NCBI GenBank assembly: GCA_963662275.1
Contig: OY759316.1
Coordinates: 3,616,001 to 3,680,000, forward strand
DNA length: 64,000 nucleotides
DNA from: Candidatus Cloacimonadales bacterium
GTDB lineage: Bacteria; Cloacimonadota; Cloacimonadia; Cloacimonadales; DAONDQ01
Reading direction: 5' to 3'
Shown: positions 1-64,000 of the stretch, piece by piece
How the letters are laid out: each line of letters starts with the position of its first letter
How positions within the stretch are numbered: the stretch's first letter is position 1
Made by a program: the position numbers and the translations under genes
Notes under the pieces: model-generated
Told to the model about the DNA's origin: nothing
The model's input: the letters and a program-made list of their open reading frames with translations, nothing else
Database searches by the model: none

Positions 1-1618
1 TTTCTTCTGCCTGGAAACGTCTTACGAGTAAATAGTCTGAGTAATTACCAGGGAATTTACGGATACCATCCTTCTCAAATAAAAATAGATGATCCACGAC
101 ACGATCTAAAAAGAAACGATCATGAGATACCACCAGTATGCATCCTTTGTAAGCATCCAGGTAATCTTCCAGGATCTCTAAAGTGGGAATATCTAAATCA
201 TTCGTTGGTTCATCAAGAATTAGGAAATTTGAACCAAACATCAAGGAACGAAGTAAGTATAACCTCTTTTTTTCTCCACCGGAAAGACTGGAAATCTTTG
301 ATTGCTGCATCTTTCCATCAAAGAGAAAGCGTTCCAGCATTTCATAGGCAGAATGTAACGCACCATCCTTAGTTCGGATATATTCTGCTTGCTCCTTGAT
401 ATAATCGATCACTGAAATATTCAAGGGCATTTCATCGACTTCCTGCTTATAATAGGATAACAAAGTATTGATGCCAATCTTCACACTGCCTGACAACGGA
501 TGAATATCTCCACTAAGAATATTGATCAGTGTTGTCTTACCACAGCCATTATCACCAATGATACCAATGCGTTCCAAAGCTTGAAAGATATGATTGAAGT
601 TAGTAAAAAGCTCTCTCTTCCCATAACTCATACTGATTTGGTGCGCTTCCAAGATGGTTTTCCCTAATCTCTTGGTTTGGAAGGAGATGGATAAATCCTG
701 CTGCGTAGTCAGATATGATTTGTCGATCAATTCCTTCACCCTGTCTATATGACTCTTGGGCTTCGATGTCCTGGCTTTGGAACCACGCTGCAGCCATTTG
801 ATCTCTTTACGTAAAATAGCAGCTCTTCGTGTTTCTCTTCTCTGGTTATCAGCAGCTTCCATTTCCTTCTTTTCCAGGTAATGAGAGTAATTCCCCTGGA
901 AGAAGCTCACTTCTCCTTTATCCATTTCCATAATACGATTTGATACACCATCCAGGAAATAACGGTCATGAGTTACGAAAACGATTGTACCATTGAAGTT
1001 TTCCAGGTAATTCTGGAGCCATTCTATAGCATCAATGTCAAGATGGTTGGTAGGCTCATCCAAGAGCAGGATATCCGGTTTTTCAAGCAGGACTCGGGCA
1101 AGGTCTATCTTTCGTTTCTGTCCACCGGAGAGTGTACCAATGATTTGCTGATCATCGTTCAAACCGAATATAGCCAGCACCGTTTTAGCTTGAGTTTCCA
1201 TGTCCCAGCCATGCAAATTATCAATTTTCTCAGCTAATTTCTGCTGTTCCTTGAATAGGTCATCAGAGAATTCAGCATGAAGAAGATGAGTGACACGATG
1301 ATACTGGCGTAGGATTTGAAAGATTTCAAGGTCTCCCTGGAAAATCTGATCCATGATGGACAATTGCAGATCCAAGACCGGTGATTGGGGAAGGTAAGAA
1401 ACTCGCATGTCATTACGGAATGTGATCTTACCAATATCGGAATGATCTTGCTTGGCAAGAAGACGCAATAATGTCGTTTTACCACAGCCATTCACACCAA
1501 TCAAACCAATACGGTCTCCATGATGAATACCGAAGCTGGCTTCTCGGACAATCAGTTTCTCTGCATATTGCTTATGGATGTTTTCTAATGTAATGACAAT
1601 GTCACCAATATTAATCAA
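1..1618 (-). CDS. ABC-F family ATP-binding protein (Uup-like), 3' end beyond window edge
   Basis: Absent from ORF track because it runs off the edge. Manual translation from TTG at 1618: two Walker A motifs (GVNGCGKT, GDNGCGKT), signatures LSGGQKR and LSGGEKKR, LLLDEPTNHLD and VSHDRYF motifs, no TM segments. Confidence 0.9.
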   Translation of the reverse strand, partial: MINIGDIVITLENIHKQYAEKLIVREASFGIHHGDRIGLIGVNGCGKTTLLRLLAKQDHSDIGKITFRNDMRVSYLPQSPVLDLQLSIMDQIFQGDLEIFQILRQYHRVTHLLHAEFSDDLFKEQQKLAEKIDNLHGWDMETQAKTVLAIFGLNDDQQIIGTLSGGQKRKIDLARVLLEKPDILLLDEPTNHLDIDAIEWLQNYLENFNGTIVFVTHDRYFLDGVSNRIMEMDKGEVSFFQGNYSHYLEKKEMEAADNQRRETRRAAILRKEIKWLQRGSKARTSKPKSHIDRVKELIDKSYLTTQQDLSISFQTKRLGKTILEAHQISMSYGKRELFTNFNHIFQALERIGIIGDNGCGKTTLINILSGDIHPLSGSVKIGINTLLSYYKQEVDEMPLNISVIDYIKEQAEYIRTKDGALHSAYEMLERFLFDGKMQQSKISSLSGGEKKRLYLLRSLMFGSNFLILDEPTNDLDIPTLEILEDYLDAYKGCILVVSHDRFFLDRVVDHLFLFEKDGIRKFPGNYSDYLLVRRFQAEE

Positions 1619-1815
1619 TGTTTCTTTCTCCCTGCTTCTATATGACTTCTTAAAAAATGTAATTGACTCGTCAAGCAGAAAGAAGCAATGTAGAAGCTGA
1701 TAGTCGATTCATCTTCATCAATTAATATTTCTTTACAAAAAATATCCCCATCCAACTCTAAACTACTTACGCAACAGAATGAGTTGCTTTACATGTCCTA
1801 AGATAAGGAGATACA

Positions 1816-4140
1816 ATGTTTTATTTTCGGTTCTTTGATAAGAATGATCAGGGTTCAGATATGCAATTGAATCTCAATATGAATAATAGTTCTTCTCAAA
1901 TCCATCGATTGAGAGAAATCATGGATATTGTAAATGATGCCATTTTCATACATGATCCAAGTACGGGGAAAATCCTCGAAGTCAATAAAAAAGCGTGCGA
2001 TTCTTATCAATATTCCCGAAAAGAATTGAAACTCCTTACGACAAATGATATCAGCTCCGGGGTTCATCCCTACACTCAGAAAGAAGCTATCAAACTGATG
2101 AAAAAAGCAGCTTCCGGAAAACCGCAACTCTTCGAATGGCACGCGAAAAAAAAGAATGGAGATCTATTCTGGATTGAAGTCAATGTTCAACTTTCAAATA
2201 TTGAAAACCAACTCTACCTGATTGCGATAGAAAGAGATATCACAGATAAAAAAATATTCATCAAAGAACTTGAAGAAAGTAAACGCCAAATCACATCACT
2301 CATGTCTAATTTACCTGGTATGGCTTATCGCTGTAAGAATGACAGGGATTGGACGATGAAAATTATCAGTGATGGCTGTTATCAGTTAACAGGATATTTA
2401 CCATCCGACTTAATAGACAATGCAAAGCATTCTTTCAATGATCTGATTATACCCGAAGACAGGCAATTTGTTTGGAATGAAACCCAGGCAGCGAATTTAC
2501 AAAAGATACCTTACCAAATCAGTTATCGTATACATACAAAAGATGGTGAAATCAGATGGGTATGGGAAAAAGGATCGCAAGTTAACTTGGAAAACGGTGA
2601 TTTAGAAGGCTTCATTATGGATATTACTGACTTGAAGACCACCGAACTGGAATTAATGGAGAGTAAAAGTCAATTCGAAGCGGTCGTCAATGTCGCACCT
2701 GTTGGGATTTTGATTTTTAATGATGAACAAGATATTATCTATTCCAACCAGGAACAAATGGAAATATTCGGCTATGAATCTGATGATTATCATAATACAA
2801 GCCAATTACTTAAATTAATGATTCCAGATGAAAAGTATCAAAACTACATTAAGGATGAATTGAATAAGAGATATCGGGATTCCATATCCATGAAAAAAGA
2901 CTTTGCTTCTTTTGAATTCAATGCTACATGCAAGAATGGACAAGTTAGTATGATTGAGGTTAGAATTGCTCATATGGGGAAACTGCATATTGCTGTCTCT
3001 ATGGATATGACAGCCCGAAGGGAAGCTGAAAAAGCTCTGATTGAGAAAACAGAAGAAATGGATAGTTTTTTCAATTTATCTATCGACCTGATGTGCATTA
3101 CCGATCTTGCCGGTCAATTCCATAGGTTAAATCCTGCTTGGCAAAAGACTTTGGGCTATTCCCTGGCAGAATTGAATCATATTGATTTCCTGGATCTGGT
3201 ACATCCTGAAGATTTGCAATTATCCTCAGATGCACTTTCCATCCTGAAAGGAGATAATGAAATCTTCAAGTTCGAAAACAGATATCGCTGCCAAGATGTT
3301 TCCTATCGCTGGTTAGAATGGCATGCTGTACCCTTCGGATCATTACTTTATCTAGCAGCAAGAGATACAACTGATCGAATAAAAACAAACGATGAAATTC
3401 GAGAACTAAACGCAGAATTGGAGAATCGTGTCCTCCAACGTACATCTGATCTTGCAGCATTAAATAAGGAACTGGAAAGTTTTGCCTATTCTGTTTCTCA
3501 TGATCTTCGTGCTCCACTTCGCAGTATCAGCGGTTTCAGTCATGCCCTGGATGAAGATTTTCATGAGGTGCTTAATGATGTGGGAAAAGACTATCTTCGT
3601 AGGATCACGGATTCAGCATCAAGGATGTCTGACCTTATTGATTCGCTGTTAAATTTATCTAGGGTAGCAAGAACAGAGATGAGTTTTACAAGTCTCAATT
3701 TGACCAAATTTGCCAATTCTATTGCAGAAGAACTACGGAAAACAGACCCAACTCGTAATGTTGAATTTATCATCGATCCTGATCTCGAAGCAGTTGGAGA
3801 TGCTGCATTAATTAATAATGTCCTGCAAAATCTCTTGGGAAATGCTTGGAAATTTGCCAGTAAAACTGAGAAAACTCGAATTGAAGTTGGAAAGATGTTC
3901 AATGAAGGAAAAACCGTTTTCTATGTCAGCGATAACGGAGCTGGCTTTGATATGAAATATGCAAACAAGTTATTCCAGCCGTTCCAAAGACTTCACGATT
4001 TGAATGATTTCCCAGGTTCCGGAGTTGGTCTAGCAACCGTCATGCGAATTATTAATCGGCATCGAGGCAGTATTTGGGCAGAAAGTATAGAAAATGTATG
4101 TACTACGTTTTATTTTACGCTGAACGTTGATCTGGATTGA
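1816..4140 (+). CDS. Multi-PAS cytoplasmic sensor histidine kinase
   Basis: Four PAS/PAC-like repeats, H-box YSVSHDLRAPLR, N-box NLLGNAWKF, DNGAGFD and GSGVGL G-boxes; RBS AAGGAG upstream. Confidence 0.93.
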   Translation: MFYFRFFDKNDQGSDMQLNLNMNNSSSQIHRLREIMDIVNDAIFIHDPSTGKILEVNKKACDSYQYSRKELKLLTTNDISSGVHPYTQKEAIKLMKKAASGKPQLFEWHAKKKNGDLFWIEVNVQLSNIENQLYLIAIERDITDKKIFIKELEESKRQITSLMSNLPGMAYRCKNDRDWTMKIISDGCYQLTGYLPSDLIDNAKHSFNDLIIPEDRQFVWNETQAANLQKIPYQISYRIHTKDGEIRWVWEKGSQVNLENGDLEGFIMDITDLKTTELELMESKSQFEAVVNVAPVGILIFNDEQDIIYSNQEQMEIFGYESDDYHNTSQLLKLMIPDEKYQNYIKDELNKRYRDSISMKKDFASFEFNATCKNGQVSMIEVRIAHMGKLHIAVSMDMTARREAEKALIEKTEEMDSFFNLSIDLMCITDLAGQFHRLNPAWQKTLGYSLAELNHIDFLDLVHPEDLQLSSDALSILKGDNEIFKFENRYRCQDVSYRWLEWHAVPFGSLLYLAARDTTDRIKTNDEIRELNAELENRVLQRTSDLAALNKELESFAYSVSHDLRAPLRSISGFSHALDEDFHEVLNDVGKDYLRRITDSASRMSDLIDSLLNLSRVARTEMSFTSLNLTKFANSIAEELRKTDPTRNVEFIIDPDLEAVGDAALINNVLQNLLGNAWKFASKTEKTRIEVGKMFNEGKTVFYVSDNGAGFDMKYANKLFQPFQRLHDLNDFPGSGVGLATVMRIINRHRGSIWAESIENVCTTFYFTLNVDLD

Positions 4141-4155
4141 TCTGCTGATATTGAA

Positions 4156-4178
4156 GAGACGCCCAATTGGGGCGTCTC
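4156..4178. repeat. REP-like palindrome (GAGACGCCCAA family) between convergent genes, probable terminator
   Basis: gagacgcccaattggggcgtctc followed by a pyrimidine tract; same family at 5582, 5625, 5669, 5715, 29500, 35766, 52661. Confidence 0.8.
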
Positions 4179-4212
4179 CTCTTTCTCTTTTGACTGATAC
4201 CTGTTACCTTCT

Positions 4213-5565
4213 TTAGGCATATTTCTTTAATTTATCTTCAAATAATCTCTGTATTTCCAGCATCCTGGCTTCTGTCGTGGCTTCAAAACGCATGACCAGC
4301 ACCGGCTGTGTATTGGAAGCTCTAACCAATCCCCAGCCATCAGGGAAAGTGACACGGACACCATCGATATCATTCACATTATAGCCATCATCTTTGAAGG
4401 ATTGGGTCACTCTCTCCACATGTGCGAATTTGGTTTCTTCTATTGTATCAAATCGTATTTCAGGAGTGTTGAACATTATCGGTTCGTCAGAGAGCATATC
4501 TCCAACTGTCTGTTTCGATTTGGAAATGATTTCTACAATTCTCGTGCAGGCATAAATCGCATCATCGTAACCTAGATAGCGGTCACCAATGAACATATGT
4601 CCTGACATTTCTCCACCCATCTTGATACCGTTATCAGCCATATAGCCTTTAATATTGGCATGACCCGTTTTGTACATGATCGGCACACCACCATGCTTTG
4701 CAATATCATCAAAGAGGTTCTTGGAGCATTTCACATCCCCAACAACACGTTGCCCCTGATTGTCTTTCAGATAATCACGCGCAAAGAGATTGAGTATCTG
4801 GTCACCGTAAATCATACCGCCTTTCTCGTCGATGAGACCAATTCGATCTGCATCGCCGTCAAGACCGAGACCAACTTCCCATTCCCCTGTTTCCATCACT
4901 TTCACCAGGTCGATAAGATTTTTCAGGACAGTTGGATCAGGATGATGATTCGGGAAGGTACCGTCCATTTCACAGTACATTTCCTTCACTTCACAACCCA
5001 GTCTTCTCAGGATTTCAGGAAGATAAACACCGCCACAGCCGTTACCGGCATCAACCACACATTTCACAGGTCTTTCCAGCTTGATACTCTTCACTATGTA
5101 ATCGATATACATTTCATTAATATCATCACGATGACTAAGAATGCCAGTGCCCACTTCAAAATCACTTGTTTGGATAATTTTAAGGATTTCCTGTATCTCT
5201 TCTCCGTAAACGCTAACCAGTCCCTGGTTGAGCTTGATTCCGTTATATTCGGGTGGATTGTGACTGGCAGTGATCATTGCACCTGCGTCAGTCTTCAGCT
5301 TCCATATGGAATAATAAAGAGTAGGGGTTGACATGATACCCACATCGATAACATCACAACCCGTTTCCAACAAGCCTTTACAGAAATGTTCCTTGTAGCG
5401 GGGAGTGCTGATACGTGCATCACCACCGAGGGCAACTGTCTTCATATTGTGTCTGCGTAGGAAAGTGCCAAAGCCTTTGGCAATCAGATAGACGGATTCG
5501 TTTGTAAGATCGATGTCCACCAGTCCGCGTATGTCATATTGACGAAAAATCTCAGGATTAACCAT
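4213..5565 (-). CDS. Phosphomannomutase/phosphoglucomutase (AlgC-like)
   Basis: FRQYDIRG start, TASHNP phosphoserine loop, DGDADR metal loop, GEMSGH, VRASNTQP. Confidence 0.93.
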   Translation of the reverse strand: MVNPEIFRQYDIRGLVDIDLTNESVYLIAKGFGTFLRRHNMKTVALGGDARISTPRYKEHFCKGLLETGCDVIDVGIMSTPTLYYSIWKLKTDAGAMITASHNPPEYNGIKLNQGLVSVYGEEIQEILKIIQTSDFEVGTGILSHRDDINEMYIDYIVKSIKLERPVKCVVDAGNGCGGVYLPEILRRLGCEVKEMYCEMDGTFPNHHPDPTVLKNLIDLVKVMETGEWEVGLGLDGDADRIGLIDEKGGMIYGDQILNLFARDYLKDNQGQRVVGDVKCSKNLFDDIAKHGGVPIMYKTGHANIKGYMADNGIKMGGEMSGHMFIGDRYLGYDDAIYACTRIVEIISKSKQTVGDMLSDEPIMFNTPEIRFDTIEETKFAHVERVTQSFKDDGYNVNDIDGVRVTFPDGWGLVRASNTQPVLVMRFEATTEARMLEIQRLFEDKLKKYA

Positions 5566-5581
5566 GATATATTCTCCTTAT

Positions 5582-5741
5582 GTAGAGACGACCAACTTGG
5601 GCGTCTCCTAATATTATTTTCGTTGTAGAAACGACCTATAAGAGCGCTTCATTTTTCATTCAATTCGGGTAGAGACGACCTACTAGGACGTCTCATTTCA
5701 TATTCAATCAGATTGAGACGCCCAAGCTTGGACGTCTCTAC
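5582..5741. repeat. Cluster of four GTAG-type REP-like palindromes
   Basis: gtagagacg...cgtctc units at 5582-5607, 5625-5650 (degenerate), 5669-5694 and an inverted copy at 5715-5741. Confidence 0.85.
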
Positions 5742-6320
5742 TAATATTGGTATTAACTTTCTCAATGCCAAGCCACGATGACTAAGCCTGTTCTTCTCTT
5801 CCTCATTCATTTCAGCATAGGTTAGACCGGTACTGTCAACAAGAAATATAGGATCATAACCAAATCCTTCACTGCCTTTATCTTCCGATGTGATCGTTCC
5901 TTCCACAATGGCATCCATCGTAGCGATCAAACCTTCAGGACTTGCCAACGCTACAACGGTTCTGAAATAGGCTTTCCGATTCGTCATACCTGCCATGTTT
6001 TTTAGAACCTTCCGCCGATTATCTTCAAAAGTACAAGGTTCACCCGCATAACGGGCAGCATATACACCCGGTTCGCCGTTCAAGGCTTCAATGAAAAGAC
6101 CTGTATCATCAGCAATGGCAAGACAATTCGCATGAATTGCATTTTCCATCGCTTTCTTGATTGCATTGCCTTCCAGGGTATCTTTATCTTCTTCGACATC
6201 GGGAATATCCGGATAATCAAGAGTCGATACCAGTTCTATATCCACAGCTCTCAATATATCAGTGATTTCCCTGATCTTGTGTTTATTCTTACTTCCAATG
6301 AGAAGGCGCATTCTACTCAC
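5649..6320 (-). CDS. rdgB: RdgB/HAM1 non-canonical purine NTP pyrophosphatase with REP-derived C-terminal extension
   Basis: SKNKHK, ADDTGL, GEPGVYAAR, GFGYDPIF, KNRLSHRG motifs. Start may be the ATG at 6311. Confidence 0.92.
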   Translation of the reverse strand: MSRMRLLIGSKNKHKIREITDILRAVDIELVSTLDYPDIPDVEEDKDTLEGNAIKKAMENAIHANCLAIADDTGLFIEALNGEPGVYAARYAGEPCTFEDNRRKVLKNMAGMTNRKAYFRTVVALASPEGLIATMDAIVEGTITSEDKGSEGFGYDPIFLVDSTGLTYAEMNEEEKNRLSHRGLALRKLIPILVETSKLGRLNLIEYEMRRPSRSSLPELNEK

Positions 6321-6873
6321 TTTTCTTATTGATCCAGTTGTTTATCTTCTTCCAGACATTCTTGTCCAGGAACTGATCAGCAGAGGATGTAATACGTGTC
6401 AGTAAATCCAACAAGTCTTCTTCACCGCTCCAGTTATCGAGTAGTATCTGCTTATCCACTTCTTTCAATATCTGGTTCAATCCAATCACAATGAGTACGA
6501 GATCATCAAGGTATCCAATAAAAGGAATAAAATCAGGTATGAAATCTAATGGCATAAGCACGTATGCTAAGATTGCACCGACAAATACTTTCTTTTTAGT
6601 TGGAACCCTGGAATCCATAGCCAGACGACAGACCAATACAAAGAAATCCGGTAATACGCATAAATATTCAGAGAGCGTTCCGCCTAGCTTTCCACCTTTA
6701 TCGGTTGAAACCTTTTTAAACTTGCGACGTAAATCTTCATAAAATTGCATCTTTCTTTCATCATCGGTAAAGACGACTTTGGCATCGATTTCCTCTGCCT
6801 TATCGGCAGGTATTTCCTGGGTTGGTTGTTCTTCGGATTCTTTCATTTCTTCTGGTTTGTCTTTGTCTATCAT
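6313..6873 (-). CDS. YkvA/DUF1232 family membrane protein
   Basis: AYVLMPLDFIPDFIPFIGYLDD motif. Start moved to ATG 6873 (RBS AGGAGG); the longer ORF start lies inside a repeat. Confidence 0.85.
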   Translation of the reverse strand: MIDKDKPEEMKESEEQPTQEIPADKAEEIDAKVVFTDDERKMQFYEDLRRKFKKVSTDKGGKLGGTLSEYLCVLPDFFVLVCRLAMDSRVPTKKKVFVGAILAYVLMPLDFIPDFIPFIGYLDDLVLIVIGLNQILKEVDKQILLDNWSGEEDLLDLLTRITSSADQFLDKNVWKKINNWINKKSE

Positions 6874-6905
6874 GATTCCTCCTAAGCTGTCTGTTTTCCC
6901 TCTCT

Positions 6906-7456
6906 TGTCTGATCTCCCTCCCTTTGGATAAAGGGAGGGGTTAGGGGAGAGTTTGATTCTCTGCTTCACTTATTCTAAGATCTGTTGTCTCTTATAGCTT
7001 TTCAAACTCTCCGACACTAAAGTGCCACCTCTCTTTATCCAAAGAGAGGAATGGACTTGCCATTCGCATCCTGTCTGATCTCCCTCCCTTTGGATAAAGG
7101 GAGGGGTTAGGGGAGAGTTTGATTCTCTGCTTCACTTATTCTAAGATCTGTTGTCTCTTATAGCTTTTCAAACTCTCCGACCTGAAGGTCACCTCCCTTT
7201 ATCCAAAGGGAGGAATGGACCTGTCATTCGCACTCTGTCTGATCTCCCTCCCTTTGGATAAAGGGAGGGATTAAGGGAGAGTTTGATTCTCTGCTTCACT
7301 TATTCTAAGATCTGTTGTCTCTTATAGCTTTTCAAACTCTCCGACCTGAAGGTCACCTCCCTTTATCCAAAGGGAGGAATGGACCTGTCATTCGCACTCT
7401 GTCTGATCTCCCTCCCTTTGGATAAAGGGAGGGATTAAGGGAGAGTTTGATTCTCT
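6906..7456. repeat. Tandem array of ~164-166 bp units (3 plus a partial), each with two inverted CTCCCTTT-GGAT-AAAGGGAG hairpins (BIME/REPIN-like)
   Basis: Unit starts tgtctgatct at 6906, 7072, 7236, 7400; same family at 33593-33636 and 53148-53477. Confidence 0.92.
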
Positions 7457-7506
7457 TCTCTGTACCTATTACCTAATACCTAGCACCTAGCACCTGTCCC
7501 CTTCTG

Positions 7507-10158
7507 CTATTGCAAATCCTTCAATATCTCTTTCGTCAGGTCAAGTTTTGTTTTTACTTCCACCTGCTTTTCGTGTTCTTTTTCAATCACTTCCGGCTTG
7601 GCATGCTGAACAAAATTCTCGTTATTCAGTTTATTCTCGATACTGGATAATTCCTTATCCAGTTTCTCGATTTGCTTTTCCAACTTGGCTGTTTCCTGGG
7701 CAAGGTCCACCAGTCCGCATAAAGGCAGATAGATTTCGATATTACGTACCACAGCAGCAATGGAAGCCTTTGGTTTAGTAATGCCTTCTCCGGTTTCCAT
7801 GCTTACCACTTTCGCCAGCTTATTGAAATAGCTTCTATATTCATCGAATAACTTGGTCTGTTCTGCTTTGGCAACACGTATTACAATACTGATCTCCGTT
7901 GCAGGAGAAAGATTCACCTGCTTCCTCAAATTACGCACAGCAGTGATGGCTTCCTGCATGAATGTCATATGATCAGCAATATCACTGTCTATTTTCTTTT
8001 TATCTGCAACTGGGAATAAGGCTATTATTAAAGCCTTCTCTTCCATAGGATAATAGTTTTTGATTCCCTGCCAAATTTCCTCTGTCAGGAAAGGCATGAT
8101 CGGGTGCAATAAACGCATCGCGGTCTGCAACACATCGAGAAGCACGTACTTCGCTGTCTTCTGACCTTCCAAATCCTCTTCATTATAGATTCTATCCTTG
8201 GAAAGCTCAAGATACCAGGAACAGTACTCATCCCAAATGAACTTCATCAGATCGGAAGCTGCATCATTGAAACGAAGATTTTCATAATGAGTGGTCACGG
8301 ATTCTGTCACTTCATGAAGCCTGCTGTATATCCAACGATCTGCCAATTCTAATCGTAATTCATTCGGTTTGGGCATCCCTTCAATCTTTTCCACATTCAT
8401 CATGATATAACGATACGCATTCCAAATCTTATTGGCGAAGTTACGTCCGCTTTCGAGAATCGAATCTGACCACACGCTATCTGCACCCTTCGGAGTGTTG
8501 AAGATCATGGAGAAACGGAGAGAATCCGCTCCCACACTTTCGATGATATCGATAGGGTCAGGAGAATTACCCAAAGACTTGCTGAGCTTTCTGCCGAGAG
8601 TGTCTCTTACAGTTCCATGCAAAAGCACGGTATCGAAAGGAATTTTCTGTTCAAATTCAATGGTCGCCATGATCATGCGTGCCACCCAGAGATAGATGAT
8701 CTCAGGGGCTGTGATGAGCAGATTGGTTGGCAGGAAATACTCCAAATCTTTTGTTTTCTCAGGCCAGCCCATCGTTGAGAAGGGCCACAGCCAGGAAGAG
8801 AACCACGTATCCAACACATCTTCATCCTGTCTAAACGCAGAATGTCCGCATTTAGCACAAGTCTTTGGTGTTTCCAATGCCACCACCATTTCATTACAGG
8901 AATCACAATAATAAGCAGGAATGCGGTGCCCCCACCAGATTTGGCGAGAAATACACCAGTCACGGATATTCTCCATCCAGTGCATATACACTTTTGTCCA
9001 ACGTTCAGGCTGGAAGCGTACAGTTCCATTGTTTACCACTTCGATGGCAGGAACAGCAAGGGGCTGCATTCTCACGAACCACTGGTCGGAAAGATAAGGT
9101 TCTATCACAGTATCACAGCGGTAGCAATGACCCACCGCATGATTGTGCTTTTCTATTTTCTCTAAAAGTCCCTTTTCGGAGAGCATTTTGACGATCTTCT
9201 CACGGCAGGCATACCGGTCCATACCTTCAAAATCAGCACCGGCATTGGCATTCATGATACCATGCTCATCCATCACGAGGATTTGCTCCAGGTTATGACG
9301 GCGTCCCACTTCAAAGTCATTGGGATCATGGGCGGGTGTGATCTTCACATATCCGCTGCCGAATTCCTTTTCCACATAATCATCCGCTATGATGGGGATT
9401 TCTCTTTCCAGGAAAGGAAGGATGACCAACTTGCCGATTTGGTCGATATAGCGTTTATCCTTGGGATTTACTGCTACAGCGGTATCTCCCAACATGGTTT
9501 CAGGACGTGTGGTTGCCACAGTCACAAATCCGCTGCCATCTTTGAATGGATACTTGATATGCCACAGTGAGCCGTCTTCATCCGCATGCTCCACTTCATC
9601 ATTTGCCAGAGCTGTCACACAGCGCGGACACCAGTTGATGATGTATTTGCCTTTATAGATCAGGTCTTTTTCATAAAGATGGATGAACACTTCCTTCACT
9701 GCTTTGGAAAGACCTTCATCCATGGTGAAGCGTTCACGTGTCCAATCACAGGAACAACCCAACTGCTTGAGCTGTTCAATGATCCTGTCGCCTTTCTCCT
9801 GCTTCCACTGCCATATGCGTTTCACAAGTTCTTCCCTGCCGATATCATGACGGGAAAGACCTTCTTTCGCTATCGACTTCTCCACCATATTCTGCGTGGC
9901 AATACCGGCATGGTCTACACCCGGTATCCAGAGCGTTGGCACGCCTGTCATACGTTTGTAGCGTATCATCACGTCTTGCAGAGTATTGTTCAGCACGTGT
10001 CCCATATGCAGGACACCTGTCACGTTCGGCGGTGGTATCAGGATTGTGTAAGGCTTTTTATCAGGATCGATCGTTGGCGTGAAGAAACCTTCTTCCATCC
10101 AATAGGCATACCACTTCTTCTCAATCTGGGAAGGATCGTACGTTTTATTTAATTCCAT
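7507..10158 (-). CDS. valS: Valine--tRNA ligase
   Basis: PPPNVTGVLHMGH (HIGH), GVDHAGIATQ, ATTRPETMLGD, DWCISRQIWWGHRIP, DVLDTWFSS, KLSKS, C-terminal coiled coil. Confidence 0.98.
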   Translation of the reverse strand: MELNKTYDPSQIEKKWYAYWMEEGFFTPTIDPDKKPYTILIPPPNVTGVLHMGHVLNNTLQDVMIRYKRMTGVPTLWIPGVDHAGIATQNMVEKSIAKEGLSRHDIGREELVKRIWQWKQEKGDRIIEQLKQLGCSCDWTRERFTMDEGLSKAVKEVFIHLYEKDLIYKGKYIINWCPRCVTALANDEVEHADEDGSLWHIKYPFKDGSGFVTVATTRPETMLGDTAVAVNPKDKRYIDQIGKLVILPFLEREIPIIADDYVEKEFGSGYVKITPAHDPNDFEVGRRHNLEQILVMDEHGIMNANAGADFEGMDRYACREKIVKMLSEKGLLEKIEKHNHAVGHCYRCDTVIEPYLSDQWFVRMQPLAVPAIEVVNNGTVRFQPERWTKVYMHWMENIRDWCISRQIWWGHRIPAYYCDSCNEMVVALETPKTCAKCGHSAFRQDEDVLDTWFSSWLWPFSTMGWPEKTKDLEYFLPTNLLITAPEIIYLWVARMIMATIEFEQKIPFDTVLLHGTVRDTLGRKLSKSLGNSPDPIDIIESVGADSLRFSMIFNTPKGADSVWSDSILESGRNFANKIWNAYRYIMMNVEKIEGMPKPNELRLELADRWIYSRLHEVTESVTTHYENLRFNDAASDLMKFIWDEYCSWYLELSKDRIYNEEDLEGQKTAKYVLLDVLQTAMRLLHPIMPFLTEEIWQGIKNYYPMEEKALIIALFPVADKKKIDSDIADHMTFMQEAITAVRNLRKQVNLSPATEISIVIRVAKAEQTKLFDEYRSYFNKLAKVVSMETGEGITKPKASIAAVVRNIEIYLPLCGLVDLAQETAKLEKQIEKLDKELSSIENKLNNENFVQHAKPEVIEKEHEKQVEVKTKLDLTKEILKDLQ

Positions 10159-10205
10159 TTGTAGTTCCTTTATTTATGTAGGTTATTGATTTATGTATGA
10201 GTTTC

Positions 10206-10404
10206 TGGAGTTCAAATGCCCAAGCTACATATTAGTGAACTGACAGCCAAAAGGGCATGTGGACTTCAGCTGAAAACTAGTCGGTTCATTGAGTGATTTC
10301 GACGAAGGAGAAATTGTATCGAAATGTACCGACGAAATCAACCTAAATGGTAAATGTCGTCTCCTCGATACAAACAGATAAATCTGTTCACTCGGGGAAC
10401 TCAG
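10206..10404 (+). repeat. Composite repeat: ~62-nt TGGAGTTCA hairpin followed by the CGGTTCATTGAGTG...CACTCGGxGAACTCAG element
   Basis: Near-identical arrangement at 16812-17012; second element also at 23451-23640. Confidence 0.85.
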
Positions 10405-10407
10405 TTT

Positions 10408-10959
10408 TTAAGCTTTCTCGATCGGATATTCCCTGCCCAGTCTCTGCATTTCCTTTTGAATGAAATACCGATGAGCAGCAAAGGCGATCGGGGGCAGCTT
10501 ATCCAGCGCGACATAGCATGCTTCTGCAGCGTCATCACCTGCAGCAAGCAAACCTCCGGCAACTTTCATATTAAAACCAAAAGAAAGAACCTGCTGATAT
10601 AACTCCGAATGACCGGAAAAATAACCGATGAAGTGATTCACTTCGCCAATGAGTCCTGTTTCTTCTTCCATTTCATCAATAGCCGTATCTTCAGGTGTTT
10701 GATAGATTTCCATATATCCACTCGGTAATGACCAACATCCCGCATGAGGCTCATCCTTTCGCTTGATAATGAGCAATTCATTTTTCTCATTGAAAACCAC
10801 AACCGCCACAGCAGGCACCGGATTTTTATAATAGATCCATTCACAAGCCGGACATTGCGGACGCAGCTTGCCTTCATGGTCATCTTTCAATACAAGACCA
10901 GTTCCACAACGCAGACAGTTGTTGATTCCAAGGTAGTTTTCTTTCGTTAAGTTACTCAT
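10408..10959 (-). CDS. NUDIX hydrolase with N-terminal zinc ribbon
   Basis: CLRCG...CPAC zinc ribbon, YKNP, Nudix box GYMEIYQTPEDTAIDEMEEETGL. Confidence 0.9.
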   Translation of the reverse strand: MSNLTKENYLGINNCLRCGTGLVLKDDHEGKLRPQCPACEWIYYKNPVPAVAVVVFNEKNELLIIKRKDEPHAGCWSLPSGYMEIYQTPEDTAIDEMEEETGLIGEVNHFIGYFSGHSELYQQVLSFGFNMKVAGGLLAAGDDAAEACYVALDKLPPIAFAAHRYFIQKEMQRLGREYPIEKA

Positions 10960-11106
10960 AATTTGAAACTTTCAGGTATTTGTATCATGTCAAGGAAAAG
11001 TATGAAGTGCGAAGTGCGAAGTTGAAGAGCAGAACTAACTAACTTGACAAGATTATTATTTGATAGAAAATTAAAAAAATAAACTATGATGTATTGGGAG
11101 ATAATA

Positions 11107-11955
11107 ATGACTCGATATTTGATTCTTGTATTGTTGATATTATTACTATTATCCTGTTCAAAGCCCACTTCAAACGATAATACACCTCAATCTTTTTCCT
11201 TAACAATCAAGCTTCTGGATACCAACAACCAACCGCTGGATAATTATATAGTAGCGGTTGGTCCTAGTATTGATACTGAAGAGTATCACTTTCGACCTAC
11301 AACATATATTCCATTCACGATTGCTCATACTTGTCATGCCAAATTTGAAGTACAGGACTATTTCGGCAATCATGTTAAAACACTTATGGATCTTGATCTT
11401 CACCCAGGCAACCATACAGCCTTCTGGAATTCTACCGATGATTCAGGAAACTTCGTAAACAGAGATGGACTCTATAAGTTCCGGCTTGAGTGTTTTGAAA
11501 ATAATCAAAGTGTCTTTTGCGATTCTACCTATGGTTATCAATTAGTCTGGCTTTATGGTTCTCGTTCGCCTTATTCCACAAATTCTCATGGAGAATGCAC
11601 AATCACAAGCAAACTACCTTTCCCGATTCTCTATAATGAACAAATAATTCCAAAAACTGACGAGGAATCCAATAATTTAGGAGATATAGACTTTTCAGAT
11701 CAATTCCGTGTTATTGTATGCCAGGCTGATTCTACAGGTGAACCTCTGGGCGAAAAACGATACCAGGTATTTACAATACATGATGATTTGAATACACTCA
11801 CATTGAATTGGGATACCTTGAATATTTTGAATAACACAGCTCAAACTTCAAAGCAAATAAAAAAGGTACTACCGATCGGTAATCAAATGTTATCGAAAGA
11901 CGTACCTTCTTCATTATATAAGCTCTATCCTGTTTACCCAAACCCCTATAATTAG
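11107..11955 (+). CDS. Lipoprotein with internal FlgD-Ig/CTD-like domain and C-terminal YPNPYN motif
   Basis: Signal II MTRYLILVLLILLLLS|C with RBS GGGAG; internal DYFGNHVKTL...WNSTDDSG...GLYKFRL matches the CTDs of other window proteins. Confidence 0.8.
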   Translation: MTRYLILVLLILLLLSCSKPTSNDNTPQSFSLTIKLLDTNNQPLDNYIVAVGPSIDTEEYHFRPTTYIPFTIAHTCHAKFEVQDYFGNHVKTLMDLDLHPGNHTAFWNSTDDSGNFVNRDGLYKFRLECFENNQSVFCDSTYGYQLVWLYGSRSPYSTNSHGECTITSKLPFPILYNEQIIPKTDEESNNLGDIDFSDQFRVIVCQADSTGEPLGEKRYQVFTIHDDLNTLTLNWDTLNILNNTAQTSKQIKKVLPIGNQMLSKDVPSSLYKLYPVYPNPYN

Positions 11956-12027
11956 AGATTAAGCGGTTCACATCCGATTCATCTGCAACAATTTTAAGTT
12001 CGAAGTATACGATATAAATGTATTACG

Positions 12028-12495
12028 CTATTCTCCGTCATATGCATCCTTTAGTGACTTGAAATCCAGCTTAACAGAATTCAGCATAACCTTAGACACA
12101 CGTTCCCGGCGAAAGCTGTCGGTGTCGTGCATCATTTCGTCGAGTACATCAGGCACCACTACCCAGGAAAGTCCGAATTTGTCTTTCAGCCAACCGCACA
12201 TCACAGGTGCTCCACCGTCTGCAATCAGATCATTCCAGTAATAATCTATCTCCTCCTGGTCTTTACAACTGATTGTTAAGGAAAATGACTCATTCAAAAC
12301 GAAAGGTGAAGGTGCGCTCATCAGCAGAACTTCCATTCCATTCAGCCCCATCGTCACCAGATATACAGGTGCGCCATTAGGATCTTTGATTTCACTGCTC
12401 CTGATGATTTGGCTGCTCTTAAAAATCTCTTGATAGAACTTCGCCACTTCGCGGACATCGGTTTGAAACCAGAGTGTGGGAATAAGTTTGCTCAT
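12028..12495 (-). CDS. VOC/PhnB-like (3-demethylubiquinone-9 3-methyltransferase family) protein
   Basis: IPTLWF start, NESFSL, CKDQEEIDYYW, CGWLKDKFGLSW; RBS GGAGG. Confidence 0.9.
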   Translation of the reverse strand: MSKLIPTLWFQTDVREVAKFYQEIFKSSQIIRSSEIKDPNGAPVYLVTMGLNGMEVLLMSAPSPFVLNESFSLTISCKDQEEIDYYWNDLIADGGAPVMCGWLKDKFGLSWVVVPDVLDEMMHDTDSFRRERVSKVMLNSVKLDFKSLKDAYDGE

Positions 12496-13092
12496 AGCTG
12501 TTATGCCTCCATAAATTAATCATCATAAAATGAAGGAAAGAATAGCTCTTCCAAATGTCAAAGGAAATCCATTAAAACCCATTTAATCACATTGCAATGA
12601 AAGGAATAGCGAGCATAAATAACTCACAAATCGCACTCGAACTGCGCTCGAATGACATACTATTCAGCTACTAGCCGGATCCTAAAGTATTTTTAGTTTT
12701 TGGTTACCATCTTTTTATGATCTGTTTGGTTTCCGTTTTCTTGCTTATTCAAGAGCGAGAAGTGTGCCACTCATCTGCAACAATTCGAAGTTCGAAGTGC
12801 GAAGGACGAAGTTCGAAGTGGGGAATCACCAGGCAAAAAATCAACAAAAAAGACTCATATAAATTTAAGTAAGTTTCATCTAGGCATTATCTAGGCTTCA
12901 TCTAGGAATGATCTAGACTTTCTTAGTTTTTCTTAGGTAGATGCTTTGTTTTTTACTATTTTCAACATTCCTGATATTTCATGAGGCTCATATGACACTT
13001 ATTTTTTTATTATTCCAATTTTGAAATATCTTTATTTCTTTGTCAAATCAAAATCAGGCTTTATCAGAATGTAAGAGATGAGCTAAATATTC

Positions 13093-13268
13093 AAGTCCAG
13101 TATGGACGATATATAATAACGCTCGGATTTCAATCCGGCGCAATGAATCGTTGCACCAATCTCAAGTCCAGTCAGGATGAAAGAAAGATGTCACTCCTAT
13201 AATCTATCCGGGACTGTGAGCTTTGTCGTACATATCGCCGGATTGAAATCCGAGCGTTAATATCTTTC
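13093..13268. repeat. Long palindromic element with a perfect 24-bp inverted repeat, truncated by the IS
   Basis: taacgctcggatttcaatccggcg (13117-13140) and cgccggattgaaatccgagcgtta (13236-13259). Confidence 0.85.
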
Positions 13269-15161
13269 GGAGATGTCCCGAAACTAAATGATAGAAAAAT
13301 AGCAACTATTAAATATTAATCATATTACTTGACATATTGTTATAGGGTGTATTGTTGCCTTTAAAAACTAAGCATAGAGAGAATTATGAATTTCAGAGAG
13401 CACAATCCGAATCAGGGGACACTCTATGGACTTAATATTGAAGAGAGAATACCTCCCCAGCACATGGTTCGTTATGTTAACGATGTCGTTGAGCAACTGG
13501 ACTTATCTGAGCTATATACAAGATACTCTGATGAAGGTACACCTGCTTATCATCCCAAGATGATGTTGAAGATCATTGTGTATGCCTATATCAATGGTAT
13601 TTATACCTGTCGGAAGATAGCTAAGGCTGTTCGGGAGAACATCAATTTTATCTGGCTGGCAGGAGAACAGGAACCTGATTTCAGAACGATCAACACCTTT
13701 GCCTGGACTAAGTGTTCTGATATTCTTATTGATGTATTTTATCAGGTAGTACTGAAAGCATCATCATTAGGATATCTTGATCTCGACACCTGTTTTGTTG
13801 ACGGGACGACGATTCACGCAAATGCCGGCAAGAATTCCTACATCTGGAAAAGCAATGCGCTTCGTTATCAGGAACTGGTCAAGACACGAGTTGAGGGATT
13901 GTTTAAAAAGATCGAGGAATATAATCAGGAAGAGCAACAGCAATATGGAACCGCTGATCTTCTTGAGCTTGGTGAGCAATTGCATGCGGTTGAATCAGAG
14001 AAAACTGCTACAGTCGCATCTGAACAGATCAGAGATAGACTGGTCTCAGCAGAAAACAAGCTGAAAGAAGCAATGTCCCGACTACAGAAAAATCATCCGT
14101 CAGATACTCGGGCTATCAAGAAAATCAAATCTCTTTTGCGCGAAATCTCCAAATCAAAGAGCAATGATATAACTAAGCTGGAGAAATATGAGCAACAGCT
14201 TGAGATAATTGGAGAAGGACGCAGCAGCACATCCAAGACTGATAATGATGCCACATTTATGCGATTGAAAAATGGACAGCTGGCACCGGGTTATGTTGCC
14301 AGTATCGGAACTTCAGAGCAATTTGTCACAGGCATTCACTTATTCAATATCCCTAAAGAAACCGTTGAATTTCCCAATCTCATGGAGCAAATGCATGATG
14401 AATTGGGACAATATCCTACCGACGTTGTTGGAGATGCTGCCTATGGCACTGCGCTGAATTTGAATTATGCTGCTGAAAAAGAGATAACAAGCTATCTCAA
14501 GACCCAGGATTATAAGAGAGATTATCGGGACTCTCTTCTGACAGGCTTCAGCTATGATGAGGAGCATGATGAGTGGGTCTGTCAATTTAATCGGAGACTG
14601 GTCAAAATCAAGGAAGAAGAGACAGAGAAGAACGGTCCGAAACGAATCGTGAAAACCTATATATGTAATGACTGCAGAGAATGTCCTCACAATAAAAAGT
14701 GTATTCCCTACAAGGATAAAACACATAAATCACTGACCTACGATCCTCATATAGCTCCACTAAAACGTCAGACCGTCAATAATCTGCTTTCTGAAAAAGG
14801 CGACAAGCTGAGAAAGCAAAGAGGCATCGAACCGGAGGCTGTATTTGCTTTCATGAAGTGGAACAGGAAGTTTGAGAGATTTACTGTCCGTTCATTGAGA
14901 AAATGCAAGGAACAGTTATCCCTCCTCTTTTTAGGACATAATATAGGGAAAATGTTTCTGCACTTACAAAATACTGAAGGAAAAGCCTGATGAAGACTCT
15001 TCCTACCAGAATTCAAACATGAATTAGGTAAATATTACTCCGTTTTTCCTTGTCTTTGCATCGCTTTTCGGAAACTATTGAGTAATTTAGTTTGCCTGTA
15101 AAAACAATCACATATTTTACAACAGAAGAAAATAAAATCATGCTAGTTTCGGGACATCTCC
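13269..15161 (+). mobile_element. IS1182-family insertion sequence (~1.9 kb)
   Basis: Perfect 18-bp terminal inverted repeats ggagatgtcccgaaacta (13269-13286) and tagtttcgggacatctcc (15144-15161) around one transposase; no flanking direct repeat seen. Confidence 0.9.
13386..14990 (+). CDS. IS1182-family DDE transposase
   Basis: GTPAYHPKMMLK, PDFRTI, FVDGTTIHANA, SKTDNDATFM, GDAAYG, Cys-rich CRECP..C, RGIEPEAVF. Confidence 0.93.
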   Translation: MNFREHNPNQGTLYGLNIEERIPPQHMVRYVNDVVEQLDLSELYTRYSDEGTPAYHPKMMLKIIVYAYINGIYTCRKIAKAVRENINFIWLAGEQEPDFRTINTFAWTKCSDILIDVFYQVVLKASSLGYLDLDTCFVDGTTIHANAGKNSYIWKSNALRYQELVKTRVEGLFKKIEEYNQEEQQQYGTADLLELGEQLHAVESEKTATVASEQIRDRLVSAENKLKEAMSRLQKNHPSDTRAIKKIKSLLREISKSKSNDITKLEKYEQQLEIIGEGRSSTSKTDNDATFMRLKNGQLAPGYVASIGTSEQFVTGIHLFNIPKETVEFPNLMEQMHDELGQYPTDVVGDAAYGTALNLNYAAEKEITSYLKTQDYKRDYRDSLLTGFSYDEEHDEWVCQFNRRLVKIKEEETEKNGPKRIVKTYICNDCRECPHNKKCIPYKDKTHKSLTYDPHIAPLKRQTVNNLLSEKGDKLRKQRGIEPEAVFAFMKWNRKFERFTVRSLRKCKEQLSLLFLGHNIGKMFLHLQNTEGKA

Positions 15162-15458
15162 TTAGAATATTACTATTTTTCTCGCTTATTGAAATCTGGT
15201 GATCTTATCCGTCATTCCGATGATGAATCCCAATAACAAATCTTACATTTATATGGTACATACTATAAAATAGTATATACTTTTTACTGGTTCCTACCAT
15301 TAAAATGTAATGACAATTATATGGTTTGTCCAATAAGAATAACTTCACTGCTTTCCTAAATGCCTACCCAGATTCCACTTGTGCAACAATAAGATACACT
15401 TACCAGAATAAAGATAATGAAATTCCTGGCTGGGCAGTGTAGAAAATTAACGCCAAGC

Positions 15459-16730
15459 TTACATTTTCCGTATCATATACGCAAACAGCAGCACATTCAG
15501 CACCAGCACAATCACACCTGTCGCCCAGAGGAATATCTTATCAATCAGCGAATTGGCGTGTATTCCCATCACCTTTTTAGAGGATGTCAGGTAAATCTGC
15601 ATGAAGATAGTAATCGGTAATTGAATACTTAAGAGCATTTGAGAATAGACCAAACCTTTGAAAGGATTATTTATAAATTGGATAATGCAAGTCGCCAATA
15701 CCATAGTAATCCCAACCCCTACCTTACTATGCCAGTCATTGATATCGTATGATTCCTTAAACAAACCTGCAAAGATTGAACCGCCTGCCATACCGGCAGT
15801 AACGCTGGAAGCGATACCTGCAAAAAGAAGTGCGAAGGCAAATACCAAGGCAGCAGAATTACCGAGGATAGGTTTCAGCATTGCCTGTGCCTGGCTGAGT
15901 TCAGTTACTGCTATATGTTGGTGAAAGAAGGTAGCAGCAGCCACGAGGATCATTGCCGTATTGATAGCCCAACCAACTCCCATGGCAAATACTGTATCCA
16001 TAAACTCAAACTTCAACTGGTGCTTGATCTTCTTTTCATCATCCAAATTCCATTGACGACTTTGGATGATTTCTGAATGAAGATAGAGATTATGAGGCAT
16101 GACAATAGAACCTAATACACTTAATACAACCAGTATCGAACCTTGCGGAAAAGCAGGTGTGATCATGGAAGTTGAAGCTCTGACCCAGTCCAGGTGAACC
16201 AAGCTTAGTTCAAATATAAAGGAAAGACCAATAAGTGAAACAAATCCGATGATATATCTTTCCAGCAACCGATAAGAATTGGCATACAGAAGCCATAGAA
16301 TCAACCCCATAATCATAACACTGCCAATCCTGAGAGGAATGTGGAAAAGCATTTGCAGAGCAATGGCACCTCCCAGTATCTCAGCCAGGGCAGTGAAAAC
16401 TGATGCCAGGATAGCACTGGATAATGCTGTGATGGATATTGGTTTAGGCAGATAATGAGTTGCTGCTTCCGAGATACAAAGTCCAGTCACAATACCCAAA
16501 TGTGCGGCATTATGCTGTAATATGATCAGCATGATCGTACCGAGTGAAATCATCCACAGTAAAGCATATCCGTAACCAGCTCCTGCGGCAATATTAGCAG
16601 CCCAGTTCCCCGGATCAATGAATCCAACCGTGACAAGAAGCCCGGGTCCTATGTACTTCAGAATTTCCAGACCACCCAGTCGTGGATTATGCTTTACATT
16701 TGAATACAGTTTTCTTATATGTTTTATCAT
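15459..16730 (-). CDS. mntH: NRAMP-family divalent metal (Mn/Fe) transporter
   Basis: GPGLLVTVGFIDPGNW and VMPHNLYLHS motifs, many TM segments. Start tentatively set at ATG 16730; the track's TTG start falls in a repeat. Confidence 0.85.
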   Translation of the reverse strand: MIKHIRKLYSNVKHNPRLGGLEILKYIGPGLLVTVGFIDPGNWAANIAAGAGYGYALLWMISLGTIMLIILQHNAAHLGIVTGLCISEAATHYLPKPISITALSSAILASVFTALAEILGGAIALQMLFHIPLRIGSVMIMGLILWLLYANSYRLLERYIIGFVSLIGLSFIFELSLVHLDWVRASTSMITPAFPQGSILVVLSVLGSIVMPHNLYLHSEIIQSRQWNLDDEKKIKHQLKFEFMDTVFAMGVGWAINTAMILVAAATFFHQHIAVTELSQAQAMLKPILGNSAALVFAFALLFAGIASSVTAGMAGGSIFAGLFKESYDINDWHSKVGVGITMVLATCIIQFINNPFKGLVYSQMLLSIQLPITIFMQIYLTSSKKVMGIHANSLIDKIFLWATGVIVLVLNVLLFAYMIRKM

Positions 16731-16811
16731 TTGCTGATATGATAATTGGATTTCTATTATTTTGTACAGATTTTCTTTCTTTCTGATTTTGTACTTATTT
16801 GAAAGCAGAGT

Positions 16812-17053
16812 TTGGAGTTCAATTGCCCTAAACAAATTATCATTGAATACCTGGCTAAAAGGGCATTCGGACTTTACTGAAATCTAAGAGTCGGTTCATT
16901 GAGTGATTTCGACGAAGGAGAAATTGTATCGAAATGACCCAATGTGACACTATAAGGTTGTGCAATGTCGTCTCGATGCAAATAGATAAATCTGTTCACT
17001 CGGAGAACTCAGCTTTAATTCTCGGTAGCGAAAACTCGTTTACTGGGAAGTTC
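16812..17053 (+). repeat. Composite repeat: TGGAGTTCA hairpin + inserted CGGTTCATTGAGTG element + GGTAGCGAAAAC module
   Basis: Versions without the insert at 53484-53598 (+) and 20440-20555 (-). Confidence 0.88.
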
Positions 17054-17111
17054 GATTCTGCATTTTCCATTCTGACTCTGTGGAAAAAAGTCCAGACAAG
17101 CATGCCGGAGT

Positions 17112-17150
17112 AAAAAAAGCCGTACTATCTAAAAAAAGAAAATACGGCTT
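17112..17150 (-). terminator. Putative intrinsic terminator
   Basis: Minus strand AAGCCGTA...TACGGCTT followed by a T run, 20 nt after the stop of the 803-aa gene. Confidence 0.6.
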
Positions 17151-17169
17151 GTCTAAAGGTTTATCTAAA

Positions 17170-19581
17170 TTACTTAAGCAGCACAACCTTTTGAATAGCT
17201 TGATATTTACCTGCAGTCATGCGGTAAAAATAAACTCCACTGCTGACTGATTTACCTTGTTCATCCTGTCCATTCCAAACCAAATGATGAGTTCCTGCGT
17301 TCCATTCTTTTGAAGTAAGGTTCAGTATTCTACTACCTTTTACGTCAAAAACTGTGATATCCACAAAGCTATCTGTTTTCAAATCAAATGAGATATTAGT
17401 TTCTGGATTGAATGGATTTGGATAGGCATTGTTTAGCTTTGTAAACGTAGGTATCACTGGAGGTAAGTTCGGATCATCCTGAGCAAGTACCTGTACAATC
17501 ACCGGTCCGCTAAATCCGCTGATTCCGCTGTAATCCACATATTCGAGCCAGTAGTAATAAGTATTTGGCGCTTCAACTGAAATGTCCGAAAAACTATATG
17601 AATAATGGCTGGAAGTATTCGTCCCCTGGATGATGGAAGTGTTCAAATTAATTGCGTTTGCCATGTTCATATTATTGGAACGAAGTATATTGAACCCAAG
17701 GTTGTTTGTTTCAGATTCTGTCGTCCAAAGTAAGTTCACCAAAAATTGCGATGTTGAGAAAGACGCTGTAAAGGAAGACAGTTCAACAGGAAGATCAACA
17801 TTGCCAGACTCTGAGCCAATTGTAAAAATATCTTTTGCACTAATTGAAGAAATAGCTGCTGTTATTGTACGCAAACCCGATGAGATTGTTGTCAATTTAG
17901 TAACTCCCTGATAGACAGCAGGAGTCTTGCCTGTCCAAACAAAGTTGTTATCGTCGCTTGCAGTCCAAGTAAAAGTAGCATATAAAGTGGACGATATTCC
18001 ACCGGAAATTGACCATTGCCTATTAATTCTCACTGGCATAAGGGTATCTATTGTCTCTGAAGCACCCAAACTCGTAACAATTCCTGTGCCGGGGAAAGTC
18101 AAATATGGTGTTCCCGCAAAGGATAACGAATTACCGTTTAAGTTCAGGCTACCGCTAGTACCTGTAAGGCTGCCAATGGTGATGGGATTGGGTAAGGTTG
18201 CTGTCCCTGAATTGTTGATAGTCAATGAGCTAAAAACAGAAGGTAAAATACCTGGATTTGATGTTGTTATTGAAACCAGCGAAGCACTGCCAGCATTAGA
18301 AGCTGAACCGGTACCACTATAGATGATATTGGGTATGCCGACAACTGCACCTGATATAGCCAAATTATAATTACCCAAAGTGATAGTTCCGCTAGTCAAT
18401 GTAAGTGTTCCTGTCACAGCTTTCGCACTATTCAGGACAATTCCGTTGGAATTATTAATCGTAACATTATGCGGACCACCGGACAAAGGCCATTCACTAG
18501 ATAAAGCGTTTTGAACACCAGAACCTGCATATTCCAATGTCGATGCTCCACCGTAAGTCAGAGTAAATGTACCTAAGGCGAAGGATGCTGTTCCGGCTAA
18601 GGTCAATTTACCATTGATGGTAGTATTCACACCTAGTGTTATTGTGTTTGTTCCACTTAACAAGATATCCACATAAGTAGTGAAGTTAGTACCGGAACTG
18701 GTAGCAGCAATCAGAGTTTGATTACCGGCTGCAGTATATTCAACGACACCATTATTAGCAAACGTTGTCATTGCAATTGTAGGAGCAGCTCCAGTTAATC
18801 TGAACGTACCATTATTTGTAAATGTGCCTGCGGAAGTAGTATTCGTCATTTTGAGAACAGCATTTGATCCAGTGCCCGTCGCTGAAGATTCAAATACTGT
18901 CCCTGGAGCTATAGAAAAGTTACCATTTGTTCCGTTATCTGTAGATACACTAGCATTTGCTCTTAAAATACCGGATGTTATTTTCCAGTCTTTAGCTTTC
19001 GTTGGTTTTGACATGGTTGCAGTTTGACCGCTATTCATAGCGATTTCAATTGCATAAGTAGTTGTTGAACCCGGATTCACGGCACCCCAATTTGTTGTAA
19101 AATCTCGGCTATTTCCTACGATTTTTACTAAACCGCTTGTACCTGCTGACGTAATGATTAAACTCGTTTGAGCATTATCACCAGTACCTGGAATTGTGCC
19201 TAATGTTGCGTAATAACATCTTAATGAACCGTAAACAGATATCGTGAAAGTAACCAACTTCAATTGCCCATCTGTACCAAGTCCTCCCGCGCCAGTTCCA
19301 TTTGATATATTCAAATTGTTCACTTCCTCATTTTGAGTAAGTGAGATAACGTGACCTGTTTGAATAAATACAGAATTTAATGATGTCGGTATTTTACCGG
19401 GGTTGTTTTCACCCACTCCATTGGCTTGCCATACGCCACCACTGCTATATCTTTCCCAGGAATTTGCAGCATTATAATTGCCGCTAGCTACGATTGATCT
19501 AAAGTCACCTGGACTTTGAGCAAATAACAAGCCTAAATGGAGTATGACGATAAGTGTAAGAATTAATACTAACTTTTTCAT
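17170..19581 (-). CDS. Secreted Gly/Thr/Ser-rich beta-rich (adhesin-like) protein with LPVELSSF domain and FlgD-Ig/T9SS-like CTD
   Basis: Signal peptide; repetitive beta-strand-like core; LPVELSSFTA...YYYWLE domain; YPNPFNPET...SSGVYFYRM...KVVLLK. Confidence 0.85.
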   Translation of the reverse strand: MKKLVLILTLIVILHLGLLFAQSPGDFRSIVASGNYNAANSWERYSSGGVWQANGVGENNPGKIPTSLNSVFIQTGHVISLTQNEEVNNLNISNGTGAGGLGTDGQLKLVTFTISVYGSLRCYYATLGTIPGTGDNAQTSLIITSAGTSGLVKIVGNSRDFTTNWGAVNPGSTTTYAIEIAMNSGQTATMSKPTKAKDWKITSGILRANASVSTDNGTNGNFSIAPGTVFESSATGTGSNAVLKMTNTTSAGTFTNNGTFRLTGAAPTIAMTTFANNGVVEYTAAGNQTLIAATSSGTNFTTYVDILLSGTNTITLGVNTTINGKLTLAGTASFALGTFTLTYGGASTLEYAGSGVQNALSSEWPLSGGPHNVTINNSNGIVLNSAKAVTGTLTLTSGTITLGNYNLAISGAVVGIPNIIYSGTGSASNAGSASLVSITTSNPGILPSVFSSLTINNSGTATLPNPITIGSLTGTSGSLNLNGNSLSFAGTPYLTFPGTGIVTSLGASETIDTLMPVRINRQWSISGGISSTLYATFTWTASDDNNFVWTGKTPAVYQGVTKLTTISSGLRTITAAISSISAKDIFTIGSESGNVDLPVELSSFTASFSTSQFLVNLLWTTESETNNLGFNILRSNNMNMANAINLNTSIIQGTNTSSHYSYSFSDISVEAPNTYYYWLEYVDYSGISGFSGPVIVQVLAQDDPNLPPVIPTFTKLNNAYPNPFNPETNISFDLKTDSFVDITVFDVKGSRILNLTSKEWNAGTHHLVWNGQDEQGKSVSSGVYFYRMTAGKYQAIQKVVLLK

Positions 19582-19860
19582 AATAATTCACCATCTCCTT
19601 GTTATATTGTTTCGATTGATATTTAAAGATCCTACATATAACTATTTCCTTATATGCTGAATTAAATTAAACTAGTTATTACTTGTCAACCAAAATTTGC
19701 AGATATTCCCGCTTAAACTGAAGGGAGACCACTATGGAATAATCTCGATGAATCTCTTTACAGACGATCCGTTTATGAAGATATTTTTCCTAGCTTCACT
19801 CATACATTCTTATTAATTCACCTGACAATTGAAAGAATAATCGAATAAAATGTCACAGTG

Positions 19861-20406
19861 TTACGCTTCATTTCCTATCTGAATCAACTTGCTTATCGTC
19901 TTCCAATTTCTTGCTGTTGCCTGTGTCTGGAATTTCTTCTCAAAAAGAGTATTTGTAAGCTTTGAATCAGCAACTCCATTCGGAAGGTAGAGATAAACTG
20001 CTCTACCACTAACGATGAATTCATCCGGTAAATATAATACTGACGGGATGCTCTCAACTTGTTCAGGAGAAGGAACATCCCTCAAAAGCATTAAGTACAA
20101 ATGATCAATACTGATATTCCGCTCAATTTTGAACGGATTATTCTCGAAAATCTTTGCTAATTCCGACAACTCTGTTGCTAGTATATGGATAGGCTTTCCC
20201 ATCTTTTCCAAGAGTAATAGATCTAATCTGTCTGCCAATACCTTTGGCTCTGTATCCTTTGATTGAAAGACTATATTTCCACTCTGAATATAGGTTTGAA
20301 TATTCTGCCAGAGCAATTCTTCACAGTAGGAACGTAAGATATCCATCCTCAGCCGATTATGGCTGCCGACATTGATGCTGCGTAGTAAGGCGATATAAGT
20401 ACTCAT
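19861..20406 (-). CDS. DUF1697 domain protein
   Basis: YIALLRSINVG, TYIQSGNIVF, TARNWKTI motifs. Confidence 0.88.
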   Translation of the reverse strand: MSTYIALLRSINVGSHNRLRMDILRSYCEELLWQNIQTYIQSGNIVFQSKDTEPKVLADRLDLLLLEKMGKPIHILATELSELAKIFENNPFKIERNISIDHLYLMLLRDVPSPEQVESIPSVLYLPDEFIVSGRAVYLYLPNGVADSKLTNTLFEKKFQTQATARNWKTISKLIQIGNEA

Positions 20407-20439
20407 TATTTATCCTTATGATTTCGCTATCTCTCGATT

Positions 20440-20555
20440 TTGAACTTCCATGAAAGCAGGTTTTCGCTACCGATGATGAAAATGTCGGTTTGAAGTCCAT
20501 TTTCCATTTTAGTCAGGTATTCAATGATAATTTGTTTAGGGCATTTGAACTCCAA
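20440..20555 (-). repeat. TGGAGTTCA hairpin + GGTAGCGAAAAC module, copy without insert
   Basis: Reverse complement aligns with 53484-53598. Confidence 0.85.
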
Positions 20556-20580
20556 GATATCGTATTGTTGGGATAAACTA

Positions 20581-20606
20581 AAAGGGCTCATTCACATGAG
20601 CCCTTT
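20581..20606 (-). terminator. Putative intrinsic terminator after the S9 peptidase
   Basis: aaagggctca-ttcaca-tgagcccttt hairpin with T tail on the minus strand. Confidence 0.7.
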
Positions 20607-20622
20607 CAAGAATGGAAAAGGA

Positions 20623-22434
20623 TTATCCAATATATTTCTTCAGGAATGTCTCCATTTCCCGATAGAAATCAAATTGATTTTCCTCATTCTGGAAACCATG
20701 TCCTTCGTTATCTTTAACCATATATTCAACTTCGACACCTCTTGTCTTCAAGGCAGCCACCATCTGGTCAGACTCATGAATAGGTACACGCGGATCGTTA
20801 GCGCCTTGGGCGATAAAGAGCGGAGTTATGATCTTATCCGCATTGAGAGCTGGAGATGTTGCCTTAAATTGTTCAGCTTCCTTTTCAGGATGTCCAAGCA
20901 TTTCATACATCATTTCCCGCATTGGTTCCCAGTAGGGAGGGAATGCTTCCAACCAGGTAAATAGATTGGATACACCAACGTAATCCACAGCAGCAACAAA
21001 CAACTCTGGTGTCTTGATAATTCCCATGAGCGTGGCGTAGCCACCATAACTTGCACCGTAGATAGCAATCTTCTTAGGATTGGCAATGCCTTCTTTAATA
21101 ATCCATTGCACCGCATCTGTAACATCGTCCTGCATGGTTAGACCCCATTGTTTATAGGATGCTTCCTGGAATTTTCTGCCATAGCCGGTAGAACCTCTGA
21201 AATTCATCTGCAATACTGCATAACCACGATTCGCTAAAAACTGTACTTCTGGATTAAATCCCCAGGAATCTCTATACCAGGGACCACCATGTGGATTGAT
21301 GACTACAGGTAAATTCTTTGGCTCTATCCCTAATGGTAAAGTCAAATAGCCGTGTATTGTCAAGCCATCCCGGGAAACATATTGGATTGGCTTCATTTCT
21401 GCCAGTTCGTCTTCTTTCAGCCAGGGAGCCAAATCAAACAATTTGGTCAGTTCCCAAGTAATCAGGTTTAGATAATAATAACTTCCAAAAGTTCTATCCA
21501 AACCGGAATATACAATGCATTTACTCTCATCTTTATCAAAACAAGTAACGCTGTTTTCATACTTTGGTAATTTTTGGTCGACAAAATCCTGTATTTGTTT
21601 CCGGGTTTCATCAAAGAAATGAGGATGTTCCTTTTCCGTGTTATAGATTACCCCCGTAAGTACTTTTCTTTTTTTGGAATAGATAAGATCATAAACATCC
21701 ACCTCTGGATGTTCAAAAATGAGCTTCCCTTCTTTTCCGGTATTTAGATTATATTCAAAAATTCCATATTTATCTCTACCCACATTTGAGGCGGCATAAA
21801 TTGCCTTATTATCGAGGGTGAAGAACAATGGAATGACGTTTTCCTTAAAATTGTAAGAAGCAATTTCCCGCCATTCACTGTCTTCTGTTTCGCGATACTT
21901 CAAACCGACGTTAACTCCATCTGTTGTGAAAGCCAGACGTAATTTCCCATCCTGGTCAGTAATCCAGGCACGGACATCCCCTGGATTTTCTGCAATTGGT
22001 GTCATGGCTCCGGTATCAATATTTAAGCGATATATGTCGAATATTTCGGGATCTCTTTTATTCATCTGAAAAAGGATGTGTTCCGGGTCGTCTTCCAGTT
22101 TATCCACAATATCGCATTTCACTTTTTCGAAAGGAGTGAATTCAATGGGATTCGAACCATCATAATTGACACCATACAACCTGGTGTTTTCATCTCCTCC
22201 CTGGTCCATGACATAGATAATCCGATCATCACTTGCCCAAACATAACCGGCTATATCTCTTTCAGTAGCTCCAGTTATGCGCTTGATTTCTCCGGTTTTG
22301 ATGTTTTTGACAAACACATTCAATCTTCTTTCATATGGCTCCATCCAAGCTAAATACTCTCCATTGGGCGAGATATTAACGGATATTTGTTCCGGGTTCT
22401 TAAAAAAGTCTTCTAAAGGTATTAATCTTGTCAT
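20623..22434 (-). CDS. S9 family (prolyl oligopeptidase/acylaminoacyl) peptidase
   Basis: N-terminal propeller, HGGP, NFRGSTGYG, nucleophile GASYGG, GANDPRV (Asp), NEGHGF (His). Confidence 0.93.
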   Translation of the reverse strand: MTRLIPLEDFFKNPEQISVNISPNGEYLAWMEPYERRLNVFVKNIKTGEIKRITGATERDIAGYVWASDDRIIYVMDQGGDENTRLYGVNYDGSNPIEFTPFEKVKCDIVDKLEDDPEHILFQMNKRDPEIFDIYRLNIDTGAMTPIAENPGDVRAWITDQDGKLRLAFTTDGVNVGLKYRETEDSEWREIASYNFKENVIPLFFTLDNKAIYAASNVGRDKYGIFEYNLNTGKEGKLIFEHPEVDVYDLIYSKKRKVLTGVIYNTEKEHPHFFDETRKQIQDFVDQKLPKYENSVTCFDKDESKCIVYSGLDRTFGSYYYLNLITWELTKLFDLAPWLKEDELAEMKPIQYVSRDGLTIHGYLTLPLGIEPKNLPVVINPHGGPWYRDSWGFNPEVQFLANRGYAVLQMNFRGSTGYGRKFQEASYKQWGLTMQDDVTDAVQWIIKEGIANPKKIAIYGASYGGYATLMGIIKTPELFVAAVDYVGVSNLFTWLEAFPPYWEPMREMMYEMLGHPEKEAEQFKATSPALNADKIITPLFIAQGANDPRVPIHESDQMVAALKTRGVEVEYMVKDNEGHGFQNEENQFDFYREMETFLKKYIG

Positions 22435-22534
22435 TTTTCCTCCTGCATTTTAGAATATATTTTGCTCTTATTTCTTTTCAGTATCTGGATTTGAACTTCA
22501 TCTGCTGAAAGAATAGGTGTATTACCACACGCCC

Positions 22535-23224
22535 CTACACAATTTCCTTGCGGTATTTGGACATGAACCTGATGTGGATGATCAATCCTGTAATAATCAT
22601 AACAACTCCAAGACCACCGCCTTTTAAGTACAATCTTGTCCAATCATTCGGATAAATCAACATTGTGATAGGGATAAACAACGCAATGAAAAACCAAAGG
22701 TACATCCTGGATACTCTGTACTTCATAGCGAGGAAACAGAGTACAGTTGTACCGCATACAGCAAATAGCAGATACATCAGCATATTGTCGAAGAGATTGG
22801 ATGGAATATTAATCTCTGCATTATATAAGATAGCAATCAGAATCATAATGCCGATAAAACCTGGGACAACAATAAGCTGATCTAAGCTGGCGGACATGGA
22901 AGTAAGCTCTTTTTTTGTCAGATCGGGATACTTCTTCTTGATGTAGCAATTTTGATAGGAGTTGATTAAATAGAGAATAATCAGGAACAGAATATATCCT
23001 ATCATTTTCATCCAGGAGGGAAATACATAACTTTTTATTATCGAAATCCCCACTACCCCCCAAAACATGAAAATTATTCCTACTACAATATCAATCAGAC
23101 CGTCTTTACTATTGAACTCCTTTTCAATTCCTACAAGCTGTTCTTTTCTTTCTTGTTTGCTTTGTTCGACATTTGGTGGATTAAGAGAAGTTTCTGTAGC
23201 ATTGACCATAATTTCTTCAGACAT
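22535..23224 (-). CDS. Hypothetical integral membrane protein (about 6 TM)
   Basis: Several hydrophobic segments; start at ATG 23224 with RBS AGGAGG; stop TAG lies in a GTAG repeat. Confidence 0.75.
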   Translation of the reverse strand: MSEEIMVNATETSLNPPNVEQSKQERKEQLVGIEKEFNSKDGLIDIVVGIIFMFWGVVGISIIKSYVFPSWMKMIGYILFLIILYLINSYQNCYIKKKYPDLTKKELTSMSASLDQLIVVPGFIGIMILIAILYNAEINIPSNLFDNMLMYLLFAVCGTTVLCFLAMKYRVSRMYLWFFIALFIPITMLIYPNDWTRLYLKGGGLGVVMIITGLIIHIRFMSKYRKEIV

Positions 23225-23450
23225 AATATCCTCCTTCAATCGTATTTTCTCATATTCTTGTACAACCATGGGAGAGCATATATTTCAAGTTACAAAAAAA
23301 AACTTTATAAATACTATCTGTCAAACTATTTTAATGATTTCAGACAAATATGATGCTTTTAATAGGTTAATTATCTTTCATACGATTCTGATAATTATGA
23401 TTTAGGACAGGATGTTTGGAAGATTGTAGAATTTATATGAAAACTGAGAG

Positions 23451-23640
23451 CCGGTTCATTGAGTGATTAAAACTTCCCTCTTTTGGAACAAGAGAGGGAT
23501 AAGAGGGTGAGTCGACGAAGGAGAAATTGTATCGAAATGTACCGTTATTACATTCAAGACTCTGTTAATGTCGTCTCCTCGATACAAATAGATGCATTTC
23601 GACTTCGCTCAATGACCATCTATTCACTCGGAGAACTCAG
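23451..23640 (+). repeat. CGGTTCATTGAGTG element carrying two nested foreign palindromes
   Basis: Compared with the copies at 10281 and 16891 it has inserts at 23469-23511 and 23594-23617. Confidence 0.85.
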
Positions 23641-24002
23641 ATACTGTCCAGCTTACGATGATCAAACAAGTAAGCAACCCAATATTTAAGCGCTTCCTTG
23701 CCAATACCCGAACCCCAAAGATCTGCTTCTGCAATAACGATGCCAATGGCAAAAAAACTAGTTTTAGGCTCGGATATTCTAACTGATTTCCATTACTGAG
23801 TTATGTATATTCATCGTAAATGTATCTATTTAAATCTTAAATACTTATATGTCTCACAATACCGGATGAAATACAAATAAATAACGATATAATAAGTTGT
23901 TAATATCAGCCATATTTCAGGAAAAATAAATTGCCTTTTTATGTTAAAGAAGTATTTTAATATCATGATGTATAGCTGGGCTACAAAATACGGAGGAAAA
24001 AA

Positions 24003-25469
24003 ATGAAAAATCTACTCAATTCCATGTTTCAAATCAAGTTTGCATGTTTACTCGTTGCACTTTACTTAACAATTTTGATGGTTCCAACTAACGTTTATTG
24101 TCAAACAACAGGAGATACGCTGATTTGTGATGTCTCAGTCGTTGTGGATCAATTTGCAGAGTCTGATGAAAGTACAGGTGGCTTGTCCAGCCTTGTTATT
24201 GCAGATGATTCTTTATCCACCACCGATTACTCCACAATCATCTCCTATGACGACTCTCTTCAAGTAGGTCACTGTGCTAAAACCAAAATTTATGGAGATT
24301 CAATACACGTCGAATGCTACATTACCAATGGGCAAATCAGAAATGTAGAAGTGCTCAATGATGCTGGGGGACATGCTATCTTTTATCTTAGAGAAAGCAG
24401 CAGCACAGCAACAACTTCCTATATTAAGGGCTACGTAAAACCAATCACAAAATATACTAGTGTTGTTTTTCATGTGAATCAACAAATAAAGCCCTCTACC
24501 AATTCTTGGCATACAATTACTGCTTCTGCAAAGATAGTAGGTGTGAGATATGTCAACTATTGGGATCACTTTTGGTACTATATCGCACCAGGGCAAAAAA
24601 AATATCTCGAGTGGTCTGGGGAGTTACCATATTGCCATGTTAATTACGGTTTTATCAAATATGTAATTATTGATGACAACGGACCAATGTTTATAGCTCA
24701 TTCGGAAGCTTATTACGATGATTTTGAAGAAATATCTTGGCCTTCTCTGATTTCTGATTTTGAAATTCCAATAAATCCACTTCACGATGATCTCACTGTT
24801 GTTTTTGGAATAGTAAGGCTCTCGAGCATAAAGTTTTTAGGAGAGGAATTACCCGTAGAATTATCCAGTTTTTCAGCTCAATATAATTCAGATTTTGTTT
24901 CATTATTGTGGGAAACACAATCCGAGACCAGTTTAGCTGGATATAATATCTACAGGGATACAAGCGAAAGTATGTCTAACCCGCTGAAAAGGAACGAAAT
25001 GTTAATTACAGCTACCAATTCATCACAGACACAGAACTATACTTTCAATGATCAGGAGGTGGAACCCAATTCCATCTATTACTACTGGCTGGAATCCGTT
25101 GATTGTGATGGGAAAACCCAACTGTATGGTCCAGTTACAGCCACAACAAATAATCCGGGTGAACCTGATACTCCGCCTGTTATTGAACCTAAAACATCGT
25201 TACTCTGTGCCTTCCCGAATCCCTTTAACCCGGACACGACGATACCCTTCGAATTAAAGAACGCATCAGATGTTAGGATGGACATCTTCAATATCAAAGG
25301 GGAGCTAGTCAAAAACTTCAGTTCACAGCATTATGAGAAAGCTGGTGTTTATGAAGTACATTGGGATGGTAAGACAGATGCCGGTCAAACACTTAGCAGT
25401 GGCGTATATTTCTATCGGATGACAGCAGGGACATATTCTGCAACTAAAAAGGTCATTTTAATGAAGTAA
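24003..25469 (+). CDS. Secreted protein with LPVELSSF domain and FlgD-Ig/T9SS-like CTD
   Basis: Signal peptide, RBS GGAGG; LPVELSSFSA...YYYWLE; FPNPFNPDT...SSGVYFYRM...KVILMK. Confidence 0.85.
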   Translation: MKNLLNSMFQIKFACLLVALYLTILMVPTNVYCQTTGDTLICDVSVVVDQFAESDESTGGLSSLVIADDSLSTTDYSTIISYDDSLQVGHCAKTKIYGDSIHVECYITNGQIRNVEVLNDAGGHAIFYLRESSSTATTSYIKGYVKPITKYTSVVFHVNQQIKPSTNSWHTITASAKIVGVRYVNYWDHFWYYIAPGQKKYLEWSGELPYCHVNYGFIKYVIIDDNGPMFIAHSEAYYDDFEEISWPSLISDFEIPINPLHDDLTVVFGIVRLSSIKFLGEELPVELSSFSAQYNSDFVSLLWETQSETSLAGYNIYRDTSESMSNPLKRNEMLITATNSSQTQNYTFNDQEVEPNSIYYYWLESVDCDGKTQLYGPVTATTNNPGEPDTPPVIEPKTSLLCAFPNPFNPDTTIPFELKNASDVRMDIFNIKGELVKNFSSQHYEKAGVYEVHWDGKTDAGQTLSSGVYFYRMTAGTYSATKKVILMK

Positions 25470-25496
25470 TATGACTTTCCCAATGCTATACATCGG

Positions 25497-25522
25497 AGGC
25501 TACCTATATCAGGTAGCCTTTT
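25497..25522 (+). terminator. Intrinsic terminator
   Basis: aggctacct-atatc-aggtagcct followed by T run after the stop at 25469. Confidence 0.75.
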
Positions 25523-25557
25523 GTTATTCTTTCAAAAGAATACTCTCTTCATTTTCC

Positions 25558-25758
25558 TGTTGATCAAAATGCGGAAGGTTAAGCCATATCGAATATACCT
25601 GGCAAGGCTGCACTTTCCCAACCTGCAGAAATACTCATGATGAAGGATGTAACTTTTCGAAAGACGGTGAAGAATGTTCCATCTGCGGAATGAAGCGTAC
25701 GAATAAGCACATAGGAGATGATGATACCTGTTCCGTATGCTGGAAGGACAGTAGTTAA
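25558..25758 (+). pseudogene. Remnant of a Cys-rich CxxCG-repeat protein
   Basis: Frame reads C*SKCGRLSHIEYTWQGCTFPTCRNTHDEGCNFSKDGEECSICGMKRTNKHIGDDDTCSVCWKDSS*; no start codon ahead of the motifs. Confidence 0.5.
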
Positions 25759-25789
25759 CGAAAACAAGGTCTTTCTCTATAGAATGCTG

Positions 25790-27118
25790 CTACTCCTGTC
25801 TTTGTTTTATCCAGCCGGCGATATCCTCAATCACCGTAGGATCTACGTATTCCAACGTAAAATAGCTGTCCGGGGTTGATTTACCTTCGCTTTTCATAAA
25901 CAGATGGTCGAGGTTCGGATAGCTCTTCAGTATCACATTATTTCCGCTTGCCTTCTTCCAAAGATTATAATTCGTCATCGAAACCTGGTAATCCTTCTCA
26001 CCCTGGAGAATGAGGAAAGGAGCTTTGGATTGTTGGAAAACTTCCACCTGGTGATAGTTATTCAGGGAAAGCCAATAACCTTTCGGAACACCTAATAACA
26101 GCGTATCCGGGGCAGGTTTATCCTTGGAAAGTAGTTTTATGGCTGCTGCCTGGGCAGTGAGTTTATCCAGTTCCTTTTTCTTTTCCGGTGTCATCATATC
26201 CAAACCAAAGATGTATTTGTATTGCTCCACAACGAGGTCTTCCAAAGGTCTGGCGTTCCCAGCCAGCATGATGAACCCGGATACACCCTTCACTTCTTTT
26301 GCAGCAATCGGCAGCACATAGGCTCCCATACTATGACCTAAAAGGAAATACCCGTTCCCCTTAATGCTCTTATCAGCTTTGAGGAATTTCAGGGCAGAGA
26401 CAGTTTCAGGCAGATACTCATCTTTCATAGTAAATGATTCATTTCCTTTGAATTTAGAGGGATAATCCAGGGTCCTTTTAGACCAGCGCAGGGTAGCAAT
26501 TCCATGGTTAGCCAAGCCATTGGCAAGATCACGGAAAGGCTTGCGCCTTCTCACAGTTTCATCCATATCATTGGGACCAGAACCAGACAGCATCAGCACG
26601 ATCGGGTAGGAAACGGCTTTTGCCGGAACTGTCAGGATGCCATGAACCTGGAGACCATCGCAGTCAAAGGCAACTTCCCGGGTGATGATATTCTTAGCAT
26701 CCAGGTAATCAGGCAATTTGACATCCACACCCGGTTTCGGAACCGATGAAGGATTGAAGAATAAGCCCACGACAACGCCCTGGTCTGCCAGGGTTACTAT
26801 CATGTCGATCACCATTTTATCGAAATTCAAAACATATATATGTGTATGATTAGGCGGATTTTCCTTTTCATTGATCTCGAGCAAACCGAGGAACCCGCCT
26901 AACTGTTCGGACAATCCCTCCCAGGTTTCCTGCAGCTTTGCCGCTGACAGAGCCGTTTTCACTTGGTCCGAACTCATTTGCGTACAGGTTTCATAATCGC
27001 CATTAAGCAGGCTGTTAAAGTAAATATCCGCATTGTTATTCGGGGTGATTGGGATCTCGATCGCTTCCAGTACGCAGGAAGCCAGCAGTAAAAATATGAG
27101 AATCGTGAAGTAATACAT
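25790..27118 (-). CDS. Secreted alpha/beta hydrolase with N-terminal DUF3887-like domain
   Basis: Signal peptide, GSGPNDMDE, GHSMG nucleophile elbow, LQGEKDYQV, YPNLDHLF. Confidence 0.88.
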   Translation of the reverse strand: MYYFTILIFLLLASCVLEAIEIPITPNNNADIYFNSLLNGDYETCTQMSSDQVKTALSAAKLQETWEGLSEQLGGFLGLLEINEKENPPNHTHIYVLNFDKMVIDMIVTLADQGVVVGLFFNPSSVPKPGVDVKLPDYLDAKNIITREVAFDCDGLQVHGILTVPAKAVSYPIVLMLSGSGPNDMDETVRRRKPFRDLANGLANHGIATLRWSKRTLDYPSKFKGNESFTMKDEYLPETVSALKFLKADKSIKGNGYFLLGHSMGAYVLPIAAKEVKGVSGFIMLAGNARPLEDLVVEQYKYIFGLDMMTPEKKKELDKLTAQAAAIKLLSKDKPAPDTLLLGVPKGYWLSLNNYHQVEVFQQSKAPFLILQGEKDYQVSMTNYNLWKKASGNNVILKSYPNLDHLFMKSEGKSTPDSYFTLEYVDPTVIEDIAGWIKQRQE

Positions 27119-27261
27119 TACTCTTCCTCCAAAGATTGATTTTCGATATTATCATTCATAATTGCTCCCAAATAAGAATTATAAGGATTGATAAAAAAGT
27201 CAAAGTTAATTTATTTCCACTAAAAGGCATTACGGTACCAATACGGGAAATGATCTTGGGC

Positions 27262-27622
27262 GTGGAGTAGGATTCCGATCCTACTGAATACGAGACTATC
27301 GTTTTGAACAGTTCATCGTGGAATGTGATTCATAGCATTTACGCCAAATGCTGCATAATCGTTATATATAACCATCCACTTTCATTTAACAAGAGGTGCA
27401 AGTTCAGCAGGATCGGCATCCTACACTACAATGCAAGACACAGTTACGTAAGATTGGAATCTTATGCCACAACCGCGTAAATGCGGAGCTACGATACAGT
27501 AGGATCGGCATCCTACTCCACAACCGCGTAAATGCGGAGCTACGATACAGTAGGATCGGCATTCTACTCCACAACCGCGTAAATGCGGAGCTACGTATAG
27601 TAGGATCGGCATCCTACTCCAC
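27262..27622. repeat. BIME-like array alternating two REP-like palindromes (50-51 bp period)
   Basis: gtaggatcggcatcctactccac-type units at 27448, 27499, 27550, 27600 separated by aaccgcgtaaatgcggagctac; opposing copy at 27262-27284. Confidence 0.9.
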
Positions 27623-27639
27623 ATGAAATAGGAACACAT

Positions 27640-27900
27640 TTGCTGGCACCGGTTACTTCCCACAAATTGAAACATCACACCTACCAGGGATATATCGCTA
27701 TGGAGAACCTGGCTCAGTATTTGAATATCAAGATGTTTCATTATACAGATTACAACCGTTCGGATGAAAGCTATTACCACTATCATTTTTTTCTGGAACT
27801 ATATGAAAAGCTGGATAAGCAATATCCCATGGCAAAGGTGCAGAAATTATTCAAACTTGCTGTAAAAAAGGCTGTGAAGGATGGGATTCAAGCAGGATAA
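27640..27900 (+). CDS. Small hypothetical protein or 3' gene remnant
   Basis: Open frame of 86 codons directly after the repeat array; no recognised motif, weak start. Confidence 0.3.
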   Translation: MLAPVTSHKLKHHTYQGYIAMENLAQYLNIKMFHYTDYNRSDESYYHYHFFLELYEKLDKQYPMAKVQKLFKLAVKKAVKDGIQAG

Positions 27901-28168
27901 ACAGTTTAACATTCATATTAATAAACGGACGAATCAACTCTCTGCTGGAGGAAAGACGGCATTAAAATTTTCTGAGAAACATTGAGCTGATAGATTTGGG
28001 ATTATAAAGAGCCCCCCCAAATAAAAGACAATCTCTTTCCTCATGACGATTTCAATGATATAGACACGCTATGTATTAGTATCATAAAAATATCCAAAAA
28101 TACTGCCTTATGGAATAAATTTTGTTACAAGAATAACCATAGTAACATCTGTCAAGAAGGAGCGAGCA

Positions 28169-29503
28169 ATGATGAGAAAATTGTTTTATTCTTATTTTAT
28201 TTTAATCTTCTTAACCGGAATCTTCTCTTTATCTGCTCAAACCTACCAGGCAACACGTCTAGTAGAACGGAATAGTGTGGAACATGGTTCCATGTGCACA
28301 GATGATATCTGGGAATCTTATACAGATTACAAACGGGAGATTGTACATTATTCCTCACTACAGGCAGATGTGATTGATTCCGTGGAAGTATTAAGTAAGC
28401 GAATCCAAACAGGTTATCCAAATAACTGGGTTCCATACCAGACCTATGATTTCCATCCTTCAGTTACTTTGTTAAATGAGGGAAGGATCGTCAATTTCAA
28501 TATCACCAGTACCCTAGGATGGTTTCCCAATTCGATCGTTGAAGTGTATGATTCAATGAACCATCTCGTTATGGTACACAGAGATTATGTTCACGATAAC
28601 ATACATACGGGAATAAGAAAGACTCTTTCCTATTTACCGGATGGCAATATCGACAATACATCAAGCTTTATATATGGCTGGGATACTGAACCAGATCAAT
28701 ATCTCAAGACAGTTCCCAATTATGATAACCAAGGCAGAAGGCTCTATGAAATACAATATACATCTCCTGATTCGATAACTTGGACTCCGGTAACCAAGAC
28801 CATCTTCACGTATACAGGAGAGACATATCCCGAGGGTTTGGTATTTCATACTTACCACCCCTTATTTTGTTTTAGTTCCTTTAATAACTGGGGTTCTGTT
28901 TTCTATAATGATGTTCCGGGTTTGCAAACTCCTTATGTAATAGATTCACTGGTCGTGCAACATTACTCCGATGGACAGTGGGCGGATAGTTTATATACTG
29001 ATTACCAGGTGAATCATTCGACAGGAAACGGATATGGATTTCAAACACGGGAGATCAATCTGACCATACCATTACCCATCGATGCTCAATACAAGCGAAT
29101 GAATTTTTATTTCCATGAAAATGGATATTATAACGGTGAATCCTATAGTATAGATGATGGACTCGCTCCACCTTGGGATCAAAGTATCAGCTATGCGTGG
29201 GAAGAGATAACTCCCAATCACGAACAAATTGCTATTCCTCAATCGGAAATCAGGATTGCTTGTTACCCGAATCCTTTTCAAATTAATCTGAATATCGTAC
29301 TTTCCAGCAAAGGAAACCAACCTACTGAGATATCAATCTATAACATCAGAGGGCAATTGGTAAGAAGTTGGCATCAAGTAAAAGGGAAAGAACTTACTTG
29401 GGATGGATTTGACAAGAATAAAAAGCATTCTCCTACTGGCATATATTTCATCAAGGCTCAACAAGGTAAAAGTGAAACCGTTAGGAAGTTCGTTAAAATG
29501 TAG
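28169..29503 (+). CDS. Secreted protein with FlgD-Ig/T9SS-like CTD
   Basis: Signal peptide, RBS AAGGAG; CYPNPFQ...IYNIRGQLVR...WDG...TGIYFIK...RKFVKM. Confidence 0.85.
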   Translation: MMRKLFYSYFILIFLTGIFSLSAQTYQATRLVERNSVEHGSMCTDDIWESYTDYKREIVHYSSLQADVIDSVEVLSKRIQTGYPNNWVPYQTYDFHPSVTLLNEGRIVNFNITSTLGWFPNSIVEVYDSMNHLVMVHRDYVHDNIHTGIRKTLSYLPDGNIDNTSSFIYGWDTEPDQYLKTVPNYDNQGRRLYEIQYTSPDSITWTPVTKTIFTYTGETYPEGLVFHTYHPLFCFSSFNNWGSVFYNDVPGLQTPYVIDSLVVQHYSDGQWADSLYTDYQVNHSTGNGYGFQTREINLTIPLPIDAQYKRMNFYFHENGYYNGESYSIDDGLAPPWDQSISYAWEEITPNHEQIAIPQSEIRIACYPNPFQINLNIVLSSKGNQPTEISIYNIRGQLVRSWHQVKGKELTWDGFDKNKKHSPTGIYFIKAQQGKSETVRKFVKM

Positions 29504-29528
29504 AGACGCCCAAGTTGGGCGTCTCTAC
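29500..29528. repeat. Full GTAG...CTAC REP palindrome overlapping a stop codon
   Basis: gtagagacgcccaagttgggcgtctctac; its TAG (29501-29503) is the stop of the upstream gene. Confidence 0.9.
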
Positions 29529-29557
29529 AATGATATGATACTACTAATCCAGGTAAA

Positions 29558-29835
29558 CTCTTTGTGGAATGATATCGGTTCAATAGCTCTTCACTTTTGA
29601 CAGCTTTGGGAAGATCAAAGCTGATAGTTGTGGAAGTATCAAGATTCCAAGCGTACTTCTCAACAAACTGTGCATGTGAAGGATTCGTGATATTATAAAT
29701 ACAAATTTCATTCCATGCAGTTTCAGGGAAGAAAAGAAGATCATCTTTAATATACAAAACCCTTACTGCTGACCTATCATAAGGTAATATACTCTGAATA
29801 ATAGCAGGATTAGCAGGATGTTATATCCTGAAGCT
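29558..29835 (-). pseudogene. Decayed LVIVD-repeat + CTD protein fragment
   Basis: Frameshifted DIT-(N)PANP and IYNITNPSHA repeats followed by TTISFDLPKA joined to a KVKS-like segment (internally deleted CTD). Confidence 0.6.
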
Positions 29836-30007
29836 TGTAACTTTTGGAGTCTGCACCTTCCAGAGTTATTGGGATGCAATCCCAACAATATAACAGCTTG
29901 CAAAGCTATGGTACGATGCAGATTCCGATAATACCATTATCGGTTACAACACATTACCAATGTAAGTTACAAGCATTTCGCAAAAGGCAAAAAGGGAAAA
30001 CTATAAA

Positions 30008-30895
30008 TCAAGGGGAAATCCTGACCAAGCGAAAGCCTATATCGCCGTAGCTGTAAGTCGAAGTGCTGTAGCTCCGAATGGAAACGGCGCAGTTGTTGTC
30101 ATTGCTGTACCAGCCACCGCCGCGTAGCACACGGTATGACCCGCTGACAGCGCCATGCGGGTTGGTCTGTGCACTACCCGGATAAGCACCATAAATGTCC
30201 CAATTCCACTCCCAGATGTTGCCACTCATATCATATAAGTCCAGTTCATTGGCTGTTTTCGTTCCAACTGTGTGACTCGTGCCACCAGAGTTATCACCAT
30301 ACCAAGCCACAATACCTAGCGTGTTACTGCCACTATAGGTATAACCATGAGTTGAGTTTCCACCCTTTGCAGCAAACTCCCATTCCGCTTCCGTAGGTAG
30401 ACGATAGCCATTGGCTGTCCAACTACAGGAGACATTGGTGTGATTGTTATAGTCTGTGTTCCAACCTGCAGGCCAGTCTGCAGGATTAGTCCCATAAGTA
30501 CTATAACTGTAGCAGGGAGTTATACCTTCATTCAAGCTGCGCCTGTTGCAATACTCAATGGTATTGAACCAGGAAACCTGTTCAACTGGTCCATTGGTCA
30601 CGCCAGTGAAATAGGAAGGATTCACTCCCATCACTGTCTGATAAGCAGACTGTGTCAGCTCATACTTATCCATGTAAAAGGAGGATACAGTTACATCAGA
30701 TGTGCCGTTATTGAAAGTACCGCCTGGAACAAGGATCATCTGGACAGGAGTTGTTCCCTGGCTGAAAGTGATATCCGTGATTTCATTCAGATTAAAAGTG
30801 GTTGTACCGTTTGTAGTATGCACATTCATCTGAGTCTGCGCAAAAAGAAAAGATGTAAAAAGTATAAGGCAGCTAATCAATAATATTTTGTACAT
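30008..30895 (-). CDS. Secreted FGE-sulfatase/CLec-fold protein, candidate DGR target
   Basis: Signal peptide; MILVPGGTF, PVEQVSW, YRLPTEAEWEFAA, NELDLYDMSGNIWEW, RVLRGGGW...GFRLVR. Confidence 0.9.
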   Translation of the reverse strand: MYKILLISCLILFTSFLFAQTQMNVHTTNGTTTFNLNEITDITFSQGTTPVQMILVPGGTFNNGTSDVTVSSFYMDKYELTQSAYQTVMGVNPSYFTGVTNGPVEQVSWFNTIEYCNRRSLNEGITPCYSYSTYGTNPADWPAGWNTDYNNHTNVSCSWTANGYRLPTEAEWEFAAKGGNSTHGYTYSGSNTLGIVAWYGDNSGGTSHTVGTKTANELDLYDMSGNIWEWNWDIYGAYPGSAQTNPHGAVSGSYRVLRGGGWYSNDNNCAVSIRSYSTSTYSYGDIGFRLVRISP

Positions 30896-30904
30896 CGTAT
30901 GCTC

Positions 30905-31357
30905 CTATTTTAACATCAGCATTTTATTGACTTTGATTTGGTCATTGCACTTGACCTTATAAATATAAGGACCCGTGGCACATGCTTTCCCGGTTTCATT
31001 CAAGCCGTTCCAGGTCAGTTCGTGTACTCCTTTAGTCATATACTCTTTTGCCAGAACCTTTACCAATTGCCCTCTAATGTTATAAATTGCTACTTCTGTC
31101 TGATACGGTTCCGACAATTCAAACTTGATTATGGTTGAGGGATTAAACGGATTGGGGTAATTGGTTAAAAACTTAATGGGGACTTTAGACAGGAACGCAA
31201 CCCAATCATTATTGGAGACATTGCTGAAATTGATCTGCTGAATATCCTGAACCTGGAACTCCGCAGTAGTTCCATTTGTGAGATGGACATACATGACATC
31301 ACAATACAACAGAAACGGAATCAGAATTAATAAAACGAGGAATATAACTCTGAACAT
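30905..31357 (-). CDS. Small secreted protein: short N-terminal motif + FlgD-Ig/T9SS-like CTD
   Basis: Signal peptide, RBS AGGAGG; NYPNPFNPST...IYNIRGQLVK...WNG...NKMLMLK. Confidence 0.87.
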   Translation of the reverse strand: MFRVIFLVLLILIPFLLYCDVMYVHLTNGTTAEFQVQDIQQINFSNVSNNDWVAFLSKVPIKFLTNYPNPFNPSTIIKFELSEPYQTEVAIYNIRGQLVKVLAKEYMTKGVHELTWNGLNETGKACATGPYIYKVKCNDQIKVNKMLMLK

Positions 31358-31519
31358 ACAAACCTCCTTGCTGGTGATATTGGGTTATCTATCAACCAGG
31401 ATAAAACGTATTAACAAACTTGTTTTAATTACTAGTTCAATTAGTAAAAATTTAAGTTACTTAGTCAATATCTAAATTTGCAGCAGAAGGGGACAGGTTC
31501 AAGATGAATAGCAGAAATA

Positions 31520-32105
31520 GACCCCCCTACCCCCCTTCTCAAGGGGGGATAATCATTAACGCCCCCCTTCTCAATGGGAAACTATCCTAAAAATCCTCCC
31601 TTCTCAAGGGAAAACTATCCTTAAAATCCCCCTCCTCAAGGGGAAACTATCCTTAAAATCCCCCTTCTCAAGGGGAAACTATCCTTAAAATCCCCCTTCT
31701 CAATGGGAAACTATCCTAAAAATCCTCCCTTCTCAAGGGAAAACTATCCTTAAAATCCCCCTTCTCAATGGGAAACTATCCTAAAAATCCTCCCTTCTCA
31801 AGGGAAAACTATCCTTAAAATCCCCCTTCTCAAGGGGAAACTATCCTAAAAATCCTCCCTTCTCAAGGGGAAACTATCCTTAAAATCCCCCTTCTCAAGG
31901 GGAAACTATCCTTAAAATCCTCCCTTCTCAAGGGGGAAACTATCCTTAAAATCCCCCCTTCTCAAGGGGAAACTATCCTTAAAATCCCCCTCCTCAAGGG
32001 GAAACTATCCTTAAAATTCCCCTCCTCAAGGGGGAAACCTTAAAATCCCCCCTCCTCAAGGGGGAAACCTTAAAATCCCCCCTTGAGAAGGGGGGTAGGG
32101 GGGTC
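31520..32105. repeat. Array of 17 direct ~32-bp hairpin units plus one inverted unit, bounded by a perfect 30-bp inverted repeat
   Basis: Unit aaactatccttaaaatcccccttctcaagggg; ends gacccccctaccccccttctcaagggggga (31520-31549) and its reverse complement (32076-32105). Confidence 0.93.
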
Positions 32106-32229
32106 GTTCTTCATTCAAAACTCTTTTCCTGTTCAACAGTTTTTTTACAAGGTATTCTCTTTGTGGGATTATTTCGGTTAAGAGCTCTTCACTTTTAGAC
32201 AGCTTTAGGATGATCGAAAAAGCATTGCG

Positions 32230-33453
32230 TCATTTCATCAACACCAGCTTTCTGCTTGTTGCCTTCCCTTCAATGCTTATCCTGGCAAAATACACACCGG
32301 AAGCAACTGCAGAACCATTATCATCTGTCCCATTCCACAATACCTGATGATTACCCTGTGTGAAATGCTCATTCAGTAAACTTTTCACTTTCTGACCGCG
32401 GATGTTATAGATATCCAGATTCACTAATCCGGCTTTGGGAAGATCGAAGCTGATAGTGGTAGTTGGGTTGAAGGGATTGGGGTAGTTGGTGATTTCTAAT
32501 TCGGTAAGAAAAGAAATCGCAGGATCATTATTTGAAGTTAGATCAACCCAATAATATTGATAATTTTTGTAATTGTTCCAAGTGTCATTTTCAAACAATT
32601 GTTCAGTAATATCATATAGGTTATTATTAGCATCATATGTGTAAATAGTCTGATAATTATCAACCCATTGATTTGGGATTTGATAATAGTAGAATTGATT
32701 CACATGAGAAATAGTATTGGAAGAATTATAAGTATAGATATTTTTAATTTGATTTATCCAGTCTGTATCACCCCAGTATTGAAATACTTCGACACTTAAT
32801 AGATCTCCGTCATATGTTGCTGAATATCTACTTGAATTGTTCCAAGTATTATTTATCCAATCTTTCATCACATAAGAAATCTGATGTCCCTGTTCATCAT
32901 ACCCATATACTTTACTCTGTGCATCCTCCCATTGATTTAAATTCCACCACTTGAGAGAATCTGCAGAAACATGACCATTTGCATCATATTCATAAATTGA
33001 TTTGTGATAATTCTCCCATCCATTTTGCCATACCTGATCTAGTAATTCCATTACTTTATTTTCACTGTCGTATGTCGGAATTGAGCGACTTTCATTTTGT
33101 AATTCACCGTTATACTGATGTTGCGTCAAAGAAAGATTATATAAACCTGCATCATTGTAAGTCCACGATGTTACTTTTGATAGCATCCAATTAGAATATC
33201 CGGGTATAAGATAATCATGATAAATTAATCGCCCATTTTGATCATACTCAAATTGTTCTAGGTTCATAGCAGTCCATTCGGTTGTATATTCCCTTCCGTA
33301 AATATTATCAATATACCAGCCTCGTATAGGATTAGTATTAAAATTGCTAATTTTGGACAGAGTCAAATTGCTAGGAATAAGGGTCTGATTTGAAATCCCT
33401 AAAATTATAAATGGTATTAATATAAAAACTAAAGACAATCCTTTTTTTTTCAT
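32230..33453 (-). CDS. Secreted Tyr/Trp-rich beta-hairpin repeat protein (YxYDxxG repeats) with CTD
   Basis: Start ATG 33453 with RBS GGAGG; repeated W-x-N...YxYD motifs; NYPNPFNPTT...ASGVYFAR...RKLVLMK. Confidence 0.85.
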   Translation of the reverse strand: MKKKGLSLVFILIPFIILGISNQTLIPSNLTLSKISNFNTNPIRGWYIDNIYGREYTTEWTAMNLEQFEYDQNGRLIYHDYLIPGYSNWMLSKVTSWTYNDAGLYNLSLTQHQYNGELQNESRSIPTYDSENKVMELLDQVWQNGWENYHKSIYEYDANGHVSADSLKWWNLNQWEDAQSKVYGYDEQGHQISYVMKDWINNTWNNSSRYSATYDGDLLSVEVFQYWGDTDWINQIKNIYTYNSSNTISHVNQFYYYQIPNQWVDNYQTIYTYDANNNLYDITEQLFENDTWNNYKNYQYYWVDLTSNNDPAISFLTELEITNYPNPFNPTTTISFDLPKAGLVNLDIYNIRGQKVKSLLNEHFTQGNHQVLWNGTDDNGSAVASGVYFARISIEGKATSRKLVLMK

Positions 33454-33592
33454 TTTATCCTCCATTTTTTACTCTTATAGTAAGAAAGAAATACGATTCA
33501 TGTCAATTGATTTGTTTTCATAATATCTAAATGATTACTGATGCAGAAGGTGCCAGGTGACAGGTTTCAGGTGTCAGAGGCAGAGCAGAACT

Positions 33593-33636
33593 AACTCTCC
33601 GACTTAAGGTCACTTCCCTTTGCAAAAGGGAGGAAT
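33593..33636. repeat. Single arm of the CTCCCTTT/AAAGGGAG repeat family
   Basis: aactctccgacttaaggtcacttccctttgcaaaagggaggaat matches the unit at about 7172-7216. Confidence 0.7.
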
Positions 33637-33648
33637 TAACGGGCAATA

Positions 33649-35760
33649 ATCGAGTAGGGTGATGCTGGCTAATTAATTCCAGCATCATCCCTCTCACAGA
33701 ACCGTGCGTACGGGTCTCGTACACGGCTCCTGATAATCCTTGTAATTACTCGTAGTAATTAAATAAAACACTTGTCTGAAGTGATGTCAAATCAAACAAC
33801 TTCATTTCTTCAAACCACTTGTTCGGCAAGGCAAAGCATAAGTGGAAGCTCTGAGCGTTACGCCATCTGGTCATAGATAGTTTTGGGCATTCTCCCTTGA
33901 AGCCTTGTCTGCGCATTGCTTTATGGAATGCTTTCCAGCTCTTCCATTCACGCATCTTCTTCATTCGAAGCCTCCTTCGTATCCATTCCATCAGGCTCGC
34001 AAAGATGCTTTTACAACTCGCAACTTTGAAATAGTTACCCCATCCCCTTAGTACAGGATTCAGGCTTCCTATCGTCATGGATATTGGGATGCCACTGTTG
34101 CGGGGAGTAAGCTTACGTATCTTATCCTTGAAACGTTTCAAACGCTCCTTGTCGATGCAGACACGGCTTCCTTTGATGAAAAATCCCAGATAGCTGATTC
34201 CTGTTTCGACACTGCTGATATGAGTCTTTTCCAGATTGACTTGCAAGCGAAGTTCTTCAAGTATCGCTGTCGCGATCCTTTGATATTGCTCTGCCTTTTT
34301 CCTGGTCGGAGCAAATATCAGGATGTCATCAGCATAACGTACTATCCTGATGTTCCGCTGTTTCATCCTCTGGTCGAACTCATCCAGATAGATATTCATC
34401 AATAAGGGTGAGATTACTCCACCTTGCGGACTGCCTATCTCAGTAGCTTTGAAATCCCCATCGACCATTACTCCTGATTTGAGAAAACGGCTGATTAATC
34501 TCAGCAATGTACCATCACTGATTTTCCTGTTCAGACGGCTCAATATCAGTTCGTGGTCTAAGGTGTCAAAACACTTGGATAAGTCCATATTCACAGCATA
34601 ACCCAAATTGTACGCTGTAAGAAAACGCTGAGCTTTCGCTACGGCATGTTGGCAAGACCGATGCGGTCTGTAACCATAACTGGACGGATGGAAGTCAGGC
34701 TCAAATATCGGTTGTATGATATTCAGGATTGCCTGCTGCACTACTCTGTCTCTTACCGTTGGAATGCCAAGCGGTCTCATTTTGCCATTGGGTTTGGGTA
34801 TCTCTAACCGCCTTACAGGTGATGGCTCGTAAGTACCTGCCATTAGTTCGTCGTGAAGTTGGTTGATGTTCACTGCCAGTTGTTCGTCAAAGTTTTCTAT
34901 ACTCTGCCCATCAATGCCTGATGCACCTTTATTCCGTTTCACCGAAGTAAAGGAAGCATACAAATTGGGCAGGGAGTACACCTTGTCGATTAAGCTGTAG
35001 TATTTTCTCATGACATTTCCTGTCTCATTGTGATTCGTTTTGCGGTGTTCATCGAGGATGAATGTCTCTTCATCAGGGTGTCCTGCCTTCTTTAGCATAT
35101 AGCAATATGACAGAACTGCTGCTTTTGAGCTTTGCCTGACTAATCAGTCTCGTGCGGTCGGGGTTGAAAGGAAGTTCGTCACCACTGTCAAACCGAGCCT
35201 CGAAGCATTTCAGCTTCTTCCTTCGTTTCTCACTTTTCATCGATTACTTTCCACATTTCAAATCATCCCTTTGGATTATCTTCATCCCTTCGCATGAACT
35301 GTATCCTTTTGAGATACAGCCCTCAGCATTACCGTGAATGCTGTCCCTTTTGTTTTATCCTCCAGACTGTCACCAGCTTTCATAGGCAAAAGGTTTGTCA
35401 CTACTACGGAATCATCTGCCACCTGCTATCGCTTGGCTTCTCACTTATCTTTCAACTTGATCGAAACGACTACCTTAAGTAGACAATAACAGGCTTCCCC
35501 AGTTAAGTTCTCCTGCCTGAATATGAAGCCATCTGTCATAATCTGTAGAGATATCCAGCTTTCGGGCTTTCCCACTTTTTGAAAGGTTACCCACTCTACA
35601 AACCAACATCAGTTCACTTGCGCTATGTTCCATATTCCCTCTGCGTCTTACTTCAGACCCTGCCGTTGCCGGCAACGCCCTTGACCTCGAGTTGACTTCC
35701 CGCTGATTAGGTGTCAGGACTTCTTCCAGTCCATCGGCGCAGAAAACATTCTGGGCAAAC
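33649..35760 (-). mobile_element. Group II intron, class C-like (terminator-targeting), ~2.1 kb
   Basis: 5' end GTTTGCCCAGAATG right after a hairpin + T6; domain V GAGCCGTGTACGAGACCCGTACGCACGGTTC, domain VI ending CCCTACTCGAT; encodes an RT/maturase. Confidence 0.9.
33746..35011 (-). CDS. ltrA: Group II intron reverse transcriptase/maturase, no endonuclease domain
   Basis: RPLGIPTVRDRVVQQA, SYGYRP, DLSKCFD, GSPQGGVISPLLMNIYL, RYADD, RGWGNYF thumb; probable start MRKYYSLIDK at 35011. Confidence 0.93.
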   Translation of the reverse strand: MRKYYSLIDKVYSLPNLYASFTSVKRNKGASGIDGQSIENFDEQLAVNINQLHDELMAGTYEPSPVRRLEIPKPNGKMRPLGIPTVRDRVVQQAILNIIQPIFEPDFHPSSYGYRPHRSCQHAVAKAQRFLTAYNLGYAVNMDLSKCFDTLDHELILSRLNRKISDGTLLRLISRFLKSGVMVDGDFKATEIGSPQGGVISPLLMNIYLDEFDQRMKQRNIRIVRYADDILIFAPTRKKAEQYQRIATAILEELRLQVNLEKTHISSVETGISYLGFFIKGSRVCIDKERLKRFKDKIRKLTPRNSGIPISMTIGSLNPVLRGWGNYFKVASCKSIFASLMEWIRRRLRMKKMREWKSWKAFHKAMRRQGFKGECPKLSMTRWRNAQSFHLCFALPNKWFEEMKLFDLTSLQTSVLFNYYE

Positions 35761-35792
35761 AAAAAAGAGACGCCCGAGTTGGGCGTCTCTAC
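35761..35792 (-). terminator. REP-derived intrinsic terminator of the ribosomal protein operon
   Basis: Minus strand gtagagacgcccaactcgggcgtctc + TTTTTT, about 20 nt after the rplQ stop. Confidence 0.82.
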
Positions 35793-35812
35793 ATTTATTT
35801 ACAAAGAATAAT

Positions 35813-36292
35813 CTACTTTGTTAGTTTTGCTACAGTATCTTTTAAAGGATTCTTTGCTTTGGTTGTTTTTTTCTTAGTTTTTGCGATATCTTTAGTAAGA
35901 TCCTTTGCACTGATATGATCGTGTTTCTTTTCATCCGCACCTTCCACAAATTCAATGATTGCCATAGCAGCAGCATCACCTTTGCGGTAGCCGTTTTTAA
36001 TGACACGTGTATATCCGCCGTTCCGTTCGGTATAGCGGGGTGCGATCTCAGTAAAGAGCTTTTTCACAAGGTCACGGCTGCCAAGAATGATGAAAGCCAT
36101 ACGACGATGATGAACACTATCTGATTTTGCATAAGTGACACAACGTTCAGCCATGCTCCGCATTTCTTTTGCTTTTTCTACCGTTGTGGTCAATCTTCCA
36201 TGTTCCACAAGAGAGCGAACCAGGTTTCTTAACATGGCATTGCGATGGTCAGCTTCGCGACCAAATTTTCTTCCAGCTAATCTATGTCTCAT
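35813..36292 (-). CDS. rplQ: 50S ribosomal protein L17
   Basis: MRHR...RNGGYTRVIK...RKGDAA; Lys-rich tail. Confidence 0.97.
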   Translation of the reverse strand: MRHRLAGRKFGREADHRNAMLRNLVRSLVEHGRLTTTVEKAKEMRSMAERCVTYAKSDSVHHRRMAFIILGSRDLVKKLFTEIAPRYTERNGGYTRVIKNGYRKGDAAAMAIIEFVEGADEKKHDHISAKDLTKDIAKTKKKTTKAKNPLKDTVAKLTK

Positions 36293-36295
36293 TGC

Positions 36296-37315
36296 TTACA
36301 CCTTCTTCTTCATAATAACGCGATTTTTGGCTTCCTCAATACGTCCATATATCTCATCGATATCCATGCCGAGAGTTAACTCATATTTGTCCAGGAGAGC
36401 GGTGATTTCATCAAGGGATTTCTTACCAAAATTACGATACTTTAGCATTTCCGGTTCAGACTTTCCGACTAAATCTCCAATAGTTTCAATATGAGCTGCT
36501 GATAGGCAATTCGCAGAACGAACCGTCAGTTCGAGTTCTTTGACGCTCATATGCAGGAGTTTATCAAGACGTTCTAAGTCCGGATCCATCTGGATTTCTT
36601 CCACATATTCAGGTTCCTCTTCGAAAAGAGAAATCTTTGAATAGAGGTCTTTTAATATCTTTGCTGAAAGGAACAAGGCAAATTTTGGATCGATACTGCC
36701 ATTTGTCTGGATATCGATGGTCAATTTGTCATAATTCATTTTCTCTTTCACTCGCTGGTGGCTAATCACAAAATTAACTTTGATGACAGGAGAATAGATA
36801 GAATCAATTGGAATCACGCCAATTGGTTTATCTTCCATTTCCTGTTTGTCAGCAGGTATATAACCGCGACCAGAGCCAGCCCAGAGTTCAAGACGAAAAT
36901 CGATATCTTCTGTTACTTCCAAAAGATACATATCTTTGTTAATGATTTCCACATCAGCAGGTGCAACGATCTCAGCGGCGGTAACAATACCTTTTCCCTT
37001 ATGTTCAAGAACCATTGTCACTTCGTTGAGATTGCTGATTTTCATAACAAGCTGTTTGATACGTAAGATCAGATCAATGTAATCTGAATTCGTTCCCGGG
37101 ATGGGTGAAAATTCATGATGAAGACCTTCGATACGAATATATCGAACAGCAGCGCCCTGGATCGATGACAGCAGAACTCTTCTCAGGGTATTGCCAATGG
37201 TAGTCCCGAATCCGGGTTCTAAGGGACCAATATCAAATTTACCGAAGGTAGAAGTATAAGTTTCTTTCTCAACATCCACTTTTTCGGGCATTTGTAAGGG
37301 TTCAAGAAGCATCAT
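36296..37315 (-). CDS. rpoA: RNA polymerase subunit alpha
   Basis: PLEPGFGTTIGNTLRRVLLSS; LELTVRSANCL...NFGKKSLDEI. Confidence 0.98.
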   Translation of the reverse strand: MMLLEPLQMPEKVDVEKETYTSTFGKFDIGPLEPGFGTTIGNTLRRVLLSSIQGAAVRYIRIEGLHHEFSPIPGTNSDYIDLILRIKQLVMKISNLNEVTMVLEHKGKGIVTAAEIVAPADVEIINKDMYLLEVTEDIDFRLELWAGSGRGYIPADKQEMEDKPIGVIPIDSIYSPVIKVNFVISHQRVKEKMNYDKLTIDIQTNGSIDPKFALFLSAKILKDLYSKISLFEEEPEYVEEIQMDPDLERLDKLLHMSVKELELTVRSANCLSAAHIETIGDLVGKSEPEMLKYRNFGKKSLDEITALLDKYELTLGMDIDEIYGRIEEAKNRVIMKKKV

Positions 37316-37332
37316 AACGCGACTCCTATTGA

Positions 37333-37956
37333 CTATTTCGAGTAAAATTCAACGATTAGACGTAAATCCACCTGGATGGGAATCAATTCGACTTCCGGCA
37401 CTGTAAGGAATTCGCCCCTGAAGATGTTTTTATCAACAGCAAGCCAGGTATAAGGACTGGTTAGGCTTGTCATTTCCATAGCTTCAAGGAGAGCCTTCAT
37501 CGTACGGCTTTTTTCGTGGATTTCGATGACATCACCGGGCGATACCAGGTAAGAAGGAATATCAACACGTTTGCCATTGATCAAGATGTGTCCGTGATTC
37601 ACGAACTGTCTTGATTGCATACGTGTTACTGCAAAGCCCAGGCGATAAACGACATTATCGAGTCTGCGTTCGAGTAAGCGTAGTAAGTTGTCACCAGTGA
37701 CACCCTGCATTTTTTCAGCTTTAAAAAATAGATTACGGAATTGTTTTTCCATTAATCCATAAGTAAAACGCAGTTTTTGTTTTTCTTTTAAATGTAAACC
37801 ATAATCACTGATCTTTCTGCGTTGGGCTTTATCTTTCCCATGCTGTCCTGATCCATATGGTCTTTTTCCTAAAATCTTATCGTATTTAGCGGTGCCGAAA
37901 AGATTCTCATTGAATCTGCGGCATAGTTTTGCTTTCGGTCCAGTATAACGTGCCAT
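37333..37956 (-). CDS. rpsD: 30S ribosomal protein S4
   Basis: MARYTGP, LERRLDNVVYRLG, IVEFYSK. Confidence 0.98.
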   Translation of the reverse strand: MARYTGPKAKLCRRFNENLFGTAKYDKILGKRPYGSGQHGKDKAQRRKISDYGLHLKEKQKLRFTYGLMEKQFRNLFFKAEKMQGVTGDNLLRLLERRLDNVVYRLGFAVTRMQSRQFVNHGHILINGKRVDIPSYLVSPGDVIEIHEKSRTMKALLEAMEMTSLTSPYTWLAVDKNIFRGEFLTVPEVELIPIQVDLRLIVEFYSK

Positions 37957-37970
37957 TTAAATAGCCTCCA

Positions 37971-38363
37971 TCAGATTCTTCTTGCTTTGGGTGGACGACA
38001 ACCGTTGTGAGGAATCGGAGTCGAATCTTTAATCGCCAAAACCCTGATACCTGCTGCATTTAATGCACGAATGGCAGATTCTCTTCCACCACCGGGACCT
38101 TTCACAATAACGGATACTTTACTAATTCCCATATCGATTGCAGTTTTCGCAACTTCTTCCGCAGCCATCTGAGCAGCAAAAGGAGTACTTTTACGAGAAC
38201 CCTTATAACCGATCTTACCGCCACTTGACCAAACCAATACATTTCCGGCTTTATCCGTGATGGAGACGATCGTATTATTAAAACTGGAGTGGATGAAGGC
38301 AATACCTTCGTCAAAAGCCAGACGTACGCGTTTTTTCTTTGTCTTTACTTTCTTGGTTGCCAT
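37971..38363 (-). CDS. rpsK: 30S ribosomal protein S11
   Basis: [30 protein letters not shown]. Confidence 0.98.
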
Positions 38364-38371
38364 CTCTTCTC

Positions 38372-38740
38372 CTACTTCTTCTTTTTCAAGGCACCAGGTC
38401 TTGGGCCTTTACGAGTTCTAGCATTCGTGTGAGTACGTTGCCCACGAACAGGAAGACCTCTTTTATGACGGATACCACGATAGCAGCCGATTTCCATCAG
38501 ACGCTTTATGTTCATGGCAATCGTTGTGCGAAGAGAACCTTCCACCACGTAATCATTCTGAATAATATCTCTCAAGATCTTTTCTTCGTCCATACTCAGA
38601 TCCTGTACTTTCTTACTTTCGTCAATATTGGCTTTTTGTAAGATCTCTTGGGAAATGGATCTGCCAATCCCATAGATATAAGTCAAGCCAATGACGACCC
38701 GTTTGCTTTTAGGTAATTCAACTCCTGCTATATGTGCCAA
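38372..38740 (-). CDS. rpsM: 30S ribosomal protein S13
   Basis: [30 protein letters not shown] start. Confidence 0.98.
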
Positions 38741-38758
38741 GCTGCTTCCTCCTTGTTC

Positions 38759-38875
38759 TTAGCCCTGACGCTGCTTATGCTTCGGGTTAGTCTTACAGAT
38801 AACCATAACAACGCCATGTCGCTTAATAACCCTGCAATCTTTGCAGATTACTTTTACAGATGCTTTGACCTTCAT
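38759..38875 (-). CDS. rpmJ: 50S ribosomal protein L36 (Zn-binding form)
   Basis: Below track cutoff; manual translation [38 protein letters not shown]. Confidence 0.97.
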
Positions 38876-38883
38876 GTTGTCTC

Positions 38884-39105
38884 CTATTTATAACGATACG
38901 TAATTCTGCCACGGGTAAGATCGTAAGGAGAAAGTTCCACCTTAACCTTATCCCCTGGAAGGATACGAATATAATTCATACGCATCTTGCCGGAACTGTG
39001 GGCAAGGATCTCATGACCGTTTTCAAGTTCGACTTTGAATGTGGTATTTGGCAAGGCTTCCTTGACGATTCCTTCCACTTCAATGACTCCAGTTTTTGCT
39101 GTCAT
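38884..39105 (-). CDS. infA: Translation initiation factor IF-1
   Basis: [29 protein letters not shown]. Confidence 0.98.
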
Positions 39106-39115
39106 TTGTCCTTTC

Positions 39116-39874
39116 CTATTTAACGCTTAAAATTATGGGTTGATCATTCGTTATGAGGATTGTATGCTCGAAATGAGCAGACAGGGAATTATCGGCTACG
39201 AAAAATTCCCAACCCTTTTCTTTCACTCGATTGGTTCCGACATTGACCATTGGTTCAATCGCCAGAGTCATACCCGGCTGTAACCTTAAGCCTCTATCTT
39301 TCTTTCCTGAGTTCGGAATCATGGGTTCTTCATGCAGTTGTTTGCCAACACCGTGACCGGTGAGATCATCTGCAACGAAATAACCTTGTTCCTGAACATA
39401 GGAACCAATTGCATTGGATATATCCCCTACCCGTTTACCGGGAAGAGCTGCTGAAATTCCCAGCTCTAATGCTTTTTGGGTCACTGTCATCAGTCTCTCT
39501 GCTTCTGCAGAAATGTTGCCAACAGCATAAGTCCAAGCTGCATCACCATAGTACCCATCTTTAATAACACCCACATCGACTCCAAGAATATCACCGTCCT
39601 TCAAGATAACTTTTTCTGAAGGTATCCCATGAACAATAGCTGAGTTCACAGAAGTACATAGTGTTCCTGGAAATGGAGGTAATCCGGGTACCTGGTAACC
39701 TTTAAAAGCCGGTATTCCATCTTCTGAACGAATTAATTCCTCAGCATAGCGATCTAATTCCATAGTACTGATACCAGGTTTTATCAGATCCTTCAATGCG
39801 TCAAGCAACAGTCCGACAATACGGCTTGCTTCCCTGATTTTTCGGATTTCTTCGTCAGTTTTGATATATACCAT
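39116..39874 (-). CDS. map: Methionine aminopeptidase type I
   Basis: CTSVN..IVHGIP, GYYGD, GHGVG..LHEEP, AIEPM, SAHFEHT. Confidence 0.97.
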
Positions 39875-39877
39875 CGT

Positions 39878-41182
39878 TTATGAATTCCTTCCTCTAAGTT
39901 TCCCTTTTTTCATAAATCCTTCATAATGTCTCATTACGAGATGCGATTCTATCTGTTGCAACGTATCCAGAGCTACACCTACGACAATGATCAATCCTGT
40001 TCCACCAAAATAGAACGGAAGGTTTGCCCACTTGGACATGAATTCAGGCATAACAGCAATGAAGGCAAAGAATATTGCACCTGGAAGTGTGATACGGGTA
40101 AGAACAGTATTAATATAATCTGCAGTCTTCTTACCGGGTACCTTTCCGGGAATGAATCCACCGTAACGTTTCATATTTTCTGCCATATCGGTTGGATTCA
40201 GTACGATAGCTGTATAGAAATATGCAAAGAAAATGATCATTGATACATACAGAATCGTGTATAGTGCCGCACCCGGTGACAACCAGCGAACGATCAGGCT
40301 TTCCTGTCCATTCGGGAATAAGGCTGCAATTGTACGAGGAAACAATATCACGGACTGTGCAAAAATGATTGGAATTACACCGGCAGTATTTACGCGTAAT
40401 GGAATGAACGTGCTTTGCCCGCCGTAAACGCGTCTGCCAACAATTCGTTTTGCATATTGAACAGGGATTTTTCGAGTAGCTTCCGTCACCAGGATAACTG
40501 ACGCTGTCACAAGTACCATAACAGCTAGTGTTATGAGTGCTAACAAGACATTCATAGATCCGGTGCGAACCATATCAAACATTTGAAGAAATCCCTTGGG
40601 ATAACGTGCAATGATACCAGCGAATATGATCAATGAGATTCCGTTTCCAATGCCGCGTTCTGTAATTTGCTCACCAATCCACATAACAAGCATTGTTCCG
40701 GTTACCATAGACACCATTGAAGTGAACATGAAAACTCCCTTTGATAAAGGAGTTATCCCGGGAATGGAAAGCAAGAAGAGAGTGATACCAATTGAATTGA
40801 ATGCTGAGATTCCAACCGTACCATAACGAGTAATCTGATTGATCTTCTTCTGACCTTCTGCACCTTCCTTCTTTAATTTCTCAAAGTAAGGTACAATACT
40901 ACCTAGCAATTGAATCACAATGGATGCAGTAATATAAGGCATAATGCCAAGTGCAAAAATGGATGCACGTTCAAAGTTTCCACCAACAAACAGGTCATAC
41001 AATCCAAATAAAGTATTCCCTTGAGATGCCATACCGGCAAAATAGGTTTTTAATATGGATGTGTCTACCCCAGGAGTTGGAATAAAACTACCTATACGAT
41101 AGAGAATGAGCATAAGCCCTGTAAAAAGGATCTTCTTTTTCAGATCCGGTATCTTAAAGACATTGGTAATCGTTTGTAACAA
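39878..41182 (-). CDS. secY: Preprotein translocase SecY
   Basis: SIFALGIMPYITASI, GIGNGISLIIF, GGTGLIIVVGV; TTG start. Confidence 0.98.
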   Translation of the reverse strand: MLQTITNVFKIPDLKKKILFTGLMLILYRIGSFIPTPGVDTSILKTYFAGMASQGNTLFGLYDLFVGGNFERASIFALGIMPYITASIVIQLLGSIVPYFEKLKKEGAEGQKKINQITRYGTVGISAFNSIGITLFLLSIPGITPLSKGVFMFTSMVSMVTGTMLVMWIGEQITERGIGNGISLIIFAGIIARYPKGFLQMFDMVRTGSMNVLLALITLAVMVLVTASVILVTEATRKIPVQYAKRIVGRRVYGGQSTFIPLRVNTAGVIPIIFAQSVILFPRTIAALFPNGQESLIVRWLSPGAALYTILYVSMIIFFAYFYTAIVLNPTDMAENMKRYGGFIPGKVPGKKTADYINTVLTRITLPGAIFFAFIAVMPEFMSKWANLPFYFGGTGLIIVVGVALDTLQQIESHLVMRHYEGFMKKGKLRGRNS

Positions 41183-41183
41183 G

Positions 41184-41639
41184 TTACACTACCTCCGCTT
41201 TTCCACCATTTTGTTCGATCATTTCAATCGCTTTTTTGGAAAAAGCATTGGCTTGAATATGAATTTTTTTATTAAAAGTCCCGTCAAGTTTTGCTAATAT
41301 CTTCACTGGATATTTAGACACATGACCGGAGTTAGGTACTAAACCAAATTCTTCCATTTTTTTAATGGTTAATTCTTCCACTTCGAGATCCTGGATTTTC
41401 GCCAAGTTCACAATACGGAAATGAATTTTGAATATATTTACGAAACCGCGTTTTGGTAAACGACGCTGGATTGGCATTTGACCGCCTTCAAATCCTTTCG
41501 GAACGGTACCACCGGCACGAGCTTTTCTTCCCTTATGACCTTTACCAGCTTGTTTGCCTTGTCCTGTTCCCTGTCCCTTTCCCAAACGCTTCTTATCTTT
41601 CTTTGTATCGGGACGTTCCATTGTATGTAGTGATAACAT
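41184..41639 (-). CDS. rplO: 50S ribosomal protein L15
   Basis: GFEGGQMPIQRRLPKRGF. Confidence 0.97.
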   Translation of the reverse strand: MLSLHTMERPDTKKDKKRLGKGQGTGQGKQAGKGHKGRKARAGGTVPKGFEGGQMPIQRRLPKRGFVNIFKIHFRIVNLAKIQDLEVEELTIKKMEEFGLVPNSGHVSKYPVKILAKLDGTFNKKIHIQANAFSKKAIEMIEQNGGKAEVV

Positions 41640-41659
41640 TCAAATCTCCTTTGATCTTC

Positions 41660-41845
41660 TTAAGCTTCTTCTACCGGTTCAACTTTGACCATGTAGGAGA
41701 CTTTATTGATCATTCCACGGATAACGGGATTATCTTCATGAATACGAGATTTCCCGATTCTGCCTAAACCAAGAGATTTAGCCACGCGACAATGATTTTC
41801 TTTGCGACCAATACAGCTTTTCATTTGGATCACTTTTATCTTCAT
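41660..41845 (-). CDS. rpmD: 50S ribosomal protein L30
   Basis: KSCIG...LGL...IRGMINKV; position between rpsE and rplO. Confidence 0.95.
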
Positions 41846-42366
41846 TTTTCCTCCTGTCCCGTTAATTGGGCGACAGTTTTGCCTCGATTTCGGGCAGCTT
41901 GAGAAACCGTACGAAGTTCTTTTAATCCGATTACTGTAGCTTTCACAACATTCGCCGGAGTATTTGACCCCAAGGATTTACAAAGAATGTTCTCAATACC
42001 TGCTGCTTCAAAGATAGCACGAGCCGTTCCACCGGCAATAACACCGGTACCGGGACGGGCTGGTTTCATCATGACACGACTGGCTCCAAATCTTCCGATC
42101 ATTTCATGAGGAATCGTTCCTTTGACTAATGGAATTGAAAACATTAATTTCATCGCTTTATCTTTAGCCTTACGAATCGCATCTACGATTTCATTTGCTT
42201 TTCCTGTTCCGACACCGACATTGCCTTTGCGATCTCCCACAACAACAATAGCGCTAAAACTAAAGTTCCTACCACCTTTCACAACTTTCGCCACACGCTT
42301 GGTGTCAATGATCTTTTCGATCATTAATTCTTGTTCGTCATTTTGCATTCTGTTGTCTTGACTCAA
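41842..42366 (-). CDS. rpsE: 30S ribosomal protein S5
   Basis: [26 protein letters not shown] start. Confidence 0.98.
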
Positions 42367-42377
42367 GTTGTCCTCCT

Positions 42378-42752
42378 TTAGAACTCTAATCCGGCTTTAC
42401 GGGCACCATCAGCCAACGCCTTTACGCGTCCGTGATACTGGTAACCTGAGCGGTCGAAAGAAACTTGTTTGATTCCGGCAGCTAAAGCTTTCTGGGCAAT
42501 GAGTTCACCAATCTTAAAGCTTTTTGCTGCTTTCTTTTCTTTGGCATTTATTTCAATATCTTTGGATACTGTTGAAACAGCAACCAGTGTTTTGCCAACT
42601 GTATCATCAATTATTTGAGCATAGATATGCTTCAAGCTACGAAAAACGACCAGGCGTGGTCTTTCAGTGGTTCCTGATAAGCGCTTCCGGATGTACAATT
42701 TTCTCCGTGATCTTTTTTCATGCTTAGTAATGTATGCAGGTTTTACCATCAT
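42378..42752 (-). CDS. rplR: 50S ribosomal protein L18
   Basis: [25 protein letters not shown]. Confidence 0.97.
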
Positions 42753-42760
42753 AGACTCCC

Positions 42761-43333
42761 TTACTTCGACCCGGCTTTTCCAGCTTTGATAATCACAACT
42801 TCATCTGCATATCGGACGCCCTTCCCTTTGTAATTTTCAGGAGGTCTGCAAGCTCTTACTTCAGCCGCAAATTTGCCGATATCTTCTTTATTAATACCTT
42901 TAATACGAACAATACTGTTCAAGTCAGCTTTTGAACCCTTACTCCTGGGAACAGCTTCAACAACAACAGTGATTCCTTTCGGAACCTGTAATAGAATATC
43001 ATGTGAGAAACCCAAGGCTAATTTGACCCATGGTCCGATCTTTTCAGCATTATAACCGGTTCCAATAACATGCAGAACCTTTTCATAACCGGCTGAAACA
43101 CCAGTAACCATATTATTGACCAATGCGCGGGTCAAACCATGAAGGGCGCGTTGCTGACGAGTGTCGTTCTCACGTTTGATATGGATGACAGATTCTTCCA
43201 TTTCAGCAGTAATCCCTTGGTTGAATTGATATTGAAGTGAACCTAAAGGTCCATCGACTTTCATCAATCCATCTTGATAATTAATCTTCACACCCTGGGG
43301 AATCTGAATAGGAGCTTTTCCAATTCTTGACAC
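42761..43333 (-). CDS. rplF: 50S ribosomal protein L6
   Basis: [22 protein letters not shown] start. Confidence 0.97.
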
Positions 43334-43342
43334 GTTACCCTC

Positions 43343-43756
43343 CTACCAGACCTTACAGACGTATTCACCGCCGATATTGGCAGCTCTTGCGTCACGATCA
43401 ACCATCACACCTCTACTCGAAGTGATAATAGCCAGACCTATATGGTTATAAACAGAAGGTAGATTATCAGATTTGACATACACTCTTCGACCTGGTTTGG
43501 AAATCCGTTGGATTCCACGGAGAATGGGCTTACCATTGTTCGTATAGCGTAAATTCAATGTAATCTTACGTCTTTCAATTTTTTTAGCGGGATCTCTTTC
43601 AATGATTTGATAACTATTTATGAAATTCTCTTCCGCCAGTATTTTTACTATAGACTCAGTCAGGCGATTGTGATTAACGATCACCTGAGTATGTCCGGCA
43701 CGATATGCATTGCGAATTTTTGTCAATGCATCAGCTATCGGATCGCACACGCTCAT
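43343..43756 (-). CDS. rpsH: 30S ribosomal protein S8
   Basis: DPIADALTKIRNA, ISKPGRRVY, GGEYVC. Confidence 0.97.
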   Translation of the reverse strand: MSVCDPIADALTKIRNAYRAGHTQVIVNHNRLTESIVKILAEENFINSYQIIERDPAKKIERRKITLNLRYTNNGKPILRGIQRISKPGRRVYVKSDNLPSVYNHIGLAIITSSRGVMVDRDARAANIGGEYVCKVW

Positions 43757-43770
43757 CTTATTTCTCCTCT

Positions 43771-43956
43771 TTACCAGCTTGCTCTGGTGATTCCAGGGAT
43801 TTGACCCGTGGATGCATACTTACGGAAGCATAAACGACACATACCAAAATCTCTCAGGTAAGCTCGGGCTCTTCCACAAACCATGCAGCGGTTATATTTC
43901 CGTACTGCGAACTTCGGCGTTCTACTTTGCTTGATAGTCCATGATTTTTTTGCCAA
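43771..43956 (-). CDS. rpsN: 30S ribosomal protein S14, type Z (Zn-binding)
   Basis: 61 aa, RCMVCGR...MCRLCFR; TTG start. Confidence 0.97.
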
Positions 43957-43969
43957 GTTCTACTCCTTG

Positions 43970-44512
43970 TTAATTTTTCTGGAATGGAACACCCAGCGCG
44001 CGGAGAAGCTCTCTGGCTTCTTCATCATTTTTCGCTGTGGTGACGATCGTTATGTTCATACCGCGTACTGCATCGATCTTATCATAGTCGATTTCAGGGA
44101 ACACGGTCTGTTCTTTAATACCGATAGAATAGTTGCCGCGACCATCAAATGAATGCAAGGGAATTCCCTTAAAATCACGGATTCGAGGCATTACAATACT
44201 AACCAAACGATCCAGGAATTCATACATGATTTCATCACGTAAAGTAACTTTTGCCCCAATGGGCATACCTTGACGTAATTTGAAATTGGATATGGATTTC
44301 TTGGCTTTGGTGATGATCGGTTTACGTCCTGTTATTGTCTCCAGATCTTTGATAGCATTGTCGAGAAGAGCTTTGTTTTGGGTGGCTATTCCCACTCCCA
44401 TGCTAACAACAATTCGATCAACCTTCGGAACCATATTTACGTTTTTGTATTCGAATTTCTTGATCAAAGTAGGAATGACCTCTTTCCGGTAGCTTTCTTT
44501 CATGCGATTCAT
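43970..44512 (-). CDS. rplE: 50S ribosomal protein L5
   Basis: [26 protein letters not shown]. Confidence 0.98.
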
Positions 44513-44522
44513 GTCCTACTCC

Positions 44523-44858
44523 TTATAATTCGTCACCGGTCTTTTGACAGACACGGATACGTTTGCCATCCACTTCTTTGAAGACAGCTCTTGTCACATC
44601 ATGGATCTTCTCATTGAATATCATGAGATTGGATACATGAATCGGAGCTTCCTTGGTGACAATGCCACCTTGCGGATTGCGTTGATTCGCTTTCGTATGT
44701 TTTTTGATAAAATTGACTTTTTCCACGATCACTCTCTGGGTTTTTGGAAAAGCTTTCAGGACTTTCCCTTTTACACCTTTATAAGGACCGGTGATCACGA
44801 CAACATTATCGCCTTTCTTAATTCTCATTTTTGTAGTTGTGCTTATCTTCGTGTTCAT
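44523..44858 (-). CDS. rplX: 50S ribosomal protein L24
   Basis: IKKGDNVVVITG, GGIVTKEAPIHVSN. Confidence 0.97.
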   Translation of the reverse strand: MNTKISTTTKMRIKKGDNVVVITGPYKGVKGKVLKAFPKTQRVIVEKVNFIKKHTKANQRNPQGGIVTKEAPIHVSNLMIFNEKIHDVTRAVFKEVDGKRIRVCQKTGDEL

Positions 44859-44866
44859 TTCCTCTC

Positions 44867-45235
44867 CTAAAGTACTTCCGGTGCAAGTGAGATGATCTTG
44901 GTGAAATGATTTTCTCTCAATTCACGGGCAACTGGTCCAAAAATACGTGTACCTTTGGGTTCACCTTTATCATCAATGATCACGGCAGCGTTGTCTTCAA
45001 AACGGATATATGTACCATCCGGACGACGGACTTCTTTGGAAGTGCGGACGATCACGGCTTTTTCCACAGTGCCTTTTTTTACTTTGCCACCTGGAGTAGC
45101 AGATTTGATTGCAATCACGATGATATCACCGATGGTTGCATATCTTCTGCCTGTACCGCCCAGAACCTTAATACACATGGCTTTCTTGGCACCTGAATTA
45201 TCCGCGATATTCAATATGGTTTGTACTTGAATCAT
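44867..45235 (-). CDS. rplN: 50S ribosomal protein L14
   Basis: [26 protein letters not shown]. Confidence 0.98.
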
Positions 45236-45247
45236 CTCCCCGTCTCC

Positions 45248-45502
45248 TTATTTACTGCGTTCGACTATCTTGGAGAGGATCCAGCGTTTGCTGTGACTTA
45301 AAGGTCTGTGTTCCTGGATGAGAACCACATCACCTTTCTTCGCTTCATTCTCCTCATCATGTGCCATGAATTTCTTATGGCGTCTGACGGTCTTTTTATA
45401 CAAGGGATGAATGAACTGGCGTTCGACACGGACGACGACCGTTTTATCCATTTTATCACTAACGACCACTCCCTGCTTGGTTACTTTTCTACCTTCAGCC
45501 AT
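45248..45502 (-). CDS. rpsQ: 30S ribosomal protein S17
   Basis: [21 protein letters not shown]. Confidence 0.97.
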
Positions 45503-45504
45503 GG

Positions 45505-45702
45505 TTAACCTCTTGCCTTCGTTTTTTCCGTGATGATAGTCTTGATCCGGGCTATCTCCTTTCTCGCAAGACGGAGACGTGCAGGATTATCGAGTAAATT
45601 CTTGGCTTTCTGAAAGCGAAGATTAAATAACTCGGTCTGATTCTGTTCTATTTTCCGGTTCAATTCTTCCACGGTCATATCACGTAATTCCTGAGCCTTC
45701 AT
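45505..45702 (-). CDS. rpmC: 50S ribosomal protein L29
   Basis: [17 protein letters not shown]. Confidence 0.96.
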
Positions 45703-46118
45703 AACTCTACTCCTTCGCGTGATATCATCTTCGTCTTGATGGGTAATTTATGACTGGCTAACCGCATTGCTTCTTTTGCCAAAGTCAAGTCAACACCTTC
45801 TATTTCAAATAGAATGCGACCTGGTTTGATTACGGCTACCCAATATTCCGGAGCACCTTTGCCTTTTCCCATACGGGTTTCGGCTGGCTTTTGCGTAACT
45901 GGCTTATCCGGGAATATCCGAATCCATACTTTACCTACTCTCTTCATATGACGAGTGATAGCGATACGAGCTGCTTCAATCTGGCGACTCGAAAGCCATG
46001 CATCTTCTAGTGCGATTAAACCATAATCGCCGAAGTTCATGTCACTTCCTCTATATGCCAAACCGGTGCGACGCCCGCGCATCTGTTTTCTAAATTTTAC
46101 CTTTTTTGGTGCTAACAT
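45699..46118 (-). CDS. rplP: 50S ribosomal protein L16
   Basis: Start corrected to [11 protein letters not shown] (ATG 46118, RBS AAGGAG); ETRMGKGKG. Confidence 0.97.
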
Positions 46119-46128
46119 AATTCGCTCC

Positions 46129-46776
46129 TTAATCCAAGATGTCGCCCTTGTAGATCCAAACCTTGATGCCGATGACACCGTAGGTTGTATTGGCTTCTAC
46201 GAGAGCGTAGTCAATGTCGGCACGAAGTGTATGCAGCGGGGTACGTCCCTGCTTATAGCGTTCCGTGCGTGCGATTTCAGCACCACCCAAACGTCCCGAC
46301 ACCTGGACTTTCACACCCAGGGCACCGTCACGCATTACATTACGTATCGCTGATTTCATGGCACGACGGAAAGAAACGCGTTCTTCCAACTGACGGGAAA
46401 TATCCCTGCCAACCAAGTGTGCATCAAGATACATCTTTTCTATTTCCTGGATATTGATGAAAACCGTGATTGGTGCCTTGCGATTCTTATTAATCAGCAC
46501 ATTCAGTTCATTACGCAGAGATTCGATCTCCGCGCCTTTTTTTCCGATCACTTGACCGGGGCGTGCTGTATGTAGATCAATGGTAATCGAATTCGTCTTA
46601 CGAGAAATAGAGACCTTAGAGATCATCTGTTCTTTCAGACGTTTCATGAGATAACCACGAATCTTTAAATCTTCGTGTAAGTTTGCTACGTAATTGGCTC
46701 CATTGGCAAACCAAATTGAATCAGTCTGCTTATTTATGCCTATACGAAATAGAATTGGATTAATCTTTTGTCCCAA
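46129..46776 (-). CDS. rpsC: 30S ribosomal protein S3
   Basis: [41 protein letters not shown] start. Confidence 0.98.
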
Positions 46777-46785
46777 GCGCTCCTC

Positions 46786-47124
46786 CTATTCCTTTTCTCT
46801 GAGTTCGAGGGTAATATGGCATGTCCGGCGACGTATCAGGTACGCACGTCCCTGCGCCCGAGGCATGTATCTTTTCATGATTGGACCTTCGTCAGCAAAT
46901 GCCTTATCAACAATCAGATCTTTGGCAGCGATCTTCGAATTCTTGAAAGTGGCGTTTGCGAGTGCTGAATCTAATAATTTCCCGATGCTTTCTGATGCGC
47001 GCTTTGTCGAAAAATGCAATATATGCTGTGCATCATCGACATTTTTACCGCGGATAATATCCAGAACTAAACGCGCTTTCCTGGCAGAACCACGGGAATG
47101 TTTCAATATGGCTTTAGCTTCCAT
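46786..47124 (-). CDS. rplV: 50S ribosomal protein L22
   Basis: SARKARLV, PRAQGRA. Confidence 0.97.
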   Translation of the reverse strand: MEAKAILKHSRGSARKARLVLDIIRGKNVDDAQHILHFSTKRASESIGKLLDSALANATFKNSKIAAKDLIVDKAFADEGPIMKRYMPRAQGRAYLIRRRTCHITLELREKE

Positions 47125-47144
47125 TCTTTATCTCCTTGTTCTAC

Positions 47145-47423
47145 CTATTTAGTGGTTTTTTTCTTCTTTTCTTTGTGACCGCGATAGGTTCTGGTGGGAG
47201 AAAATTCTCCAAGTTTATGACCGACCATATTTTCCGTGACATAGACAGGTACAAATTTGTGTCCATTATGAACAGCAAAGGTATGACCGATAAAATCAGG
47301 AATCACAACGGAACGGCGAGACCATGTCTTAACGACTGACTTTTTATTATCGAGATTCAATACTTCCACTTTCTTGAGAAGGTGATCATCTACAAATGGG
47401 CCTTTTTTAATGGATCTTGACAT
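47145..47423 (-). CDS. rpsS: 30S ribosomal protein S19
   Basis: [25 protein letters not shown]. Confidence 0.98.
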
Positions 47424-47440
47424 TTCCTCTTCCTCCTTCT

Positions 47441-48268
47441 CTACTTCTTTCTCGATTTGATGATGTACTTGTTAGAGTATTTCTTCTTCGGACGGGTTTT
47501 CCCGCCTTTAGCTAGCTTACCCCAAGGAGATACTGGATGACGTCCACCGGATGTCTTTCCTTCTCCACCACCCATCGGATGATCAACGGGATTCATCACA
47601 ACACCGCGAACGGTGGGGCGTGTGCCTAACCAACGATTACGTCCTGCTTTACCTATCTTGATCAGGTTGTGTTCAATGTTTCCTACCTGACCCATCGTGG
47701 CATAGCATTCCTTGCGAACTAGGTGAACATCGTTGGATGGCATCTTAACATGTACATAATTTCCCTCTTTGGCTACAACCTGACCATATGTTCCGGCTGA
47801 ACGGGCAATCTGTCCGCCCCTGCCTGGCTTCAATTCAATGTTGTGAACCACAGAACCTAAGGGAATACGTTCCAGCGGTAAGGCATTACCTACTGTAATT
47901 TCAGCTTCAGGACCTGCCAGAAGCTTGACACCGACTTTCAAGCCGTCCGGAGCCAGGATGTAGCGTTTTTCTCCATCAACGTAATGAAGAAGTGCGATAC
48001 GGGCTGAACGGTTCGGGTCGTATTCAATAGAGGCTACTACCGCAGGAATACTGCGTTTATTGCGTTTAAAATCGATAATACGGTAATGACGTTTATGACC
48101 ACCACCAATGTGGCGAGTCGTGATACGTCCCTGGTTATTACGTCCACCGGTTTTATGTAAAGGCATAAGTAATGATTTTTCCGGTGTTGTCTTCGTAATT
48201 TCTTCGAAGGTATAGCCAGTCTTGAACCGCATTGTCGGAGTGATCGGTTTGTACTTTTTAATTCCCAT
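47441..48268 (-). CDS. rplB: 50S ribosomal protein L2
   Basis: [26 protein letters not shown]. Confidence 0.98.
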
Positions 48269-48277
48269 GATTACTCC

Positions 48278-48568
48278 TTATACTTCAAAATCGGCGATCT
48301 TGTCACCGGCTCTCAAAGTTACAATTGCTTTTTTCCAATCAGGCCTTCTGCCTTCATATTTACCTAGACGTTTTGGTTTACCTTTAACACGGATAGTGTT
48401 TACACTGAGCACATGTACTGTGAAAATATGCTCTATCGCTTTCTTAATCTCGATCTTGTTAGCATTGATACTCACCCGAAATGTATAGCAGTTTGTGGTT
48501 GCCATCATCTGGTTTGATTTTTCCGTTAAGATCGGAGCTACGATTATTTCTCTGGGATGGATTGTCAT
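48278..48568 (-). CDS. rplW: 50S ribosomal protein L23
   Basis: [22 protein letters not shown]. Confidence 0.97.
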
Positions 48569-49197
48569 GCGAATACCTCCTCAGCTTTTTTCAGTGCAGA
48601 TTCTGTCATAATGAGATATTGGCAGTTCAGGATTTCATAGGCATATAAACCATCAGCACGGTCACATTTCACTTTTTCTAAATTACGGAAGGAACGTACG
48701 ACAGGTAAATTATGTCCATCGGTAATGATTAATATTTTAGCAGTGGCACCAATCATCTTATTCAGGATTTCTTTGGCATCACGAGTGCTGGGTGTACTGA
48801 ACTGGAAATCTTCAACGATCAGTACCTGTCCATTTTTCGCCCGTTCAGATAAGGCAAGTTTCAGAGCCAATCTTTTCTTCTTTTTAGGAATTGGACGATA
48901 CCAGTCTTTTGGTACAATACCAAAAGCCATACCACCACCGACGCGAATAGGTGTGCGGCGCATACCGACTCGAGCATTGCCTGTTCCTTTTTGACGGAAC
49001 AGCTTGCGGTTACTCCCTGAGACCATGGAACGGTTCTTCTTACCGACAGTACCTTGACGCTGATTGGCATTATACATTTTAATAACTTCATAAATAAGTG
49101 TCTTCGGCTGGGCAGTTTCCACTTCGAATAATCCGGAGGGAAGAACCACTTTACCGATCTGTTCGCCCTGGGACGAATATTTTATTGCTTCTACCAT
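48565..49197 (-). CDS. rplD: 50S ribosomal protein L4
   Basis: [22 protein letters not shown]. Confidence 0.97.
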
Positions 49198-49209
49198 TCT
49201 TTCTCCCCG

Positions 49210-49833
49210 TTACTTCTCTTTGCGTAAGATCACAAGACTGTTACGATGCCCGGGTACTGCACCACGTATCATGATCAGGTTATTCTCTTCATCCACTTTC
49301 ACGATTTGAAGATTCTTCGTCGTGATGCGTGCATTTCCATGATGTCCAGCCATTTTCATACCCTTAAGCACACGTGATGGAGTTGCGCACATACCGATTG
49401 ATCCAGGTCCACGAAATGATTCATGAGAACCATGTGTTGAGATGAAGCCGGCAAAGTGATGACGTTTCATAACTCCGGTAAATCCACGACCCTTTGAAGT
49501 ACCGATTACATCGATGATTTCATGAGCTGCAAAAATACTGACCGTGATCATTTCCCCTTTTTCGACATCTGTGGGATCTTCTAAACTGAATTCACGAAGA
49601 TAACGATATGGTGCACTTTCATATTTCTTGAAATGACCAAGAAGAGGTTTTGTTACTCTGTGTTCTGCTCTTTCTTCAAAACCCAGTTGAACTGCACAAT
49701 AACCGTCTTTTTCAGGAGTTTTGACCTGGACGACTTTGCAGGGACCGGCTTTGATTAGAGTGACAGGAATGACTTTTCCATCTTTATCGAAGGTCTGGGT
49801 CATCCCGATTTTCTTTCCAATTAATCCTATCAT
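49210..49833 (-). CDS. rplC: 50S ribosomal protein L3
   Basis: [26 protein letters not shown]. Confidence 0.98.
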
Positions 49834-49835
49834 TT

Positions 49836-50165
49836 CTAACTCCTAACGTTCGCCTTGATCTCGACATGCACACCGGCGGGAAGACTAAGCTTCTTCAGTG
49901 CGGTTGTCGTTTGGGGAGTTGGATTGACAATATCAATCAGTCTTTTGTGTACGAGCATCTGAAATTGGTCCATGGACTTTTTGTCCACATGCGGGGAACG
50001 AAGAACTGTATAAATTGTTCTGTCCGTAGGTAATGGAATTGGTCCCACTACTTTGGCACCTGTGTTCTTCGTGCTTTTAATGATCTCTTGCACCGACTGA
50101 TCAAGCAAGCGATGATCATAAGCTTTCAATTTGATTCTGATGCGATTGTCGTTAGTGTTGCTCAC
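49836..50165 (-). CDS. rpsJ: 30S ribosomal protein S10
   Basis: [22 protein letters not shown]; probable GTG start at 50165 (RBS GGAGGT). Confidence 0.97.
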
Positions 50166-50178
50166 CGACACCTCCACC

Positions 50179-50373
50179 TTATGATAAAATAAACGACTGA
50201 ACGCACAAATTACCCGACTGTAAAAAACGGATAGTTCTGTGGCGTCCTGTGTCTTTTAAAGATACAATGATACTGTAAGAATTGTGTTTCATTTGAAAAG
50301 ATGCTGCTTCCGGTAGCGGATTTCCGCTTACTCCGACAGCGCAATACTTCCCATGAAGTTTGCGTTGCGACAT
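50179..50373 (-). CDS. Possible 64-aa leader ORF of the S10 operon
   Basis: AGGAGG four nt before ATG; TAA abuts the rpsJ RBS; no recognised homology; overlaps hairpins. Confidence 0.4.
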
Positions 50374-50477
50374 GGTTCCTCCTAAAGATCTAAAAGCCCT
50401 GCATTTGTGGGCTTGTGCTCATGCCCGAAGGCACGTGATAAAATACTGAGTGTTAAAATTCCTATCTCATCGATATC

Positions 50478-50483
50478 TGTCAA
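50478..50483 (-). promoter_or_regulatory. Candidate -35 box of the S10 operon promoter
   Basis: Perfect TTGACA on the minus strand; no clear TATAAT at 17 nt. Confidence 0.45.
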
Positions 50484-50544
50484 ATTATTTCTGCTTTTTC
50501 TTTCTATATTTGAAAATAGTGAGGAAATTGATAACCAATTAATG

Positions 50545-50741
50545 GTAGCAACAACTTCAGTCGTTGGATCAACTGCCGTAGTTCGCGACCTCCGAGCGTG
50601 ATATAAGGCTGCCGGGACGTCAGCAACTACTGTTAGATTTTCCCCATTGAAATGGACTGATTTGATAAATCAAATCAACCAACGAATAAATTCGTTGCTA
50701 CGTTCGGCGCTGTATTCGGTCATTGAGCGAAGTCGAAATGC
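50545..50741. repeat. Nested GTAG REP doublets plus a GGTCATTGAGCGAAGTCGAAATGC unit
   Basis: Outer gtagcaac..gttgg (50545-50567) and ccaacg..gttgctac (50679-50701); inner gtagtt...aactac (50578-50630); third unit at 50718-50741. Confidence 0.75.
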
Positions 50742-50973
50742 CGGTGAAGAGAATACGTCCTCTAAAAGAGCACGTAGCACCATCAAATAGATGGCGCCCC
50801 AGAAAAAACGCTGTAAGTAAACTTGTTCTACGACTTCATTATTGATAATTTATCTTGGAATTTTCACATTATTTCTTGACTATGTAGATTGACATTGTAT
50901 TATTTATACCATATTCGTGTTAAATGAGTTTCGATAATTGTGATGTAATCAATCAATTCAAAAGAGGTAGATT

Positions 50974-52443
50974 ATGCCGGAGTTTAGGAGAACATTTTTC
51001 ATTTTAGCATTTCTTATAGGATGTAGCTTTCTTTCAGCACTAGTTATTGATCATAACTGCACGAGCCAGTCGGTTATACCAGCATCAGCAATTCAATTGG
51101 CAAAATCCAATTTGCATATCGCCTATACACATACTTCCCATGGCAGTCAAATAATAACGGGAATGACAGAACTTGATGCCTTTATGGGAAATACAGGATT
51201 GTATCACTGGAATGATGGACCCTTGGCAGGAGATTTAGATATTGATGACTATGCCATGGGATCCACAGATCTGGGTCTCAATGGAGATCTTTCCTGGTAT
51301 GATCTAACGGTTGATTTTTTAAATGATCCAGCCAATAGTCGTATCAATGTAGTCATGTGGTCATGGTGTGGCGGATGTTCAGATAATACGACAACTGGTA
51401 TCCAAGCCTATTTAAATGCGATGAATCAGTTGGAAATTGCTTATCCTGCGATCAAATTTGTCTATATGACCGGACATCTGGATATTTGGAATGATGCAGC
51501 CTTGAAACAGCATAATCAGCAAATCAGGAATTACTGTATTACCAATAACAAAATACTCTATGACTTTGCAGATATTGAAAGTTATAATCCGGATGGTGTA
51601 TTTTATCAGTATGCAACAGATAGCTGCGATTATTATGCTGATACCTATGGAGATACATACCTGGGTAACTGGGGCACAAGTTGGCAAGATACATATCCCG
51701 GGCAATGGTATTCTTGTGAAGCGCAACACACTGAACCAGTCAATGCCAATATGAAAGCCTATGCTGCATGGTGGTTATGGGCACGATTAGCTGGATGGAA
51801 CGCACAAGTCAATTCAGAACGATTTGCACTCCATTCGACCACGCTTCACAACTACACAGGACCGGGTGTAGGAATTCAATTTACAGGTGTAGGCAATACT
51901 GCTGCCACGAAAATGACTATTGCCAAAATCACCGGAGGACCGGGAACTTATGGCAGCTTACCTGCCTATATTACACAGGTTAGCAGTACAGCTTACTGGA
52001 CACTTCATTCTTCAAGAGGAAATGTGGGCAATTATTCTCTTACACTCAATCTTACAGGAATCGTCAGTGCTCTCGATTTTCCGAATATCTGTATATTAAA
52101 GAGAACCGTTGATAATTCAGCTTGGGTTGATGTGAGTTCCTATGTAACGAGCAGAGTATATCCGAATATAACGCTTTCCGGTCTGATCGGTTATGGTGAT
52201 TTTGTGACTGCCACAGCAACACCTCTTGCTACTCCGGTAGTTCAGAATATTACCTATACTGCTAACAAAGTTAGGATACAATGGCAGGCTGTTTCTACAG
52301 CAACATCCTACCAGGTGATTTCTGCGACAAGCCCATCAGGGTCATATACTACAGCAACGGGTGGAACCTATAGCGGTACAAGCTGGTCAATTACTCCAGC
52401 GGATTCGAAGAAATTCTTCAAGGTAAAAGCAATCAGAAATTAA
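50974..52443 (+). CDS. Secreted protein: putative hydrolase domain + C-terminal Fn3-like module ending KKFFKVKA
   Basis: Signal peptide; HTSHGSQI, WSWCG, YMTGH, YDFADIESY, AAWWLWARLAGW look like a conserved catalytic domain (SGNH-like is a guess). Confidence 0.7.
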   Translation: MPEFRRTFFILAFLIGCSFLSALVIDHNCTSQSVIPASAIQLAKSNLHIAYTHTSHGSQIITGMTELDAFMGNTGLYHWNDGPLAGDLDIDDYAMGSTDLGLNGDLSWYDLTVDFLNDPANSRINVVMWSWCGGCSDNTTTGIQAYLNAMNQLEIAYPAIKFVYMTGHLDIWNDAALKQHNQQIRNYCITNNKILYDFADIESYNPDGVFYQYATDSCDYYADTYGDTYLGNWGTSWQDTYPGQWYSCEAQHTEPVNANMKAYAAWWLWARLAGWNAQVNSERFALHSTTLHNYTGPGVGIQFTGVGNTAATKMTIAKITGGPGTYGSLPAYITQVSSTAYWTLHSSRGNVGNYSLTLNLTGIVSALDFPNICILKRTVDNSAWVDVSSYVTSRVYPNITLSGLIGYGDFVTATATPLATPVVQNITYTANKVRIQWQAVSTATSYQVISATSPSGSYTTATGGTYSGTSWSITPADSKKFFKVKAIRN

Positions 52444-52579
52444 CGAATATAAAAAGACAGACAGCAATGTATCGCACCTAGAACCTAACACCTAGAACCT
52501 TGAACCTTCTGCGTTCAGTGCATTTGCCTTGACAATTTTAGGCTACTTCATTCGTTGGATAAAAACTAGAAATAAATCG

Positions 52580-52655
52580 GGGCCTATAGCTCAGCTGGTA
52601 GAGCCTCCGGCTCATAACCGGATGGTCAGGGGTTCGACTCCCTTTGGGCCCACCA
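52580..52655 (+). tRNA. tRNA with CAT anticodon, most likely tRNA-Ile2 (lysidine)
   Basis: 76-nt cloverleaf: acceptor GGGCCTA/TGGGCCC, anticodon arm TCCGG-CTCATAA-CCGGA, TTCGA loop, encoded CCA; lacks initiator features (G1-C72 paired, no GGG/CCC anticodon stem). Confidence 0.93.
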
Positions 52656-52660
52656 TACAT

Positions 52661-52687
52661 GTAGAGACGCTCTATACGAGCGTCTCT
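52661..52687. repeat. GTAG REP immediately after the tRNA, probable terminator
   Basis: gtagagacgctctatacgagcgtctct followed by a T-rich tract. Confidence 0.75.
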
Positions 52688-52985
52688 TATTTTATTATTT
52701 ACAGATATTAATTAATCAATCTTTTTTTGATATATACTGTCAATCTGATAATCAGGTACAAGACTGTGTTTGCTTCCTTCACAAATATTCCCCATATATT
52801 ATACCTGTTTCAATCCTGTTTGATACCAGTTTCATTCCTGTTTCATACCAGTTTCATTCCTGTTTCGAGACACTGGATTAGAATAGGATTGAAACTTGTT
52901 TGAGCTTGGATATTAACCAGAATAATGTATGCAGCTTCTGAGAGCCATACAATATTGCCGTCTTGAAACAACTGAATCCGAGTAT

Positions 52986-53132
52986 TTGGAGTTCAATTTT
53001 CCATTGAATTTACTACGATTTCTCAAGTAAAAGGAAATTCGGACTTTCTGAATCTGATAATAAGAAGTATGAAGTCCACTCATCCTTTTAGCTAATCCCA
53101 ATAGATAGATACGAAGGATGAATGAACTCCAA
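52986..53132. repeat. Two divergent TGGAGTTCA hairpin copies in inverted orientation
   Basis: 52986-53047 (+) and 53071-53132 (-). Confidence 0.7.
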
Positions 53133-53147
53133 ACTTCCAGAAAGCAG

Positions 53148-53477
53148 AGAATCAAACTCTCCCCTACCCCTCCCTTTATCCAAAGGGAGGGAAATCAGAC
53201 CGGGTGCTGACTTGTACCATTCCTTTATCCAAAGGGAGGGAAATCAGACCGGATGCTGACTTGTACCATTCCTTTATCTAAAGGGAGGGAAATCAGACCG
53301 GGTGCTGACTTGTACCATTCCTCCCTTTATCCAAAGGGAGGGAAATCAGACCGGGTGCTGACTTGTACCATTCCTCCCTTTATCCAAAGGGAGGGAAATC
53401 AGACCGGATGCTGACTTGTACCATTCCTCCCTTTGGATAAAGGGAGGTGGCACTTTAGTGTCGGAGAGTTTGATTCT
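53148..53477. repeat. CTCCCTTT/AAAGGGAG element with five direct 49-53 bp units plus one inverted unit, 15-bp terminal IR
   Basis: Units at 53174, 53223, 53272, 53325, 53378; ends agaatcaaactctcc and ggagagtttgattct. Confidence 0.92.
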
Positions 53478-53483
53478 GAGGAT

Positions 53484-53598
53484 TTGGAGTTCAAATGCCC
53501 TAAACAAATTATCATTGAATACGTGATGAAAAGGGCATTCGGACTTCAAACCCGACCTTTCATACTCGGTAGCGAAAACTCGTTTTCTTGGAAGTTCA
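53484..53598 (+). repeat. TGGAGTTCA hairpin + GGTAGCGAAAAC module, copy without insert
   Basis: Aligns to 16812-17053 minus the internal element. Confidence 0.85.
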
Positions 53599-53633
53599 AC
53601 GGCTGCAGTATTTTTATATCAGCTTTAAAGTAT

Positions 53634-56600
53634 TTATTTAAAAGCTTTTACGTAATAAAATCTCTTCATATCAGTCGGGAAAGTAGTTGCTGTCCACGTA
53701 ACACGTCCTCCACTAGAATTGAATGAACCTGAGGATGTGATATCTGTATATGTTGTATAAGGTTGAAGAGAAGTAGAGAATACCTGGTAGCTTGTTGCTG
53801 TTGGAACAGAATCCCAACTGACATCCAACTGGCTACTGCTAGTACTGATAGAAACATTTTGTGGTGGATCTATGGAAATTGTTGGTTTACTCCAAGCAAG
53901 CACATCATTGACCCAGATGTTAGTACCATCTGTTTCCAAAACGATATCTTCAGCTTCAGACAAATCATTCGACCCTGCACCCGTCCAAGTGTTCCAATCA
54001 AGTGCAGTAGAATATATCTGAGAACCAACCGTTTCGAGCATCCCAGTGACTGTATAACTTGGATGACCGAAGGAATTGTTACCTACGCTAATTACTGAAA
54101 TCGCTGGTGATGCTTCAGTGAGGAAAGCCATCGATGTACCATTGATGGAACCGTGATGACTGACTTTCAGGACATCAATATTCACATCGAAATTACTGGT
54201 TATATAAGCATTCGTAGCCAGTTCCATATCACCCGTAAAGAGAAAGCTGATATTTCCATACATCATTTTCATGACAATAGATCTGTCATTCTCAGATGTT
54301 CTGTCTGGTGGAGGGTTGAGAATCGTAGTATCCAATACCCAACTCAGGCTGGAAGTGTTATTCACTGTTTGGATGGGGATACCCTGAGCAGCGATGTCTG
54401 CCATTAATGTTGCCCAGGTGGTAGAAGTGGAATTATCACTATTCTTCACAAATTTATCCACTGTAAAATCAAGCGATTCCAGCATTTGGGGGAATTCACC
54501 ATAATGGTCAAAATCAGGATGGCTGATCATGATCGCATCTAAATGAGTAACACCTTTGCTGATAAGATAAGTCATGAGTTTATTGGAGGAAAGATCTTTT
54601 CCTGAATCTATCAGATAGTTATGCGTACCACGCTGGATAAGACAGGCATCTCCCTGCCTGACATCGATATAAGTCACCTTGATACGCTCTGAAGACCCGC
54701 TTTGCGTGGTTGCATTGGCACTGATGGCAGTTGAATAATGGTTCTCCAAGTCAACTGACCATGCTTTATAATAATATGTGGTGGTTGGGTTCAATCCATT
54801 ATGCGAGTAAGTTGTTCCATTCGCATTAAAAATAACAGTTCCTCCTCCGGTTATGGAAGCCCCAACTGCATATGAACCTGAAGGTGTCCCAAAAGTATTG
54901 CTTGTTGAATAGGCTACGAGTACATTGTCATTTGTGGTATTTTGCTGCCAGGTGAGAGATACCGAAGATGAACTGGAAGCCGTTGCAACCAGATTTGAAG
55001 GATTGTCAACAGACCCTGAATAAACAACTGTGACAGAGTCTGTATTTGAATTTGCACTTAATTCGCTGGATGTGCTGAATGCACGAACACGATAAAAATA
55101 TTCGGTATTGGGAGTTAAACCTGTGACGGATTGGCTGGTTCCTGTAACCAATAAGTCGTTATAACCAGTGACATAAGTATTTGGTGTATAATTCCCAGTG
55201 ATCAGAACATCATCAAGACCTACATTTCCGGCATCTTTTGTATAAGTAAATCGTATCTTTGTTGTTGTAGATTGAAGAGGGAATGTCTTTACCGTGCCGG
55301 AAGTAGGAAGATTCAAATCACCAATACCACTGGGAGTGAGGGTAGCAACAGTCACCCAGGCAGCATTGCTGAATTCTTCAATGAGGAAAGAGCTCGTGGT
55401 GGATGCTGTGGATGTTCCTTTAACCCAAAAACTGATCGAATTGGGATTTGCAAGAGTAGGAGTAACAACATTATCATTTGTTGTATCAAATTTAATGGAG
55501 GGAGATGTAACTCCGAAATAACCTGCACCGGTATAAGTGCTTGTAATTCCACTGAATGTCCATCCTGTGGGAGCAGGAGTACCGGAAGATCCGACGCTGT
55601 TGAAACCTTCATTGATTAAAGTGGAAGAACCTCCAACAGAGAATATCGGTTGTGTAGCAACATCTAATCGATAACTCTGGGCATTGGTAACAGGTTGCCA
55701 GTTTGCACGGAAACTTACATTCGTAATATTGGAAGCAGGCAGTAGAATAGGGGCAGGAAAACTGGATGTCGTGAAGCTTGTTTCTGTTCCATATGCGGTA
55801 CCGCCATTATTGGAAGCATAAGAATTTACATAATACAATGTACTCGCTGCTAATCCTGTCACACTTTCTGAGAATGCACCTGTCGTTGCAGAAGCATCTG
55901 GAAACTGGGTGACACCAACGCCACCGATTTGCGGATTAGTTGTTGCACTGACAACAATACCTCTGCCCGTTATGGAAGAACCACCATCAGAAACAACAGT
56001 TCCTGCTGCAAGACAACCATAATGTGTAATGGCACTAATGCTGCCAGTGGTAACAGTGGGCGTTGAATAATTTGGTGCTACTGTACCGATGATCTCCAAG
56101 TCTGGATTACTGCCTTCAAAACCTGCTGAACCAGATGTCCCGGATGCACTGTAACCATACATACGGAAAGTGATATTTCCTGTCTGATTGCTGATTGTCG
56201 TAATTGGTAACGTTTGATTGATTCCCGTCGTTGCTGAGGTTGTAAATGATCCCAAGTCAGTAGCATAATCATCCACACTGCTGCGGAAGGTAAATGCAGT
56301 AGGACCAGTCGAAGAACGCTCCATATGGAAATGAAGAGAAGTGATATTCATGGCATAGCTTGAACCAGGAGAAATAACAAATTGCATATACTTATTATTC
56401 GTGATAGCTGTTGCCAGGCTTGTCGTTGTTTGCCAGTTTGTAGCATTGAATCTATCTGCATTCCCCGCCGCAGTAAGACCAGCCCCACGGGAGATTACTC
56501 CACTGGGGGCTGTGGATGATACATTCGCAGCAACAACATTCGCAGCGACGGATACTTCACTTCCGGAACCACCGGAAAACTCCCAGGACATTAGTGTTAT

Positions 56601-56660
56601 ACCCAAGAGATTAGTAAGGAGAAAAGCGAGGATAATCAAAACATATATTCTTTTATGCAT
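53634..56660 (-). CDS. Secreted Fn3-repeat protein with ComEC/Rec2-like metallo-beta-lactamase domain
   Basis: Signal peptide; Fn3 motifs (GLTPNTEYFYRVRA); DVRQGDA, SHPDFDH, LFTGD, KVSHHGS, ISVG..FGHP; terminal KRFYYVKA module. Confidence 0.88.
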   Translation of the reverse strand: MHKRIYVLIILAFLLTNLLGITLMSWEFSGGSGSEVSVAANVVAANVSSTAPSGVISRGAGLTAAGNADRFNATNWQTTTSLATAITNNKYMQFVISPGSSYAMNITSLHFHMERSSTGPTAFTFRSSVDDYATDLGSFTTSATTGINQTLPITTISNQTGNITFRMYGYSASGTSGSAGFEGSNPDLEIIGTVAPNYSTPTVTTGSISAITHYGCLAAGTVVSDGGSSITGRGIVVSATTNPQIGGVGVTQFPDASATTGAFSESVTGLAASTLYYVNSYASNNGGTAYGTETSFTTSSFPAPILLPASNITNVSFRANWQPVTNAQSYRLDVATQPIFSVGGSSTLINEGFNSVGSSGTPAPTGWTFSGITSTYTGAGYFGVTSPSIKFDTTNDNVVTPTLANPNSISFWVKGTSTASTTSSFLIEEFSNAAWVTVATLTPSGIGDLNLPTSGTVKTFPLQSTTTKIRFTYTKDAGNVGLDDVLITGNYTPNTYVTGYNDLLVTGTSQSVTGLTPNTEYFYRVRAFSTSSELSANSNTDSVTVVYSGSVDNPSNLVATASSSSSVSLTWQQNTTNDNVLVAYSTSNTFGTPSGSYAVGASITGGGTVIFNANGTTYSHNGLNPTTTYYYKAWSVDLENHYSTAISANATTQSGSSERIKVTYIDVRQGDACLIQRGTHNYLIDSGKDLSSNKLMTYLISKGVTHLDAIMISHPDFDHYGEFPQMLESLDFTVDKFVKNSDNSTSTTWATLMADIAAQGIPIQTVNNTSSLSWVLDTTILNPPPDRTSENDRSIVMKMMYGNISFLFTGDMELATNAYITSNFDVNIDVLKVSHHGSINGTSMAFLTEASPAISVISVGNNSFGHPSYTVTGMLETVGSQIYSTALDWNTWTGAGSNDLSEAEDIVLETDGTNIWVNDVLAWSKPTISIDPPQNVSISTSSSQLDVSWDSVPTATSYQVFSTSLQPYTTYTDITSSGSFNSSGGRVTWTATTFPTDMKRFYYVKAFK

Positions 56661-56819
56661 TTTATTACTTCCTTTATCAGTTTATATTAGGTAATACTAA
56701 TCAAATCCTGTTCCACGTAAAGCATTTTCATCAAATGAGTAGAAAAAACTTTACATCATGGAACAAAACTGACTGTATATTTCTTAAGTATATTGTGTTT
56801 AATGTATTAGGGGTTGTAC

Positions 56820-59800
56820 ATGCAAAAATTATTGCTGAACCTAGTGTTAGCCTTGCTTTTCCTGCCTTTGTGCGGGATAGATAGTATGATCAGGAACAAT
56901 GACAAACTTTTACCGCAAATGAATGATGGTTATATGACTTTGCAGACTTCCGATGAACTGCCAATTTATGCTGATAAAGCAGGTGATCCCGCTATTCCTC
57001 TTACACATCATTTCTTTCAAATACCTGCCAATTGCAGTATTGAATCTATTGAAATTGTCCCACTGGATGTCAAACAAACGATATTATCCGCACCGGTGAT
57101 TCCAATTCAAAAAACATATCCACTTTCCTATGAAGGAACACCTGAATTTGTGTTACCAAATGCTGTTTACGGACAAAGAAGCATGTATCCTACAAATTAT
57201 TTGTCACATTTTGGTGATGGATATAGCGGTAGTGTACACATTGGATATGTCACTTACTATACTGCTCAATATGAACCGGTGAGTAAGACCCTGTTTCAGC
57301 CAAGTCAATTTAGAATTGAAGTCAATTACACAAATGATCGAAGTGACAAAATCAATCGTAACAACGTAGTCACTAATGATGTGCTATCTTCTTTAGGATT
57401 AGATATAGCCAGGGCAGCGACTGATACAACAGGATATTTACTTATCTATCCTGCTTCACTTGCCGATGCCTATGCTCCACTTGTGGAATGGAGAAAGAAA
57501 CAGGGACTTCGCGTATTTACGCAAACGGTTGAATACATCAATTCGCATTATGGAGGTGTCGATTTACAGGCAAATATCCGATTCTATATCAGGTTCATGT
57601 ATTGGGGTGAGAACATCTCCTATGTAACATTAGGCGCTGATACAGAGCAAATTCCTGATAGAAAGTTCTTCGCATTTGATTGTCATTTTGGCTACCAGGC
57701 AGATGAAAACAGTATCCCCGCTGATATGTATTATGCAAACCTGGATGGCAGTTTTGATAATAACCAGAATGGAATATATGGAGAAGAAGGATTGTTCCCA
57801 ATGGAACAGCCTGGATGGTATTATTTAGAAGAACCTGATTATTTCCCTGAGGTTTATGTTGGCAGAATTAGTGCTCATAATGTTGAAGATGTTACGGATT
57901 ATGTGAACCGCTTGATTGCGTATGAGCAGGGACATTTACCTAACTACAACAATTCTGTGGGCTTAGTTATGGATTTATGGGCAGGTTCGAATAGCGTACA
58001 ATGCCAGCAATACATCGTTGAAAAAGACTTTCCCCCATATTATGATAATACTCTTCTGAACCAGGAGGATAATAACGTTTCGAATGCTCTCAGTGCTATG
58101 TCATGGAATCCTAATATCGTACAGCATACCGGTCATGCCAACCAGAATCTGATGGCTTTGCGGCATGGTTATATAAATAATGACTTCATGACACAACTGC
58201 ATAATGATTATGGCGGGTTGTTTTATTCGATCGGTTGCTGGTCTGAGGCAATTGACTATTCTTCCATCGGTGAAAAAATGGTTATGACTCCCGGAAAAGG
58301 AATGCTGGCTTTTGTGGGAAACTCACGCTTCGGTTGGGGTGCTCCAATTGCCCCGGGTTTTGGATACTCAGAGTTCTTCCAGAAACAATTCTTTCATCTT
58401 CTCTTCAAGGAAAACATCACACATATCGGAGCTGCTAATGCCCTGCAGAAGCTGCCGTTTGTTCCTTATTGCTATGGTACTTCTGTATTTAAGTGGGTTA
58501 CCTATGAATTGAATGAAACAGGAGATTCTTATTTCAGATTATTCACCGACAACCCCAAGCCCTTGATCTATCATATTACGAAAACAGGAGATGGATCTTT
58601 GATTACTGTTCTTTGTGAAGGGAATCCGGTTCCTAATGCCAAGATTTACTTTGAAGAGAGTAACCGGTGCTATGCTGCAGATGTAAATGGAATTGCTTTT
58701 ATCATATCAGCAGATTCCCTGGAGAATAAGGTATTTTCAATTTATGCTGAAGGTTATCAGACAGTTTTGGATGGAGTACTCTCAAGTACTGAAGATGTCT
58801 CCATAGTTGCATTTTACCCTCGGGATGATGCGTGGGAGTATTACTACGAGTACGACGATAGATATGAACTCAGACAATGCGGGAACTATCATTCATCCGT
58901 GCTTATCAATAATGCTGCCAGCGAAGCTCTGGCGTGTCATATTGAGTTGTTAGCAGATACAACGATCGTTCATATAGAGAACTCTGAAATTGAAACAACC
59001 TTAGCAGCGAATACTATACAGGAATATCGTGCTCCAAATTTTAGTGTCATCTATACTGAAAACACGCCGTTGTTGCCCAAGGGTTATCCGTTAACCATCC
59101 AAATTAAATTAACCGTGAACCGTAGTGGTAACGAGGAAATCATCACTCGTGATTTTGTATATCCTCTCTCTGGTCCGGAAGTTTGTATTGAAAATCTGGA
59201 TATTGAAAGCGATGCAGTCCTTCCCGGAACATCTGTTCCGTTTACGATTAGTTTTACGGAACCCATACATAGTCCGTTTAATATTAGCAAAGTAACTATA
59301 TCTTCAGATATCATCACTTTCAATGAATCACATCAAACGATTCATTACAACTCCGTATCAACAGATTCAACTATCCTGAGAGGATTTATTGGCAATTTTA
59401 TGACGATCCCCGGTAATCTTGAAGACGGTCAGATCATTCCGATACACGTTATTGTCGGTGATTCCAGGGGTCAAGGTTATCATGTCGAAAAGACACTGAT
59501 GATACCTGTTGGAAAGCTGTATTACTTCAATGATTTCAATCAATCACTGGATATGACCGGTGATCCTGAATGGCAAAGAGTTGTTGCTCCAATTGCACAA
59601 ACGGGTGGGCAAGCAAATTCTGCTCTTAGCTGCCGACCAACAGAATATGGAACATATACATTAGCCAGCCCTGATTTCGTGTACAGAGAAGGTACCCAAA
59701 TATCCTTTGATTATTTCTACAAGATGCCCATGTACGGAAAAGATGGAGTATTCATAAAACTTGTACATAATACAACCAGTGAAGATATATTATTCCTTGG

Positions 59801-60335
59801 TTCAGGTGGCGCTTTGGGACGTGTAAGCACTTCAGATTACATTACCAGTAACTGGGCGTCTTATGAGCTCGATCTGGCAAACCTGCCATTACATCCTTTG
59901 CAGGTGGGAGATTTGTTCCATCTGGAATTCTCCTTTGTGTATGCTGATACAACAGGGCTTAATAACTACACAGAGATGCCGGATGTGGGAGTATTTATTG
60001 ATGATCTGAAGATCTTCAATGATATGACAGGTTCTCAAACTAATGTGACACAACCAATCATACGAATCCTAGCTTACCCAAATCCAATCGATCAGTTTGC
60101 TTTTCTCAAAATTGATCTTCTTAGCTGGACAAATACAACCTATGATTTGAATATCTACAATATTCGTGGTCAAAGAGTCTATCATACGAAAGGGGTCGTT
60201 GAAGGAACAAAAACTAAAAGGCTGATTTGGAATAAAGTGGATGACCGAGGTTCTAAAGTTGCCAGTGGAGTTTATCTAGTAAAAATCAAAGCTGCAGGTA
60301 GGGAAGTTACGAAAAAAATCATAATCATTAATTAA
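56820..60335 (+). CDS. C25 family (gingipain-like) cysteine peptidase with propeptide and CTD
   Basis: Signal peptide, GDPAIP propeptide motif, EWRKKQG, YVTLGAD, DMYYANLDG, PEVYVGRI, HTGH and SIGC (His/Cys dyad), AYPNP...IYNIRGQ...ASGVYLV. Confidence 0.88.
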   Translation: MQKLLLNLVLALLFLPLCGIDSMIRNNDKLLPQMNDGYMTLQTSDELPIYADKAGDPAIPLTHHFFQIPANCSIESIEIVPLDVKQTILSAPVIPIQKTYPLSYEGTPEFVLPNAVYGQRSMYPTNYLSHFGDGYSGSVHIGYVTYYTAQYEPVSKTLFQPSQFRIEVNYTNDRSDKINRNNVVTNDVLSSLGLDIARAATDTTGYLLIYPASLADAYAPLVEWRKKQGLRVFTQTVEYINSHYGGVDLQANIRFYIRFMYWGENISYVTLGADTEQIPDRKFFAFDCHFGYQADENSIPADMYYANLDGSFDNNQNGIYGEEGLFPMEQPGWYYLEEPDYFPEVYVGRISAHNVEDVTDYVNRLIAYEQGHLPNYNNSVGLVMDLWAGSNSVQCQQYIVEKDFPPYYDNTLLNQEDNNVSNALSAMSWNPNIVQHTGHANQNLMALRHGYINNDFMTQLHNDYGGLFYSIGCWSEAIDYSSIGEKMVMTPGKGMLAFVGNSRFGWGAPIAPGFGYSEFFQKQFFHLLFKENITHIGAANALQKLPFVPYCYGTSVFKWVTYELNETGDSYFRLFTDNPKPLIYHITKTGDGSLITVLCEGNPVPNAKIYFEESNRCYAADVNGIAFIISADSLENKVFSIYAEGYQTVLDGVLSSTEDVSIVAFYPRDDAWEYYYEYDDRYELRQCGNYHSSVLINNAASEALACHIELLADTTIVHIENSEIETTLAANTIQEYRAPNFSVIYTENTPLLPKGYPLTIQIKLTVNRSGNEEIITRDFVYPLSGPEVCIENLDIESDAVLPGTSVPFTISFTEPIHSPFNISKVTISSDIITFNESHQTIHYNSVSTDSTILRGFIGNFMTIPGNLEDGQIIPIHVIVGDSRGQGYHVEKTLMIPVGKLYYFNDFNQSLDMTGDPEWQRVVAPIAQTGGQANSALSCRPTEYGTYTLASPDFVYREGTQISFDYFYKMPMYGKDGVFIKLVHNTTSEDILFLGSGGALGRVSTSDYITSNWASYELDLANLPLHPLQVGDLFHLEFSFVYADTTGLNNYTEMPDVGVFIDDLKIFNDMTGSQTNVTQPIIRILAYPNPIDQFAFLKIDLLSWTNTTYDLNIYNIRGQRVYHTKGVVEGTKTKRLIWNKVDDRGSKVASGVYLVKIKAAGREVTKKIIIIN

Positions 60336-60363
60336 AAAAGGGATGATGAGAAGCATCCCTTTT
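60336..60363. terminator. Bidirectional intrinsic terminator between convergent genes
   Basis: aaaagggatg-atgagaag-catccctttt. Confidence 0.7.
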
Positions 60364-60530
60364 CATGAGCATTTGGAACAATACAAATTATTCCAAATAA
60401 TGAGGAGAAGATTCATATGTGCTTTTATATGAACGGCGTTACTCACCGATTTTGTTCTCTATCTCCAAAGTTTTAACATGATTATCTCAGAATGATGATT
60501 CACGAAGTAAAGTAATACGATTACACATCA

Positions 60531-61685
60531 TCACTTCGTTAATGTGGCTTTAATAACAGATTTCAAATTCCCTGATGTCATTTCAACTATATATACACCA
60601 GAAGAACAAGTACGTCCTCTGACATCTCTTCCATCCCAAACAACACTATAGCTATTTATATCTTTCTCTTCAGATAATATGTTTTTCATGATTTGCCCTT
60701 TCAAATTATAGACATTGATAATCACTTTACCTTTATTTGCTACACTGAAAGTAATCGTGACACTTGATGCAAATGGATTCGGAAAAACACTGTTAAGTGA
60801 AGTTATCGCAGGAATGTTCTTCATATGTGTGTTTTTTTGGTCATTATCCACAGTTGCTCTGATTGGACCATGAAAAGTGACTTTCCCCTTGCGACTACTA
60901 TCTTGTAGCCAATAATAATGAAAATCACTGGATTCATGAACATCAATAAAAGAATAAGTATGTTCATAAGATGTGTTAGCTGCATTTACGATAGAAGCAT
61001 TTACCTGGACTGCTGTTGATAAATCTTCACTATTGCTTCGGAATATGTTGAAACCGGTTATATTCTTTTCGGATTGCGTCACCCATTCTAATGTTACATA
61101 TCTCTGTTCTCTTTGAATTGCTGAAAAGGAAGTCAGGTCAACAGGTAAATCCTGGTCAATCTCTGTTAATGTCCAGTCTAAATATTCCTTTGATGTGCTG
61201 TTCAGGGATGTAATTCCTGTAACTGTTATCGTTTTGTATTTTCCTCTATTCTCAACATTATATATCCCTACAAACTTCCATTGTGATTCCCCTGTGACAT
61301 GATTCCTTTGAAAAACATTCATAATCGATGAGGAAGATAAAGCTGCTGGATATGAGAAAACTACATCTGTTATTCCAACCATTGTGCCTGTTGTCTGCCA
61401 TGTATGTGCTATGCTTGTATAAATACCGAACTTGTGAGCATCATTGTGCATCGTTACTTTGAACCCAGTTATTGTGCACGCTCCCATAATAGCAAAATCC
61501 TGATCATCAACTGTGAGTTTGTGATCTTGTTTAATATTAACTGAATCATCTTTACCTGGTATGATACCGCCTGACCAAGTTGCAGGTGAATTCCAGTTAC
61601 CTGTTTGTTCTGTTGTTATGATGATTGCATAACCTTCAACAAAAACGATCATCAGAATAAATGCAATCAGAATCATGTGTTTCAT
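60531..61685 (-). CDS. Secreted protein with LPVDLTSF domain and CTD
   Basis: Signal peptide, GNWNSPATWSGG motif, LPVDLTSFSA...YYWLQ, FPNPFAS...WDGRD...SSGVYIV; RBS AGGAG. Confidence 0.85.
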   Translation of the reverse strand: MKHMILIAFILMIVFVEGYAIIITTEQTGNWNSPATWSGGIIPGKDDSVNIKQDHKLTVDDQDFAIMGACTITGFKVTMHNDAHKFGIYTSIAHTWQTTGTMVGITDVVFSYPAALSSSSIMNVFQRNHVTGESQWKFVGIYNVENRGKYKTITVTGITSLNSTSKEYLDWTLTEIDQDLPVDLTSFSAIQREQRYVTLEWVTQSEKNITGFNIFRSNSEDLSTAVQVNASIVNAANTSYEHTYSFIDVHESSDFHYYWLQDSSRKGKVTFHGPIRATVDNDQKNTHMKNIPAITSLNSVFPNPFASSVTITFSVANKGKVIINVYNLKGQIMKNILSEEKDINSYSVVWDGRDVRGRTCSSGVYIVEMTSGNLKSVIKATLTK

Positions 61686-61750
61686 CTACTTCTCCTAAAC
61701 ATACTCTGCATTAGTTAACACTTATATCTTTGTGTGTCATTTCCTTATTT

Positions 61751-61766
61751 AGCATAGTATGCGCCA
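61751..61766 (-). promoter_or_regulatory. Sigma-54 (-24/-12) promoter
   Basis: Minus strand TGGCGCATACTATGCT = GG-N10-GC, 65 nt upstream of ATG 61685, next to a sigma-54 activator gene. Confidence 0.7.
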
Positions 61767-62126
61767 TATGAATCAAATTGCTTAACTGCCTAATATAATA
61801 ATTAGTTGCATGATATAAGATGGAAACCGTATGGCAAAATACACTACTTGGACTATATGGCTTTTCTGATGTTTTCTTGTAAAAGTCTAGGTATGTTGAG
61901 CCAATAGCATCTCAATCCCATATAATATAAACATTTTATTGTGGCTGTTCAATGATTATGACTGAATTGCATTTAATTAACAAGCTTAAGAAGTTGTATT
62001 AAGAAGAATGTGTTTGAATTGTTGTATATATACCTACTTCGAAAAGACATATATGGCAAAAAATACAACAAAAAAAGGTAGAGGATCTAACAACTCAATC
62101 CAACGGAAAAGGAGAGGCTAGTAATA

Positions 62127-63470
62127 CTACGTGGGGTGGTTAATTTTATAGTGTTTTATTTTCTTTAATAAATTGGATTTATCCAATCCCAAAGCTTTGG
62201 CAGAATGCGTAATGTTCCAGTCATGTTCAATTAGTGTATTAAAAATATAGCCTTTCTCGAAAGCATGGACTACACTGCGCAGAGAATTGGAATCTGTAGA
62301 AAGTGATGTATTAATAGTCTTTTCTGAAGGGTGCAAATCTAACACCGTAAGGGAGTCATTTTTGGCAAAAATCACCCCCCTTTCGATAGTATTACGTAAT
62401 TCACGAACATTCCCTTTCCAATCATGTTCAATCAACCATTGCATCGCTTGAGATGATATTGTTTTGGGGAGTATGTTATTTTTCAGACTAAATAGATTCA
62501 GGAAATAAATGGCAAGCTCAAGGATATCCTCTTTTCGTGATTTCAGGGGCGGTACTTTAATGTTAATAGTGTTGATGCGATAATACAGATCTTCTCTAAA
62601 ATCTCCATTTTTTATCTGTGTCGGTAAGTCATGATTGGTTGTACAAATAACTCGGCAATTAACTTTATGCATTTTCCCTCCAAGTTTCTGTATCTCACCT
62701 TCTGCAAGTATGCGCAATAATTTTGCCTGAGCCTGGATGGGCAATTCGCTGATTTCGTCTAGAAGGATGTCACTTCCATCTGCATATTCGAAATAGCCTT
62801 TTCGTGATTTTAATGCTCCGGTAAAAGCGCCTTGCTCATAACCAAATAATTCGGACTCAACTAAATCACGTGGTATGGCACCACAGTTTACTGTTATCAT
62901 ACTTTGATTGGAATGAGAACTGAGTTTATGGATTGCTTGCGCAACCAATTCTTTTCCAACACCAGTTTCACCTGTTATCAGTACTGGAGAGTTGTATTGA
63001 GCAGCCAGGATGATATTTTCATGTATGACTTGCATAGCTTCAGAAGAACCAACCATGCCAACAGCCGAGATGATCATGTTTTTACTTTTTTCTTCCTTAG
63101 TAATTCGGTCTTTCACATTTCTAATTTTTGTGATTAAATATTCAGGAATAACTGGTTTTTCAATGAATTCGGTTGCCCCTAATTTGAAAACTTGCATCGC
63201 ATCAGATAAATGTACTTTTGCAGAAATTACGATAACTGCAACATAGGAATGATTCTCTTGTACATGTTCCAGTACTTTAAAGCCGTCCGAGATTTCAGGG
63301 AAGCATAAATCCTGAAACAAGATATCAATTCGGTTCTCCTCTAAAATTTGATAACTCTGTTCCGTGTTATTTGCGGTAAAAGCCTGATAGCCTGCTTTTA
63401 ATACTACCGTTGATAATACTTTACATACCATTTCATTATCATCAGCAATTAATACATTAATCTGTCGCAC
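62127..63470 (-). CDS. Sigma-54-dependent NtrC-family response regulator
   Basis: Receiver (ADD, FQD, KP), GETGVGKE, ESELFG..GAFTGA, LDEI, FREDLYYR, WKGNVREL, Fis-type HTH. Confidence 0.95.
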   Translation of the reverse strand: MRQINVLIADDNEMVCKVLSTVVLKAGYQAFTANNTEQSYQILEENRIDILFQDLCFPEISDGFKVLEHVQENHSYVAVIVISAKVHLSDAMQVFKLGATEFIEKPVIPEYLITKIRNVKDRITKEEKSKNMIISAVGMVGSSEAMQVIHENIILAAQYNSPVLITGETGVGKELVAQAIHKLSSHSNQSMITVNCGAIPRDLVESELFGYEQGAFTGALKSRKGYFEYADGSDILLDEISELPIQAQAKLLRILAEGEIQKLGGKMHKVNCRVICTTNHDLPTQIKNGDFREDLYYRINTINIKVPPLKSRKEDILELAIYFLNLFSLKNNILPKTISSQAMQWLIEHDWKGNVRELRNTIERGVIFAKNDSLTVLDLHPSEKTINTSLSTDSNSLRSVVHAFEKGYIFNTLIEHDWNITHSAKALGLDKSNLLKKIKHYKINHPT

Positions 63471-63627
63471 AACAGTCTCCCTTCATCTCATTCCAAATTT
63501 GAATTGCTTTTCTTATTTGCGTTCTAACAGCAGGACCCCAACCCTGCTCAGATTGCATCTTCATTTCTACCCAAAGAAGATCATATTTAAATTAAATCCT
63601 TATATTTATTATATAATCATACTTTTC

Positions 63628-63712
63628 GTGGTATAAGATTCCAATCCTACTGAACATAAGACTTTATTTCTATTCAGGTTATGCATAACATAAGATCGGA
63701 ATCTTATGCCAC
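63628..63712. repeat. REP doublet (REPIN-like) of the GTGG..AGGATTCCGATCCTAC family
   Basis: gtggtataagattccaatcctac (63628-63650) and inverted ataagatcggaatcttatgccac (63690-63712); same family as 27262-27622. Confidence 0.8.
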
Positions 63713-63714
63713 AT

Positions 63715-64000
63715 CTACAAGCAAATCTGTTTGCTAATTTCGTGCTCTTTAACTGTAAATTTAACGATTTCAATAGAACATGGTTTTAAAATTTCTTCCA
63801 GATAAGCAAGTACAGGATATTCTGTCCAGAAGTGTCCTGCATCAATGATCGGGATTCCACTTTCCAGCATTGCATGATAGTTAATATCTCCCGTGATGAA
63901 AGCATCAGCTCTGCCAATTAGCTGCCTTAATAAGGAACCACCCGCACCACCACAAACAGCAATAGTCTTCACTTTTTCGGTAATCTTTTTATCTGCCAGC
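63715..64000 (-). CDS. Nif3-like dinuclear metal centre protein, 5' end beyond window edge
   Basis: IAVCGGAG, ADAFITGD..YH, IIDAGHFWTE; frame open to the edge. Confidence 0.88.
   Translation of the reverse strand, partial: LADKKITEKVKTIAVCGGAGGSLLRQLIGRADAFITGDINYHAMLESGIPIIDAGHFWTEYPVLAYLEEILKPCSIEIVKFTVKEHEISKQICL

Follow-up and report, generated by a model that had tools for sequence, protein, structure and literature searches.

The gene at positions 11107..11955 (+) of the analysed 64,000-nucleotide stretch of Candidatus Cloacimonadales DNA (the window) encodes a 282-amino-acid lipoprotein of two nested beta-sandwich domains: an outer transthyretin-like or carboxypeptidase-regulatory-like domain, and an Ig domain inserted into it that is homologous to the CTDs of type IX secretion system (T9SS) cargo. 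As read from sequence comparisons, the inner domain is a natural circular permutation, which is conserved across a protein family. The displaced segment forms the C-terminal tail of the protein, and this tail is probably folded back on its own chain as an intramolecular clasp.

Gene and domain architecture

The protein begins with MTRYLILVLLILLLLSC and terminates with SSLYKLYPVYPNPYN (Table 1). The start at 11107 was preferred over an ATG at 11086 because the equivalent methionine starts the homologues. Cys17, the lipidated residue, was invariant in 59 of 59 aligned family members. The region contained six promoter-like sites compared with 5.0 expected from shuffled sequences, and this count thus lends no functional support to the site upstream of the gene.

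Table 1. Features of the lipoprotein gene and its product; positions refer to the window.
Feature	Position	Strand	Basis
Promoter-like site TTGACA-16-GAAAAT, 5' of the start	11044..11071	+	position only
Signal peptide with lipobox LLSC, lipidated residue Cys17	11107..11157	+	sequence reading
Outer split beta-sandwich domain, first two strands (residues 28-55)	11188..11271	+	AF2, VIA-align
Arg63, basic residue preceding the inner domain, at the break site	11293..11295	+	family alignment, two-chain prediction
Inner CTD-like / FlgD_ig Ig domain, beta2-beta7 (residues 64-146)	11296..11544	+	own-genome CTD profile, FlgD_ig, AF2, VIA-align
Remainder of outer domain (residues 147-240), conserved TD..G, FP.LY and DE.G motifs, end W235	11545..11826	+	alignment, AF2, VIA-align
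Polar low-confidence linker (residues 241-268)	11827..11910	+	AF2 pLDDT 50-64
C-terminal tail (residues 269-282), putative relocated beta1 plus PNPFN loop	11911..11952	+	CTD profile, alignment, AF2, two-chain prediction
TAG stop directly after Asn282	11953..11955	+	sequence

AF2 placed strands at residues 31-37 and 47-53 in the first part of the outer domain, and VIA-align matched residues 28..237 to transthyretin-like, CnaB and carboxypeptidase-regulatory-like domains (Z 8.0-8.7). The inner domain was predicted by AF2 to contain six contiguous strands, beta2 to beta7 (residues 66-72, 76-84, 89-98, 101-107, 121-131 and 134-145); in a two-chain prediction, beta1 was contributed by residues 271-277. 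The flanking genes encode a NUDIX hydrolase and a PF06983 protein. The stop codon is separated by 72 nt from the stop codon of the convergent gene. After the stop codon the frame reads RLSGSHPIHLQQF up to the next stop, and no remainder of a CTD is encoded in these 72 nt. An orphan CTD ORF of 92 aa (genome 3742172) was considered as the missing remainder and rejected, as it turned out to be the frameshifted end of another gene.

A CTD split at a defined position

The initial annotation, made from the sequence alone, had proposed that the lipoprotein contains a split, circularly permuted CTD. This was borne out by a profile constructed from 131 CTDs that the genome encodes. Residues 62-132 matched profile positions 20-89 (32.3 bits, 3.7e-12), and residues 268-282 matched profile positions 7-21 (3.5 bits). 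With positions 20-89 inside the protein and positions 7-21 at its end, the break therefore falls between FN and P of the canonical YPNPFNP. The proposed boundaries were also correct: P64 begins at nt 11296 directly after R63, and the chain stops exactly at the N of YPNPYN.

This arrangement was compared with the background of the whole 4.38 Mb genome. Its six-frame ORFs contained 132 [YF]PNP[FY][NS] motifs, 131 of which were situated 60-89 aa before the ORF end, and the sole motif at an ORF end was the tail of the lipoprotein. CTD-profile matches were terminal in 270 of 272 ORFs; one of the two remaining matches ended 21 aa short of the ORF end, and the lipoprotein contained the only truly internal one. 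Also in the window other proteins end in a CTD, as had been stated before: a C-terminal Por_Secre_tail or FlgD_ig was found in 7 of the 24 ORFs scanned, and four window ORFs contained a YPNPFNP motif 78-79 aa before the stop. The family profile detected one full-length copy in the genome. The other 149 matches listed for it were partial and mostly covered profile positions 67-134, which match cargo CTDs with E-values down to 3e-20.

Comparison with curated models resulted in 17.8 bits for FlgD_ig of Pfam (cut-off 27), whereas PF18962 was not reported at E<=10 and NCBIfam yielded no significant match. The cargo C-termini of the genome carry K in 204 and R in 23 of 257 cases, whereas the lipoprotein ends in Asn. 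Its beta7 runs on into the outer domain, and a free basic C-terminal motif is lacking.

Conservation and rearrangement in the protein family

A phmmer search against 1.84 billion representatives yielded 1579 matches at E<=1e-3, and the best 150 of these were used for the family survey. The family body was present in 90 of the 150 proteins examined, which gave 92 bodies; the homologues were lipoproteins of about 265-290 aa. The annotation had suggested a search for lipoproteins that end at the YPNP motif, and this is the prevailing form: 73 of the 92 bodies contained only the tail, with [YF]PNPFN at the stop. In 8 bodies the segment directly preceded the inner domain and the tail was absent, 11 bodies had neither segment (two of these have the motif plus 4-9 extra residues), and not one of the 92 had both. 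At the level of loci, the motif was followed by a stop codon within the locus in 19 of 23 family-match ORFs from 20 loci, i.e. 19 loci of other genomes and that of the window.

The unpermuted forms had the family-profile order 4-58, 255-274, 67-233; their C-termini are gene calls, and P0120 is encoded on a contig of 1.64 Mb and P0128 on a contig of 240 kb. The unpermuted P0072 and the permuted P0066 were 49% identical. In P0031 an unpermuted body is joined to a permuted one within the same chain, and this and two further tandem-duplicated forms, P0070 and P0056, could be intermediates of permutation. In the phylogenetic tree the arrangement switched at least twice, and the unpermuted P0072 and P0120 were nested in a clade with 21 tail forms (SH-aLRT 99). 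The well-supported sister of the lipoprotein's own clade was a tail-less clade. Together with the 11 bodies containing neither segment, this indicated that beta1 is dispensable in some lineages. An inner domain that folds without the tail had been named beforehand as an argument against the proposal, and the bodies with neither segment make this argument apply in part.

The tail residues were strongly conserved (P278 and P280 in 59, F281 in 58 and N282 in 55 of the 59 members), whereas the Asn equivalent to N282 was kept in only 120 of the 257 cargo CTDs of the genome. Position 63 was occupied by R in 34 and by K in 18 members (52 of 59 together), usually followed by A or P; in the unpermuted forms this position was N, Y, F, E or A. 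The distance between W235 and position 270 ranged from 22 to 44 residues across the family (median 30). No member had a linker of fewer than 22 residues, as would suit a tail that must span the distance to a docking site in cis.

PF13860 was matched at E<=0.01 by 45 of the 59 members, while the lipoprotein itself remained below the cut-off. A Pfam or NCBIfam model covering the family was not found, and the database names were 'hypothetical protein' or, wrongly, 'FlgD'; the name of P0031, 'flagellar hook assembly protein FlgD', is a domain-level carry-over. A definition of the family would thus improve annotation. In the full texts of PMC and bioRxiv we found neither an account of the lipoprotein family nor one of circular permutation in the context of type IX secretion; YPNP was mentioned together with this system only in a listing of CTD motifs.

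Predicted structure and docking of the tail

The structure was predicted with AF2 on the 59-sequence alignment (pLDDT 89.3, pTM 0.82). In the monomer the tail was docked in cis with high confidence: the means of the 10-residue blocks were 96 for residues 271-280 and 89 for residues 281-282, and bridges were formed at 272-273, 277, 279 and 281.

The docking site was taken from one set of ESMFold2 two-chain runs with the body (18-245) and the tail (246-282) as separate chains. The ipSAE was 0.87, compared with 0.01 for the best of three controls. Of 157 solved complexes 116 attained such a value, as did 2 of 215 mismatched pairs; these counts are only rough because an own alignment was used. The runs agreed in at least 69% of the contacts, and the partner pLDDT was at least 53. 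Tail residues 269-282 contacted residues 60, 62-73, 125-129, 136-147 and 181-190 in antiparallel orientation (i+j about 343), with the pairs 70:272-274, 67:277, 66:277 and 71:271. Arg63 was among the interface residues, and residues 181-190 and 194 of the outer domain also touched the tail. The predicted tail site is thus the free edge of beta2 (strand 66-72), i.e. the vacant place of beta1, and the tail represents the missing first part of the CTD-like fold, as had been supposed. This position agrees with the passage of PMC11285876 that describes the CTD as two sheets, beta4-beta3-beta6-beta7 and beta5-beta2-beta1, with beta1 at the edge.

As both chains were cut from a single domain, the two-chain result may reflect memory of solved Ig or CTD folds. 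We take it to indicate likeness to a beta1-beta2 pairing and not binding in the cell, and it would be compatible with docking in cis and in trans alike. In the AF2 model of the unpermuted P0072 the segment was not docked and had a pLDDT of 45-59; the cause is the alignment, in which no more than 6 of 50 rows include this segment.

A proposed intramolecular clasp

The chain of the inner domain begins at beta2. The first segment, aromatic-x-L-x-x-x-YPNPFN, i.e. beta1 and the proline loop, has been moved to the extreme C-terminus and placed behind a flexible linker of 22-44 residues. In the proposed arrangement, the tail would pair in antiparallel orientation with beta2 (residues 66-72) of the same chain, L273 would be inserted into the core of the sandwich, and the PNPFN loop would rest on the outer domain (residues 183-185). 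Docking would thereby close the inner fold and staple the inner and outer domains together. The free carboxylate of Asn282 would lie beside the conserved Arg/Lys63 at the former junction between N and P; the register of the model suggests a contact or salt bridge between them.

We infer that docking occurs in cis rather than in trans. The inner domain has probably lost its function in export, since its beta7 lies within the chain and it has no counterpart of the basic motif at the C-terminus of cargo. Its cellular role would instead be that of a module for structure or binding in a lipoprotein of the cell envelope.

Alternative explanations

The initial annotation had proposed either a membrane-anchored polymer subunit, with reference to type V pilins among others, or a dock for CTD cargo. 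In the predicted structure the scheme of type V pilins does not map onto the lipoprotein, because the tail site is the vacant beta1 edge and is accessible without removal of an N-terminal strand. Donor-strand exchange in trans could nevertheless be imagined, in which the tail fills the beta1 edge of the next subunit, resulting in membrane dimers or head-to-tail polymers, and processing at Arg/Lys63 might, in the manner of type V pili, detach subunits from their lipid anchor. The ability of the tail to bind as a separate chain in the two-chain prediction, the long and disordered linker and the conserved R/K63 are in line with exchange, tail-less members could serve as chain ends, and the RgpB CTD dimerises by a swap of its last strand, according to the passage of PMC4804311 on this dimer. 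We nevertheless regard exchange in trans as unlikely. AF2 put the tail of the monomer in cis, and cleavage would be unnecessary at a site that is empty from the start; a cut at position 63 would release two strands of the outer domain and none of the inner domain. The occurrence of both R and K, usually before A or P, suits a role of charge better than the specificity of a single protease. Furthermore, in our search neither G032 nor G089, two genomes with a tail-less copy, yielded a tail-bearing copy as well, and the tandem protein P0031 has one beta1 per body.

Another possibility is that the lipoprotein mimics a CTD and binds PorV/PorU, the T9SS components by which cargo CTDs are recognised, or that it docks cargo whose beta1 segment displaces the tail and becomes tethered to the membrane. 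Matches between the inner domain and cargo CTDs have E-values of about 1e-20, the tail motif is identical to that of cargo, and the genome encodes a T9SS, with PorU (582 bits), SprA (over the cut-off) and a PorV-like protein (152 bits, below its cut-off). The C25 peptidase of the window (56814-60335), to which the annotation had drawn attention, is not the PorU sortase, and a link to the lipoprotein was rejected; the peptidase bears its own Por_Secre_tail, and the T9SS_sortase match over the cut-off is at genome 549282-552497. The distribution of the family speaks against a mimic or dock. Searches with the profile detected the gene in no more than 23 of 151 genomes sampled from the phylum. An outer-domain query that cannot match CTDs detected it in 13 of 151, and gave no match in G123, a genome of the same genus that is 99% complete. 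All of these genomes contained CTD-like candidates (87-460 per genome). A single lipoprotein copy faces about 270 cargo ORFs. No shared partner or T9SS gene was present among the 41 ORFs flanking the 19 loci of other genomes, and the only synteny seen, at genus level, was a peroxiredoxin gene. The bodies without either segment, the restricted occurrence and the lack of a conserved neighbourhood thus disfavour a core role in T9SS. In addition, the inner domain lacks the free basic C-terminus, which is considered important for T9SS recognition (PMC11285876). A function as mimic or dock is therefore still less likely than exchange in trans.

Slightly more doubtful again is a version in which cargo can exchange with the tail as donor strand. 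In these T9SS organisms outside Bacteroidota, cargo would be cut by the sortase at the invariant boundary between YPNPFN and P, and the new cargo end, ...YPNPFN-COOH, the same as that of the lipoprotein, would displace the tail, insert as beta1 and be held by the clamp between Arg/Lys63 and the carboxylate, so that cargo would be tethered non-covalently to a lipid-anchored receptor or lipoproteins would be chained. Surface retention of T9SS cargo has, to our knowledge, not been described for organisms other than Bacteroidota. An exchangeable tail would bear on this retention and would, if true, offer attachment by protein as an alternative to anionic LPS.

It is very improbable that the tail is not docked on the inner domain and acts as a free C-terminal recognition motif, for instance for a protease, a PDZ-like domain or a sorting factor. 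The extreme conservation of PxPFN at the carboxyl end, and of its Asn beyond that in the genome's cargo, would fit such a motif. However, tail and pre-domain segment are mutually exclusive, as expected if each inner domain needs exactly one beta1 but left unexplained by a free signal, and the docking prediction with its controls also argues against it. A premature stop, or a pseudogene remnant of a cargo gene with deleted CTD, might be suspected from a transposase gene 1.4 kb downstream (13386-14990) and from the short distance past the stop, but was ruled out: homologues of 20-48% identity, drawn from many assemblies, end on this very residue, sister forms have the segment at its canonical position, in no case among the 150 proteins does the body run on into a full CTD, and C17, P278 and P280 are invariant.

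Significance and comparison with known systems

In this family the T9SS sorting fold has found a second use as part of a lipoprotein and has been rewired, the end of the chain being constrained to one residue. Members are widely distributed among candidate phyla of the FCB group. Since nature provides permuted and unpermuted versions as well as tail-less and tandem ones, the family is a system for studying the contribution of an edge strand to folding, and it is also suited to asking whether YPNPFN is read by anything besides the fold.

The T9SS sorting domain is known as a strictly C-terminal, contiguous tag of seven strands. The type A CTD (PF18962 / TIGR04183; RgpB CTD 5AG8, PorU CTD 6ZA2) is homologous to the inner domain over beta2-beta7; the PorU CTD (6za2_B 1068-1158) was aligned over 84 residues with Z 6.8 and rmsd 2.2 (VIA-align). 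Both contain the YPNPFN motif, and also in the lipoprotein beta1 is predicted at the edge of beta2. In contrast to the C-terminal type A CTD, the domain of the lipoprotein is internal, is inserted in another domain and would receive beta1 from the chain end, and it is carried by a lipoprotein without a free basic C-terminal motif instead of an SPI cargo.

FlgD, whose Ig domain likewise lies within a further small beta domain, is exported by the flagellar system without a Sec signal. The Ig-like domain of this hook-cap protein (PF13860; 3OSV, 7BHQ, 7EHA) was the best match to the inner domain among solved structures in both sequence (E 1.5e-10 with the family profile) and fold (3osv, Z 7.5, rmsd 2.1, VIA-align). 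However, the N-terminal region of FlgD was not matched in the lipoprotein (Pfam), which has a lipobox with the invariant C17 instead.

In type V pilins (FimA/Mfa1 class) an N-terminal strand is removed at a conserved Arg/Lys, and a C-terminal strand fills the vacated groove. The present protein shares with these the lipoprotein nature of the precursor, a basic residue that is conserved some 45 positions past the lipidated Cys and, according to the models, a transthyretin-like sandwich together with a C-terminal strand that completes a beta-sandwich. Unlike in the pilins, the predicted tail site of the lipoprotein has no N-terminal strand to be cleaved, and docking is predicted in cis. There was no Pfam match to fimbrillin, and type V pilins were absent from the 50 best fold matches.

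In chaperone-usher pilins the donor strand is an N-terminal extension of another subunit. Their Ig fold is likewise incomplete in the linear sequence and is completed by a strand from elsewhere. They lack the last strand (G) and have an N-terminal donor, whereas the lipoprotein lacks the first strand and has a C-terminal one. PapD and FimC appeared only as weak Foldseek rows for the lipoprotein, and the 24 window ORFs scanned contained no chaperone or usher genes.

Classical natural circular permutations are known from lectins, saposin/swaposin and others. As in these, the same elements occur in the family in different linear order, and tandem forms exist. The lipoprotein differs in that only one edge strand was moved, across a second domain and a long linker, and in that the terminus is fixed to a single residue.

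The lipoprotein gene and its genome

The lipoprotein has a signal peptide with the lipobox LLLLSC (Cys17) and ends in ...DVPSSLYKLYPVYPNPYN. Its start at 11107 is matched by the starts of homologues, and an alternative in-frame ATG lies at 11086. The gene is solitary, with a divergent NUDIX gene upstream and a convergent PF06983 gene downstream, which ends 72 nt past the lipoprotein stop.

Features of the lipoprotein gene, its product and the window
Feature	Position	Strand	Remarks
Promoter-like TTGACA-16-GAAAAT	11044-11071		Proposed from its position; such sites are no commoner here than in shuffles
Lipoprotein ORF	11107-11955	+	282 codons, then TAG
Outer sandwich	residues 28-55 and 147-240		Transthyretin-like, CnaB and carboxypeptidase-regulatory-like matches, Z 8.0-8.7, ~80 residues aligned
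Inner Ig domain	residues 63-148		FlgD Ig domain 3osv, Z 7.5, rmsd 2.1
DDE transposase (DDE_Tnp_1_6 + DUF772)	13386-14990	+	1.4 kb downstream of the lipoprotein gene
150-aa ORF	30905-31357	-	Barely more than a signal region and a CTD
Group II intron reverse transcriptase/maturase	33746-35098	-	Beyond the transposase
Peptidase_C25 protein	56814-60335	+	1173 aa, own Por_Secre_tail

The genome (G000) is closed (4.38 Mb, 39% G+C), and its valyl-tRNA synthetase shares 69-72% identity with the enzymes of Candidatus Cloacimonadota MAGs. A T9SS is present: a PorU-type sortase scored 582 bits (cut-off 420), a SprA match exceeded its cut-off, and a PorV-like protein scored 152 bits, under its cut-off. 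The T9SS-type secretome is very large for a 4.4 Mb genome, with 272 six-frame ORFs matching the CTD profile, 270 of them terminally. Among 257 CTDs, 94 began with YPNPFNP and 204 had K as the last residue, the commonest endings being LLK, LVK and LMK. Similarly short CTD-only ORFs, 156-161 aa long, are found repeatedly in the genome, e.g. at 635163, 3268815, 3761327 and 4325196. Because the C25 protein of the window carries its own sorting tail, it is a gingipain-like protease that is itself secreted, not the PorU sortase, whose match lies elsewhere (genome positions 549282-552497). At least two more C25-like ORFs were found, at 771554-775828 and 886127-886882. Beyond the window, at locus L002 (G000:C1:3740703-3743912), a cargo gene is frameshifted within NYPNPFNP; frame 1 terminates with ...KLCNYPIRSIRVRR and a stop codon, and a 92-aa ORF in another frame encodes the whole remainder of the CTD. 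Either the gene is a pseudogene or the assembly is wrong by one base here.

A split CTD in a conserved family

A CTD profile was built from 131 CTDs of the genome. Residues 62-132 of the lipoprotein matched profile positions 20-89 (32.3 bits), and the last 15 residues matched positions 7-21. Therefore, the domain is split between FN and P, which bears out the break at N/P proposed in the initial annotation. Pfam yielded a single, sub-threshold FlgD_ig match (17.8 bits). In 131 of its 132 occurrences in the genome the motif lies 60-89 residues before the ORF end; the remaining one is the end of the lipoprotein, and the split CTD is thus unique in its own genome.

HMMER was run against all of 1.84 billion representative proteins, with 1579 matches at E<=1e-3; the best 150 of these were examined. 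A length of at most 500 aa was found for 104 of these 150, and 69 of the 104 terminate in P-x-P-F plus one residue. Members of 369-650 aa have an extra domain ahead of the tail, and their C-terminus is still NYPNPFN. The initial annotation had considered a premature stop, with homologues extending past the motif into a full CTD. Truncation was rejected because the homologues form a family ending at the same motif, and none of the best 150 of the 1579 matches continued from the body (the outer plus inner domain) into a full CTD. Of 23 family-match ORFs at loci in further genomes of the order, 19 have the motif at a stop codon within the locus.

Among 59 aligned members with a tail (20-47% identity to the query), C17, G101, T158, G162, P278 and P280 were invariant and F281 was kept in 58. 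The terminal Asn (N282) was kept in 55/59, compared with Asn at the equivalent site in 120/257 cargo CTDs of the genome. In many members the lipidated Cys is followed at once by an acidic run (CSDDD, CGDDDP), which brings to mind the signal for export of Bacteroidota lipoproteins to the surface; the lipoprotein of the window has CSKPTSNDN instead. Neither Pfam-A nor NCBIfam holds a model covering the family, database names are "hypothetical", and the full-text literature search found no description of it. The closest ESM Atlas clusters are unnamed, stem from candidate FCB phyla and carry FlgD_ig on 25-44% of their members.

Circular permutation

We scored every family body in the best 150 of the 1579 proteins, 92 bodies in 90 proteins. 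The tail alone was present in 73/92, and 8/92 had only a beta1/YPNPFN segment before the inner domain (unpermuted). Neither was found in 11/92, two of which have the motif plus 4-9 extra residues, and both in 0/92. P0128, a homologue that looks unpermuted on inspection, did not pass the body filter and is left out of this count. Some tail-less homologues stop right behind a conserved body Trp and have the canonical segment immediately ahead of the inner domain, as in P0072 (...PVEYSLSGPIPNPFNPTTTIRF), which shares 49% identity with the permuted P0066. Unpermuted forms matched the family profile in the order 4-58, 255-274, 67-233.

A maximum-likelihood tree of 50 members was calculated from 210 columns of the body, with those of the segment, tail and linker excluded. 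Four changes are required on this tree to account for the unpermuted state, and well-supported branches make at least two of these unavoidable; P0072 and P0120 are nested within a clade (SH-aLRT 99) containing 21 tail forms. As the root was not inferred, the tree gives no direction of change. We regard the family as a genuine case of the T9SS tag fold being circularly permuted in nature and conserved in that form.

Three tandem fusions with two bodies per chain were observed: P0031 has an unpermuted and then a permuted body with one segment apiece, P0070 a body without beta1 and then a permuted body, and P0056 two bodies without beta1. These are plausible intermediates of a permutation by duplication and truncation. 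Tail-less members ending ...VWEEM.. also occur as adjacent tandem pairs, at L027 (G089:C4:163748-167431) and at G032:C1:1902602-1904053, in two genomes that belong to one genus, and neither genome yielded a copy with a tail.

Predicted structure and position of the tail

The AF2 model (59-sequence alignment) had a pLDDT of 89.3 and a pTM of 0.82, and fold comparison resolved two nested domains. The inner domain also resembled the PorU CTD (6za2_B 1068-1158; Z 6.8, rmsd 2.2); Z-scores of 7-8 are frequent among sandwiches of this kind, and therefore homology is carried by the sequence evidence. The linker (about 245-268) had a pLDDT of 50-64, and the 10-residue block means of the tail were 96 (271-280) and 89 (281-282), with beta-bridges at 272-273, 277, 279 and 281.

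To place the tail, the body (18-245) and a tail chain (246-282) were folded as two chains. The ipSAE was 0.87, and the best of three controls reached 0.01. The ipSAE mark was reached by 116/157 solved complexes and 2/215 mismatched pairs, counts that are only rough because our own alignment was used. The runs shared at least 69% of contacts, with a partner pLDDT of at least 53. Since solved relatives exist for the Ig-type domain that the two chains together make up, the result may reflect fold memory.

The tail (269-282) was predicted to contact residues 60, 62-73, 100-101, 107, 109, 125-129, 136-147, 149-150, 181-190 and 194. The tightest pairs (70:272-274, 69:274-275, 68:274, 68:276, 67:276-277, 66:276-277, 71:271-272) place the tail in antiparallel register to strand 66-72. 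L273 was predicted to reach 125, 127 and 139-141 in the opposite sheet, and Y277-N279 to contact 183-185 of the outer domain. According to PMC11285876, solved P. gingivalis CTDs have the sheets beta4-beta3-beta6-beta7 and beta5-beta2-beta1; set against this description, the pairing predicts that the tail occupies the beta1 edge position beside beta2. Sequence and prediction thus support the earlier reading of a split Ig fold completed by the tail.

Residue 63, which directly precedes the inner domain, is R in 34/59 and K in 18/59 tail forms, and the equivalent position in unpermuted forms is N, Y, F, E or A of a continuous loop. It lies within the body-tail interface of the two-chain prediction. 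We infer that the free carboxylate of the chain end would contact this basic side chain at the old N/P junction.

Intramolecular clasp, exchange between chains or cargo handling

On present evidence, the tail is probably an intramolecular clasp, and the polymer, dock and gingipain ideas of the initial annotation are less likely. Closure in cis is favoured because AF2 closes the fold within one chain, because the shortest linker has 22 residues (median 30), because the tandem protein P0031 has one beta1 per body, and because the tail site is predicted to be open without any cleavage. Action of the tail between chains, which we consider less likely, can draw on general arguments only: the tail still binds in silico when modelled as a chain of its own, in a prediction that cannot separate cis from trans, the linker is flexible, and, according to PMC4804311, the RgpB CTD exchanges its last strand both in the crystal and in solution.

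A general role of the family in handling or docking cargo is also less likely. The family profile found the gene in at least 23 of 151 sampled phylum genomes (16 candidates scored per genome). An outer-domain query, which cannot match CTDs and was scored for every candidate, but is less sensitive than the profile as a single sequence, found it in 13/151, all within the 23. Genome G123, of the same genus and 99% complete, had no match by either search. Conservation of the gene neighbourhood was not seen, and no T9SS gene lies among the flanking ORFs scanned. Furthermore, the 11 bodies without beta1 include a well-supported sister clade of the lipoprotein's own clade, and therefore beta1 is not indispensable.

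Comparison with known systems

The likeness to type V pilins is limited to the lipoprotein nature, a basic residue that is conserved and a strand at the C-terminus that completes the fold, whereas their defining strand-for-strand replacement is absent from the prediction. Identity with FlgD was rejected, although one source names a relative FlgD. The inner domain differs from a T9SS sorting domain in that it is neither terminal nor contiguous, lacks the free basic C-terminus and stays under the profile cut-off; by descent, it is a T9SS-type CTD/FlgD_ig domain.

Follow-up and report, generated by a model that had tools for sequence, protein, structure and literature searches.

The locus studied here, two adjacent genes in a 64,000-nucleotide stretch of Candidatus Cloacimonadales DNA (the window; GenBank assembly GCA_963662275.1, contig OY759316.1, positions 3,616,001 to 3,680,000), raises the question of what a small protein with a type IX secretion system (T9SS) C-terminal sorting domain (CTD), and apparently little else, does beside a CTD-less, lectin-fold neighbour with which it shares an N-terminal motif. 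To our knowledge, T9SS substrates are now recognised by their own CTD, and genome surveys count CTD-bearing proteins only. Here we report that gene pairs of this kind recur in four phyla, and we consider it about evenly balanced whether the two motifs pair and the CTD of the first protein (the carrier) thereby exports or tethers the second (the passenger).

Architecture of the gene pair

Both genes lie on the minus strand of the window, with the following features.

30905-31357, minus strand: gene 1, the carrier, 150 aa, in which a putative signal peptide and the motif are followed by a linker and a T9SS type-A CTD (ORF list and profile search)
31298-31357, minus strand: signal peptide of gene 1, residues 1-20, read from the sequence as a hydrophobic N-terminus
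31223-31294, minus strand: carrier-type motif, residues 22-45, MYVHLTNGTTAEFQVQDIQQINFS (family alignment and model)
31163-31222, minus strand: linker of gene 1, residues 46-65 (20 aa), with a short predicted helix at 49-55
30908-31162, minus strand: T9SS type-A CTD, residues 66-150, starting NYPNPFNP (profiles and Foldseek)
30896-30904, minus strand: 9-nt spacer separating gene 1 from the downstream gene 2 (read from the sequence)
30008-30895, minus strand: gene 2, the passenger, 295 aa, CTD-less, in which a putative signal peptide and the motif precede an FGE-sulfatase / C-type-lectin-like domain (ORF list and profile search)
30761-30829, minus strand: passenger-type motif, residues 23-45, MNVHTTNGTTTFNLNEITDITFS (alignment A4)
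30020-30742, minus strand: FGE-sulfatase domain, residues 52-292 of 295 (PF03781, 135.4 bits)
30038-30115, minus strand: hypervariable stretch resembling a DGR variable region, residues about 261-286 (roughly 26) of gene 2, nearly all NNY codons

The spacing of 9 nt given in an earlier note on this DNA agrees with the gap at 30896-30904 in the ORF list. The stop codon of gene 1 overlaps with a Shine-Dalgarno-like AGGAG that stands 8 nt ahead of the gene 2 ATG, and this, together with the gene order and the short gap, suggests that the two genes are co-translated as a single operon; a scan for promoters and terminators returned no signal exceeding the shuffled expectation. In both proteins the motif begins 2-3 residues past a hydrophobic, signal-peptide-like N-terminus. 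The same note had described a common motif of about 25 aa following both signal peptides, and indeed both strings are present in the translations and the two N-termini align in a direct BLASTP comparison (E = 3e-6).

This sharing exceeds chance, as can be seen from its restriction genome-wide. In the 4.38-Mb complete genome, a regular expression and a motif HMM located the motif in five gene 1 paralogs and six gene-2-like paralogs, and in no further ORF, despite the presence of 34 FGE-domain ORFs and 225 CTD-matching ORFs (about 220 CTD proteins). Five of the six gene-2-like paralogs directly adjoin a gene 1 copy, giving five cassettes and one lone passenger (C1:457643). The cassettes are paralogs with a DNA identity of 81-86% and therefore count as one event within this genome. 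They have no conserved third gene nearby, and a PorV-like ORF comes after just one of the five.

Judged from its sequence, gene 1 encodes a minimal type-A CTD cargo, the mature part of which would comprise the small beta motif, of three strands, followed by a short linker. The signal peptide cleavage site is placed, provisionally, by the hydrophobic N-terminus of about 20 residues, and AlphaFold2 models this region as a helix (residues 2-17); as a lipobox, Cys19 of 'LLYC' is non-canonical, and it is not conserved across the family (alignments A1/A3). Within the carrier-type motif, G29, I39 and F44 vary hardly or not at all across the carrier family, and the model has strands at 21-25 and 31-35 with coil afterwards. 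PorU would be expected to cleave within the linker. The CTD scores above the cut-offs of TIGR04183 (37 bits, cut-off 23) and FlgD_ig (PF13860; 38.8 bits, cut-off 27) and slightly below that of PF18962 (26.4, cut-off 27). Profile searches gave no domain match beyond TIGR04183 and FlgD_ig, in keeping with the earlier description of gene 1 as motif plus CTD only. The AlphaFold2 model (mean pLDDT 86.5) matches FlgD, the PorU CTD, the PorZ CTD and the NucA substrate CTD in Foldseek at E 4e-4 to 4e-3, and the predicted fold is the Ig-like beta-sandwich of T9SS type-A CTDs. Foldseek also returned a weak fold match of this model to the WxLIP entry 9i25.

Gene 2 is predicted to be a Sec-exported lectin-fold protein with the partner motif at its mature N-terminus, and it probably acts as a binding protein. 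I42 and F44 of its motif are nearly invariant in alignment A4, which comprises 34 passenger N-termini from four phyla. The PF03781 match (cut-off 23.3) extends over profile positions 4-255 of 255 and thus covers the whole domain; scores against the EgtB, SenA, PvdO and GldK/J models all fall far below cut-off, and no equivalog is reached. A profile search found no CTD in gene 2, and Cys9, examined as a possible lipobox residue, belongs to the hydrophobic core, and A4 shows no conservation of it. Profiles and alignment therefore agree with the reading of gene 2 as motif plus FGE domain, lacking CTD and lipobox.

The variable stretch of gene 2

NNY codons are the pattern that adenine mutagenesis of AAY codons leaves in DGRs. 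Homologs with 62-82% identity elsewhere differ in the C-terminal stretch of gene 2, which has the expected marks of a putative variable region, namely a C-terminal position, a lectin fold and the codon pattern of variation at adenine-templated positions. Neither a DGR template repeat mismatched specifically at A nor a suitable AAY-rich stretch is present in the complete genome; in the sole non-genic look-alike of a template (C1:1953311-1953397), A positions account for 4 of the 18 mismatches. Among the 18 RVT_1 matches in the complete genome there is no DGR reverse transcriptase: 17 fall in multi-copy ORFs of 412-465 aa resembling the group II intron RT of the window (an assignment checked on the window copy, TIGR04416, 408 bits), and the remaining one is a Cas6-RT-Cas1 fusion. 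Over 29900-30455, contigs from four DNA runs of two studies showed 0 differences, contigs being a form of data that drops rare variants. The earlier suggestion of a possibly DGR-diversified protein thus holds for the hypervariable NNY-codon stretch and finds no counterpart in a DGR reverse transcriptase, a template repeat or variation in the four DNA runs.

Carriers precede passengers in four phyla

Carriers in other genomes were located with a full-length family model, so that the carrier set was not selected by its neighbours. The family consists of proteins of about 150 aa, conserved along their full length in four phyla; one member, P0035, bears the source name Calab_0829 of Caldithrix abyssi DSM 13497. 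Across Cloacimonadota, the own genome excepted, 20 carriers were found in 19 genomes, and for 19 of the 20 the very next gene, on the same strand and at a gap of 8-97 nt, encodes signal peptide and motif but no CTD; at the twentieth, an M23 peptidase gene intervenes before the passenger. Bacteroidota (Ignavibacteria), Marinimicrobia and Calditrichota together yielded 24 carriers, and in all 23 that could be assessed the passenger gene is next. With all phyla pooled, the passenger comes directly after the carrier in 42 of 43 assessable cases and one gene further in the remaining case. The test proposed earlier, namely whether motif-plus-CTD genes lie beside motif-plus-passenger genes, was therefore strongly positive in four phyla (19/20 and 23/23).

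A motif HMM trained on Cloacimonadota passengers only reached at least 10 bits in 17 of 22 out-of-phylum neighbours. Of the 202 other ORFs at those loci, 198 score 3.1 bits or less and four reach 10 bits, the latter being additional signal-peptide-plus-motif proteins. For 18 of the 22 out-of-phylum passengers the passenger model outscores the carrier model. By these comparisons the motif exists in two classes, one per partner, conserved between phyla.

The dependence between the partners is one-sided, with 13 of 46 assessable Cloacimonadota passengers having no carrier within about 1-2.5 kb; carriers are essentially never alone, whereas passengers can be. Five genomes (G067, G068, G090, G091 and G234) encode passenger-type proteins with no full-length carrier among the 105 matches listed. 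One 192-aa ORF of G068 matches the carrier model from model position 30 on. The motif occurs in one to three tandem copies, and carrier-to-passenger motif counts of 1:1, 2:1, 2:2 and 1:3 are all seen, which leaves the numbers of the two partners unmatched. A single carrier sometimes stands ahead of two passengers.

The passengers carry FGE-sulfatase, Laminin_G_3 (LamG), Fib_succ_major, Cthe_2159, CpeT, DOMON or PD40 domains, are multihaem proteins, or have no recognised domain, and most of those elsewhere have LamG or other domains; on this comparison the passenger domains are interchangeable. A profile of signal peptide plus motif is matched by 1262 representative proteins at E <= 0.001. The motif starts at a median residue of 22 in passengers, and Por_Secre_tail is present in at most 2 of 149 passenger representatives. 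One natural fusion, P0241 (locus L140), joins signal peptide, passenger-like motif, GH130-like domain, carrier motif, linker and CTD in a single chain, a form seen in 1 of 120 homologs.

Several further searches were made with the family. A contig scan with the family alignment retrieved mostly unrelated CTD proteins, because its search word was the CTD sequence NYPNPFNP, and L015 was the sole true carrier locus in it. The idea of the motif as a piece of an extended C-terminal module in large cargo was rejected, as each of nine inspected loci with candidates of this kind (long ORFs matching the family model from position 18-23) lacked the motif. An ESM Atlas search with the motif-linker part gave a best score of 0.78, under any useful level.

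Models of the motif and of the complex

In the model of a natural two-motif carrier each motif is three-stranded (pLDDT 77-84), and in the single-motif carrier model the third motif strand is coil. This difference fits a motif unit that would need a second copy for a complete fold. The two-motif carrier L080 matched the PorU CTD 6za2_B with Z 10.8 and rmsd 2.1 over 89 aligned residues, in a search whose rows were dominated by the CTD (model residues 87-178) and which hardly probed the motif unit. For the two mature proteins, complex prediction run without controls gave ipSAE values of 0.21 and 0.26, where the mark is 0.32, a result that weighs neither way on binding.

A proposed route to the cell surface

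The own genome encodes the T9SS translocon SprA (282.6 and 160.1 bits, above cut-off) and the sortase PorU (582.4 bits, cut-off 420), and has a PorV-like match of 151.9, under the family cut-off of 250. Folded proteins cross the outer membrane via the T9SS (PMC9251779), and type-A CTD cargo becomes covalently attached to anionic LPS (PMC9143113). We propose motif-motif binding, co-export and surface attachment in the following order. Carrier and passenger would both enter the periplasm, where their motifs would complete one another's small beta-sheet; the folded heterodimer would then be taken through the SprA translocon by the carrier CTD. PorU would cut off the CTD and leave a carrier stub of roughly 45 residues fixed to the cell surface, with the passenger staying displayed on a non-covalent tether.

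The conserved pairing with many passenger domains suggests an undescribed route of export or anchoring for tail-less proteins. A full-text literature search found no description of a CTD carrier serving CTD-less proteins, and there was no precedent for T9SS transport of a hetero-complex in the literature searched. We give just short of even credence to the broader reading that FCB bacteria possess a general piggy-back branch of the T9SS, in which a mini-cargo of about 150 residues docks via a heterotypic 24-residue N-terminal beta motif, carries CTD-less passengers through SprA and then tethers them, across at least 1262 protein clusters. The accompanying view of the passenger repertoire, as dozens of domains comprising lectin-like LamG, FGE/CLec, Fib_succ_major, beta-helix carbohydrate binders, propellers and haem proteins, is likewise tentative, and we hold it at the same strength.

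The motif could instead be the anchoring or oligomerisation module itself, binding a shared envelope component (an outer-membrane protein, for instance, or a glycan at the surface) or driving homo-oligomers of the passenger; the carrier, instead of exporting anything, would play an accessory part as a primer, a spacer or a competitor for that binding site, fixed at the surface. Carrier-less passengers (13 of 46 assessable, including the five genomes with no detectable carrier among the matches listed), one to three tandem copies in the manner of a repeat unit and unmatched motif numbers between partners would all suit such a module. We nevertheless regard it as unlikely: it leaves unexplained how CTD-less, lipobox-less passengers cross the outer membrane, and it accounts neither for the position of the passenger after the carrier in 42 of 43 cases (one gene on in the other) nor for two partner-specific motif classes kept between phyla. 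Distinctly improbable, in our judgement, is a carrier that serves as a periplasmic cap or chaperone, masking a sticky N-terminal strand of the passenger until handover and then being disposed of via the T9SS, or that is a small PorA-like signalling cargo. That the motif is the carrier's only functional domain, that the order of the genes and their 9-nt spacing point to co-translation, and that small non-enzymatic CTD proteins exist, as PorA is described in PMC7712824 and PMC12152298, would be in line with such a role, but no alternative export route for the passenger is evident, and the fusion P0241, with passenger domain and CTD on one chain, argues for joint export and against capping followed by release.

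There is very little to recommend the view that active DGR hypermutation of gene 2 is the key feature and that the pair exists for the sake of a diversified receptor. In its favour, close homologs differ strongly in the C-terminal stretch, which consists of NNY codons; against this, all 18 RVT_1 matches are accounted for by intron-type ORFs (checked on the window copy) and the Cas6-RT-Cas1 fusion, an A-biased template repeat was not found in the complete genome, contigs of the four DNA runs (rare variants dropped) show 0 differences over 29900-30455, and passengers elsewhere mostly have LamG or other domains. Scarcely credible at all is the idea that gene 1 arose as a functionless by-product, when part of the 5' end of gene 2 was duplicated and fused to a CTD, and that the five cassettes are copies of this one accident. 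Their paralogy, at 81-86% DNA identity, would be expected from it; the comparative data already contradict it, since the carrier family of roughly 150 aa is conserved full-length in four phyla and carriers keep their own motif class and their place upstream of unrelated passenger domains.

Relation to known systems

Pairing of the motifs with co-export by the carrier would set this system beside, and apart from, several others. Gene 1, with its putative Sec signal peptide, resembles T9SS type-A CTD cargo in its C-terminal Ig-like domain scoring over the TIGR04183 cut-off, in a genome encoding SprA and PorU; unlike such cargo, its own 'cargo' part is about 45 residues long, and the functional domain resides on a separate, CTD-less protein sharing the motif. 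The cohesin-dockerin and WxL/WxLIP systems of Gram-positives are similar in using an adaptor, itself fixed covalently, onto which other proteins, often from genes close by, dock non-covalently. Their folds and envelopes are unrelated to those considered here, where docking would fall to a short beta motif at the N-terminus. DGR variable proteins with the C-type-lectin / FGE-sulfatase fold include TvpA and Mtd; gene 2 shares with them its fold family and the C-terminal hypervariable stretch of NNY codons, and differs in a complete genome with neither DGR RT nor template repeat and in the lack of variation in four DNA runs.

Type-B CTD cargo and its PorP/SprF-like anchor, in the pairs PG1035-PorP and SprB-SprF (PMC9143113), likewise involve adjacent T9SS-related genes of which one product holds the other on the surface (here proposed). 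There, however, the CTD belongs to the cargo and an outer-membrane barrel acts as its partner, whereas here the passenger is CTD-less and the partner is a small CTD cargo. Hitchhiker transport is described in PMC9251779 for Tat, which co-translocates signal-less subunits, and for peroxisomes, which import oligomers; the proposed route is similar in that a folded partner without the signal rides on one that bears it, and dissimilar in machine and membrane and in its dedicated minimal carrier and portable 24-residue motif used with many unrelated passengers (proposed). PorA of Porphyromonas gingivalis, a ligand of PorXY (PMC7712824, PMC12152298), is, like the carrier, a small CTD protein with no enzymatic domain. 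No sequence relation between PorA and the carrier was found, nor, for PorA, a neighbour sharing a motif or a passenger gene conserved beside it.

Implications

Even if the export idea fails, the pair and its motif constitute a widespread conserved module, with no description found in the literature searched. The gene pair offers a clean, testable case for T9SS transport of a hetero-complex. If the proposed route is true, a portable 24-residue tag and a 150-residue carrier would make a simple tool for surface display, and reported extracellular proteins that have no CTD would gain a testable explanation. If the carrier brings CTD-less partners with it, Cloacimonadota, Ignavibacteria, Marinimicrobia and Calditrichota would have larger T9SS secretomes than present predictions allow for.

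The carrier-passenger gene pair

Two adjacent genes, 9 nt apart in the ORF list of the window, share an N-terminal motif:

30905-31357, minus strand: gene 1 (the carrier), 150-aa ORF
30008-30895, minus strand: gene 2 (the passenger), 295-aa ORF

In gene 1, a hydrophobic, signal-peptide-like N-terminus is followed by the motif MYVHLTNGTTAEFQVQDIQQINFS (residues 22-45), a linker of ~20 residues and a C-terminal domain that starts NYPNPFNP and matches both the type-A sorting domain of type IX secretion (T9SS; TIGR04183, 37 bits, cut-off 23) and FlgD_ig (38.8 bits, cut-off 27). The signal peptide of gene 2, ending ...FLFAQ, precedes the motif MNVHTTNGTTTFNLNEITDITFS (residues 23-45) and an FGE-sulfatase domain (135.4 bits) that extends to within 3 residues of the C-terminus; a profile search of gene 2 gave no match to a C-terminal sorting domain (CTD). 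The two N-termini align by BLASTP (E = 3e-6). A Shine-Dalgarno-like AAGGAGG lies 5' of gene 1, and AGGAG, overlapping the gene 1 stop codon, 5' of gene 2. An earlier note had described two genes 9 nt apart with a common N-terminal motif, correctly in every particular as judged by ORFs, translations and BLASTP, and the profile matches bear out the make-up it gave them, motif plus CTD in gene 1 and motif plus FGE domain without CTD in gene 2.

Just upstream of gene 1, a 32-bp unit with a palindromic core (CCCCTTCTCAAGGGG...) is repeated in tandem ~17 times (31531-32081); the element is also scattered over the genome as single units and short arrays. A 51-bp tandem repeat (27467-27623; 3.1 copies, 96% matches) has related copies at many genome sites. 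Both genes flanking the pair, at 28169-29503 (plus) and 32230-33465 (minus; RHS-repeat-like match, upstream), likewise code for T9SS CTD proteins, without assigned function.

The host genome is one contig (C1) of 4.38 Mb with 39% G+C, and the closest homologs of gene 2 bear Candidatus Cloacimonadota names, so that its phylum is probably Cloacimonadota. It holds five whole-cassette copies (carrier plus passenger gene; DNA identity 81-86%) and a lone gene-2-like copy, without carrier, at C1:457643. An FGE-sulfatase-like domain occurs in 34 ORFs and a match to the gene 1 CTD in 225, yet the motif is restricted to the five carriers and six passengers (regular expression and motif HMM). Two further ORFs are a single 3325-aa frame (C1:2907597-2917574, plus) in which ten FGE-sulfatase-like domains with 47-67% identity to gene 2 follow one another in tandem, and a weak PorV-like frame (50.5 bits; C1:4327523-4328356, plus) ~1 kb downstream of only one of the five cassettes. 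Since five cassettes of one genome represent one evolutionary event, the real test lies outside it.

Carriers are followed by motif genes in four phyla

In a search of 5.8 billion proteins, many of ~150 residues aligned full-length to gene 1 at 33-48% identity, some of them with source names from Ignavibacteria, Caldithrix abyssi (Calab_0829), Marinimicrobia and Cloacimonadota. This family conserves the motif (consensus MxVxLxxGxTxxFxVxDIQxLTF), G29, I39 and F44 being invariant or almost so. Carriers were located by a full-length family model (E <= 1e-41), a criterion blind to neighbouring genes; 12-44 first-look candidates were scored per genome, so that genome counts are lower bounds.

Table. 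Genomes with a carrier match
Own phylum, host genome included: at least 20 of 232
Sample, phylum of an Ignavibacteriaceae genome: at least 8 of 301
Sample, phylum of a Neomarinimicrobiota genome: at least 7 of 201
Phylum of a Calditrichia genome: at least 8 of 86, one of them matching in the CTD only

Among the 20 Cloacimonadota carriers outside the host genome, 18 are followed, 8-97 nt downstream, by a same-strand gene with signal peptide and motif and without CTD. One more (G184) is followed after 12 nt by the N-terminus of a passenger-type gene that the end of the contig truncates, and in the last (G185) an M23 peptidase gene lies between carrier and passenger. Of the 24 carriers from the other three phyla, one is incomplete at its contig end, and a CTD-less gene follows each of the remaining 23 with a gap between -109 and +42 nt; negative gaps arise where an ORF was extended too far, to a start codon upstream. 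A motif HMM trained on Cloacimonadota passengers only, replacing judgement by eye, gave at least 10 bits in 17 of 22 such neighbours, 6.6-7.9 bits with full-length alignments in two and 2.8 bits in one; those of loci L101 and L103 had no score, with a divergent motif visible by eye. The 23rd (L182) scored 43 bits with A4, a profile of 34 passenger N-termini from four phyla. Four of the 202 other ORFs of >=100 aa in these loci reached 10 bits, all of them further signal-peptide-plus-motif proteins; the other 198 stayed at or below 3.1 bits. The check proposed earlier, that motif-plus-CTD genes consistently adjoin motif-plus-passenger genes, came out positive, directly in 19 of 20 Cloacimonadota carriers (one gene apart in the other) and in all 23 assessable carriers elsewhere as regards a CTD-less neighbour.

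Some loci have longer arrangements. One two-motif carrier precedes two tandem passenger genes of ~400 aa each at L171:481-4674 (minus) and L172:1991-4947 (plus). At L143:1722-3968, L134:4588-6819 and L145:670-2925 (Marinimicrobia/Bacteroidota), the carrier is preceded by a Cthe_2159 protein of ~750 aa that bears two motifs at its N-terminus, giving the three-gene order passenger, carrier, passenger.

Passengers with and without carriers

Passenger domains are interchangeable and tail-less: the downstream genes carry FGE-sulfatase, Laminin_G_3, Fib_succ_major, Cthe_2159, CpeT, DOMON, PD40/DUF5050, CHB_HEX_C with FGE, or Big_1, one is a cytochrome-c554-like protein with propeller matches, and some have no Pfam domain. 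Run against 1.84 billion representative proteins, A4 gave 1262 matches at E <= 0.001, of which 87 reach E <= 1e-10; almost all of the matches fall within residues 1-45. The best 149 have a median motif start at residue 22. Laminin_G_3 is their commonest domain (44), ahead of Fib_succ_major (7) and Cthe_2159 (5); 2 carry Por_Secre_tail, and 8 have two or three motif copies.

Table. Cloacimonadota passengers outside the host genome (full-length A4 matches, E <= 1e-6; doubtful loci fetched; n = 50)
Carrier directly adjacent: 32
Carrier separated by one gene: 1
Carrier absent within ~1-2.5 kb: 13, two of them beside unrelated CTD proteins
Not assessable, contig ends: 4

In five genomes with lone passengers, all first-look candidates were scored and no full-length carrier occurred among the 105 matches listed; one 192-aa ORF (G068) matched from model position 30. 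The proposal that the two gene types occur paired across genomes is upheld in that carriers adjoin passengers, but not for the 13 of 46 assessable passengers without a carrier nearby.

The motif falls into two classes, distinct across phyla: approximately hxIH[KT]TDGxxxxhxLxEIDSITF in passengers and MxVxLxxGxTxxFxVxDIQKLTF in carriers. The passenger HMM outscores the carrier HMM in 18 of 22 out-of-phylum passengers, and the carrier HMM scores higher in 20 of 22 carriers, a partly circular figure as that model was partly trained on some of these carriers. Maintenance of both classes across phyla speaks for a heterotypic pair of old origin and against local duplications having happened repeatedly. 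One of 120 homologs, P0241 (L140:3031-4488, plus; Bacteroidota MAG), is a fused form, joining signal peptide, passenger-like motif, GH130-like domain, carrier-type motif, linker and CTD in a single chain; two LamG passengers with the motif come after it.

Structure models and T9SS machinery

The AlphaFold2 model of gene 1 (mean pLDDT 86.5; 59-sequence alignment) begins with a signal helix, followed by two strands (21-25 and 31-35); the final third of the motif is coil, and a helix (49-55) precedes a beta-sandwich. The sandwich gave weak Foldseek matches (E 4e-4 to 4e-3) to FlgD, to the CTD of a T9SS substrate and to those of PorU and PorZ. L080, a naturally occurring carrier whose motif is present as a tandem pair (mean pLDDT 77.2; 9 sequences), is modelled with six strands, three per motif (pLDDT 77-84), and its CTD aligns to that of PorU (Z 10.8). 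In these models the third strand formed only with a second motif present, which fits a putative motif-motif completion of the fold. Two T9SS components of the host genome, a SprA-like translocon and a PorU-like sortase, score over their family cut-offs, and a PorV-like protein scores under its own. Type-A CTD proteins are described in PMC9143113 as covalently linked to anionic LPS.

A possible trace of diversification

Variable stretches of NNY codons are a pattern left by diversity-generating retroelements (DGRs). The suggestion that gene 2 is possibly DGR-diversified has in its favour ~26 residues before the final GFR, hypervariable among homologs otherwise 62-82% identical and encoded in the window almost entirely by NNY codons. 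Against it, the complete host genome yielded no candidate DGR reverse transcriptase (18 RVT_1 matches, comprising 17 multi-copy intron-type ORFs and one Cas6-RT-Cas1 fusion) and no template-like repeat. Contigs of four DNA runs from two studies showed no difference from the window over 29900-30455, a weak point against diversification because contigs hide rare variants. We read the stretch as a putative relic of past diversification, or as the possible target of an element absent from this genome.

Many of the intron-type ORFs score identically; one, at 33746-35098 (minus), is a group II intron reverse transcriptase/maturase (TIGR04416, 408 bits), and 33642-34000 has near-identical DNA copies at 10 other genome sites. 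The 893-aa fusion lies at C1:3092718-3095399 (minus; L184:2719-5400; Cas1 181.8, RVT_1 63.3, Cas6 29.4 bits). An intergenic remnant at C1:1953311-1953397 resembles an FGE gene 3' end (79.5% identical over 88 nt); it lacks an open frame, and its mismatches show no bias towards A.

Interpretation

The gene pair is real and conserved, and it is undescribed as far as our literature search reached, which found no published account of it. Two observations give reason for reserve about the proposed role of the carrier: some passengers have no carrier, and motif copy numbers are unequal between partners, one or two in carriers and one to three in passengers. The chief rival explanation appears unlikely to us; in it the motif would attach to a third component of the envelope, with the carrier in no more than an accessory role. 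The mechanism first proposed is the most economical, and we give it roughly an even chance: the carrier would pair with the passenger through the motif and lend it its T9SS tail, for export, surface tethering, or both.
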